NCBI GenBank assembly: GCA_043228905.1
Contig: JBHGNT010000016.1
Span: forward strand, 8,990,001 to 9,054,000
Origin: Azolla caroliniana
Taxonomy: Eukaryota > Plantae > Polypodiophyta
DNA: 64,000 nt
Direction: 5' to 3'
Shown here: positions 1 to 64,000 of the stretch, one piece after another
How positions within the stretch are numbered: the first letter of the stretch is position 1
Layout of the letters: the number at the start of each line of letters is the position of its first letter
Program-made: the position numbers and the translations under genes
Notes under the pieces: generated by a model
Seen by the model: only the letters and a program-made list of their open reading frames with translations
The model's database searches: none
Told to the model about the DNA's origin: nothing

Positions 1-252
1 GTCCATACGGACTGACAGAAGTACGTTGTATTTCAATGCTCACACGAGCATCTGACACTAACTACAAGACCTTAACTACCTACTAATCTAGCTGCTACTT
101 GGCTTCCGGTTACTACTTGATCCGGCTAACCGGCTCCCCAGCTCAACGGCTCACTTGCTCACCGTCTAACCGATCTAGCTCATCCTTCCGGATGCCGATC
201 CAGCTCAGGCTTCTTCAGTCGATCCGGATCCGGTTGACCTTGCCGGTCAACA
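1..252 (-). mobile_element. Copia family A LTR (partial, runs off window) inserted into the RT of another copia
   Basis: Similar to LTRs 43686-44112 and 49111-49536; ends TCAACA at 252 and abuts RT-coding sequence directly, with no PPT. Confidence 0.8.
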
Positions 253-3200
253 AATCTGCCGGAAAGAAGTGATTTAACTTTGTTAATCTCGGCGAGATCC
301 TTTCCTCCGATAACCAAGTCATCCACGTATAGAATGATGACTATCGGTCTATTCGACTCATTTCAGATGTACAAAGATGTATCAGATTTTTACATCCGAA
401 ATCCGACTTGGTGAAGCTACTGCGTGATCTTCGAGTGCCAAGTATGTGTTGCTTGTTTGAGGCCGTAGAGTGGCTTCTTGAGTCGGCATACGGCGTGTGA
501 ATGATTACGAGATTCAAATCTGGGTGGTTGTGTCATATACACCTCTTCTTCAAGCTCTCCTTGGAGGAAAGCGTTTTTCACGTCCATCTGATGGAGGTGC
601 CACCCTTTTGCTGCTCCTAGCGCGATTACGGTCCATATTGTCGTCATCTTTGCCACTGGGGCAAAGGTTTCTTCGTAATCTACGTCGTGTGTTTGTGCGT
701 AGCCTTTTGCAATAAGCCATGCTTTGAAGCGATTTACGGAACCATCGGCATTGTGCTTCACCTTGTAAATCCACCTTCAACCAATTGGTTTCTTGTTTGA
801 GGGGTGAGGAACGAGATCCCATGTCTCGTTTTTGCATAACGCCTCCATCTCCTCATTCATCGCGTTGACCCATCACGGATCCTTTGTGGCTTCGGAAAGC
901 GTTTCTGGTTCTCGTACTGACGCTACCTTCATCATGAATGCGTAATGATACGCCATGTACGCGTCGTAGCCATAGCGGTTTATGGGGTTCTTCTCATGCG
1001 TGGATCAGCATGGCTTGTCATTTGCGGATTCTAGGGGTTTCTTCACACCATCCGTGTGGATGTCAAGGCCTTCGAACTCACTGTCGAGATCGAGATGATC
1101 TTCATACTCGTGCATTTTCGCCTTGCCTTTGTCTAGCAGTGGACTTGGCCGAGATGTGCTTTGACCACTTGGGAGCTCTTGTGGTTCGCTTAGCCATGTC
1201 GAAATTGGACTTTCTTCGTGCATATGTGTGAGATGATCTTCGGCTTCTATTCTTATTTCGATGTCATCCACATTGAGCGGAGTCAAAGTATTCTCTAGTG
1301 CGTACCAGGATGCGGACTCGTCGAAGACTATGTCTGGACTGATGCGAACTTTTCGGTTAGATGGGTTGTAGCACTTGTACCCCTTCTGTTCCAGTGACTA
1401 TCCTATGAGGATACACTTCTCCAACTTCGGATCGAGCTTTTGTCGCATATCGTTGAGAATATGTACGTAGGCGATAGAGCCGAAAATGCGGACATGCGAT
1501 AAGTCCGGCTTCTTTCCAAAGAACTTCTCATGAGGAGTTATGTCGTGTACTCCTAAGGTTGTGTACCTATTCATGAGGTATACGGCCGTGTTCACCGCTT
1601 CTGCCTAGTACGATTTCGGTAGGTTCTTCTTATTCATCATGGTTCGTGCAACTTCTACTATGTGGCGGTTTTTACACTAAGCTACGCCATTTTGCTAAGG
1701 TGTATGTCGACACGAGAACTCTCATCAAATTCCTTCCTTGCGGAGATACGCCGACAACACATTCGAAAAATATTCTATGCCTCCATCTGATCGAAGGCAG
1801 CAGCGTACATGCCAGCCCGTGGCTTTTTCCACTTCGGCTTTGAGCTTCTGGAAGTGGCCGAACACTTCACTCTTTTGCTTCATCGGATAAATCCAAGTAT
1901 TTTTGGAGAAGTCATCGATGAACGTGACATAGTAACGCTATCTGCCAAAAGTAGTTGTTTGGGCTGGTCCCCACACATCGGAATGTATGACATCCAAGAT
2001 CTCGTTGCTTACATTCCGCTCTTTTGGGAGTGGATGATGGCGTTGCTTTCCGAATTGGCATGCTTCGCACATGCCCGTGATCTCCTTTGCCATAAAGTTC
2101 GGGGGTCAGATTATGACTCCTTTTGTCTTCATGTTCTGAAGCTTTTGGAGATTGATGTGGCCAATTCTCTTGTGCCACAATTTTAAGTCGGTTTTGACTT
2201 TCTGGCCCTTTGCGTACATAGCCGACTTTACTTCGCTCGACTCGAGGATGAACATACGGCCTTCTCGTCTGCCGTGAGCTACGATTTGATCGTCTTTTTC
2301 AATGAAACACCCATCGTTGTTGAAGCGTACCTACATTCCTTGTTCTACAATCTGGCCGACCGAGACCAAATTTTTTGTGATGGTGGGAACATGCAGTACG
2401 TTCGCCATTGTTTCCGAATGGGACATTCTCGATATGCTCTATTTGATGAGTCGTATCATCGCCTGTTTCTACATATCTGGGATGTTCGGGCTTCCGTAAT
2501 TCCTAAAACCAATCTTCATGGGAAGTCATGTGATTGGAAGCTCCCGAATCGACAAACCATACACTATTTGGAGTGGAGGCGCTAGTTGTCGCAAATGCAG
2601 ACATCGAGTGCGCTTCATGCTTCATTATGAGCATTCCACCACGGTCGCCATAGTCGGAGTTCGTGGCGTAATTTGTCAGTTGGCAACTTGCCTCACGTTT
2701 CTTCTGGCACTCCTCTTCGTAGTGGCCGGGTTTTCAGCAATATCCGCACTCGACTGGGTTTCGGTGATTGCTCGGTCTAACGTTATGACTCCTCCCCCTT
2801 CCGCCGAACTCTCTGGGACCATTTCTATCCGTTTGCCATTGGTGAGAGTTACGCTCTTGATTATGCCGATCATTACGACCTTGTCCGAAGCGACCTCTGT
2901 GACCTTGGCCGAAATTCCTTCTATCCTCCGACTAGGAGTAGAGAAAATGACCATCTGGTGTGTTGCTCCTCTGCCAGACGTGATTCTCTTCGACCAGCAA
3001 TATCGATTGAAGGTCGAAGGAGGGAGGGTTCTCCCTTGCAAGAATAGCCAATCTAATCGCGCTGAAACGCAGTGCTAAGCCTTTGAGGCATATCTACACC
3101 AATTCTTCATCATCAATGATGATGTTGATCAATCCGAGGGTGTCACATAGCTCCTAGATCTTCAAGGTATAACTTGAGATTGTCATGTCCCTATGTTGGA

Positions 3201-3714
3201 TGCTATTCAACTCCTAACGAAGTTGGAGCTTGCGCGCGGCCGTGTTGGCTGCGAAAATCTTTTTGAGATTTTCCCACGCCTACTTAAGCGTTTTTGCCTC
3301 TCGAATGTAGCAAAGCATCTGATCATGAACACATGATGCAAGGCAATACAACACACGGCTTGCGGCCTGCTCTCAAGCGGGATAGTCGACGTGTGTTGGG
3401 TTGGGGTGTGATTCGTGAGCTCCTTCAATGTAGCTCCAGTAGCCTTGTCCGACAAGATATTGATGCCTCTTGTATGCCCAAGATGCAAAGCTCGTTCTGT
3501 CGAGCTTCTTGGTAGGAAGAGTGCTTCCCATTTGAGTATTCATGGTGATTTCTTCTCTGTTGATGGGCCGGTTCTGTTGATTGTCGACATGCAGCACAAC
3601 ACAGTCGAAAATGCTTGATCAGGCAACCACACGCTCTGATACCATATGAAAAAATGGGAAGGCAAGAGTGTTTGCAATGCAGCGGAAGGTGAACGTATGT
3701 GTGTGTGTGTGTAA

Positions 3715-3751
<37 letters not shown>

Positions 3752-4010
3752 CAAAAGTGTATATGATATTAACAAAACGAAATACATCCAACAGTGACTA
3801 AGTTACAATGAGTTGGTTTATATACCAACTAAGCTAGCGCAAGTACCCTGTCTACTATTTACAAAACTAGCCTGGAATGTCCATGAGCTAGTGTGAAACC
3901 TATCTAGGGGAAGTTGAGTTCGATTCGGAACGGATCGTAACACACAAGTAAGATTAATGATATTAAGCATAGGATGGTAACCAAATAGACACTAAACAAT
4001 ACTTAAAACA
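253..4010 (-). mobile_element. Decayed Ty1/copia retrotransposon (gag, PR, INT, partial RT) with 5' LTR
   Basis: RT motifs HQMDVKNAFLQG, LKKPLYGLKQA and LYVDDL (253-760); integrase and GAG-pre-integrase fragments; tRNAi-Met PBS (GCTCTGATACCA on + strand) at 3633-3644; LTR about 3645-4010, right edge approximate. Confidence 0.9.
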
Positions 4011-5050
4011 ATAACGCTTCTATTAATTACCCATCCCTGATTACATTCTTGTCGGGTCCTTTTATAGGTCTTCGGCTGAGTTACAAACCGGTGCCAACCG
4101 GCAACCGGCAACGATCCGGTCCAAATCCGAATCGGCATACCGATTCTGGTTCTTCCGCCCGCTTCTCAAAATAACATAATATTTATCTTCTCAAAATAAC
4201 ATAATATTTATTAATAACAACTCCCTATCCTTAATTGAATACCCTTTCACATTTTGGTCTCTAACTGGCCCTTTGGTCTTGCCGGTCAACACATGGCACG
4301 CCCGTGGGACGGTACATTGTACATCGAACCCATGCTTAGCCCTTTTCAATTGGCCATCAAAATGTCCAAAATGCTTTGGTCCAAGGGTTCTAGAGGTTCT
4401 TCGGGTAGTTGCTCCATTTGTTGTGGTGGTTGGTGTTGTTGTTGCTATTGCTCTTCGGCCTGCTCTTCCTGTCCGGCTCCAATCCCTTCCAGGCTTCCGT
4501 CTCCAGGTCATCTGTTTTGGGCTCCTCCTGCTCCTAACGTCCGGCTTGCACTGGCTCTTGCGGGTTCGGCTGCTCCACTTGAGTTACATTTGGCTGGCTT
4601 CCTCCGGTTTCGGCTGCATTCAGAGTCTGTTTCGGACATTGCTCTTCGTCACTAATATTAATTGTTGTTGTTCTTCTAGTTGCCTTTTCTTTTTCTAGTT
4701 CCGGTAACCCCGACTCCCTTGTCTGTTTTTCTTCATGGTTGCCGGCCAACTTCTTGCCGCTGCCTATTTCCACATTGTTCTTCGGTTGATGAAACAGGTT
4801 CTGTGTCATGGGTCCATAATATGGTTTAAGTCGGAACCCATTTACCCACTTGTCCAGCACCTCACCGGCTAGCATTCCTAGCTTATATGAGCCGTTTATA
4901 CTAAGTACACCTTTTGGGTTATTTACAAGTGTAGCCCATAAGGGCATATTTAGACTATTTACAAGTATAGTCTTTCGAGTTGGCTGTCTATACGGTTTCG
5001 GTTTCGGCCGAGGCCGAGTTTCTCATCAACTCGGCTCTTCTCTTCCCATT
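4011..5050 (-). mobile_element. Ty3/gypsy 3' fragment (Athila/Tat-like integrase tail, PPT, partial 3' LTR)
   Basis: ORF 4534-4947 contains GSYKL...VNGFRLKPY; TAATAACA at about 4219 is followed by pyrimidine run CTCCCTATCC (PPT on minus strand). Confidence 0.55.
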
Positions 5051-5088
5051 TGGAGGGACTCGTTCCCTAACACAATGCATTATTGTAT

Positions 5089-5300
5089 TGTATAAGATTC
5101 AACTCATTACATTGTAGGTTAATCACTAGAACTTTCAAGAAACTTATAGAGAATGCATCTTTTCATGCACTCTCTAGATGTTTCCTAGCTTACATGCATA
5201 TCTCCACATTCTTGTATAAATACTCGGGTGCACGTTGATTACAATCAAGGTGAACAACACTAGTTACGGAAGCGTAATTCAGTTCTTGCCATCTTGTCTA

Positions 5301-5340
<40 letters not shown>

Positions 5341-5844
5341 ATTTAGTCTCATCTACTCATCCGTGACAGTTTGTTCACCTTCCTCTTCTTGTTACCATGT
5401 CTGACTCAATCAACAACTTAAACCAAGTAATGGCAGTCTTGGAACAACTTCAATTAGAAAATGAAATCCTTCGTCAATCATTACGAGAGCTTCAAAATGG
5501 CACATCGAACAACCCCCCCCACCCATCAAGTCACCCTCCGTCAGCACCTAGCCCAACCCCTTCCTCTTCCCATTCATATGTCCTCGAACCTAGTGTCAGC
5601 CTACCTAACCAATTCAATGGCTCGAGGGTGCATCTACGCGGCGTCATCAATCAAATTCCTCTTATCATCCTGCTTACAACCCCAACGTTATGCTAGCGAT
5701 TTCTCTCAGGTCGGCCTCATTGGCACCCTTCTCTCTGGGCTGGTACAAGCATGGTTGGCCGCATTGATCAAGACCTCATCCCCACTCTTAGACAACGTTC
5801 CTGCCTTCCTTGTTGAGCTTGAAGCCACATTCGGAGAGACAAAC
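5089..5844 (+). mobile_element. Truncated Tcn1-like chromovirus: 5' LTR (about 5089-5368) plus gag fragment
   Basis: TATAAA 5215-5220; LTR ends GTGACA at 5368; frameshifted gag EPSVSLPNQFNGSRVHLRGVINQI...GLIGTLLSG..QAW is homologous to the gag at 14748-15194. Confidence 0.75.
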
Positions 5845-6137
5845 TGATGATGAACAATAGTCACGAACAATCATCTCGATTTGGTGACTCGAAAAGTAGC
5901 GACCGGAAAAGTGTTTATCCAGGAACGGGTAACACAATTTGGCACACCTGGTTCGAGCTATGAGTACATAGTGAACACACAAAGGAGAAAAACCCAGTCG
6001 CCGTAACAACGCGCGCCCCAAGGGAATCCACACTCGGACAACTTCCCAACACTCCACGGTTTTGTGCACACGGTTTTATACATTTGTTTCCTATGAAATA
6101 CTAAATATGACAAGAAAATATACAAAGTCTAAAGCAC

Positions 6138-6210
6138 TTAGTAGTAGCCTTAGTGGTTAGTCAATTGCCTCTCCTCTTGGAGGTGCAAGGTTCAAATCTT
6201 GCTTGCCCCT
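6138..6210 (+). repeat. Degenerate tRNA-like/SINE head
   Basis: A-box-like TAGCCTTAGTGG (6145-6156) and B-box-like GGTTCAAATC (6189-6198) at tRNA spacing; no clean cloverleaf. Confidence 0.4.
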
Positions 6211-6457
6211 CTCTATATGCACTTAGCCTTAAGCTTATTTATTTGTTTTCATATTTGCAAGTGTGTGTGGAACCATAGTTTTTCACTCAATGGGTACGCA
6301 CGACATCCACCCCCACCAAACCGCACATCCTCCGGCATGTGCCAAGAAGTAAAAGAGTGATGTGGTGGGGTCAAAGTTTGTCAACCTTTGATTTGCTCCT
6401 TCCTTGCCCCTCCATTTTGAGCTTGTCCATTCCTTCCAGCCGAACCATGGTCGCCAT

Positions 6458-6970
6458 TAACAATCAGCAACGGTTCGGTTCGGTTCGAGAGGGACCAAAC
6501 CGAACCATTAAATTTTTTTGAAACTTGAACCGAACCGAACCATGAAACTGTTAAACAATTTTCAAACCGTTAAATCATCAAACCGTAAAAACCGAACCGT
6601 TAAACAATTTTCAAACGGTTAAATTATCAAATCGTAAAAACCGTGGTTTCGTGGTTCGGTTTTGGTTTTCAACATAGGTCAAAAATTTTAATTTTTTAAA
6701 ATTTTCTAATATTTCAGTATGTAAAAGTTTTAAGATGTTCCTAAAAAGTGAGAATAAGGTCTAAAAATGAAAAGATTGCTTAAAAACAATTTTTATAAAT
6801 TTTTTTTAAAAACATAAAAATAAAAAACCATTAAACCGTTTAAACCACGGTTTCTGGCTGTTAAAACCGAACCAAAACTGAACCCAACCGTTGAAACCAT
6901 TAAGCTGTTTAGCCGTTAAGCCGCAGTTTCGCGATTTGGTTCGGTTCAACTGAGCCGTTGCCGATTGTTA
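6458..6970. mobile_element. Non-autonomous hAT-type DNA transposon (MITE), 513 bp
   Basis: Perfect 8-bp TSD GTCGCCAT at 6450-6457 and 6971-6978; imperfect 23-bp TIRs starting TAACAATC(A/G)GCAACGG; many subterminal AACCG/CGGTT motifs. Confidence 0.9.
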
Positions 6971-7029
6971 GTCGCCATCCGATCCACCATATCCTACGCT
7001 TGCACTTTGCAATGCCATGACTGGTTGTC

Positions 7030-8110
7030 ATGACCCCCTTTCCCCCTCCCGAGCATAACCTTTCACAATTTGTGTATTTGCCATCTTCATCCGTTCATCT
7101 CATTGGTCAAGAGACTTCGATCCTTCATTCTTTCTCGTTCTGCAATTGCCTTCACAAGACCTTTGTCCGAATGCTGACGCTAACTACCCGTTGTAGTCCC
7201 TTCAAGTGCATGCTCACCTAGAGTTCTCTAAGTGACCATATTGCATGCCTCTCTTTCTACCATTCATTGTGGTAAACTCTGACGATATAGTTTGCCACTA
7301 CTCCGATCTCCACGCTAGTGTCCTCCTCCACATTAGATGTCATGGTTACCTCCTGGAGAACACCCTTCAAATCCACCCGGCTCACTTGGCCATCACCTTC
7401 TGTCATCGTGCTTCGTTTGGTCTCTTCGTCGTACACACCATATTCATCCTTCGCTTCCTCGCAGCCCCCTTCCGTCTCTTCGGTCTCACATTGGCTTTAA
7501 GACGCAACTGCCGAAGTCTCTAGAACAAGTGTGGAGGAATCCTCCATGGTCATTGCTCGCTCTTGCCATCTTCAGGTTGATGCCATTGTCTGTGTTGTCT
7601 TGGTCCTTCTCTTCCTCTTCGCCACCATCCATCTCTTGGGTCTCACATCTCTCGCTCTTCAAGCTTCTTTAGGTGGTAATGTGTAGTCACATCCCGTCCT
7701 CCTTTCACCATCCCTCATGGGTTGTGTTGTTGCCGATGAGAATCTCGTCTTCCTCTTATCGTGTAGTCGTCATACTCTTTCTACTTTGGTTCAATCCTTG
7801 GTGAGGCCATTTGCACCGTAATCTTCTTCGAGTTTGAGCCCAATGGCCATCTTTTCCCTTCGATCGATCAACTTCACGAACAACAAGACCTTATCCACCC
7901 CCACCAATCTTTGTTCCTACTCCGAGAGTTGAGAAAAACAACGCTCAAAGTCTAGGAATGCTTGTCTCGCACCTTGGTGGGTCTTCACCGATGCCACCTA
8001 CTAGTCGAACTCACGCCAACCTCTTCCCTTCAGTCTCTCGTAGCCATATGCCTCCAATAGAGCATGCTTGAAAGCTACCCACGAATCATGAGCTTCTCGA
8101 AGCTCTTTAA
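7030..8110 (+). mobile_element. Highly degenerate gypsy RT/RNase H remnant
   Basis: FIVVNSDDIV resembles the FVVVYLDDIL catalytic motif; the rest is heavily eroded. Confidence 0.35.
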
Positions 8111-8114
8111 CCTC

Positions 8115-9625
8115 TATTGAGATACAAGCTCAACATTGGTCAGATCGGTTGTGCAAGTGGAGAACCGGATCGGTTTGGACCGATCGGTTAGGTCAGACCG
8201 GTGCGTAAACTGGTGCGCAACAAGAGGCTGGATCGGTGCGGAAACCGGGAGGCCGTTGAATAGATATTCCGTGAGGGAATATATTTGGGAGTTAGTGTAG
8301 GAGTTCAGTTATGAGCATTGAAGTACGTGTCAGTACTTCTATTAGTTCGTATGGACTTGTATAAAAGTGCTCTCTGAGCACATCCTATGTACAGAGTTTA
8401 CACATTATTTGAATTTAGTTTTTCTATGTATATTTCCCTCTCTGTCTGTCCCACGTACATTGTGTCTTATGCTCTCCATTAAACCTGTTTCTTCTCTGTC
8501 GGTATTATGTGTTTCGTATAGCTTCTGCGCGTAACATTTCACACGGTATCAGAGCGCGAGGGTTGAGAACCTCTGCAACCGACTTCAGCTCGAAACACAC
8601 ACAAAAAAACTAATCTCGGTGAAGAACACAAAGGAAAAAATGGATAGAGGTATGGCTAGTTCGCTTCCAACTGAGAAGCTCGACATAAGTAACTACGCAT
8701 CTTGGTCGTACGAGATGCACCAGTACCTGCTCGGACATGGATACTGGAGCTATGTCGATGGAGCGAATGATGCAGCACCCGAATCGACACACAGAGACTT
8801 GCCGGCCCGGGAACAGTCGACGAATAGAGTTCTCTACTGCTTCGCGTCTTGTGTGAGTGAAAAACTCTTGAGCTACATTCGGGATGCAAGAACGCTGAAG
8901 GATGCTTGGGGAAATCTGAAAAAGATTTTCGCCACAAGCACCACAGCCAAGAAGCCCCAACTCTGACAAGAGTTGAGCAATGTGCGTCAACGCGACATGA
9001 AGGTGGCTGACTACACCTCCAAGATAAAGGATATCTGCGACACCCTCGCCTCCATCAATGTGAACGTTGACGAGGGTGAAATGGTGCAGATCTGCCTTGG
9101 AGGATTGGTGTCAAAGTTCGGAGCATTCCGAACTGCTATTTGTACAAGAGAGAATACGCCATCATTTTTCGACTTGTAGTCGATGCTCCTTGTAGAGGAG
9201 AATCACGCGGGTGTGTCGACGAGTATGCACGCCAATAGCAAGATTTTGTACACGGAGGGAAATAGGCCCCGTGGTCGTGGTGGACGAGGCGAGTCGGCAC
9301 ACAATGGAGGTGGCCGACGGGAGCAAGGAAGAAGGCATCGTGGTGATGCCAACAGCAATTCCGAACCCTCCGGAAGCAGGGGGAGTCGAGGAGGCGACGA
9401 GAACTGGCAAGGGAAACACGCCGCGGAATGTTGGTATTGTGCCAAGAAAGGCCACAAGGAGAGCGAGTGCTGGAAGAAGCATGCCGATTCGGAGAAAACC
9501 GGATCCCGATCCGAACAAACCGAACAAGGAAATCGGCAGCGGACACACTACGCCGAAGGATCCGAAAAAGTCGGAAAGGGGGCAGCCTTTGTGACAAGAC
9601 ACAAATCGAACTCGATGAAGAAGAC
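8115..9625 (+). mobile_element. Truncated copia related to family A: 5' LTR 8115-8543, PBS, gag
   Basis: PBS variant CGGTATCAGAGC 8544-8555; gag MDRGMASSLPTEKLD and zinc knuckle CWYCAKKGHKESEC closely match the element at 43686-49536; breaks off just before the protease. Confidence 0.9.
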
Positions 9626-10676
9626 ATCTTCTCCAACCTCTACCTACCGATGACCCCCCATTTCGCAGTCCTTGTTCCGACCGCAAGGTCTATAACCATA
9701 ACTTTGTTTCTTCTATGGAGGCCCATGTATCGAGGATAGGCACCCACATTGAGTTAAGCATCGTCGACCACCGAGCCCTCGGTCGTGTCAAGTGCCCCCG
9801 CAAAACGTTACGTGGCATTGCAAATGGCGTCATCGGTTTCTACATCTCACACTCCCCGACATCCCCCTCACACACCTCTCATTGTAACACACGGGACTAC
9901 ATTATGGAGCCGTGTTTTCATTTTATTTTTATCTCCCTTTTCACATTTAGGATCATGCTCAGGACTACACCTTCGGTCACCGGCATTGTAATGTTTCCAT
10001 CCCTCTTTTTTATTTTTATTTTATTTCCATCCTACCCTCTCCTCACTTTTCCCAACTTACCCCTTCCAAATTTCCATCCATACCCTCCCTTTACTTTTTA
10101 TATTCCCACACTACCCCTATCTTCATTTTTTCCATATTACCCTCTCACCCCTACATTTTTCATAATTTTAGCTCTAGCCCTCCCTCTACTTTTCAAAATT
10201 ACCACCCTACGCTTGCCCTCACTTTTTCATAATTAACCACCCCTACCCTCACCTTTGATAATACCCTCCTAACCCCCCCCTACTTTTCATATTTTTATAT
10301 CTAGCCCTCCCCTCATCTAAACCCATAATTTATCCCTACCCCTCATCTCTCTTAAATATCTACCTCTCTCTTACTTTTTAACCTCACACGTGTGCCCACA
10401 TCACCACTCCCTTTTCCTTATCTTTTAACAATTTTACCTCTCCTTCCTTAAACATTGACGTGTACACATCCCTTTCCCCTCTCTCGTACTTTCTCCCTAC
10501 ACTCTTTCCCATACCCTCTCACTCCTTCCCTCTTACCATTCCCTTTTCCCTATCTTTAAGAAACCTTAACTTTACATCCCACTACCTTTCCTTCCTTGAT
10601 GTGCACATATGTACATAGCTACCCCCCACTCCCAATTTTGATCCCATACCCTCACTCTACCCCTCTCCTAAAGTCC

Positions 10677-10684
10677 TATATAAA
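10677..10684 (+). promoter_or_regulatory. TATA box upstream of the hammerhead
   Basis: CCTATATAAACCC, a plant-type TATA context, about 25 nt before stem I. Confidence 0.45.
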
Positions 10685-10701
10685 CCCCATCCCTCACCCT
10701 C

Positions 10702-10762
10702 ATGGTCTTATGTTGGCACTGATGAGCCCTTCATGGGCGAAACTAGTTTGCCATAAGACCAT
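10702..10762 (+). ncRNA. Minimal type I hammerhead ribozyme
   Basis: Stem I ATGGTCTTA-[TGT bulge]-TGGCA pairs with TGCCA-TAAGACCAT; core CTGATGA 10719-10725; stem II GCCC/GGGC with loop TTCAT; GAAA 10739-10742; palindromic CTAG in stem III; GUU cleavage triplet ending at 10748. Confidence 0.85.
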
Positions 10763-10832
10763 ACCCTAACACACCCTTCCCCCCTCAAACCCCATTTAAT
10801 TTTTTTCCAATAATAATTACATGTTTTAGTTA

Positions 10833-10870
<38 letters not shown>

Positions 10871-11925
10871 TTAGTTTTTAATTTTGTTGTTAATTAGTAT
10901 GTTAATCTCATTGTCTCCCCTTACTCCACTTACTCCTCTTTTTAATGTTTAACTATGTTTTTAAACTCGTTTTTTATTCTTAATCTTGGACTTAATTATG
11001 TTTTAATGTTTTAATCTCTCTCTCTGTCCCCCTCTCTCACCCACTACCCTCCCTTTACCTTGTTTTAGGTTTATGTTTCTAGTTTTATGATTACGTTTTT
11101 AGTTTTTCTTAGGGTTAGTTTTATGTGTTAATCATTTTCATTAGTGTTTATGTTTAGCCTTAGCATGTTAATCCTCTCCCCTCTCGGTTTTTTAATTATG
11201 TTCTTTAATCCTGTTTTTTAATTATGTTCTTTAATCTCGTTTTTTTTAAAATCCTAAACTTAATCTCCTATCCCCACTCCCGCCTTCCTCCTCTATACCA
11301 AGCACTTTCACGATTTGGGTGCGCTCCAATCGACCTTGGTGTTCCTCCTCTCTGACATCTTCTCTAACCTCTACTCGTCGATGACCCCCCATTTTGCACT
11401 CCTTGTTTCGACCACAAGGTCTATAACCATGAATTTAGGTTTATGTTTCTAGTTTTATGATTCCTTTTTTAGTTTTTTTGTTAGGGTTAGTTTTATGTGT
11501 TAATCGTTTTCATTACTGTTTATGTTTAGCCTTAGCATGTTAATCCTTTCCCCTCTCAGTTTTTTAATTATGTTCTTTAATCCCGTTTTTTTAATTATGT
11601 TCTTTCATCTCGTTTTTTTTTTTTAATCCTAAATTTAATCTCCTATCCCCACTCCCACCTTCCTCCTCTACACCAAGCACTTTCACGATTCAGGTGCGCT
11701 CCAATCGACTTGGTGTTCCTCCTCTCCGACATCTTCTCCAACCTCTACTTGCTGATGACCCCCCATTTCGCATTCCTTCTTCCGACCGCAAGGTCTATAA
11801 CCATAGGATTCCAACAAGCCATATGGATGGTGTCATGGCATCTTTGCTCGGCAACAAGCATCACAAGTCCGAACATAGTCATCGACAAAACGTCGCATAT
11901 GGGGTCACTAAAAAGATCATCGGAC

Positions 11926-14900
11926 TAGATCCATTGTCTTAGTACTACCGAAATGTCCAGTTGTATGGGTGTCGTGACAATTTTGGATGATTTGAAGGCG
12001 ACAGGAGCAATCTAGAACATACACGAGATTTTTAAAGAATAATAAACTATCATGATATTCGAATTTTCGGTAGTCCATACCTAGTTGTTGAGACTGGGAA
12101 CAGGATGCCCAAGAGGCATCAATTTGCACTAGAATGGCTTGAGCAAAACTGTCCGTCTTCAAATTGGCACGTATGGCATCGATAATCCGGGAATCCAGTA
12201 GAGTGTGAAAAATCCACGTTGTGTGCAAATGTGTTGGTTCCAATATTACCTACTTTTGATTATCAAATGTTGGATCACCAGGACAAGGTGCAAGATATGA
12301 GCGTCGCGATAGTGCATCTGCTTTTCCTTGTTGCTTCCCTGGCCGATATGTGATTTGGAAGTCAAAACGCGGGAGGAATTGGGCCAACCGAGCATGCCAT
12401 CGATTTAGTACGCGAGCGTTCTGGAAATAAGCAAGATTTTTGTGATCACGGAAGACGGTGACCTGATGAGGAGAACCCTGTAAGAAGTGTTTCCATTGCA
12501 CAAACGAATCCACGATAGGTAATAACTCCTTGTCATGTATCTCATAGTTTATTTCCACGGCATCATATTTGCGCGAGTGGAAAGCCACTGGATGTAACTC
12601 TTCTTTATCTCCTTGTTGTGAAAGGATGCTACCGAGGGCGAAACCCGATGCGTCAGCCTCCATGATGAATGGTTTGTTTGTATCTGTATCCACATGAGCT
12701 AGAATAGGACCTGATGTAAAGGCTTTCTTAATATGCATAAAAGCCATGTCCATTTCATTGGACCAAAGAAATGATTGTCCCTTCTTGGTAAGTTGTGTGA
12801 GAGGCAAAATAATCTTCGAGTAATCTTGTATAAACTTGTGGTAGAAGTTAGTGAAGCCTAGGAAACATTGCACATCTCGTAACGAACATGGAGGTTGCCA
12901 CTCTAACACAGTTTTGACTTTAGTTGGATCCATGGAGATGCCTTTTGAGGAGATGACGTAGCCTAGAAATTCCACTTGTTTGCAGTCAAAGCTACATTTT
13001 TCTAGTTTGGCATAAAGACCATGCTCTCGGAGTCGTTTTAGTACAATAAGTACATGAGAATCATGCTCTTCCTAGGTCTTCTAATAAATCAATAGATAAG
13101 CCAAATAGATGATCAAACGAATATCCAAGAGGTCTCTGAATATATCATTTGCCATGTGCTAGAAGACAATGGGTGCATTGGTTAGACCGAATGGCATAAC
13201 GGTATACTCAAAGTGCCCATATCGGGTGTGAAAAGCGGTCTTCCATTCGCCTCCCAGTCGGATCCGCATGAGGTTATATGCTCCTCATAAATCGATTTTT
13301 GTAAAAAACATGGCACCATTTACACGTTCTAAAAGACTTGATATAAGGGGAAGTGCATACATATTCCTGATGGTGACCTTATTCAAGCTACGGTAAGCAA
13401 CGACGAGACGAAGGGATCCATCCTTCTTCTTGACAAAGAAAATGGGTGCACCGGCCAGATATTTCGAATGACGAATAAACCTGCTTGCCAAATTCTCCTC
13501 TATGTAGGCTCGAAGGACTTCCAACTCGATTGGTGACAAGTTGTAAATCGATCCCCACGGTGGCTCTTTTCCTAGTTGTAAATCGATCGGACAATCATAG
13601 GGACGATGATGAGGAAGAGTACAGGCTTTTACCTTGTCAAATACATCGACATAAGGATGATATTTCGAGGGAAGTTGAACTAAGGATTCCTTCTTAATAG
13701 TGCTAGAAGGATGTACAGATATTGCAAATAGAAACATTGACTCTTTGCGTCCTTCTTCGCGTAATTCATGAAGCGAAATGGTCAAATCTCGATGAGTAGA
13801 TTCTCGGGGTTGTCGATATCAGAATTCTCTTGTTCTCCAATCTATGTCTGGATTATGTAATTCAAACCAAGGTAAGCCCAAGACAATGGGATGCTCTGGA
13901 CTACTAATTATATTAAATGATATCACACACACAAAGCTATCTAGGACAACTTGAATGGGTTCTGACTCTTCTACGATATTCCCAGAAGCAATGGGACGAC
14001 CATCAATGACTACTACATATGTGGGGCAAGGAAGTTTTCTTAAGGATATCTGAGAAGCTTGGGCAAAATTCTGATCCATGAAACAGGAATTGGCTCCGGA
14101 GTCTAAAAGTGCTAAGACGTGTACTGGAGGGGTGCTTTTAGTACTAACCATAACTTGGGGTAAGAACACATTGCTAACTTGCTTAGAGGGAATGGAACCA
14201 CTAATGGGTTGCACAGATCTAGGGTTGTCCAACCAAACGGCTCCTATTTTGGCTGGACTTAGTCATTTAACTCTTCCTCTAATTGACTAAGGATTTCAAA
14301 TTTGCTTGAGATACTTGGGCGATCAGAGCACTATTAATACTATCAGACACTTCTAAGGGAATTGACTCGGGTTTAGTACAGGCTACGATTTGATTTACCT
14401 GTCTTCTTAGCCTATGGGGACAGTTGATTGTGATATGCCCTGGTCCACCGCAATAAAGACATAATCGATTTGCATGCCGTTGTTGCTTTTCTTCTTCCGA
14501 TAACGGGCCAAGTCGACGCTGGTGTCAATGTCCATCGGTGTCCGAGTATTTGCCTGAGATACATCTCGTGCAAACGGTTTAGTTGCGACTGAGGCGTAGT
14601 GGGCTCTGGCCTAATCTGTGGTATTTGTAATTGTCGTTCCGAACGTCATTCAAAAAGGCGGTTGTCGCATCAAACCGCTCGACCGATTGCCTCTGTGAGA
14701 GATTTTGGTTCTTCGGGGAAGATTAAAAGTAAATCTTTGACGTCGTTTCACAAGCAGTAGTGAAACTGGTCCATTAATTCTTGATCATCCCAGGGGATAT
14801 TTGAGGCGAGTAGACAGAAATCTGCCGCGTAGGCAGAGGTTGGATGATCTGCTTGACGCAATCGTTGGATCTTGTTGATTGTCGTCCTGATGCTGTCTGT

Positions 14901-15823
14901 ATCTCCAAAGCAGGCCTTAAAGTCGCTAATAAAGTCTACAAAGTTATTAAGCAAGGGAGATTGTTTTTCTAAAAGCGGAGCGAACCATGCCAAGGTTGAG
15001 CCACTGATCAACATGCCTATTAAGCCTGCTCGGGATGCATCAGTGGGGTATCGGGAAGGATGCATCTGAATGACTAAACGTACCTGATTAATGAATCCTC
15101 TGAATTGTGATCGTGTTCCATTGAATTTCATAGGAAGTTCAATCTTGGGCTCTTTATGAAGTCCTTGGGAACTTGATCCCTGTTGTTGTAACATTACGAT
15201 GGTTGCTTCGAGTTGCTACACACATAACGCTAACTCCCCATGTTGTTGCTGCATTTGTTGTTTTTCTAAAGCGATTTGTTGAAGATCCCCTAACAATCGT
15301 TGGTTTTCTTGTTCCAATGCAACGAATTTTTCTTTTAGACACTGAAGTTTAGAAAAAACGGATTGATATTCTTGGGCGCTAACAGTACCCATATTATTGG
15401 AAAAAGGGGTAAGAGGATGAGGGAAACTGAAAAGAAGGCCAAAGGGAAAAAATTGGTTCAAATTGTTAGGAATAGTACTAAAACGAAGAGAGAATCAATA
15501 CTAGAGAAGGGAAGTATTATTAGTACTAAGAGGACTGACTGCGTAAGACTCACGAGAGAGGAAGAGAGAAAAGGAGAGAGAGAGAGAGAGAGAGAGAGAG
15601 CATGATGATAACATATGATATATTATGTGAAGAGTAAATACAAAATAACTATGAGGCTTAAGACTGACGTTGAACCAAATTGGTTCGAAATAATGCCTTA
15701 TGCCTCCTTTTATAGTGTTCTCAGGAGTAGTCCTGAAGCTTCTAGAATATTCTAGAGAAATCTGGAATATACATTAATTTTCTATAGAAAAACTTAAATG
15801 AAAATAATATCCTATGTCTTACA
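11926..15823 (-). mobile_element. Decayed Tcn1-like Ty3/gypsy chromovirus (5' LTR 15464-15823, gag, PR, RT, RH, start of INT)
   Basis: gag EPKIELPMKFNGTRSQFRGFINQV; PR ALLDSGANSCF; [17 protein letters not shown]; RH EADASGFALG...NYEIHDKELL; integrase H-H motif HDTHTTGHFG truncated near 11926; LTR bounded by TG..CA. Confidence 0.9.
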
Positions 15824-15890
15824 ATAGATAGTGTAATGGACAAGAGCTCGACCCATATAACATAAGGTCATGAGTTTGAGTCTTGCCATA
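15824..15890 (+). repeat. Degenerate tRNA-like/SINE head
   Basis: A-box-like TAGTGTAATGG (15829-15839) and B-box-like GAGTTTGAGTC (15872-15882). Confidence 0.3.
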
Positions 15891-15919
15891 TCATGACACT
15901 CTTTGCCCGTAAATCTCTC

Positions 15920-17808
15920 TCTATATATATATATAAGACTCACTATACAATGTTAGGGTTGGGCTTATATACTCAAGGCCTCACTCGAAAACGTGTTCAC
16001 ACTTAAGGTTACAATATAGAAGGAGTCAACCTTTTATGCCAACATTGTCGACAACCTTTTATGCCCAAGTCAGTCATGCCACAACGTAGTTGTCGGCATT
16101 TTGGTGACATTGAGTGATCCCTCGGGACTAGTCACTATAAGCAGGTACAAATTATTGTAGTTACCACCATGGTCAATTCTGATATTTCCTTTACTGATCT
16201 GCCATGACGACTCACTTAGTGTCGTCCTATACTCGTCTTCGGCTAACATGCCGATGGAGACTAGACTCCTTTTCAAATCAAGTACGTGTTGGACACGGTG
16301 TAGGGTGATGATATTGCCATTAGGCAGCCAAATTGGGATGTCACCGATTCCGGCGATTCAGCCCTCCTACCCCTTGCCGAGTCAGACTGAGACGTCAGCT
16401 TCGGCCGAATAGTCTAAAAACCATTTGTGGCTCATGAATCGAGTAGCCACGTTTGTGCATCTTGTGCACTATACAAGATCTCTCCGATTGAAGAGCCTTC
16501 GAATGAGAGGATTTTTCCTTATTAGGATTCCGCAACATTAATTTGGTTGCAGAACGGGGGCGATTCAATTCAGAAGAGCCTGCATCTTGATCGAATTTGT
16601 GCTCATTTCCCTTTTTGACTGACCAATAGTCAACAATGTTGTGGCCAACTTTTCTGCAATGTGTGCAGAAAGCGTATGGCTTTCTAGTGCGCAACTTTGA
16701 CCATTGTCTGTCACTCCCCCTCCTTGGGCGGCTCTGGCTTCCGCCTGTTCTCTAAGTCATTTCTGCCAAAAATGGGCTTCTACATTGTCATTAATGGTGA
16801 CTCCCATTGATCTTCGTCGGATATCTTCCGACAATATCATTCTGATAGCTTCATCCAATGTCAACTTTGTGGGAACTATTTGTGAACGTGGTGCAGAATA
16901 CTTCCCAACCCGTTGGCAGGCTCGAGAGAAGCACGAGGGTTTTGATCTCTTCTTTGAAGTTCAGCCCTTGAGAGGAGAGTTTAGCTAACACCCGACTAAA
17001 GGTGTTAATATGGGAGGTTTCCGGCTTTGATTCCTTCATCTTCATATTGAACAATTGCCAGATCAATATGAGCTTTGATGAGGACAATTTCTTCTCATAC
17101 ACGGCTTGGAGTTTCTCCCATAGGGCATGTGCCAACTACTCTTTTGTCATGTTGAAGTAGACGTTTTCAGCCAAATGCATCTGTGTGGTCGATCGAGCGA
17201 TTTTGTCTAACGAGCACCATTCTTCTGTCGTCATTGAAGTTGGTTTGTTGTTGTAACTTGTGTCGTATTGCTTCAACTTGATGCAAAATGATTAGTACAT
17301 CTTGCATCATCTCCTTCCACATGGCAAAGTTTTTACTGTCAAAATTTCGGATCTCAACGCTAATGTTAAATGTCGATGCCATCATTCTTTTGGACGTGAG
17401 ATCTTGGCATGATCCTTTCCTTCGAACAATTTCTCTTCTCCTCGTATTGGTTTTTGTTGTCGAATCCTGCAAGCTCTGATACTAGTTGATGTTAATTGAT
17501 GACGCTTAAAAATTCTTGGCCGGCTAGTTGTAGAGTAGCAACTAGGATCTTCTATATGGACTAGGCAAACAACAAAGGAAAAACATTAGAAGATTTGGTC
17601 CATTGTTCAATCAGACAGAATATACAAAGAGTAGAACAAGAAGACGACAGTTACACAAAAACAGTTTTGCTCAAGAGACAATATCACATTACCCGTTGTA
17701 CACCTTGTTACAAGGTTCAGTTACACTTTTATACTTACGTTAACTGAACCCTAAGTGTGTTCGCACTAAGAATACAATTTTTGGTGGAGTGGGACTTTTA
17801 TCACAACA
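15920..17808 (-). mobile_element. Copia family B remnant (LTR piece about 15920-16044, gag-PR-GAG-pre-integrase, PBS, 5' LTR)
   Basis: gag LWEKLQAVYEKKLSSSKLILI and MKRSLVSIGMLAED match the element at 54990-57535; PBS variant GCTCTGATACTA at about 17473; LTR end CTTTTATGCCAAC is shared with about 57523-57535. Confidence 0.8.
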
Positions 17809-19297
17809 TACTTAGAATAGAATACACATGGAATATGGACGCTAAGTATTCTACAAGTATCTAACGTTTTTTTTAAATACTTAGAGTACGTGTAGGATAC
17901 TTAGGGCGATGATTGTCCAAAAGGTAGGAGAAAATCCTGAAGTGGGAACCATATTTTGTCCATACATCATTCAAACATTACTTTGTTGGAAGGTCCTTCA
18001 GACCAAGGACTCTTCATCTCTAGGTCTGAACCCTAGAGACAAAAGGGATGCCTAGAGATGAAGAGGATAGTAGAGGCCCAAAAGGTAAATAATGAAACAA
18101 AATGGGAAAAAGTGAAGAAAGAAGAGGAAAGAATAGAAAAATGATGAGGAAGACTCTATTACTTGTCAATGATCAATAGAAAGAGATAGAAATAGATGCA
18201 ATGTTTGTGGTTGGTGCTACTTGTTGATCATATATAACTATCACACAATGTGCTATAATAACTTAATGTTGTGAATGTGAGATACTTACATGATATATGC
18301 TATTATGCTTATCATGTGTTAGTGTATAACCCATGACATTTTATATGCTTTTGTAAACCTAAGATGAGGACACCGAATATGAGGAGCTTATAACACTTCG
18401 ATATAATGCACTCATTGTCATCTCAAAACATTTTGTTATCAACATCACACAATTTCTCCCAATTAGACACACCAACCCCTAGCCCTTATGCCCATATATC
18501 TAATCTATACTTCAACATAACATTAACTTGAAGAAAATACATCAGCATTGTGTGGATACAAACAACCTTGATACCACTAAAGGAGACTCTCTCATATCAC
18601 TCTTTTTTGGCCCCAATGGATTGTGTCTATATCCTCCATCAGTATAGTTAAGTATCATCATCATCTCTCTCCAATAGTGGAGTTTGATAGAATATAAGGT
18701 TCTTAGCTATAAGTTTGATGGATAAAGTACTATTTGAAGCAACTAAGTTTGTCCTTTTCCATATGTGATGCTACTAAATGAGAAATCTTTTGTAAGTAGC
18801 CCCATAAGCACAATAATATGCATCACCATCACAAAGAAGAGATTCTCATACTATTTTGCTTATCATGTAAGTAGCCTCATAAGCACAATAATATACATCA
18901 TCATCATACACATTGACTGAGTATATTGATAAGCTTTAAGAATCTTAACATTTTTAATCACTAAGATGTTGGTATTTACCAACACATTTGTTGGTAAATT
19001 TGCTAGCTTACTAAGTCGTCATCACAATATTTTTTATTTCATTTGCATTTTATTCCACAATTTCTTATCTTTTTGAAATAAAAAGAGGTTAAACATGACT
19101 CTACATAGGAAATGTTACAAACTTCATATCAAACTTAGTTGGGGAGAAAGAAAAATTGAACAATGCGGAGCTTCCGAAAATTTGAATACAAGGAGGGAGA
19201 GGGTGAGAGCTACCTACATGGCATCAAACATATATCTATATAAATATATGTGACTACCATGGGGGATAGGTGCACACACACACACATACACATTTCA

Positions 19298-21325
<2,028 letters not shown>

Positions 21326-21497
21326 GATGGGGATTATGATTGAACAAGGAGGAGGATGAAGAAGATGAGAGATGGTGGTGTTTTGAGAGAATGTGTTTTA
21401 TCTCATTACCTTTCTTAAGAGCCACACACACATACACACACACAACACACATTTACTCTCTCTCTCCTCATCCTTCCCTCCTCTCCCCCCAAAATCA

Positions 21498-21528
21498 TGA
21501 CACGTGTCACTTTGGAAGAGAGATAAGG
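21498..21528. promoter_or_regulatory. G-box plus I-box in the GAPA promoter
   Basis: Palindrome TGACACGTGTCA 21498-21509 and GATAAGG 21522-21528, about 175-200 bp upstream of the ATG. Confidence 0.55.
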
Positions 21529-21573
21529 TCCATCCATATACATCATCACAAATTATTTTCTTCACTAACCTCT

Positions 21574-21605
<32 letters not shown>

Positions 21606-22847
21606 CGAAGCAAATTGCCTTTGGTAGATTAGCATCGATGCATTCACTTTTTGATTGGTCGGAAAGGAGGCTTCTCAATAGAGAGGTGATAGGTTGAATG
21701 AGAGAAAGGATGGTTGTACATGGGATGGTTTTGTACCACGTGTTCCCCCTACCTATGTCGTTGTGGTTTCTCAATCTTCCTTCATGTACGCAATCTCCGA
21801 TCAAGGTACAACAAGTGCCTTAGATGCCACATGTGTCCACATACCAACCCAATCGATGGGCCTCAACTTACGTATAGCTATTGCATATTGGTATATTGTT
21901 GATTTCGGGTCATAACTCTCACATTCCTCTAGTGAAATAAAATCAATATGACTTGCAATTTTGTTCATACCGAAATGTCTCCAATAATGTAAACAGTTTG
22001 GAGCAAACTATGGCAATGCATCATCGTCATTATGAGCATGAAAGCGTACCAACATTACATTATCAACGATCCATATGCAACCTAAACTTATATCCCTCTT
22101 GATAAAGGAAAATGCTTGAAGTGATTGTGTACGAGTTCAACATGTATTGTGATCAACAATCATATGCCTCCTGACAAAGGGAAATTGTTTGACACAGTTA
22201 TGTCAAGTTCAACATGCATTGCAGCCATTGTTTAGTGACCATTAGCATAATATGGAAGGCACATGAGAAAGAGATTGGCAACCTTGGTAATACAATGACA
22301 ATAATGCACATTTGAACTCCTTGTTATAATGCAAGTGAACTCAAGTACCTGTTACTCGAGCATTATTAAAGTAGATACGTAGAATCTTCTAAGAAAATAT
22401 GAGCACCTTGAACACCCATTGTCTTCACAAGTACCTTCCCCGGAAATCTTAGGCATGTACCACCATTCTTTTTACTAATTCTCAATATGCTATGCTCAAG
22501 AAGGAAAAACAATGATCACAGTTGAGCATCTAAAATATAAGTATGGAACTTTCGTCCACAGGAAACAATACTTGCAATGTTCAGCGCATTTAAGATACAT
22601 TTTTTATTGTTCTCCTCTACGTTGAAAACTCCACTACAATTGATGGACAATTACCAACTCCTTTTCAGGACACAATTGTCAATTTGCAATAACAGAGGAC
22701 AGGTAGGAGTCAAATGACTGAACTGTGGATGGAGCCTCTAATTTTCAATCGGGTATTCATTGGATTGACTTTCTTTCTTATTGACTTCTTTATTTATCTA
22801 CTTGTGTTGTCCACGAGGTTTAAACATTAATGGTTTACTTCCATTCT

Positions 22848-25800
22848 TTATAGACTTGAAGGCATTTCCTTGTGAGATCCCTTTTTACCAGCTATCTTAA
22901 AAGATTTCATGGAAACAACAAAGATGATGACTACTCCAGATAATGCAGTGCAAACAGTAACAATTGCTACTACTCGTGAATGTGAAGGATTTCCTGATGG
23001 GACAGCCCACTGAAGCCTACTTGGTTTGGTACTTCCATTCCAAGTGAGTATTGACCACAGAGTATTTGGTATTATCTTCACATCACCAACACAATGAAAC
23101 AAAATGTAAGGGATATTGAGCGAGACCACAACATGACTGTCCAAGCTGAGTGGCTGCGAAAAAAAATAAAACGCCACAGCATTAGTACATAAAAATGGAA
23201 ATTCTGTTTACTGTTTTCATGTTTTTGATGAAAAAACATTACTACTAAAGATGATGAATATACAAAAAAAGTGCCATTTCCAGCTCAAAGACTTCCTCTC
23301 TTGCTCTCTCAAAGTTACACACTCTAACATCAAGGGGGAATCCCAAATTTGAACTAGTTTTCGGTGGGTTACACTTCAATACATACAATCAAGTATTAGC
23401 AAACCTCATTATTTGTTAGGAACCTCATTAGAGTCACTTCGATGCTCTCTAATCACACCTTTCCACTATTTACTTCGGGGACAGTGATTGGTCTAGTTTT
23501 AGGTAGGTGTCATCGTGAGACAATAATCATGAATAAGCAAAACCAATGCTCCAGTAGTAACCATGTGCACAATCCTTATTAGAGTCACTTTGATGCTCAC
23601 CAATCAGCGGAAGGTGGCAATGATCAATCTCTCTTTATGTGCCTCACTGAAATGAGAGAGCTTTGGAAATTAGGTGAACTCATTACCTGAGACAATATGT
23701 GGAGATTGTCAGGGTATTATTCCACAATGCCTTTCAGTACACGCTTAATAATCAGCTGGAAAGAAGTGTTGAGGCATTCAAATGGAGAGGGATAAAAGGT
23801 TATCAATGGAATTGCATTGCACTTTAAACCATTCACTGGAGCACACGATTTGAAGAACCGTGGGCTAGTATATGTACTATCACAAATGGAACATGTACTG
23901 TTCAGGGTATGATCAAATTGATATGTCCTATAGGCTGTAAGGACATAGTGCCTGAGGTTTAAATGCTCTAAGCCCTTACTGACACATTAACGAAGACTCG
24001 TTGATTTTATTGAACAATGAGGTCGATAAAGAGGCTTTTCTAGTGTGCTTTATTGAAATTGACTAGCCTCCAAATAACACTGGATTTCAAGGTTCCATAT
24101 CTTCAACTTCTCTGCAAATGCCCCTGCTCAACCCCTAAACGAGAGATTTGGGGAATGAGTTGACCATATAATTGCTCAAATTGCTGATCTAATTGAGAAA
24201 AGATAATATGCAACGGCCAGAGTTACAACGATCGGAAATTTCATGCCATATGGTACAAAGGAATGTTTTATAGGCGGATTTCTGACAAGGTGGAGTGCTT
24301 CTACTCTACTGAAGTATTATTTAAACTGCCAGTTAGAACTTAGCACAGGGGTCATTACCTATATGTACATACTTTATGTACAGCCTTAGGGCGTTTCTTA
24401 ATACTAATGCAGTATCGTTCTTGAAAAAAAAAGGGATTAATTGACCATATAATTGTGGGAATTGAGTCTTGACCAAGGGGCATATTGGGGAAATAAAGAA
24501 AAACTTAGGTATTTCAGAGTCTTTCCTAAGAAAAACTATCATGATTACAGAATATTCTGATGTGGCCAACCGTGTATGCTATTGGTGTTGAAACTCTAAA
24601 CACCTTCATCCAAAACACAAAGCAAACAGCTGTATCATAATTGAAAATGCAAAAATTTAGCACTAAACAATGTGAAACCATAAATGCAAAATTCATCTCA
24701 ACATTCTTCATAAGGTTTTAAATAAAGAAAGTAACCCAAGGTAGAAATGACTCACTGGATATCGGGCATGCAGGGGTAGTGATACATTCACTTGTACAAG
24801 ATTCTCCACTTGTGCCTCAACATTGCTATGAAGTACTATAATTGATTCACCAGAATGGAGAGCTGGCAATTCAAGGTTGTGATCTCCATATATTGTAGCA
24901 CTGACATAAGCTGTAAATCAGGATCATGAGATTAGTTCTTATAGCTAAATTAAAGAGAACAAAGAAACATATATATACAGACCATCAGTTTGCCAACAGA
25001 ACATATAGGAAAAATCCGAACTGCTAGCTAAATTGATTGTCTCACAGCAACCCAATAACTATAATAATCACTGCTAATAACCAGTTATTCCAACAAGCAA
25101 AATTAACAATTATGTCACAGAGTAACAGAACTATTTCATTAGTTCAAATAAAATAGTTAGCTTTGATTTTAAAGACTTTTTACACTAATATAACCACTTC
25201 ACCAACTAAACAAGGACAGGAAATATTTGCTTTTGGCAGGGATTACAAAATGCATATCATAAGTCCTTTTTAAACCCACCACAATGCTCTTGGATTATAA
25301 CGACACGGTGCATCATACAACCCACTTATGATACCAATGTATATTAGATATCAACCTATGAGATTTCCAAAATGTGCCTAAGGCTACCCTGGTATATTCT
25401 GAAGCATAGTCAATTCATATGGCCTAGAACCCAAAAGCAATACATATTGTGGTGTGCATGTGTTCCTTTGTGCCACCCTTTTAGCATACCCTTTTTAGGA
25501 TGCATGTACCTAAGCTGACCCACCCTTTTAGCACACCCTTTTTAGCTAAGCCAACCCAAATGGGTACCTTTGTATGAACTATAAATTGAGTAAGAAGTAA
25601 GAAGCTAACTAGGCTGGTTTTGATCTCTTATGTGCATTTCACATATTGGTGGAGATGCGGGGTACCAGTCCCCCACGTCCAAGCATCCACCTCTTCCCCC
25701 TCACCTTAGGTTGCCCACTAACTTCTTGTCCCACGAGTTTCCCCGATCCCCCTCCTACACGATAGCCCTCCTGTCCCCCACCTCAGCCAAGTCTAGGTGT

Positions 25801-27345
25801 CCCTCAGTCCACAGGAGTGATTGATCTCTATCCGCCAATAGCCCTCCTATCCCCCACCTCAGCCAAGTCCAGGTGGCCCTCAATCCACAGGAGGAATTGA
25901 TCTTTCCCCGATCCCCCTCCGACACGATAGCCCTCCTGTCCCCCACCTCAGCCAAGTCCAAGTGGCCCTCAGTCCACAGGAGTGATTGATCTCTATCCGC
26001 CTATAGCTCTCCTGTCCCCACCTCAGCCAAGTCCAGGTGGCCCTCAGTCCACAGGAGCGATTGATCTTTATCCGCCGATTGCTAGCTCGTTTTTCGTCAC
26101 TAGCCCCGTCCAACTATCAGGGCCGACAGTTCCGCGGGGATGTCCTCAACGCCGTTGTAGCTCAACTCGGTGTCCAGCAGATGTTTAAGTCCCCATACCA
26201 TCCTCTAACAAATGGCCTCACCGAACGCCTTAACAAGACCCTCAAGAAGGAGATTGCCGCTAACATCGATCCATGCCACAAAACCTGGGATCAAATCTTG
26301 CCTTTCGTCACCCACGCCTACAATACATCCGTACAGGCGTCGACATGGATCAACCCTTTTCGCCTCCCACCAAAATCGTCCATTCGAAACCTGCCAACAT
26401 GGATAATGCCACTTGGGAGCTCTATCTCCAACAGATGCTCCCACTCGTTCGACAAGCCACTGCTTATGTTCCTGTTCCTGTCGCTGTTCCTGTTCCTGTT
26501 CCTGTTCCTGCTCCGTGGTGTCTTGTTTCTCTCAAGGGGGAAATGTGGTGTGCATGTGTTCCTTTGTGCCACCCTTTTAGCATACCCTTTTTAGGATGCA
26601 CGTACCTAAGCTGACCCGCCCTTTTAGCACACCCTTTTTAGCTAAGCTAAGCCAACCCAAATGGGTACCTTTGTATGAACTATAAATTGAGTAAGAAGTA
26701 AGAAACTAACTAGGCTGGTTTTGATCTCTTATGTGCATTTCACAATATTATCAAAAACATGTATATGCATAAGAGATGAAGTGTTTCACACCATTCATTT
26801 GCACTTGGCTGTAAAGCAGATAGATGAAAATGTCCTTTACGTAATAGGCATCAATAAAGTTCAAGAGAATACATGGACTTGCCTCCTCGCACCACGTGAC
26901 CATCAAGTTCAAACATGTCAGCGAAAATTCCTCTAGGAAGCTTTTCAACCATCACCACTTCACATCCTTTTCTTTCTTTCCATTTAACTTTTATTGAGCT
27001 ATGTAGTTGACGGTGAGCACCATTACCGATGAGCTTCCTGTCTACTTCTATAATCTGCATTTCATAACCATCTAATGGTGATTGAGTGTATGATATGCAA
27101 TTCAACCAGTCACTGGAATCTAGATTTAACTCCAAGAATGCCTCATCAGGCAATTCATGTCTAGCATATTGAAGGGAGTTCCTCTTCATGCTTTCTCCAG
27201 AGGCAGAAGAAGAGCCATTGCAAGTTAATGGTATCAGATCTTTATTGCATATCTGCTCATGATTTTGCTTCTGAAAAACACATGACATAGTTAAACAGTT
27301 TATATTAAGAACTGAGTTATTTTGCACTGAATTCCCTCCCACGTG
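22848..27345 (-). CDS. PIGX: PIG-X/PBN1 family GPI mannosyltransferase I subunit (three 3' exons)
   Basis: Exons 26883 to about 27345 (5' boundary uncertain; RKLIGNGAHRQL, EKLPRGIFADMFEL), 24756-24910 (YGDHNLELP, LPLHARYP), 22848-23153 (WAVPSG plus C-terminal TM helix); phases consistent. Confidence 0.85.
25448..26744 (+). mobile_element. Non-autonomous gypsy-derived mini LTR element (TRIM-like) in a PIG-X intron
   Basis: Near-identical LTRs 25448-25643 and 26544-26744 (TG..CA); ATAT on both flanks; PBS TGGTGGAGATGCGGGGTA 25647-25664; PPT AAGGGGGAAA; integrase fragment SPYHPLTNGLTERLNKTLK. Confidence 0.92.
25762..26078 (+). repeat. Four-unit tandem repeat (76/89/76 bp spacing) with internal hairpins
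   Basis: Units start with ATAGC at 25762, 25838, 25927 and 26003. Confidence 0.9.
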
Positions 27346-27969
27346 CTGCAATAATGAAGTAATAATAAATTAAGCGCCTCTTCTAAAATTAAAAACAATA
27401 TGATGTACACAAATGATGAACATTGACAACAACTTGTGATTTTCCATGCATATAGAAAGTTATGAAGGAAAAGACATCATATTTCATAAAAAGAAGATAT
27501 GATTCATTAGTGGGCCTAGTGGAAAATGCCAGTTGCTTAGACATCACACAAGTGCTCCATTAAAGTGAAAGAGATATTATAAGCTACAGTGCAAAGCACA
27601 TATTGTGCACTTCATATAGTAGAGTGAGCTTTTGCATATGCAATTTGACTACCTTGACATCTTTATATTTTTCCTTGGCTTAATTTTCTCAATCTTAGAT
27701 CTTCAACCCCATGGATAGAAACTCATTTTAGTAGAGCTTGGAACCCATGAAGAGAAACTCTCGAAAGATAATGAAATACATCCATTAGATGAGAGGAAAC
27801 AAACCACTCATGCAGAAAAGAACCATCAGTAACATCTTCCCAGCCCCAACCACCTATGAATTTAGCAACCACTTGTGAACCTGTCCTAAAGAACGTCAAA
27901 TACTGTGTTGGAGTCCACCACTCTTCTAAAATGTATTGAGTCATTTCACTTGTGAATTACGCAAGCGAG

Positions 27970-28226
27970 AATCCATGTTATCATTTTTTTGAACTTGTCT
28001 GGTGTGATTTATTCCCTCAATTCACAAGTTTAGAATGTTGTTAACTTTGTCTTGATTCTCATTAACTTGTATAAAGATGTACTTAAAAAATTTTAATCCA
28101 TGTTATCATTTTTTTGAACTTGTCTGGTGTGATTTATTCCCTCAATTCACAAGTTTAGAATGTTGTTAACTTTGTCTTGATTCTCATTAACTTGTATAAA
28201 GATGTACTTAAAAAATTTTAATCCAT
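27970..28226. repeat. Apparently exact 125-bp tandem duplication
   Basis: AATCCAT recurs at 27970, 28095 and 28220 with matching sequence between. Confidence 0.9.
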
Positions 28227-29329
28227 CAATATTCTAGGGTCTTGGTGGTTAACGTATTCCCCAAACAATAAAATTAATTTGATTCAAGTATTAATGTTGC
28301 TATAAGAAATAGAGATATTTAGGAGTATAGACAACAGAAAAGCAACAAATTTCTATAGGATTTAAGATTTATTACCATTATTTCCATATTCCCAATAACT
28401 TGTTCTTGGTTAATAGGCAATAAAGTCCTGCAATTCAAATGAAAATTACGCTGATGAAACCATATGTTACACGTATAAGAACCACGAAAAACTATTAGGA
28501 ATTATAAGAAAAGGAACCACCATATGTTGCACTCATGCTAGAACTACAATCTTTATCATTTCCTAGAGGGTTTTCATAGTTTTTCTTCCTAAACTTGAAA
28601 AAATTGTTGCAAGACACCAGCTTTGTCAAGGAAAGAAGATTGTGGTCATGACCTGAATGGGAGGGCATGAATCAACAAAACTAGGGATAATGTCTTGCTA
28701 GGCAAGAGTGAGGGGTGTGGTGATGTGGTAAATAAAGGATCGGCTCGATCTCATCCTGGTAAAAAATTTGTCATGTTGAAATGATGGAAGTGTCATAAAG
28801 ATAGGGACAGAAACAGTGTTTTCCTAACAGGAAATTATGCCATGCATCTGAAAGAGTAGCCATAGAATTGTTTCTGGCAATAACCTCAACATCTCTTATT
28901 CATCATGTATTATTATTTTTGCCCCTCTGTGTTGCTGCTTAAAGCGTTTATGCTTCCCTATTAATCGATTTGTGCCACTTTACCACCTTTCCATTCAATT
29001 TGATTCAAAAAGTCAGGTAACATACTCTTATCTACGCAGGCTCGGCCCTTGCTTTCTTTCAGGTTTAAAGTGTGGAACTGATTGACATTGCATGGTAGAA
29101 CCCATCAAGGGAAGGTTTGAATCATTATGCTCAATTATGAAAGGGTAGATTGTAACCAATCATGGATATTATGTAACAAAATCATTCCTATACAGGACCA
29201 AAAAACTCTCTTCAACCATCTTCACTGAATGACAATCAAAGCCATCCACCATCTTAGTATACCACATACAACAGTGGCAAAGGGGTACCTATAAAAAATT
29301 AAGAGGCTATCAACTTTTCTCAAAGGCTA

Positions 29330-29781
29330 CTTTCAGCCTCTAGTAGAAGTTAATATATATTTCTTTATTTAGCTCTCTCTAGGGACAAAGAGAAACTGTT
29401 GAAGAACAACAATACAATCACAATACCTCATCAACAAGGATCATCACAACTTTCTTTAGCTCCATCACCCCTCACACTGCGAGGTAATCAAGGGATATAA
29501 AAGTAGGGAATAGAGGGTACAATAGATGGGAGTAGCAATTTATTGTGCATGTGAGCTAGTTTCAGCGACTAGTAGAGATTAATATATCTTTCTCTATTTA
29601 TCTCTCTTTAAAGACAAAGAGAGAAGTTGTTGAAGAACAACACCTCTACTGGTCAACAAGAATCATCACGGCTTTCTTTAGCTCCATCACTTCTCATACT
29701 GCAAGGCAATCAAGGGATATACAAGTTGGTAATAGCAAAAAGGGGTACAATAGATGGGAATAGCAATTTATTGTGCATGTG
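29330..29781. repeat. Diverged tandem duplication of about 230 bp
   Basis: TTTCAGC..CTAGTAGA...TTTATTGTGCATGTG occurs twice. Confidence 0.7.
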
Positions 29782-30225
29782 GGCCACAACCTCATCATCC
29801 TTGTCATTAGAAAATAAAGGCCATTATCACTTGACACCAAAGGTGTTTCCCTCGCTTTGGAGACCTCTTCATCTTGCATCAGGCCCATGTTGGAGATCTT
29901 TTAAAGGCAGAAATTTCACTCCCTCAAGTTCAAATTATTGAGTTCTTAGCTAAGGAGATTCTCTGAGGCAATTCTGTTAGTTTAGTTATATTTATTTTGA
30001 TTGTTCGGTATTCTCATGATGCAACAGCATTTTAAAATAATCTCTCATTTGGTCTGGTAGATCACTTTGGCCTTTTGAGAAATTAATATAGCATTTCATT
30101 TCTCTTTAAAATTACCCAAAAAAAAGATTGGTTAACTTAGCGAAATACATAATATTGTAATGCGGTCAATCACAGCAAAAAATAAGAAACGTGAGCATTT
30201 CTCTGAATTCAAGATAAAGCATTAC

Positions 30226-30296
30226 GTGCTTTCTCCAGAAAATCCTTGACTGAAGGGAAAGAGCAAAACTGCAATGATGATTGGAAAAGCAGCCAT
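30226..30296 (-). CDS. Probable first coding exon (signal peptide) of the PIG-X gene
   Basis: MAAFPIIIAVLLFPFSQGFSGES followed by a GTAATG donor; acceptor CAG at 30308-30310; possible 5'UTR exon ending at 31269. Phase link to downstream exons is unresolved. Confidence 0.45.
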
Positions 30297-31812
30297 GTTT
30301 GCTTGACCTGCATTCACAGCATCCATTAGCTTTAACAAAATTATGTAAATCCCTCCCTCTGTAAGTTTTAGTAAACAATCATGCCACCTTAGACCAATTA
30401 GTTGTTCATTTTGTTTGTTTCGATAGAAACGAAAACAAAGGAAAAGACATTTACCCCCTGAATAAGAAGAAATTGCTGAGGGAACTCTTTATCATATGAA
30501 GTGATGAACCTCATAACGCAAAACCATGTCGATATCGAAGATGAGCCTCCATGTTGAGCTTGTTTGAAGATTCTACAGAACATACATGCTTAGAAGATAA
30601 AACTCAATCAAACATTAATCTATTCTATAACTTAACATTTACATGATTGTCCAGTTACAAATATTGCTGAGAAGTATTCTCAAAAATATTGTAGAAACTA
30701 ATGAGCTATAATACTCAAAAAGAGTTGAATAGTTCAACTATTAGCAAATATTGCAGAAATTATTCAACCATGGTACTCAAATTTAGCAGAAATACATATT
30801 ATCGAATGTTGCAGAACTTACTAAACCATGACGATGCCCAAGTGCATTATTGAATAACGGGGGAAACTTGTTACTTTTCAATATATATAGAGCAGAATAT
30901 TGTAGTAATTTGTCAATCATGTTATGTGTCGAACATTGCACAGACTATTCAATCATACTGTCCAAACATTGTATAAAATTTATATCAAATATTGTGAGGA
31001 ATGTAGGAGAAAAATAATGCCGGAATTAATTATGTCCCTGACATGTCAATTCAACCATATTTCTGAAAAAAACAATTTTGGGTGGTGCCGAAATTGTCAC
31101 AAGATTTCTTACCAGGCAGTGCTTTTTGCTTTCGTATAGCTCGCGACTCAACTTCAAAGGACGAAGGACGCAATTTCAAGAGAGAGAGAGAGAGGGGGGG
31201 AGGGAGAGTATATACGAGAGAATCAAGAATAGGCCATGGAAGCAGCAAGAAGAAAGAAAAGTTCTTACACAGAACACAGAAATCGGTGGGGCAGTGGGGT
31301 CTTCTCATTCACCTCCGACGACGACGACGACGACGAATCCCAAATGTGAACACGCATGCATACATATTTGGGCCGAGTGAGGACCCGCCCTCCCCCCTAC
31401 GAAGGCAATACATACATACATAATCAGAATAGGAAGTAAATGAGTACCAAAATATTTCCACTTAAAATTCATGGTTCCTCGTGGGCTCAACACTTGGATT
31501 GATTGTTATATGGCCACCATCATCATCATCTAGTAGAGACTCCGCGAGAGAGCATTGTAATTCTTTGCGGAAGGAGTTACTCCTTCCTCTCTTCTTGATT
31601 CTTGTGTGGGCATGGAGAGGAGAGATTGTGCTCTTGGTTCAAACTTTAATCACTTCTTGCGTTTGGCGGGTTCCAAAGAGGTGGGAGATGTATCTGATTC
31701 TCCATCTCAGAGATTTTCGGATAATATTGTTGAAATGCAATAATTACTAACATCCCACCCAACTATAGGTTCAAGCATAACATTGATGTAGGGTTTAACG
31801 AGCAACCATGGG

Positions 31813-34330
31813 TTGATTGGTCTTTACGGGGTTAGACTCAATTTTTCAACCCTCCAAGTCACCACACTACCTAGGGCCCCAATCTTGTTCATCAAGAAGG
31901 AGGATGACTCATTACATTTATGTATTGATTATCATTGTTTTAACAAAGTCATGGTGCATAATTGTTATCTGTTACCCCCGATCCCTAAGCTCCTCAACCA
32001 TCTTTGAACTAGGCATGTCTTCACCAACATAAACCTTCGAGGGGCTTATAATCCAGTGTTTATTAAACCCAGTGATGAATGGAAAAGCACATTCAGAACG
32101 CAATGCGACCATTTCGTATACAAGGTAATGCCATTTGGCCTCACCAAAGCTCTACCAAGTTTTGAACACATGAAGAACTTCATATTTCAGGAGTATCTAG
32201 ATCAATTTGTTGTTATCTACCTTTACGAAATTTTGATTTTCTTATTGAACATGGAGGAGCACATCCAATAGGTCCAATTGGTTCTACCCAAACTTCTTGA
32301 TCATGGGCTTTATGCAAAGAGAGATAAATGTGAATGTGACTATACCTTGGTCTCCAACTATGTTATCTCATGATGGATACATGGAAGGTAGCCACAATCC
32401 AAGAGTGTCATGCCCCAACAAGGCTCCATGATGTGCAATCATTCCTAGGCTTCACAAATTTCTACTGTCAACTTATTAAGGCGTTTCCACTCTTGCACAA
32501 CCCTTGGTTACACTCGTGACCCTAGAAAAATGCTCCATTTCTCTAGACTTCAACCGCCTAAATTGCTTTAGAAGCACTTAAACAAGCATTAATCTCAGCC
32601 TAGTGTTGCTACATCCCAACTCAACAAAGCTTCTCCAAGTGGAAATTGATGCCTCTGATTTCATTAATGAATCAATCCTACCCCAACAAGATGGCATTGG
32701 AATATTGCATCACGTGGCATACTACTCTTGCAAATTCCCTGCCCCAAAAATCAACCACCCAATCTATGACAAAGAGCCACCACTATCAACTCTACCTTTG
32801 ATGAATGGCATCCTACTTTACTAGAGCACAACATCATGTTCAAGTCCTGATCTACTTCGCCACCACTCGAACTTTAAATCAAAGGAAGGTCCATTGGTCA
32901 AGCTTTCTTAGTGAGTATAACGTCTAGATAAATTTCAGACCTTGGACACAACATGGGAAGGATTATGCCCTTTCAAGACAGTTATCTTTTGAACTGCACC
33001 CATAAGTCAACACTTACACACAACAATCACATTGCCTCCTAAAATATGATCAACTCCAAGTATTGTAACTTGCATGTTGCATGATGTTTCTCTACTCAAC
33101 ATGATACCCATGGTGATCGTTATTGATACATTTGTAAATGAGATCAAGAAGAATCTCAACAACCTATCTAGAGTTGGCAAGAGGCTAAAACTCAATTGAT
33201 TCATAGTTTGGGATGGACTAGTGTTTAGGAATAATCACTTCTATGTCCTAGAAGGATCGTACCGAAGCCAAATATGGCAAGAATCTCACAATAACCCACT
33301 CACCAACCATTTTGGAGTCATGAAAACCATGGAATTGAACTCTTGAGGGTATTGGTAGACGCAATCTTGGAAGTTCATCAAAGAGTTCTCTAATTCTGAT
33401 GTTTGTGCTCATGCCAAGCTAGCTGACTCACCATCGATTATGTGGGTTGTTCCGGTTTCTCCCAAGCCCAAGCCGGCCTTGGGCATCCATCTCCATGGAT
33501 TTTTTCATTGACCTACCCACGGTCGATAGGTACAACTCGATTCTCACAATCATTGACCGGTTTACAAAGATGGCTCACTTTGCCCCATGCTAAAAAACAA
33601 TTTCTAGAGCAGAGATGGGAGATCTACTTTAAAAAAATATAATCTTACTAACAGCTTATTGGAAGATATCCCCTCCAATTGGGGGCCACAATTTCTCTCC
33701 CACTTTTCGTGATGAATGCTTAAGATGTTTGGTGCTTTTGTGAACTCGTCCACGACATACGACCTTGAACACTTCTTCGTCAACTGACGGCTACAGAGTT
33801 ACATTCACACACACACACTCTCTTCACAGTTACCCAATTACAGAGGCAACTACCTTATGTGTAACTATACAACAACATTCGACCACCATAAAGTTTGCCC
33901 TAGTTGTATTTATACATATACAACTTTCTGGCTATTTACATACATAGCCCACAAGGGGCACATTTAGAATATTTACATATATGGTCTCCCGATTTCAGTT
34001 TCGGTTTTCGATTTTGGCCTCGTCCAAAATACTCATTGACTCCATCCGATTCGATTCGTTCTCTTCCCATCCGGAGGGACCTGCTTCCCAACACTTTCTC
34101 CTAATGTTCAAGTTGGCATACAACAACAATATCCATGCTTCAATTTGGGTTACTCCTTTCTTTCTAAACTACAGTTGTCATCCTTGCTTCACCATTTTCA
34201 TCCCCACCACATCATTGAATTCCTCGACAAAGGAATGTGTTTGTATCTTAGAGACTTCACTTCATGACCTCTCCCTTGAATTCATTGTCATTGGTAAATA
34301 ACACAAGGAGCAAGTCAATTGTCGTCAATC
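31813..34330 (+). mobile_element. Degenerate chromovirus-type gypsy pol (RT, RH, INT)
   Basis: APILFIKKEDDSLHLCIDY, EWKSTFRT..FVYKVMPFGLT, EIDASDF, INHPIYDKE and an integrase-like frame; many stops and frameshifts. Confidence 0.8.
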
Positions 34331-34700
34331 ATTGAAAGGTTTAACTGACAAGCATTACTTGAAGCAAATACTCAAAAGTCTTCCTCAAGCATTTAAAAGT
34401 GAATGAATACCTGAAGGTTTAACTGACAAGCATTACCTAAAGCAAATACTCAAAAGTCTTCCTCAAGCAAACATTTAAAGGAAACATACAAAATGAACAC
34501 ACGAAATGAATATGTGAAGTGAACAAATCTCAAAAGTAATATCAGAAGGAATCTCACAAAGGGAACAACATTGAGGTGTGATATTATTTCATATGCGATT
34601 GCACCAAGCTAGACTACATTGTTAAAGATGTATACAATGATCAAATAATGTTCCAAATGCAATAACAAATGCTCTTTTGACAACTTGTTTCAAACACTAT

Positions 34701-35322
34701 TGTGAGCTAATGTGGATCAAGAAAAGCTTGAAAGTTGGCCGATAGCGATAACCCAGGACTAGGGCGTTGACGACTTGTGCAAATAATGGTTCAAATATTG
34801 GAGGTTGCAACATATGCTCATTAGATGGGAGATGGAGATGTGGGATTCTTATAACATTGAAATGTAGATGTTTACATCAGGTAGGTATAGATAGTGCCTA
34901 CACATGTAATTTATAGATCTAGTGCCTACATATTTTATAAACTCTTAGTTGTGTGTTGAACTTTGGAGGAATAGTGATATAAATAGGACATGGAAAATTG
35001 GGTTGACCTTGTGTGAACCCTTCAAGGCTAAGTATAAATATAAGTGTCTTAAGGTTTACAAGAGTGGATCTTCTTTAAATAGTAGAGTTGGTGGAGTGAG
35101 AGAGATGGAGAACTCTTACATACATATGATATTGTATCTACTGTTATGAATAGTGAAGCCACCATCTCAAACAATAAGTATTGAATCTATTACTATCTTG
35201 TTGTACCTTTTAGTGGTGTTCACTATCATGACCGTGCCCTTATTAACCTTGTTTCTTGTATTTATGGGACATAATCTTTTAGTTCTTGAGAAATTGAGTC
35301 AAACCTTCTATTAACTCCAACA
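34701..35322 (+). mobile_element. Probable solo LTR
   Basis: TG..CA ends, flanks ACTAT and AGTAT (one mismatch), internal TATAAATA near 35033. Confidence 0.5.
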
Positions 35323-35599
35323 AGTATAACTTATGCTTGGCTAATTAACATTCACTTGATAATAGATATTATCAATTGGATATTAACTATGCTTGGTTAA
35401 GAGTTGACTAATTCATAAATGATGAGAAATTAATGATCCATTGTGGCTACCAAATCCATTATTCCACTATCATCATCAAAATGTGACATGCCCACTTTTG
35501 TCTCACACACACTGGCTATTTCATATATGATAAGAATGATCCATTGGGGCTATCAAATCCATTATTATTCCATTATCATAGTTAGAATGTGACATGCCC

Positions 35600-35634
<35 letters not shown>

Positions 35635-35656
35635 CGTAAATAATGGCTTTCATTAC

Positions 35657-35710
<54 letters not shown>

Positions 35711-35714
35711 AACT

Positions 35715-36490
35715 TATGAAACAAACACATACACCCTCGAGATGAGATCACTTCCCATTGAGATCATGGTCATGGAAAGGGTTGTTGAAAACATGCTTAA
35801 GGTTCAAAAAAGTCCCTCACATCGACTTCCTAGAATTGCATGGGAAGCAAACAAAAAGATCCAAAAGATGCATAAATGCAAAATCTTGTGTTTCAGTTAG
35901 ATGCAAGGTATGAAAAAAATGGTTTAGTAAATGGGATACAACACACTTGCTTTATGATGCATCAGTGGATTCCGTCATAAATTAGGCCTTTTTGCAACGC
36001 CACTATATAATGACATGAGACAAATGTAGAGGCTCACGCTTCACACATTATACTACACATGTTGCACCTAACTACAAAACCATATTCTTTGCGAAACAAG
36101 GAAACTATACACATTGATACATGTTAGAGCCCATCTCACTACATGTCATTTGAACCATTGCTTCCATGCGACTTAACTCACATGCATTGCGATCTGAGGC
36201 GAGATGTTAGCGCACAAGTGATGACAGTGGTTGACTATCCACACTTTGCCTTAAACAAGTTTGAGAGCTAAAATATCACACTTTGATATAATGCTCTACC
36301 TTTGATTATATTCAACTTTGCTTTCCACACATCTTTGACCAAGCCCAACCCTTGCATGAATTTCTTTCACAACCACAATGTGTAGTCTCGATTGCAACAT
36401 TCATTGGTAAATTTCTTGAACATCGAGAGTTGTTACTCGCTTTCACATGTACATGTGAAATGTAATATTTTTGGCTCATAAATTATATTT
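35715..36490 (+). mobile_element. LINE 3' remnant between (CT)n tracts
   Basis: LPIEIMVMERV...HRLPRIAWEA and a downstream degenerate Cys/His segment resemble the post-RT region of non-LTR elements. Confidence 0.45.
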
Positions 36491-37131
36491 GACCTCCAAA
36501 CACAATAATAGAATCTCTCTCTCTCTCTCTCTCTCACCCACACACACGTGCACATACATTACATAATCACATGATGAAGGTTCATTGAAGATTGACCAAG
36601 ATCAAGGAGAAACATAAAAGGGCATCACAAAAATAATAGGATTAGTGGTCTTAAGGCTTAATAGGGCATCATTAAAATTAGGATTAGCGATTTGAAGCTT
36701 AAGACATATATCATATACACATGTGCATATTACACGATCAAGAATAGGGCAAAACATAAAAAGGAATTACAAAAACAATAGGATTTGTGATCCTAGCCTC
36801 TAGGCTTAACACGGCATAATTAAAAATGTCATTGCAAAAGTGCTGTAAAACCAATGGTTTAAATATGGAAAGCATAATTCTCCCGACTCAATGCATTAAT
36901 TATAGCAAAATGACCTTCACATATTTTCATTATGCTCCCCCACCTGAACTTATATACACTCCCTAACATCATGATGAATAAAAAATTCAAGAAATAAATC
37001 ATAACCCTGATATCAAAGTTCTCAACAATCATGTCCCATTCAAATCACAGATGTTTTTGAGCTTCAAAATCATGGAAACTTGGTCAAGGATCTTTTGCTA
37101 ATCTTGTGTCCATTATATCGGTCTTAAGTAT

Positions 37132-40100
37132 TTACACAAGCTCTGATCTGATTCCTTTGACATCGCATTCTGACGAAACTGTTGAATCAATTGAATGATT
37201 CACAACATCGGCGGACCTACATTCTACTCCATCTTCAACCTGTGTTTCTATGTCACCTATATCGGTTGACTGATTGTCAAGATCTTCATCACCAGTCATG
37301 GAGACTGTTGGTGCAAAAAACACATCAGTTGGATACAGCCCTTGGAAGATCTGATAGCAGAAAAAAAAAAACACATACAATAGTTAAACAGGTTTTGATT
37401 CTACCACATATTTTGATAAAAAAAACACCTCAATACCCATATACTTTTGGATTTATACCAAAATAGCCCTTAGCTTTCTGAAATTACCAGGACATCTCTC
37501 TTGAACAGTAACGCTTAGAAAACCAAGAGGGGTATTCTGGGAAATATACAATACATAAGGGAAATTATGGTGCTTTTCCCCCAAACAAATTTCATCTCCC
37601 CATACTTTGAGAGGGAAAAACAAAAATCTCCTCTAATGTTGGGCCATTTTAGAAGGATATTGTCCATAGAAAAGTTTACCTTCTCCGCGGAACTGACTAC
37701 ACTCCGATAATCAAGTGTTTCATCTGGTAAACCAGAAACTGCAATGTGGCCTTCTGATATCCACTGTGTTAACAATCTCAAGTTCAGGATACTTGTCGGC
37801 AATTGGCAATGTATGCGAAAACTACATAGTACTATATAAAACCTTAAAGCTTTCAGGAAAGGATTGATGTTGAACAAAGCTGACAGCCCATAGCAAAGTT
37901 GGTTTGTTATCTGTTGAGATATTTCCACTACTCTCGGCACAATGGAAGAGAACCTTAATGGCTGCTTGCATTGCCTTTATACCAATCAATGCGTCTGAGC
38001 ATGCCATAGACAGCTGTACAATAAACCTTCATGGATGTTAAGTAAACAATTAGGCTGGTGTCAATATAACAATCACTTGATGATTTGGTCAATGTAAATG
38101 TAATGATAGCTGAATGACTTTGAACTACTTACTTTCCTTCAGGACATACGTTTGCATCAGCTCCCAGTTGAAGAGCTCGAATCACACTATTGGTTTTATT
38201 TGTTATGGCTACAAATGCAAAATCATGGGATATTATTGCTAAAGTTTTGAATCATTGCAATGTACCAAATAATGTTGCTTACATTGAGGCGGGCAGACTA
38301 CAATTAGTGTAGATATGCCCGGTTGTAAGGACTTATCCGTAATACAAATGCTTCGGACTATTTTATTGTTTTTTTCTTTGTCACCAAATGTATCAACACT
38401 ATCACTACTATTATTATTAAATGTCTTGCGAAGTGTTAAATACAAAGATGGTCCAGTTACAAGTTTCTTAGAGAATATCAACTGTCCAGTAGACATTTGT
38501 ATCCCTTCAAATTCATGGGTTTCCTGTGCAAGAAACGGAAGACAGAAACTATATCTTACATATTATGTAAAAAAGAGCACCAGGGAAAACACCAAAATAC
38601 CTCTGCTTGGAGCAGTTTTCAAAACTTATCAGAATCCTCTTTTTGTAATATATGTGGGTATTCTGGTAAGTTTCAAAAACTCACAGGTTTTCTGGTAAAT
38701 GTCCAGAAATTTGGGGGTATTTTGATTCTTTCCAAAAAACAATAAAAAGACTTTATTCACATTTAGTTATAAAACCTTGTTTCTAAGCAAAGCATCAACA
38801 GGCATCCTGAGGACCTGAATCATGAGAGAATCCAACATTAGTTTTCCCAGTTAATAAAAGGGTGTTCATATCTAACGTGCTTACATAAAGTGCCCCTTTA
38901 ACAGCTGCACATCGACTGAAAGCCTGAGGTAATTCTCCTTGACCATATAAAGGATACAAAAATGCTCCAAGGGCATTTTCGTACCTATAATGGAAGCATA
39001 AAAAAAAAAGTTTTTGTCAAGTTTAAATATATTTTGATGCCTAGAGCAACATATTAACTTAAAGCTCACATCATACCTCCCAACTGATGTAAGATAAAGT
39101 GCCAGATTTTGCATGCCTTCCCTCGTGCTAACCACAGAACCAGAATCCTCCCTATTCAAATCTTGTTTATCATCTGCCAAGGCTATGGCATAAAGGATAA
39201 TTCTGTGAAAAGGATACAGAGATCAGGCTAATTGCTCATACATGCATCTTGTTAAGTCGATAACAAAAAACACAATTAACTTCAAACCAAATTTATAATA
39301 AACAGATACTATATAGGACAAAAAAACAAAATCCTCCTAGATTTTGGAATATTTACTAAAAAAAACCTAAGTTTGCAAAAGTAATAAAACGTTTGTACTG
39401 CAAAGCAGCATTCTGGCATGTTTTGCAAACTTACAGTTTTGGTCAATTCTAAAAACTTAGTGATATTCTCATAGATATCCAGCAAGTTAGGGATATTTTT
39501 TGGTGTTTTTCACCTACTATATACATATACACATATATGAGGACTAGAGTAGGTACTGCATTGTACGCTTGAACAGAGGAAGGAAGCTTTTGTCCTTGTA
39601 AAAACTCGATAAATGGAGAATCAAGATCCTCTTCACAAAGCTTCGAAGCTTCTAGATCAGATGTGGATGTGTGATCAATAACCATCTTGAAAAACCTCAT
39701 CAAATGACGTTTCTCTACAGCGCTCAGAGTACGATCTTTGAATATATCAGCTCGAGAAGATGGTACAGGTGATATACCTTCAGAAGTCCATATAAAACTA
39801 GCTTCCAAGGCTCTGAATTGAAGATAATTGTGAGCTCCTGACCTTATCACTAGATCTACAAGAGGTCCATTGCAAAATGCTAGCTTTGGGCCAGCTATGT
39901 CAATATTATAGCCTCGAGGAGACCCTAGAATTTCTTCTGAGCTGGTCTGTGTAACTTCAAAATTTGAATACATTGAAAAAGAATGTAAAGGTATTGCTTC
40001 AAGGTTCTTCTCTTGCATAACAAGGGAATTTGGTTCGACACTTGGGAGATTTCCTCCATCTGATGGTAGAATATCTGCAATGTTTTCAAGAATTTCAAAT

Positions 40101-40822
40101 CCTTCTCCATCTGATTGCACAATTTTCTCATGTTTCCTAATTTCTTCTTGCCTTTCTTCATCTGAACATAGAATATTTGCAAGATTTTCAAGTTTTTCTC
40201 CATATCGAGGCAAACTATCTGCAATATTTTCAAGCTTTTTCCCCTCTGGTGGCGAAATTTCTTCAAGATTTTCCGGCTTTCCTCCATATGAAGGCAAAAC
40301 ATCTGTAATTTTCCCAGCATTTTCTCCATCTGATGGCGAAATATGTAGTTTTTCTTCATTCGATGAAGATACATCTACAATGTCCCCGATTTTTTCCCTA
40401 TTTGTAGGAAAAATATCTGCATCTATATCCTGTTTAACTTTATCATCGATAGAATGAATTTCAATTGCCTTATCATCAAAGATGTGATTTTGATCCTCTT
40501 CTACAGATGAACAGCGTTCTATTTCATGACTTGGAGGTGGAATTCTAAGAGGCGATTCAAGGACCATACCAGTGGCGTTTTCTTCCGCAGAGATTGGTTG
40601 CGAAAGTGAAGAAGAGGAGAAAGGAAGAATGCCTTCTGATTCAGACCAACTCTTGAGGTCTGAGAGAGGGAGAGAGGTCCAGTGAGAGCCATAGAAGTCA
40701 CAAGGATCTACGTGAAGAACAGAGTGTCCAGAGGAAGAAGATGCTGCAGATACGATGCACTGCGGGAGACCTGTTTCTAGAACGACGAGATCGAAGGACG
40801 AAGGCTCGATGAAGCTCGCCAT
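37132..40822 (-). CDS. REP: Rab escort protein (GDI/REP family), about 774 aa
   Basis: Nine exons with GT-AG introns and consistent phases: 39567-40822, 39077-39202, 38885-38984, 38776-38814, 38283-38523, 38133-38208, 37843-38026, 37680-37763, 37132-37350. Motifs SVLHVDPCDFYGSHW, VPSSRADIFKDRTLSAVEKRHLMRFF, LYPLYGQGELPQAFSRCAAVKGALYVLR. Confidence 0.93.
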
Positions 40823-41575
40823 GACCCAGGATCTTCTTCTTCTTCTTCTTCTTCTTCTTCGTATGCCTGTGTGTGTGTGATATTCTGAGAATAGCCAAGG
40901 GTATTTCGGGAAATAGGAAAATGTAGGGGCACCTGATGGAAATAAAGAAAATCTGGGGAGGGGGAGGGGGTGGGGGTGGGGGGGTTGGTTGTCGTGAAAT
41001 CCCGTGGTGTGTGAAAATGTGTTTACAAAACCCACCTGTTTGTTAAGTGAAACAATGCCATGTTCTCTAGTTTCAACAAACCCTGTAAGGCTTAGTATTC
41101 CCAAACATGGGTATATTGTAAATTGTGGAGAATTGCCCTTTATCACGTATGAATGGTGAATGGGTTTTAATGTGAACAGGGCCCATTCGAGTTTCCAACA
41201 TGTAGGAAAAGGGCAAGAGCTCTCATGTAAAAGGGGCCTATGGGTGTCCAAACCTTTGGGCTACCTTTTGATCCTCATTCTCTCCCACTTTTGCATCCAC
41301 TAAGAGCCATTTTCTCTATGTAAATTTTCCCCCATTAATTAATCAAGATATAAATGTTTTTTACTTGATAAGTATTTATTTAATTGAGAAACCTTGTATG
41401 TTTCTTATGCAGTAATGATGTATTTAATTAAGACAATCATATTTCTTATATCAGTGTAGTAGTGATTGGATCTATGTTGTTGTTAGATTAACTTAAGAAG
41501 CCTTCAAAGCTTCCATTGTTGTGTGGAGTGGAGAGGTAAATGTTTTTTATATGTGTTGTGTATGCCCTTTCCTAT

Positions 41576-42178
41576 TGTGAAGTGATGTCCTCCAATCCCT
41601 CAATTAGCCCATCACTAGGAAAGTGATCCATCAAGACTCGATAATGAGCTTTGGAAATGCAACACTCCAAGGTACGAGTCATGTTGGTTGTTATGTACAC
41701 ATAAGGTAGGTGAGGGTAGGTCACTAATATTTACATAAGTGAAGGGTATGCTCACTAATGTTAGAAAGGGACTAATGTGATTGGATAGAAGGAATGATAG
41801 ATGCATGCACTATCATGATCTTGACAACTAATGAATGTCCAATGTCTTTTAGAAAGGCACATCTATTCACGGGGCCTAGGAAGGGGTATAAATATGAGGC
41901 TTAGCTACCCTCATAAACACATTACGTCGAAAGGTTGCTATCTTAGACACTGATGGTGCGGGCTAGGCTTTCATCGTGATGATCATGTTAATCTCTTCCA
42001 AGGTATTAGTCATCCTAATATCAAGTGGTATGGACGTCGATGGTAGGTTGGCTATGTCTTGACCATAGCTCAAGGGTGTTCGGGTGGAATGGGTTCTTCT
42101 AGCCAATCTATTTAAACTTGTTTTTACTTTATTCTGGTCTATTGATTAGCAATAAACTCTTAACAGTGGTATCAGAGC
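41576..42178 (+). mobile_element. LTR plus tRNAi-Met PBS of an old element upstream of REP
   Basis: TTAACA at 42165 followed by TGGTATCAGAGC 42167-42178; TATAAATA near 41887; LTR start approximate; downstream internal region unrecognisable. Confidence 0.6.
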
Positions 42179-43685
42179 ATTTACTAACAATTTCTTTTTT
42201 GTTGTTTCAATGTTTTTCCATGTCAGCAATGGGGATCTAACAAGGTTCGCCATGCTCTTCTTAGGATCAAAACAACATTCTAAACCCAATATTCTTCTTT
42301 CTCGATCTCTCTTCTTTTCAATGACGTGTTATTCTTGGTCGCATGGAAATTGTATTATGTTTTCTTTTCTTTCAAGTTTCTTCTTTGCTACCATGATACA
42401 ATTTTAATTCTAATCGTGCATCGTGTTGATTGTGTTTGCACTAATCACACACGCTCAACTCATGGCTTTTTTGCAAATTGCATTGTATATATCGTGTTCC
42501 CCTCTATTAAGTCATCTCTTATGCTAATAATTATTATTGTGCATCGGGTTGAGCGTGTTTGCACTAATCGCACACACTCACCCCACGACCCTTTTGCATA
42601 TTATGTTGTGTATACCACTCTCCCCTCTATTGAGTCATCTTTTGGCCCATTCTATGGGGTGTTGTGGTCTTGACGAGGTGCATGTCGACTACCCTAGGGC
42701 GTCTTACCTTAGGGCATGCTCATTGTTTCATACACCTATTTGATTATTATACTAATTATTTTCTAATTACACAAGTTGTTTTCCTACTTTCTTAAGATTT
42801 TCTCATAATTGTCATTTACCCACCCACAATTAACTCTCTTTGTTACCCTTAATTTTCAAGTTCATCTACACTATTTACGTGTGTTTCCCTATGGTGTAAT
42901 GATTTTGTGTAGACTATTTTTTCCTATTGAGTGGTCATCATGCCGCTTTTTGAACATTTTGTCCAAAGTGTCATCTAGGTTTTAGGCATGTAATCGAGTC
43001 TTAGAACTCAATTAACATGAGTTTACCTATGACGTTTTGCACATAGATTTGAGTACTACATCTTTGCGCACACCACCATCACCACCACTTGTATTTAATT
43101 TGTGGCTTATGTCTACAATTATGCAAATCACTAAAACAATATTTGGACGGATATGTGCATACATCGCACCCTCTACTTATTTGTGGCATATTTAAATTAG
43201 TGGGTAACACATGGTTTTTTGAACATTGTTTTCATTACTTCTTGACTCTTATAGGTAGTGACTTATTTTTATCTACTTTTTCAGGACATTTGCTTGTTAC
43301 TCGCAATACTAGAATACTATTTGCGAGCTCGCTTGTTTTTGCATGTAATACACTTTCTCAACCATGCCAATACATGTTGGATTGACAAATTAATATAAGG
43401 CAAACTAGGAAATTACGTTGATGGCAGAACCATGGTTGAGCCTCGGGGAGCCGCCATGATTATTCAAGATAGAGATCCGAGAAAGACATCTTAGTTATGT
43501 TTTCCCCCAAGGTTTTTAAAACACTATAGTGTTACCATAGTTATCGGATCTCAAATCACATCTCATGTCTTTGGAGGGGTAAAGATGTGAGCTGCTTTCT
43601 TGGACAATGTTCTTCTAATCAAAATTTCAAGCATTCATTTTGCTTGTGTATTTTTTGAACCTCCTTATTTATATTGGATACACAT

Positions 43686-46600
43686 TGTAAACGATTACTT
43701 GTGGAAGCGTTAGAAAACAGAGAAAGCAGAGAATACACAGAATACACGGGAGAGACAGAGAGAGAGCCGAACGTAAAAGCTATATTCAAATAACAATATA
43801 AAACACACTCTCTGTATCTCTCTTACAATTGTGCTCAGTAGCACTATTTATACAAGTCCTTGTGGGACTGACAGAAGTACCGTGTACTCAATGCTCACAC
43901 GAGCATCTAACACTTACTACGAGACTATAACTGCCTAGTAGTCTAAACTAATACTAGGCTTCCGGTTACCGATTGTATCCGGCTAACCGGCTCCCCAGCT
44001 CACCGGCTCTGTTGCTTGCCGGCTCGATTGCTCACCGGCTTACCGATCCGTCTCGCTCACCAGCTCAGGCTTATCCAGCCGATCCGGCTCTAGTTGAGCT
44101 TGCCGCTCAACACTCCCCCTCAAGCTAAACTTGAGGTTGGATCCTAGTGTCAGCCTCTATGGTAGTCAGTTCTTCCAACCGACTTCTCCTGGCGTCGCTC
44201 CGCCTTGCTCGCGCTCCTCGTCCGGTCCAGTTCTGTTTGCCACGACCCTTCTGGTTCTGTGCGCCTCGACCTTCTCGGTCGGCATGTCTGCTCAATAGGC
44301 CCCTCTCAGCTCCTTCGTTGCTATGACTCCGGCGCTTGCCGATCCGTCGGTTCCTCCACGATGGCATCGACTTTCGCTGCATCCATGTTTGCTTGGCCTC
44401 CAGTTGATTTGGTTCATCCGGATCCGTCTGTTGGTTCGAATTGGTTGTCCCCAATTCGTTCTAGCTCTTGTCTGAGTCGGTATCCTCCGACTCGTCTTTC
44501 GGTTTAAGGCCCTTCACCACATCGGACCATGTCTATGTCTTGGCCTTCTTCCTTCGGTTGGCTCTGTCCTTCTTGACTCTGCCGCCATTGCCGCTTGTTC
44601 CGACTTGTTCGGACGTGTCGACTTCCCTTGTTAACTTGGTTCCTTTCTTCTTCTTGACTCTCCCTTCGTTTGTTCTTCCCTCACCGGCGCAATCGGCAGT
44701 CTCTTTGCCTTTGCCCATTCCGGTGTCTTTGCCCGTTCTACCCCTAAAGTGTGGCACGTCGAGATGCTAAACACCAAGCATTTCGGTGAAGTGCTGCAAC
44801 TTGTCCGATCCGAGCGGCTTGGTGGAGATATCGGCAACTTGTCGATTCATGTGAACATATCGTAGTTCAACTTCACCGCTCAGGACCCGCTCACGCACAA
44901 AGTGATAATGCACTTCTATGTGCTTCGTGCGAGCATGGAACATAGGGTTCTTGGCGAGCTGCATGTTGATGATGTTATCACAATAAATCGGGATCGGGGT
45001 TGGTACCTCTATCCGCAAGTCTCGCAGTAGTCGCCGAAACCAAATGGCTTCACAGGTGGCAATGGTAGCGCCTCGATACTCAGCCTCAGTGCTCGACAAG
45101 GCAATTGTTGGTTGCTTTTTGCTACTCCACGCAACAGCCGCGCTACCTAGGGAAAACATGTAACCGGAGGTTGATCGGCGATCTGATGCATCGCCGGCCC
45201 AGTCGGCATTTGTGTAACCGACCAGCTCTTCGGGTATACCGCGACGGTATAACAGGCCTCGGTCCTTCGTGCCGCTTACATATCGAAGTATCCGCTGCGC
45301 GCACTGAAGGTGCTCCACGGTCGGCTTCTGAATGAACTGACTTATCATTCCGACCGGATAACTGATGTCGGGTCGCGTGATAGTCAAGTAAATAAGGCTT
45401 CCGACAATTTGTCGGAACCGTTTCTCGTTGCAGGCCGGTCCGGAGTTGGGACAAAGTTTCTGGTTCTGGTCCAAGGGTGTGGAGACAGGTCGGCATTCTG
45501 TCATGCCGAACTTGTACAACATATTCAAGACGTAATGTCGTTGTGAGAGTAATATGCCGTCGGGGGTTCGGATCACCTCGATCCCATGAAAATAATGAAG
45601 GTCCCCTAGGTCCTTCATCTCAAATGCGTCCGACAACTAGGACTTGACGCGGTTGACTTCTGGAAGACCCGGTCCGGTGATGACTAAATCATCAACATAC
45701 AGCAGGATACATATCGGACCGGCTGAGCCTTTCCGGATGAACAACGAGGAGTCGGACTTGGAGGCCGCAAACCCCATCTTACGCAACCGGTGCGTTATCT
45801 TCACATTCCAAGCTCGAGGGGCTTGCTTCAGGCCGTACAACGACTTCTTCAGCCGGCATACCGCCGACTTGTTCATCTCCGATTGAAAACCGGGGGGATG
45901 AGTCATAAAGACTTCTTCTTCAAGATCACCCTGAAGAAACACATTCTTCACATCCATCTAGTGAAGATGCCACCCCCTTGCTGCAGCAACCGCCAGCACC
46001 ACACGAACCGTCGTCATCTTCGCTACCGGAGCGAAGGTCTCGTCGTAGTTGATTCTGTGGGTCTGTGTGTATCCCTTCGCCACTAATCAAGCTTGGTACC
46101 GGTTAAATGAACCGTCGGAGTTGTACTTTACCTTGTACACCCACTTGCATCCGATCGGTTTATAGTGACGGGGAGGGTCAACTAGGTCCCATGTCTCGTT
46201 GACATCAAGTGCCCGCATTTCTTCCTCCATAGCGGCACGCCAATTGGCGTCCTTTGCCGCTTCTGCGTAGCTCTCCGGCTCACGCACTTTTGCCACCTTA
46301 GTCATGTATGCATAGTGATGCGCCATGTACTCATTGTACCCGTACCGTTTGACGGGATCCTTCTGGCGGGTGGACTGACGTAACTCACCGTTAACCGATT
46401 TGAGGCCCTTCTTGGCCGGTTCGGTCTTTGTTGCTGAAGATCCGCCTTTCTCCTTGCCGGAGTCGGATGCACACCGATCCGACTCATCGTTGTCGATTTC
46501 AAATTCCGACATCTTTTTCTTCCCTTTCTCTTTGCGCGTGAACCGTCTCATCGGTTCCTTGTGCGGGGAGAGCACGACAGAGTCTCCGGTACTCGCCGGT

Positions 46601-49536
46601 TCCTCATCGGACTAGTAAGATTGACTCAGTCTCTCGTTCGGCCCACTCAACCAAAACGATTCCGGACTCTCATCCTGAGTCCACGCTTCATCGTCATCTA
46701 CTTGGGCCGATTCAGGCTCACTAGCCTCATCCTTCGGCATCGGGTCGGATTTGGAAGTCGGAGCCAATAAGGAGTACCTCGATGCCGATTCATCGAACTC
46801 GACATCTCAACTAACTCGGACCTGCTTTGTCCGGGGGTTATAACATTTATAACCCTTTTGCACTTGAGCATAGCCGATTAGGATGCATTTTTCCGATTTT
46901 GCATCCACCTTCCTCCGCTTCTCATCTTGTACATGCACGTATGCAATGCTACCGAAGATCTTAAGGTGTCTCAAATTTGGCTTGTGCCCGAAATACAGCT
47001 CATGAGCTGACACCTGTCACTGATCCGGTTCTGGATGTAGACAGCCGTTCGGACTGCCTCCGCCCAGTAGAATTTGGGCATGCTCTTCTCCTCCAGCATT
47101 GCCCTTGCCGCATCAATAAGCGACCGGTTCTTCCTTTCGGCAACACCATTCTATTGCGGTGTGTATCTGCAGCTGAACTCTCTCCGAATTCCCTTTTGCT
47201 GTAGATAACTGTTGAATTGTTCGGAAAAATATTGTTTCCTGCCATCCGACCGCAGGCATTTGATCTTCCTCTTCGATTCCCCTTCCACCATGCTTTGGAG
47301 ACTCCGGAAACACTCGAAGACTTCACTCTTCCGCTCAATGAGGTAGATCCATGTGTGCCGCGTATAGTCGTCGATGAAGGAGACGAAATATCGACTCCCG
47401 CCAAGACTAACATTCTGTGCCGGTCCCCACACATCCGAATGGATAAGTTCGATCTTGTTACGGCTCTGGTTACGTTCAATAGGGAATGGAAGCCGATATT
47501 GCTTCCCGAGTTGGTAGGCTTCACATACTTGGGCCTTCCGGCCGCTGAACTTCGGCAAACCGAAAACAACTTGTTTCGTTTGCAGGTCTTGAAGCCTCCG
47601 TAATTGACATGGCCTATCTGCTTGTGCCACAGGTCGATGTCCGATTCGACCTTCTGTCCTTTTGCAAACAGAGCGGTGCCGACGTCATTGGTGTCGAGGA
47701 TAAACATCCTCCCGTCTTTGCGCCCTTGCGCATTAATCTGGCCCTCTTCCCCGATGAAGCACCCAAGGTGCGTAAACCGCACCTGCATCCCCTGGTCGAC
47801 GATCTGTCCGATCGACACCAGGTTCTTCGTGATTGTCGGAACGTGTAATACATTCATCAACTTCCCCTTCTATCCGACGTGGCTCAAAGGGACTTCTCCG
47901 ACGTGCACGATTGGGTGAGGAGTGTCGTCTCCGGTTTCAACTACTCCTGGTTGATCCGGTTTCTCCAAAAAGGAGAACCACTCTTTGTGGCTCGTCATGT
48001 GGTTCGATGCACCAGAATCAACATACCACACTTCCTCTGATTTGGAAGTGGTCTTCTTCATCGAGTTCGCCTCGTGCTTCATCACCAAGGCTGGCCCGTT
48101 ACCGTTCTTGGATCCTCCCGATCCCTTCGTGTAGTGCGAGCTTTGCCGACCATCCTTGCCGGCCTTGTCGGATCCGAATTTGTTCGAATCGGCGCGTTTC
48201 TCCAACACTCGCTTTCTCTATGGCCCTTTTTGCCACAATACCAGCATTCCATTGCAGTCTTCTCTTGCCGTCTTCCAGTGCCGCCATGACTCCCCCTGCT
48301 CCCGGAGGGTCCAGAATTGCTGTCGGCACATTCTCTGTGCCTTTGTTCCTGGTCTTGCCGGCCGCCTCCATTGCGTGCCAACCCGCCTCGTCCACCACGC
48401 CCACGGGACCGATCCGCTTCCGTGTACAGCATTCGGCTGTCAATGGGTGCGCTAGTTGACGCACCAGCGTGGTTCTCCTCTACAAGGAGCATCGACTGTA
48501 AGTTGAAAAATGACGGCGTATTCTCCCTTGTACATACCGCCGTTCGGAATGCTCTAAACTTAGACGCCAGGCCCCCAAGACAGACCTGTACCATCTCGTC
48601 TTCCTCTACGGTAACGTTGATAGAGGCAAGCGAGTGATAGATCTCTTTGATCCGGGCCGTGTAATCCGCCACCGACATGTCCTTCTGTCGAACATTGCTC
48701 AACTCTTGTCGGAGTTGTAGCTTCCGGGCTGTAGTGCTCGCGGCGAAAACCTTCTTCAGGTTTCCCCAAGCCTCCTTCGGCGTCTTGGCGTCTCAGATGT
48801 GGCTCAACAGCTGGTCTCCGACAATGGACGCGAAGCAGTACATCACTCTCCTTGCCGATTGTTCCCACACTGGGAAATCCTTATGTGTCGCATCAGGTGC
48901 TGTTTCGTTGGCTCCTTCGACGAAACTCCAATAGCCATGCCCAAGCAGATACTGGTGCATCTTGTCGGATTTGTCGAGTTTCTCCACAGGGAGCGAGCTA
49001 GCCATTCCTCTATCCATCACTTCTTTGTCTGTTGTTCTTACGAGCTGTTAGGGCTTGCTTTCAAGTGTTTGTCGACTGCAGAGGTTCTCAACCCTCGCGC
49101 TCTGATACCATGTAAATGATTACTTGCGGAAGCGTTAGAAAATAGAGAAAGCAGAGAATACACAAAGTACACAGGAGAGACAGAGAGAGAGCAGAACGTA
49201 AAAGCTATATTCAAAAAACAATATAAAACACACTCTCTGTATCTCTCTTACAACTGTGCTCAGTAGCACTATTTATATAAGTCCTCGTGGGACTAACAAT
49301 AGTACCGCGTACTTCAATGCTCACACGAGCATCTGACACTTACTACGAGACTATAACTGCCTAGTAGTCTAAACTAATACTAGGCTTCCGGTTACCGATT
49401 GGATCCGGCTAACCGTCTCCCCAGCTCACCGGCTCTGTTGCTTGCCGGCTCGGTTGCTCACCGGCTTACCGATTCATCTCGCTCACCGACAGGCTTATCC
49501 AGCCGATCTGGCTCCAGTTGAGCTTGCCACTCAACA
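43686..49536 (-). mobile_element. Full-length but disabled Ty1/copia (family A)
   Basis: LTRs 43686-44112 and 49111-49536 (about 93-94% identical by rough manual count); flanks CACAT and CACAC; PBS 49099-49110; PPT from 44113; gag, PR (WYVDSGASNHMT), INT, RT (LYVDDL) and RH (RTKHIEVHYHFVRE) with stops and frameshifts. Confidence 0.96.
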
Positions 49537-49563
49537 CACACAACTTGCATCATGGAACAAGTT

Positions 49564-50700
49564 TTAATCATTGTTGGAGCGATATCTCCGATAGAGTCCT
49601 CTCAACTCCAATCCGCATCCCCCATACAAGTTGAGATCACTATTGAGAAGTTGCTCTCGTCGTGTTGTCTCTTGCACGTATATTACTGGTGGGAGTAAAC
49701 CTTGCCAACTCTGCAAAACTATTTGCATGACTATCACTGTAAGATTAGCGTTGTTGTGGATATTTGGATAAGTTACGAACATTTGAGGCCTTATTGTCTG
49801 GCAATATAGAAGACATCCTACTAAGTGCATTTGCACTAGGCATTCATCTCCAACATCTTTGGCCAACCTTCGAAAATGGGGCAAGCAAGTTTTCTTCTGA
49901 TCCATCCCATCTATAATCCAACACATATATCTTTTTGGCGATGAAGCACTTTTTGACGATGGTGCATAGCTTTAGATCTTTCCAACGCTTGGCTTTCCCG
50001 ATGTTCTCTCAATGAATTCTTATATTTTGTTATTTCTTCATCTGTTGTCCCACTCTTGGCCATGCTTTTTAAACTCGCACATATAGAACAAACATTGGCC
50101 ATCCGGACCTTGTGGGGTATGACCACATTGTTAAACTTCGATCTCCATAAACGATTAAAATGTCGATATTGTATGTAAGGTACACTTTCTAATAACATGT
50201 CATCCTTATACGCTTGGTATACCTCACGACGAGTGAAGTTATCTGACAAATGGAACCTTCCAGTGGTGGGCATAACATCACATTGCTTCGAGAAATATAT
50301 CTCCATCCATCTAACAGCATGCCACCCAATTAGACCCTTACATGTAGATTCTATATTGTTGAAAGGTACCCACCACCCCTTAAGGAATTGATGTTGAATT
50401 CTTTGTAGCCTCATGTTCCCGATGCGATAGGCAATTTTAAAAGCAACCCGACAATTCTTCATAGTAAGTGAAAGGTAATATTCCACCTGCTAAGAACATG
50501 GCAATGCTAGATGGTTCGTAACAAGTTGCATATTGGCAATCCAGAATGTATCTTGTTCATCGCCATTGATAGACAAATACTTTTGTCGCAACCCCCGCAA
50601 GTTTGCTTTTCCACAACATACCTTGCATATATCAATTGCAATTTGGCGATCCAAACACAGAAAATGATATCGCTTAACGCTCACTTGTCGAGGAACTTTT
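49564..50700 (-). pseudogene. Sola-like (DUF7869-type) DDD transposase, disrupted
   Basis: Motifs CRVAFKIAY, CDVMPT, FNRLWR..F..V.IP, CSIC, H-rich segment, IIDGMDQKKTCLPHF, LPPVIYVQ; the expected DN..RENKN and GHTH region appears deleted after YVQ. Family assignment is from motif recall. Confidence 0.65.
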
Positions 50701-51332
50701 TGAAAATTTAGAGGCTTGTTGACACAGTCGTCGTCAACATTCGAAAAACTGGACTCGTCATGATTTTTATCTGCTTTAATATTACTTATTTTACCTAAGT
50801 TAAAAGGCTCTATCGAAAAAAGTGACTCTATATGGCATTGTTTATTATTAACATGGTTATATTCCTCAATTGAGAATAACGAGTTATCAGATAATTTAAA
50901 AGACTCAATAGAAAAAACAGAGAATTTTTACTCAAGTTTGAGGACATTTTGAGTAAGGGGGGCTAAGATCACGGGAGTCCAAAATAGGCTCAAGTTTAGT
51001 TCTATAATAAGCACCATGTCCAAAAGCATTTATTTAAAATAACAAATTTTAAAATAAAAAAAAAACAAAAATATAAGGGAAAGTAATCTTCTCATTGTCA
51101 TTATCACGTTCAAGCAACAGAAGAGCACAGGAGCACAGAGCAACCAAGACTTCCAGTTTTCGCTTCCCCAGACAAGTCGACATCAACGTCAACAACATGA
51201 ACAAGGGAAAGAAGATTGCCAGGTATGTTTTCCGAACTATATTTTTAGATTCTTCCAAAATTCCTAAAAGATTCCTTTCTTGTTTGTTAATTTTTGTGTC
51301 TAGAATTCAAAGCTTTCAATCGAGTTCTCATA

Positions 51333-51417
51333 ATTTCAACGGGAACTCGATGCACTGCATCGAGTTCTTGTTGAAATGGGGAAGAACTCAATGCACTGCA
51401 TCGAGTTCTCGTTGAAA
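51333..51417. repeat. Tandem palindromes in the intron of the ParB-like gene
   Basis: ATTTCAACGGGAACTCGATGCA-C-TGCATCGAGTTCTTGTTGAAAT (51333-51377) and a second copy AGAACTCAATGCA-C-TGCATCGAGTTCT from 51383. Confidence 0.9.
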
Positions 51418-51938
51418 GGTGGGACTTTCATGATCAATATACTAGAATTGGTCACTTTCTTGCTATTTTTTGGCATTTTTCTCAATGTTTTTTATGTAAC
51501 ATTACACTCCTAAACGGGTGATATTCGCCAACTTTTGCAGAACTTTACCTTAGTTTTCTGGTTTACGTTGTGGATTTTTAAGATTATCGATATATCATTG
51601 TGTTATTGCCTGTTTTTAGTGAATCACGACAGAAGGTCCCATCCTTGAAATTGAAGATTCCCTCCTCAACAAAGAAAACTTCCGACACCATGCCCAAGCT
51701 TGACTCATGGAAAACATCTGTTGAGTCGGGAGGGGATGGGACTTTGCACACTTTAGGCGAAAAGAGTAGTGGGGAGCCTCGCCTGAAGAGCTACCCTGAT
51801 GTCAACTGGACATTAATCTATAACCAAGACGAAGGAGATTTGCTCCTTGTTTTTGTGAAATCTGAAGGTGAGGACAAGTTGCAGGCGGTGAAGACTTTCA
51901 CCTACGGCCCTGTAAAGAACATCGAATACGAAGATAAC

Positions 51939-54134
51939 TGTTCAGATATTTGGTCTCGGTCGGCCAAATCGTGGAGCAAGGCATGCAAGTCCGCTTCAAC
52001 AATGAAGGTTGCTTCATCGAGAAAGACGGCCGACTCATAGCCAAGGGACGGAGAGACGATCGCTTGTTCATCCTTGACTCAATTGAGGTAAAATTGGCCA
52101 TGTACGCCAAAGGTCTCAAGACCGAGACAAACATCGAGTTGTGGCACAAGCGAATCGGCCACGTAAACCTCCAACGGCTTCGCAGAATGCAATCAAAGGG
52201 AGTCATAATCAGACTTCCGGCCTTCGAATCGAAACGAGTCGACCGAGTGTGTGAAGCATGCCAACTCGGCAAACAACATTGACTCCCATTCCCGAAGGAG
52301 AGCTCCGCAAGCAAAGGCCTCCTTGACATAATCCACTCGGATATATGGGGACTGACTCAAACACCGACGCTCGGCGGATGCCGCTACTACGTCACCTTCA
52401 TCGACGACCACTCGCGCTACGCGTGGATATACCCGATGAAGAAGAAGAGCAAAGTGCTCTCCCACTTTCAAAGGCTGAAAAGCCAACTAGAGAAAGAAAC
52501 CGGTCGGTACATTCGATGCCTACAATCAGACGGAGGAAAGGAGTACTTCTCCGACGAGTTCACCTCTTACCTCCAAGGTGAAGGCATTCGTAGAGAATTC
52601 TCATGCCAATACTCTCCCCAACAAAATGGAGTAGCCGAGAGAAAGAATCGGCAAATACTCGAGGTAGCACGCGCCATGATGCGTGAGAAGCACATGCCGA
52701 ACTTCTATTGGGTGGAAGCAGCATCCACGGCTGTCTATCTCATGAATCGATGCACCACAAATAGCGTGCACGAGCTTACTCCATACAAGATCTTCGTTGG
52801 AAGAAAGCCCATCCTCTCGCACCTCAAGGTGTTCGGAAGCATTGCGAATGTACGCATCCTGAACGAAAGTCGAGAGAAGCCCGACGCGAAGTCGGAAGAA
52901 TGTATCCTCATGGGATACTTGTCCGCGAAAAAGGCGTACAAGTGCTTCAACCCTTCGACCCGAGCGGTGCGGATAAGTCACGACGTCGTCTTTGACGAAT
53001 CGGCATCTTGGTATAAGCCCGATGCGACTCCATCCGACCCGATCGAGGAAGAGTTGAATGCCAATTCGGATGACGAAACTCGGCCAAGTCCTCCATCGAA
53101 GGACAATCCAAGCTCTACCGAGCTAATTGGCCCACAAGAGCCTCCATGCGATGAAAACATGTCGCGGCCAAGCCCGACATCGGACAAAGGCAAAGGTAAG
53201 ATGCCCGAATACGAAGTCGAGGTCCACCTCGACGACCGTGATTCGGATGATTTGGCTCTCTCATTAGACAGTGAGTTCGGTGTACCCATCATGTGGACAC
53301 CCAGAGTAAAGAAGGCGCTCACATCGACAAACGAGAAACTCCGCCACTCATCACGAGCGAAAACCCAAGTCACTCGTTACGCCTACAACGAGTATATGGC
53401 CCATCACTATGCCCTCGCGATGAAGGTAGTGGCCGAACAAGAGCCCAAGGATCCAAGCCTTCACCACAGGCTTGAGGGGGAGAACAAAGCCGCGGAGAAC
53501 CGCGCAACGAAGCCACGAAGAAAACCGTGCAACGCCGCGAAGAAAGCCGCGCAACACCGCACAACAAAGCCACGGAGAGCCACACAACGAAGCCGTGAAG
53601 ACGTGAAGAAAGCCGCAAGCTGCACCGTTGCCGACGAAGCCGAAGGAAGCTAAACCGGACGTTGGATGCCTCACACTTGAGCTTGAGGGGGCGTGTTGAG
53701 ATATCAAGCTCAACTAGTTTAATCTAGTTAGTCAACACATGTAACTTAGTAGTTACCTAGATCGAATCTAGTTAATGTGTTGACCTTAACCCTTTAAATA
53801 GGACCTTGTACTTAAGTAGGATATTCTAGATCCTCCACTCCTTAGTACATTTAATGTAGGACTTACACATAAGTACCTATGTTCTACCCACACATGTGCA
53901 CCTTTGCACATGGGTTGTATATATACCTCATTGTGGGTATTTTTGTATGTTGATGACACTTTTCAATATAGTCAATCATCCCCCATTTATCTTGGTGTTC
54001 AAGTGTAACTTCCTCTCTCTCTCTCTCTTCCTCTCACACACTCTCACGCGCATATCATACTAATCTTCCGCTGCTTAACGTAACCATATAATTAGTCTCT
54101 AATTAACCCTAGTTAATTACCTAATTACTTAACA
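51939..54134 (+). mobile_element. Internally deleted Ty1/copia with both outer termini retained
   Basis: TSD ATAAC at 51934-51938 and 54135-54139; only about 11 bp of 5' LTR remain (TGTTCAGATAT versus TGTTGAGATAT); integrase ORF 52436-53653; RT and RH missing; PPT and 3' LTR 53694-54134. Confidence 0.9.
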
Positions 54135-54989
54135 ATAACGACTCATCGAACCTCTTGTTCGATGTTGATAGCTCGGTGGGGACGCGCAAAGTTAGGATAG
54201 ATGAACAAAATTTCATAACTGACTCGTGCCACCCGAAAGCTTTGAAAACAAATGTTCAAACTAAAAATAATTTGATTGTTGCTTTGTGCCCTTATATTAA
54301 GGGACAACTGATGGTCTCGCAAGCTACCACACCACCAAAGTCTACCAATAAATCAAAACAGGAACATAAGAAGTACAAGAAAAGGCAGCAACTTGAGGAC
54401 GATGAGCCCGAGGTACTTCAGTTCGTGGAAGATGAGGAGGAAGATACCGAGCTCAAAGTTATTCCTCCAAGGGACCACATTGCATCAGGAATACTCACCT
54501 CAAAGTAGAATCAGATCAGAGAAAACATTGTAAAGATGAAGCTTGTCCGTAAAGAATAATTATTTCACTTGCCGATCTCCTTTATTCAGAGGCCACCCAT
54601 TGATCTTGAAACAGGAAGACGGGCTCTAGAAATAAGAGAGCCACATTCAGTGCATGTCGGGATCTAGAAATAAGAGAGCCACATTCAGTGCATGTGCACA
54701 ACTTAAAAAGCAAAATGAAGATAAATCCACATGCGACTGTAGTGCCAATCTTAGTAATGGTTGACCCTAATCATTGCCCAACTGTTGCTGATTTTAAGCA
54801 CAGTTCGGCTGACGATTACACATACTACGTGATTGGAGGATCCCACTCTACTAAAGCTCGACATCAACTTGTGAAGGAGTATCCTCTTACCCCATTCTTC
54901 AAGTATGCAGAATGTAAAGTGTATGTTGGCCTTACACATGAAGAAGCTAAGTTGTTAGCTTGGGATCATAACAATGATAATGACTATAG

Positions 54990-57535
54990 ACATAGCCGGT
55001 AGCGGAAGTCCCCATCGGTTCCATAACCGAGAAATATGCACTTTGTTGCATGGGGTGCCAACTTCTTCCTTTTGTCCCTAGGGATGAATGCGTAGGCTTC
55101 GCATCCGAATATACGAAGCCTATCGTAGGTCAGTTGTTTGCGTGACCATAGTGCCTGTGGCACTTCGAGCCTGATTGCTCTTGACGGCGCCCGATTTATC
55201 AGGTACACTGCCGTCTGCAATGCCTCGGCCCAGAATTCCAGCTTTAGTCCGGCTTGCTGGAGCATTGTCGTCACCCTCTCCTGGATCGTCCTGTTGTTCC
55301 ATTCTGCCACTCCATTTTGCATGGGTGTGTAGGGAGCGGTCTTTTGGTGTCGGATCCCTTTTCCGGACAGGTACTGTTTGAAGGCTCCGGAGGTGTACTC
55401 ATCTCCGTTGTTGGATTAGAGTGTCTTCACTTTGTATCCCAATCGGTTCTCCACTTCAGATATCCATCGAGTGTAGACCTCGAGTGCTTCATCTTTGGAC
55501 TTGATGGAGTAAGCCCAAACTTTTTGTGTACAATCATCTACGAATGTGATGAAGTACCGGGAGCCTCCTAGTGATCGATTTGGATGGGCCCACATATGTC
55601 TGTGTGCACGAGCTCTAGGGGTTTTTGTACCATCTCGTAGTGGAGAGAGTGCGGACTTCGGGACTGTTTCCCATATCGACAATGCTCGAAAAAGTCCATT
55701 TTTGCCTGGAGTTTCGGAATGTAGCTGACCAACATCAACCGATCAAGTCCGGCTTGAGACATGTGGCCAAGTCGGCCATGCCATAAGTTCGGGTAAGTTT
55801 TCTCGGTTACGTTCACGGCCCCTTTAGGGTTGATCGCCATCAATGGGTATAGATTATTATTCTTGTGCCCACTATCGATTTTGAGGTTTCCTCGGCTGAT
55901 CACCCATGTCGACTCATGTAGAGTCGTTCGATACCCGTCTTCGGCTAACATGCCGATGGAGACTAGACTCCTCTTTAGATCGGGTACGTGCCGAACTCGG
56001 TGCAGGGTTATTGTGTTGCCATTTGGGAATCTAATGGGAACCTCCCCGGTTCCGGCTATCTTGCACTCTTGCCCATTTCCCAATCAGACTGTGTCGTTGG
56101 CGTCGGCTGAATAGTTCGAGAACCATTCAATGTTGGGGGTCACGTGAAATGTGATGCTAGAGTCTAGTAGCCACGTGTGTGCAACTTGTGCATTATAGAG
56201 GACTTCTTCGATTATTGAGCCCTCTAAGGAGAGGATTTCTCTAGATCGGGTGTCGGCAACGTTGATCTGGTTGCCGACTAGAGAGTGGTCTAAGTCGGAA
56301 CATCCCCGATTCCGCTCGGATCGTCAACCACCCTCTTTTCTTTTTAATGACCAGTAGTCGGAAACATTGTGGCCAACTTTCCTGCAGTGTGTGCAGTACT
56401 CGCTTGATTGGCCCGTTTTTTACTTCGACCGCTGTCGGTCACCCCTTGTTTTCGATCGACTGTAGCGTCGACCGGTTCTGTCAGCTTGTTCTTTCGTTCG
56501 ACTCTGTCGGTCGAACGACTTGGTCGAGTGATGGGCTTATGCCGACTCATCGATGGTTAGTCCCATCAATTTTCGCCTGATGTCCTCTGTGAGGACTTGG
56601 CCGATTGTTTCGTCCAAGTTTAGGATCGTTCGGCTATTGGCGTATGTCGTGCAGAATACCTCCCAACTCGCATGCAAGCTCAATAGGAGGGCGAGGGCTT
56701 TCACTTCTTCTTCGAAGTTGATCCCTTGTGACGAGAGCTCAGACAACACTCGGCTGAAGGTGTTGATATGGGAGGTTGCCGGATCAGTCTCTTTCATCTT
56801 CATATTGAACAGTTGTTTGATCAAAATTAATTTCGAAGATGAGGACGTCTTCTCATAAACGGCCTGTAGTTTCTCCCACAATGAGAACGTTGTCGTCTCT
56901 TTCACCATGCTGAAGTAGATGTTTTCGGCTAGGTGCATTCGGATGGTGGATCGTGCTATTTCGTCCACTCATCTCCACTCTTCTGTTGTCATCGAAGCAG
57001 GCTTTTCGTTGTGCCGAATGGCTTCAACCTGTCTTCGAATGATTAGCACATCCTGCGTCATCTCCTTCCATAGGGCAAAAAATTTGCCGTTGAACTTTTT
57101 GATTTCAACTCCTGTTCCGATTGTTGAAGCCATATGCCTTTATGAAAGTAAGATTTCTAACCTGGCCTTTTCCTCTTAGCTTCTTCTGTTGTCTGTTGCC
57201 GTCGTGCAACAAGGTTGCTCTGATACTAGATGTCGATGTATATGTATATATATATATATGTATATGTATGCGGAAAACGTTTGCAGACCTGTACGCTTAT
57301 GCATAGAAAACAACATACACAGAAAATACAGTGAATCAAGACTTAGACAGTAGATCGAGCTTTAATGGAAAGCTTCTCATTACTTCGTTCTCTTTTAGAG
57401 ATACAATACTCTTCTCATCATCCACTCATCGCTCATTACAATGTTAGGTATTTGCTTATATACTAAGCCCTAACTTATTAACGAGTTCACACTCGGACGG
57501 ATACAACTTGGAAGGAGTCGGCCTTTTATGCCAAC
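54990..57535 (-). mobile_element. Truncated copia family B (5' LTR about 57232-57535, gag, PR, INT)
   Basis: QNGVAEWNNRTI, SRYFITFVDD, LWHGRLGHMS and gag; PBS variant GCTCTGATACTA at about 57217. Confidence 0.88.
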
Positions 57536-57789
57536 CCCGGGGGCTTCACTATGAAAACTTGTATGATAGCACGTGAGTTCATCAAAAGGGGTTTAAATTA
57601 ATTAGTGAGATAAAGAATATATATATATATATATATATATATAAGGGTATTAATAAGGATTTGAAAATATATTTACATAAGGGTATTATCAATTATGTTG
57701 GAAAACAAATTTACATAAGCCCGTGAAATATTAGATATTTCAATGAGATAGTAAAGAATGTATTATGCAAACAATGTAACTCAAATTTG

Positions 57790-58710
57790 GAGTAGCATAT
57801 ATACATACATACACATGCATGCATCCATATATACCTACATTCAAACATTACATCCATGAATATGTATATACATACATTACACCCATTTATACATGCATAC
57901 TGACTAAACATAAATATATGTACAAATATATATGACCATATGTAAATATGTACATACATGCATTACATACTACATACATATTAGAATCGGCCATATATAT
58001 TGACATACATATATACATAATACGTACATAAAATTACATATTATATAAATATATGTATACACATTCTTACAATTTACAAACATATTTTATATATTACATA
58101 TTACGCACATATATTATTATACACACAATTATATACAAATGCAAATATACAAACCAAACAGAAAAAAATAAATTACATATTATATATATACACATATACA
58201 CACATTCCATACATACAATACAATACAATATGTACATACATACACACACAAACATAACACACATCACATATGCATACCACATACATGCATATATACCTAC
58301 ATTCATATATCACAACACATCACACATACATATATACCTACATTCAAACATTACATCCATGAATATGTATATACATACATTACACCCATTTATACATGCA
58401 TATTGACTAAACATAAATATATGTACAAATATATATTACCATATGTAAATATGTACATACACATACATACATGCATTACATACTGCATACATTTTAGAAT
58501 TAGCCATATATATTGACAGAAAGAAAGAAATATTAACGTTTTTTAAGACCAAAATTGGCCAATGAGACAATTGGTTTACAACAAAAATGGGGTATTTACC
58601 CATTCATCGAAAATAAAAACATATATATGTATTATGTATATATTTATGTATTGACATACATATATACATAATACATGCAATAAAATTACATATTACATAT
58701 ATACATACAT
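57790..58710. repeat. TA/CA-rich low-complexity region with an internal duplication
   Basis: ATACCTACATTCAAACATTACATCCATG... occurs at about 57830 and 58335. Confidence 0.8.
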
Positions 58711-58714
58711 TGTT

Positions 58715-59312
58715 TATGGGAATGCATTGAGTCTCAACAGATATGGCAACGACTCCTTAGAATTTTTGCTAATTATTTTCCCCCATTGGTTTTCACTTGG
58801 GGCATGGTGGTTTGGACATCACTTGTCTGTGATGTGTTCCATTATGACAATGAATCTTTGGACCATGCATTTTACACTAAATATGGAAGTGTTCATACAT
58901 TACCAATCTTGTCATTACAATTTTCAGGAGTAAGGAAGGAAGTCCAGCCAGTATGGGAGATATTGAGTAGTACCATTGTATATCACATTTGGAAGGCTAG
59001 GTGTTCTCTCGTTTTCCATCAACTTAAAACACCACCAGTTGAAATGGTTTTGAACATTTGGTTACACATAGTTCATACTTTGAAGGGTCAATGGGATGGT
59101 ATAGTTGGAGATTCTGAGGCTAAAATTGTTGAACGGAGTGAGTTTCTTATTATCTGGACAACTACTCCATTCTTGACATCTAATTACGGCACTCCTTATT
59201 GGCATTTTCAGCCATCGAAATGGTTGTTTCCCCCGCCAATCACATAGAGGTTTAAAATCTTGTAAATTGTTTATACTAATGACAGGATATCTTTAAAATA
59301 AAATAAAAAAAA
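58715..59312 (+). mobile_element. 5'-truncated L1-type LINE tail
   Basis: ORF 58786-59247 with VWEILSSTIVYHIWKARCSLVF (L1 C-terminal IWxxRN-like motif) followed by an A-rich tail at about 59296-59312. Confidence 0.65.
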
Positions 59313-59405
59313 TGCACATATACATACAAAACACAAAAAATTAAATTACATATTATATATGTACACATACACATACATATTAATACCGAAGATTACATAT
59401 TATAT

Positions 59406-62400
59406 TGTCATATATGTATGACGTGGCAGTTCTTGAACCAAACTTATGGTTTGCCAAGATAGATAAACGGTTAGTTTAAGTTGGAACCAAGAATGCAAGT
59501 GATGTAATAAGATACTATAAATAGAGATGCAAACCAGAGGCTGAGGCACTGGTTATTTTGGGTGAATCACTCTGAGTATTTTACCTTGGTGGAGACGACA
59601 GGCAATCAACCACCTGCCACTCTACATGACACAACAACCGCTAAGCAATAGCCATCAATCCACAAATAGAAGACCTGCCGCCAAGATGCAAATAGAAGAG
59701 TCGACCCATAATTGATGGGGATATGGAGCGGAATTGGGATGATTCGTAATACCAACTCAAGAATCAAAATAAACAACACCACAACACAAAAAGAGAGTAC
59801 ACCAAATTTTAACGTGGAAAACCCAAAAATTGGGAAAAGCCACGGGAACCTTAGGTTCCAAAACAAATTCACTAATTTCTGAGTGTACAAGGCGTATATA
59901 GCCTCAAGAGTTTACTCTAGAGATATGCACTTATATTTCAAGGCTACCGCCTTGGATACAATGTTCACCCTACCAAATAAGATAAACAACCAAAAGAAAA
60001 ACCCAAAAGAAACACAAACAAGTAAACTTGTTACGAGTAAACGGAAGAGTTGCTATGGTCCAAACAACACCTCACTAGATCTCCGTCTTTACACTTGCAA
60101 CGAGTTCTCATTCTCGATCACCTTGTTCTCGAGCTCTCACACTTGTTCACTTGTTCACTTTTGATTTCTTGTGTCTTCTTACACACCTCTTTTTGTCAAA
60201 TCTCTGTTTTCAGCCTCTTAGATATGTTTTCTTATGCACTTCGTTTTTCTCTATCTTTCTCTGTCTTTCTCGAAGACTTCCCTCTCAGTTTTCTGTTTTT
60301 ACTCTCTGTTTTTTTTTTTCACTCACAAAATCAGATTGTATCACTTGTATATTCTCTGTTTTTTTCTGCACTCTCTTTCGTTGTCACAGTTTTTACGTCT
60401 GCCCCTCTTCCCTCAGCCTTGTAGGGCAATGTCCTTTTTCGAATCTGTTTTCACACCTGAACAAAACAAAACAAAAAAGACACATGCTCAAAAACATACA
60501 AAAAAGAAAGAGAGGAAACATACATACATACATACATATATATATATATATATTTAAATGTAACTAATTAGTTTTAAGTTGTATTCGGCGTTTAGCCGAC
60601 TTAACATTGTGGGCTCCACTTGAGTGGACAGGCCCCAACAATAATCACCCTCACGTTCAGTAGATCAGCCTGTCTTCACCACACAAAGCAATCAAAATGC
60701 AACAACAAGAAGGCGACAACACAATAAGTATGCAACCCAAATTCGGAGAACATACATCAATGCATACAGCCATGGAGCAAATGTTCCAAGCAATGTCTAC
60801 GATGATGATTCAGGTAAATCACACAAACCAAGCACTCATGACATGGCTCACCTCTCAATCTCAATCCACAGGAACAATAAGTGATAAAAAGAAAGATTCC
60901 TGAATATGTCCAAGATCATTCTCTGGCCTCCCCACAAAGGATGTACTAGCTTGGCTAGATCATTTTGACCTCGTCGCAGGTTATCACGATTGGAATGATG
61001 AAAGAAAGGCATTGGAGCTGCGAACAATATTAGAGCATGTCGCCGCCACGTGGTTCATACAACAACCGGAGGAGATCAAGAACGATTGGCACTATTTGCG
61101 GGAGCAACTCATACAACATTTCGCTAACAACGACGTGACGCAATCCGCACTACAACAAATGAATAGTCTCCGTCAGCAACCCAACGAGCCGGTGGCACAA
61201 TTCACTGTAAAGCTAAAACAACTACTGCTTTGAGTCGACTCCAACATGAAGGAAACCGTGAAGTTGTACTTCCTACTACCACGGTTACGACATGATCTAT
61301 ACCGGCGAGTTCGGGATCAAGGACCGACATCATTACATATGGCAATCCAAATCGCTCAACGGATTGAGCCACCTGATTACATAGAGTTGCTGCCATCCAC
61401 ACAACCCATGAGCAACAATCATCACAAACAACCAAATGATTCCTCGGTTTCACCAATGGACATCGATGTACAAAATGTACAATTCACCAAGAAAAATACC
61501 TTACCTGATCGTGATTCTCACGGCAAGCCGCGTTGTTTTTACTGTAATGGGTATGACCATGTTAAAAAACATTGCAGGAAATTGGCGGCATCTAAACATC
61601 ATCAGAATGCTCAAGTCCAATTGGCTGATTCAACATCACTTGTCGAGGTACAGGGAAACCACCAAGCGGGAAACTGATGGAGGAGTAGCTACCGCACATT
61701 CAAGCCGCAAACTCTTCCAAATGACTGGTATGTTCCACGTTAGCACGAATAGATAACACATCACAAGAGGCCTTCTTAGATTTAGGAAGCACGATCTCTT
61801 CTATTAGCATAGATTTAGTCAATTCATTAAACTTACCCACGTCCCCAACAACAAAAATACACGTAGTCTTTGGTGATAAACAATGAGTCTACCAATCGTC
61901 CACACAAGCACATTGCACCTTCTTTTTAGCACAACATAAGTTCCTACATTCATTTTATGCATTACCACGCCAATTATTTCCCATGACATTAGGATGTGAT
62001 TGGTTTATCAAAACTAGAGCACAACTACATTTTTATACTCAATCGCTAGTTTTGCCATCCCTTAAGCCGTTCACCACGATTCCCTTGCTTAGCTCACCAC
62101 AACTTAACAACCACATAATGCATACACAAGCTCATATAGAATCAACCATAGTACTGACTGCCGACATCCGCCGACTCTTGCGGGAATTCCTGACGTTATT
62201 CCGCAAGACAACGACCACAACACAAATCAATTTGCCTGTTCAACATACAATCCCGACAGTCGTAGGGCAACCAATTCGGATGGCTGCCAGACAACGATCT
62301 CCCTTGGATAATCAAAGGATCAATCAAGCAGTAAAAGACATGCTAGACAAGGACATTATAGAGCCATCAAATAGTGATTGGGTCTCAGAACCGCATTTGG

Positions 62401-64000
62401 TGCACAAGGACGATGGCACCTTTTGTTTTTGCATTGATTTCCGTCCTTTGAATAAGGTTACCAAGCACGACCTATACCCGCTTCCGCGCATAGATGATTT
62501 ATTGGATCAAGCCGGGAGGTTCAAATACTTCACATCATTAGACCTCACATCAGGCTATTAGCAGATTCCATTAAGCCCTACTGACAAACACAAAACTGCT
62601 TTTAGGACGCAACATGGTTTATTTCAATTTAAAAGAATGCCTTTTGGCCTATCTGATGCTAGTAGCACTTTTCAAAGGATGGCGAATTCAACGACTTGAT
62701 CCAAGAAGGAGTGGTACTAGTATACCTAGACGATATTTTGATTCATACACCAGAATGGGAACAACACGTCCACATTCTGAAGGAGGTTCTACATAGGATA
62801 CATAAATACAACCTACAACTCCAATAGTAGATATGCCAATGGGGCGCTACTACATTAATATTCTTGGGTTTCATCATATCTACCACAGGAATCAGCATGG
62901 ACCCTACCAAGATCAAGGCAATCACTGATTATCCACAGCCGGCAAATGTCAAGTCACTCCAAAGCTTCTTAGGTCTTGTCAACTTCTCTCTCCGGTTTGT
63001 CCCACAACTCGCAACCATCAAACAACCATTACGCCTCTTATTGAAGGACACACCATTCTCTTGGTCCAAGGCTTGCATAGAGAGTTTTCGACAAATCAAA
63101 AGAATCATTCAAGAAGCCACCCAATTAGCATTCCCGGATTTCAGCAAGACATTTTGCCTATAAACGAAATACAGGAATTGGTGTTGTTTTACTATAGCAC
63201 GATCACTCTGATAATTGGCGACCTATCACCTACATTAGCCGAGCTCTCACAAAGGCCGAACTGAACTACTCAACTACAGAAAAGGAATTCCTGGCAGTGG
63301 TTTGGGCCTTCCAAAAGTTTCACCCATATTTGCATGGGACCACAATTCAGGTTGAAACAGACCACCAACCCTTAGTATCATTGATACTCAAGAGCCATCC
63401 ACCGGGTCGTTTATTGTGTTGGGCATTAGCATTACAGGAATACAGATTCACCATGACCTACAGACGTGGCATCACTAATATAGTAGTTGATTCACTATCT
63501 CGCATAGAGCATCAGGCATCCCAGATCGATGTGCAGACCGAGCCGCCAATTTATCCACACCAAGTAGCCGAGCTTCAGCAGAAAGACCCGATGATTAGAG
63601 ACATTATCTTGTGTCTTTAGTGTGGACGAGATCAACATGTCAATCGCAACTTCATCATCATCAATAACATATTACACTTCGTCAATCAAGGACAACCCCC
63701 ACGACTTTATGTCCCAGAAGCGCTACGTTCAACATATTTGGAGTTCTATCACAACAACCAACTAGCCAGACACTTCGGTTTTCATAAATTATTACACCTT
63801 ATAAGATCTATATTCTATTGGCCCAAACTTCGCCATTCAATCTCTCGATTTCTACAAGCATGCCCGACATGCCAATCGATGAAAGTGCCACAACAAGCAT
63901 CCGGCATTCTACAACCTATCATAGTCAAGGAACCCTTTGAATTACTAGGTTGGGATCTAATGGGTTCCTTTCTAACTTCAATAAATGGTAATAAGTATAT
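59406..64000 (+). mobile_element. Decayed non-chromovirus Ty3/gypsy (short 5' LTR, gag, PR, RT, RH, INT; runs off window)
   Basis: LTR 59406 to about 59585 with TATAAATA; PBS TGGTGGAGACG at 59587; gag with CFYCNGYDHVKKHC; RT FCIDFRPLNKVT..YPLPRIDDLL; RH NYSTTEKE..VVWAFQKFHPYL..ETDHQPL. Confidence 0.9.
59713..60640 (-). mobile_element. Solo LTR (928 bp) nested in the gypsy leader
   Basis: TG..CA ends with perfect TSD ATAAT at 59708-59712 and 60641-60645; TTTAACGTGGAAAACCC motif common in copia LTRs; strand inferred. Confidence 0.85.

What the first reader, a model, noticed from the sequence alone, without database searches (positions are those of the whole stretch)
10677..10762. Minimal type I hammerhead ribozyme just downstream of a TATA box
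Seen: all core nucleotides (CUGAUGA, GAAA, UH), a 4-bp stem II, a 14-bp stem I with a 3-nt UGU bulge, and stem III reduced to A-CUAG-U. Known: minimal type I hammerheads with a palindromic stem III are typical of Penelope-like elements and non-LTR retrozymes and are thought to cleave as dimers, whereas angiosperm LTR retrozymes use type III. Inference: a self-cleaving RNA that marks a possibly undescribed mobile or circular RNA family in this lineage, cutting after U10748 near the transcript 5' end. Only one copy is visible in the window.
Basis: partly seen in the sequence, partly recalled or inferred. Interest (0 to 1): 0.85.

Follow-up and report, generated by a model that had tools for sequence, protein, structure and literature searches.

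The report
Promoter-carrying hammerhead retroelement of a plant
The motif is a real hammerhead ribozyme fold in the middle of a 1.7-2.4 kb non-coding repeated element of a land plant that carries a TATA box and a second folded RNA domain at its DNA ends, and it likely spreads as a self-cut, probably circular RNA copied by a telomerase-related retrotransposon enzyme.

Summary
In detail: the hammerhead core, both stems, the ACUAGU palindrome and the TATA box are at the stated coordinates. The strict motif arose in 0 of 200 shuffled windows. It is not a lone copy. It sits inside a 2.18-kb non-coding insertion (9623-11804) of a multicopy family, seen in 22 further contigs and in runs of four coded organism labels, with 1.73-2.40 kb units. 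The TATA box is kept 37-42 nt before the core in 22 of 22 loci. A second, covarying ~190-nt RNA domain spans the DNA permutation junction, and 7 of 13 visible right ends fall in its loop. Telomeric (CCCTAAA)n arrays, always on the ribozyme strand, occur in 11 of 17 loci examined. One contig links a copy to an endonuclease-minus, Coprina-like Penelope RT that has its own TATA plus hammerhead. Best reading: a non-autonomous, Penelope-dependent non-LTR retrozyme. Type I hammerheads in Selaginella Penelope elements are known; the built-in promoter and the junction domain were not found in print. Cleavage, transcription, circles and the RT partnership are untested. Two earlier, unchecked scan notes report Coprina-like hammerhead elements elsewhere in this genome.

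The parts
9623..11804 (+). Whole insertion, non-coding: X1-U-(C-rich)-TATA-hammerhead-Y-X2-(Y'-X3); unit period 1731 bp
   Evidence: Self-BLAST, period, collinear relatives; no significant RT match by tblastn
9623..9699 (+). X1, left terminal repeat (pseudo-LTR-like, 77 bp), joined to copia gag over a short microhomology
   Evidence: 94% to 11728-11805 and 87% to 11354-11436; junction compared with a second copia copy
9648..9835 (+). X-U structured RNA domain: outer helices CGAUGA/UCAUCG and CCAUU/AAUGG close over a GACC-N4-GGUC hairpin, a variable loop where insertion ends fall, and a long covarying hairpin
   Evidence: z -2.85; 96.6% of cells paired, 5 pairs with two-sided change; full domain at 18 places
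10677..10684 (+). TATA box, 42 nt before CUGAUGA
   Evidence: TATATAAA in 22 of 22 loci, 37-42 nt before the core, and not part of the search pattern
10702..10762 (+). Type I hammerhead ribozyme; predicted cut 10748/10749; ACUAGU palindrome 10742-10747
11296..11341 (+). Conserved hairpin (Y)ACCAAG..CGATT-GGGTGCGCTC-AATCG..CTTGGTG upstream of X; second copy at 11671-11715
   Evidence: The hairpin is the MFE fold in 18 of 19 distinct contexts
11354..11430 (+). X2, end of the first unit
11434..11804 (+). Partial duplication (Y'-X3, 91% identical to 11064-11430); right end 10 nt past the GACC-GGTC hairpin
8521..9631 (+). Left flank, not part of the element: copia-type gag, cut off at the insertion
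   Evidence: Pfam Retrotran_gag_2; 72% to 48045-49133
11805..13071 (-). Right flank, not part of the element: gypsy-type pol (RT/RNase H, then an integrase-like stretch cut at the insertion)
   Evidence: Pfam RT_RNaseH; integrase label recalled from the translation

Best explanation
The hammerhead is the likely processing site of a 1.7-2.4 kb non-coding repeated element that is likely a non-autonomous retroelement copied by an endonuclease-minus (Coprina-like) Penelope reverse transcriptase. Shown: the fold, the fixed TATA spacing, head-to-tail units, terminal repeats at X, the X-U domain and telomeric repeats on the ribozyme strand. Inferred: transcription would start at the base of stem I in tandem master copies. 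Two hammerheads would pair through ACUAGU and cut after U17, releasing a ribozyme-to-ribozyme monomer that a host ligase would circularise. The RT would prime from an exposed DNA 3' end (telomere overhang or break) in the loop of the X-U domain and copy slightly more than one round. That gives X-U-TATA-hammerhead-Y-X with no target-site duplication. This copy has one ribozyme and no downstream U, so it is likely a dead end.
For: Unit periods are 1731 (window), 1777, 1825, 1841, 2156, 2357, 2371 and 2395 bp; four contigs close on themselves (L005, L013, L014, L016). A Y-X to X-U joint is seen in run X9. The X-U helices need X 5' of U, whereas DNA ends fall between them: 7 of 13 right ends with a visible flank lie 0-25 nt past the GACC-GGUC hairpin (read by eye). 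X-U pairing: 96.6% of 407 cells, 10 cells with two-sided change, 0 of 500 shuffles as high. Hammerhead: G-C to A-U in 4 of 12 rows and U-A to C-G in 2. In organism D a different 9-bp distal stem I still pairs and a TATAAA is kept. Tandem AAACCCT occurs in 11 of 17 loci examined, on the ribozyme strand. L009 holds an RT C-terminus followed by TATAAAA, its own type I hammerhead (CUGAAGA, ACAUGU) and then a 5'-truncated family copy. Its relatives are ~600-aa DKN-motif RTs; none of the 142 held proteins matched a GIY-YIG pattern; named members come from Cryptomeria and Selaginella moellendorffii. No TSD was found in the window or L019. Endonuclease-minus PLEs are described as using reverse-complement telomeric repeats and hammerheads (PMC8557442, PMC4209133).
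Against: There is no DNA similarity between the L009 PLE 3' region and the family, and no X-U domain in L009; the link rests on one contig plus architecture. The window's own copy has no AAACCCT, and 6 of 17 loci have no tandem AAACCCT. Six right ends lie elsewhere (L008, L009, L012, L018, L020, L021; L018 and L020 share a flank). The outer X-U helices are invariant, so they carry no covariation, and all two-sided changes come from one subfamily (2 rows per pair). The 22 loci were selected by a pattern that fixes the core, so they cannot show core conservation; the one unselected copy (second motif of L008) has three unpaired cells. Published dimer-type hammerheads often cleave poorly: 1 of 9 Xenopus dimers was active (10.64898/2026.07.22.740005), and PLE min-HHRs are weak (PMC4209133). 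In rotifer Terminons the telomeric stretch is immediately 3' of the hammerhead (PMC6431247), not several hundred nt away as here.
Confidence: 0.6

Rival explanations
1. Same element and same RT partner, but with no circle: the template is a linear, longer-than-unit transcript in which the downstream hammerhead stays uncut. The ribozyme only trims the capped 5' end or is occasionally used, and the terminal repeat comes from read-through or a template jump, as in ordinary pseudo-LTRs.
For: An uncut dimer transcript gives the same DNA structure. The 374-bp Y'-X3 duplication looks like an aborted first copy followed by a jump. Monomeric helix III cannot form and the dimer helix is weak (-4.8 kcal/mol). 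H17 is U, a slower triplet (recalled).
Against: A TATA box placed so that transcription would begin at the base of stem I, and a stem I that covaries, suggest the cut matters. The L008 second copy ends within a few nt of the predicted cut site.
Confidence: 0.2
2. The family is moved or amplified by something other than the Coprina-like RT: a LINE RT, telomerase-assisted healing of breaks, or DNA-level tandem amplification of a decayed PLE end.
For: No sequence homology to the one PLE 3' region seen. Many copies are interstitial, next to genes or inside LTR elements. Head-to-tail arrays can grow by unequal crossover (discussed in 10.64898/2026.07.22.740005).
Against: There is no poly(A) tail or TSD at the two insertions checked. 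Ends cluster at an RNA hairpin, and RNA helices covary across subfamilies. The same TATA-plus-hammerhead layout follows the PLE RT in L009.
Confidence: 0.12
3. A host-kept non-coding RNA locus (for example a telomerase-RNA paralogue or a self-decapping regulatory RNA) rather than a selfish element.
For: Intact TATA and core. A helix-closed domain with a hairpin 5' of a C/A-rich loop recalls the template-boundary layout of telomerase RNA (PMC8287931, passages).
Against: Multicopy, with several subfamilies and truncated copies; inserted between two broken LTR elements; transition-rich decay between its own repeats; no telomere template in this copy's loop.
Confidence: 0.05

Closest known systems
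Endonuclease-minus PLEs of Selaginella moellendorffii (Coprina Sm1/Sm2) with canonical type I hammerheads in their pseudo-LTRs (PMC4209133, parts 1-2 of 4 read; PMC13159263 and PMC8557442, passages)
   Same: Land plant, type I hammerhead, partial-tandem terminal repeats, reverse-complement telomeric repeats. The candidate RT is 46% identical to an S. moellendorffii protein (P0021 vs P0006).
   Different: No ORF; 1.7-2.4 kb unit; many interstitial copies; DNA ends at a second RNA domain 680 nt or more downstream of the ribozyme.
Metazoan non-LTR retrozymes (PMC7229834, passages; PMC7761336, passages; bioRxiv 10.64898/2026.07.22.740005, parts 1-3 of 5 read)
   Same: Non-coding head-to-tail units with one canonical type I hammerhead each, no PBS/PPT seen, GC 40%, proposed PLE partner.
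   Different: Plant host; units 1.7-2.4 kb against 150-450 bp (up to 972). It has a conserved TATA box, whereas PMC7761336 says retrozymes seem to lack promoters and lack any motif pointing to the helper.
Putative type I 'retrozymes' listed for S. moellendorffii (111 HHRs; 4 units of 757-994 nt) and Chlamydomonas reinhardtii (24 HHRs; 6 of ~2,000 nt) (PMC4918200, Additional file 1 read)
   Same: Green-lineage type I hammerheads in repeats; similar size in Chlamydomonas.
   Different: Only tabulated there; whether they are non-autonomous, or carry a TATA box or an X-U-like domain, is not stated in what I read.
Non-autonomous Chlamys PLEs such as MRC1 (PMC8557442, passage)
   Same: Non-autonomous, pseudo-LTRs, multicopy head-to-tail insertions.
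   Different: Chlamys are endonuclease-plus, mostly lack hammerheads and resemble their helpers at the 3' end; no such resemblance was found here.
Angiosperm LTR retrozymes (PMC4918200, passages)
   Same: Non-autonomous, hammerhead-defined RNA unit, DNA a permutation of the RNA.
   Different: They have a type III ribozyme in both LTRs, a tRNA-Met PBS, a PPT, a 4-bp TSD and a gypsy helper; here the ribozyme is type I, lies outside the terminal repeats, and no TSD was found.

Membership tests
Canonical type I hammerhead | Core C3-A9, G12-A14, A15.1-U16.1, H17, with stems I and II | tested here: met
Canonical type I hammerhead | 1-2-bp helix III with a palindromic loop able to form a dimer helix | tested here: met
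   ACUAGU, 6-bp duplex, -4.8 kcal/mol
Canonical type I hammerhead | Self-cleavage | not testable with these tools
   needs an in vitro assay
Minimal (min-)HHR of metazoan PLEs | No helix III/loop 3; long helix II (7-8 bp); short helix I | tested here: not met
   helix II 4 bp, helix I 14 bp, CUAG loop; definition from PMC4209133
Non-LTR retrozyme | Non-coding tandem units with one type I hammerhead per unit | tested here: met
   periods and self-closing contigs; no RT by tblastn except L009. No contig shows two intact same-family ribozymes.
Non-LTR retrozyme | Unit-length linear and circular RNA in vivo | not testable with these tools
   only contigs available; no raw RNA reads
LTR retrozyme | Type III ribozyme in both LTRs, 4-bp TSD | tested here: not met
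   type I, single, outside the terminal repeats; no TSD at 2 of 2 insertions checked
Autonomous PLE | RT ORF between pseudo-LTRs | tested here: not met
   best tblastn E 0.28 over 33 aa; the open frame 9619-10236 has no Pfam match (first 103 aa) and relatives carry 1-, 2- and 5-nt indels
Non-autonomous partner of an EN-minus PLE | Reverse-complement telomeric repeats near the 3' end | tested here: inconclusive
   tandem AAACCCT in 11 of 17 loci examined, absent from the window's copy
Non-autonomous partner of an EN-minus PLE | Shared 3'-end sequence or structure with the helper | tested here: inconclusive
   none found in the 524-nt PLE 3' piece of L009; a full helper unit was not available
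Coprina clade (candidate helper in L009) | Single RT ORF, DKN motif, no GIY-YIG domain | tested here: met
   met in full-length relatives 51-58% identical to the L009 fragment; no tree with reference Coprina sequences was built
Plant telomerase RNA | Template of at least one repeat plus 1 nt in a single-copy gene | tested here: not met
   multicopy; no CCCTAAA in the window's X-U loop
Plant telomerase RNA | USE-TATA type 3 promoter; pseudoknot 3' of the template | not tested
   looked by eye only; features taken from PMC8287931 passages

The most novel reading that the evidence does not exclude
These are promoter-bearing circular-RNA parasites of telomerase-like Penelope RTs. The X-U domain is a telomerase-RNA-like landing pad (closing helix, boundary hairpin, C/A-rich priming loop) that lets an endonuclease-free RT start inside an endless circle at telomere overhangs or chromosome breaks. 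It would be the first defined cis-signal linking a retrozyme circle to its helper, and a living parallel to the RT-plus-separate-RNA split that gave telomerase.
Probability: 0.2. Interest if true: 0.85.

Novelty: new variant of a known kind. Interest (0 to 1): 0.52.

Why it matters
Two questions are open in the papers read: what hammerheads do in Penelope-like elements, and which enzyme mobilises non-LTR retrozymes and how it primes on a circle. This family offers a compact test system: a candidate promoter, a ribozyme, a candidate priming domain marked by clustered insertion ends, and a ~600-aa single-domain RT. It also suggests that endonuclease-free Penelope machinery can spread passengers to interstitial sites in large plant genomes. 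The ribozyme itself is an ordinary type I hammerhead.

Tried and rejected
No whole genome is held, so there is no copy census. Depth over the core in run X1 was about 5,000 against about 30-60 on contigs specific to single copies; this is not a copy number. Coding remnant in U (open frame 9619-10236): first suspected, then rejected; no Pfam match, only 2 unannotated hits among 1.84 billion representatives, and frameshifting indels among relatives. Expression: no RNA holder listed. A guessed-RNA run holds a 443-nt contig of a related subfamily over 10675-10753, which may be DNA, so it is not used as evidence. Rfam found nothing over X or U in six loci at E<=0.5, so they are not a catalogued ribozyme or small RNA. 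RT loci with context: none in viral contigs (44 pattern matches, 0 confirmed) or prokaryote genomes (215, 0). No PDB relative of the RT alignment. The single viral-contig pattern match (L023) is an unrelated phage-like hammerhead. The sigma-70 scan was irrelevant. A chance origin of the motif is rejected. Literature searches for a description of this family (the last, 'Penelope' + 'fern genome' + 'ribozyme', gave 0 papers) found none. The library lacks most subscription papers. Gladyshev and Arkhipova 2007 and Arkhipova 2017 were seen only second-hand, and the supplements of PMC4209133 and PMC8557442, which could bear on novelty, were not read.

Full report
Observation. Stems I and II are the minimum-energy fold (z -3.41, 0 of 200 shuffles) and persist in 1.8 kb of context. 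Rfam's HH9 model matches at E 0.0026 but under its gathering score. It is the only such motif in the window, and the strict form arose in 0 of 200 shuffled windows. By the definitions in PMC4209133 (parts 1-2 of 4 read) it is a canonical, dimer-type type I hammerhead, not a minimal one.

The element around it. Self-comparison shows an insertion at 9623-11804: a 77-bp segment X at the left end, a unique stretch U, a C-rich stretch, the TATA box and ribozyme, a T-rich stretch Y, X again at 11354-11430, and a 91%-identical duplication of the last 370 bp. The left flank is a truncated copia gag, joined over a short microhomology. The right flank is a gypsy pol on the other strand. The flanks do not belong together and no target-site duplication is seen. 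The open frame in U is not under coding constraint, and the element has no RT.

It is a family. Contigs of runs from four coded organism labels cover the core. Differences were listed in loop II, stem II and stem I and none inside CUGAUGA or GAAACUAGUU, though 6 indel rows were not shown and only contigs at 80% or more count. In organism D the distal stem I is a different sequence that still forms 9 bp, with a TATAAA upstream. A pattern scan returned 22 contigs, from a small set of assemblies and selected for an exact core, so they are neither independent nor evidence for core conservation. What the pattern did not fix is informative. All 22 have TATATAAA 37-42 nt before the core. Stem I falls into about four subfamilies, with G-C to A-U in 4 of 12 aligned rows and U-A to C-G in 2. 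The distal helix is misregistered in that alignment and only 74% paired, and the one unselected copy is decayed. Unit periods are 1.73-2.40 kb in 8 copies, four of them self-closing contigs. Two further short periods reported by the script (L003, L010) are telomeric-repeat or assembly matches and were dropped.

A second RNA domain. X and the start of U pair with each other across their junction, closing a ~190-nt domain. Over 11 sequences, 96.6% of 407 cells pair and 5 pairs change on both sides (0 of 500 shuffles as high for cells). The outer helices are invariant and the two-sided changes come from one subfamily. A model built from these finds the full domain at 18 places in the window and 23 loci, 11 of them its training set, and none in L009. 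DNA ends fall inside this domain: read by eye, 7 of 13 right ends with a visible flank (window, L004, L006, L007, L015, L019, L022) lie 0-25 nt past its GACC-N4-GGUC hairpin, and 6 lie elsewhere. Tandem AAACCCT occurs in 11 of 17 loci examined, mostly within 250 nt of X and far above local shuffles. It is on the ribozyme strand in the elements and absent from the window's copy. The RNA unit therefore appears to run through X into U, while the DNA unit starts and stops there, with the ribozyme intact in the middle: the DNA looks like a circular permutation of a ribozyme-to-ribozyme RNA (inference).

The likely helper. Contig L009 encodes the C-terminal part of a Penelope-type RT, followed by TATAAAA, a type I hammerhead with an ACAUGU palindrome and, about 140 nt on, a 5'-truncated copy of the family. 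Full-length relatives are ~600 aa with the DKN motif and YIDD, and no GIY-YIG pattern was found in the 142 held proteins. Named members are from Cryptomeria japonica and Selaginella moellendorffii. That fits the endonuclease-minus Coprina group, described as attaching to telomeric overhangs through reverse-complement repeats beside hammerheads (PMC8557442, section 9 and passages; PMC13159263 and PMC6431247, passages). Against this, the L009 PLE piece shares no DNA similarity with the family, and the link is one contig.

Mechanism, in order of support. Shown: structure, spacing, tandem units, end clustering. Inferred: TATA-driven transcription from about 10702 in tandem masters; dimer cleavage (duplex -4.8 kcal/mol); circularisation; priming in the X-U loop by a telomere overhang or broken DNA end; more-than-unit copying. 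A circle model for PLEs was proposed in PMC4209133. A linear uncut multimer gives the same DNA and is the main rival. This copy, with one ribozyme, no downstream U and transition-rich decay, is probably inactive as a master.

Comparison and novelty. Type I hammerheads in Selaginella PLE repeats are published, putative type I retrozymes are tabulated for Selaginella and Chlamydomonas (PMC4918200, passages and Additional file 1), and animal non-LTR retrozymes are argued to be PLE passengers (PMC7229834, passages; bioRxiv 10.64898/2026.07.22.740005, parts 1-3 of 5). PMC7761336 (passages) states that retrozymes seem to lack promoters and that animal ones lack motifs pointing to a helper; this family has a candidate for both. 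Seven searches found no description of it, within a library that lacks most subscription papers, and unread supplements may bear on this. Two unchecked scan notes on other pieces of this genome reach a similar Coprina reading, and one calls the host a fern; I had reached my reading before seeing them and could not check their loci. Verdict: a real feature, a new variant of a known kind, interest 0.52.

Noticed in passing
L023:860-930: Type I hammerhead with the same CUAG loop in an intergenic gap of a phage-like contig; genes there are preceded by a repeated 21-27-nt leader motif (533, 939, 1501, 2174, 2685).
   Followed up: partly
L008 (oriented 2300-2430): A second, decayed hammerhead of another subfamily whose element ends within a few nt of the predicted cut site; a possible copy primed from a cleaved linear RNA.
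   Followed up: partly
L017 (oriented 1965-2342): The X region is repeated head-to-tail with a 148-bp period, 99% identical, at the right end of the closest relative of the window's copy.
   Followed up: no
L006 (oriented ~1455-1500): A tRNA-like sequence (label recalled) begins about 120 nt past the element's right end.
   Followed up: no
L020:1900-8101: Apparently intact LINE-like element with 622-aa and 1448-aa frames (label recalled from motifs).
   Followed up: no
table: Several ~600-aa RT relatives lie on contigs of 3.7-3.9 kb, a size that could be a collapsed tandem unit; Cryptomeria copies share contigs, suggesting arrays.
   Followed up: no
window:19298-20900 (-) and 39449-41260 (-): Host genes: a glyceraldehyde-3-phosphate dehydrogenase (Pfam Gp_dh_C) and a GDI/Rab-escort-family exon with a 42-nt internal repeat.
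   Followed up: partly
window:25738-26083 and 27970-28226: Tandem repeats of 75-76 bp and a perfect 125-bp duplication.
   Followed up: no
window:6440-6960: A short repeat-rich, partly palindromic stretch (AACCG/CGGTT motifs), possibly a MITE-like element.
   Followed up: no
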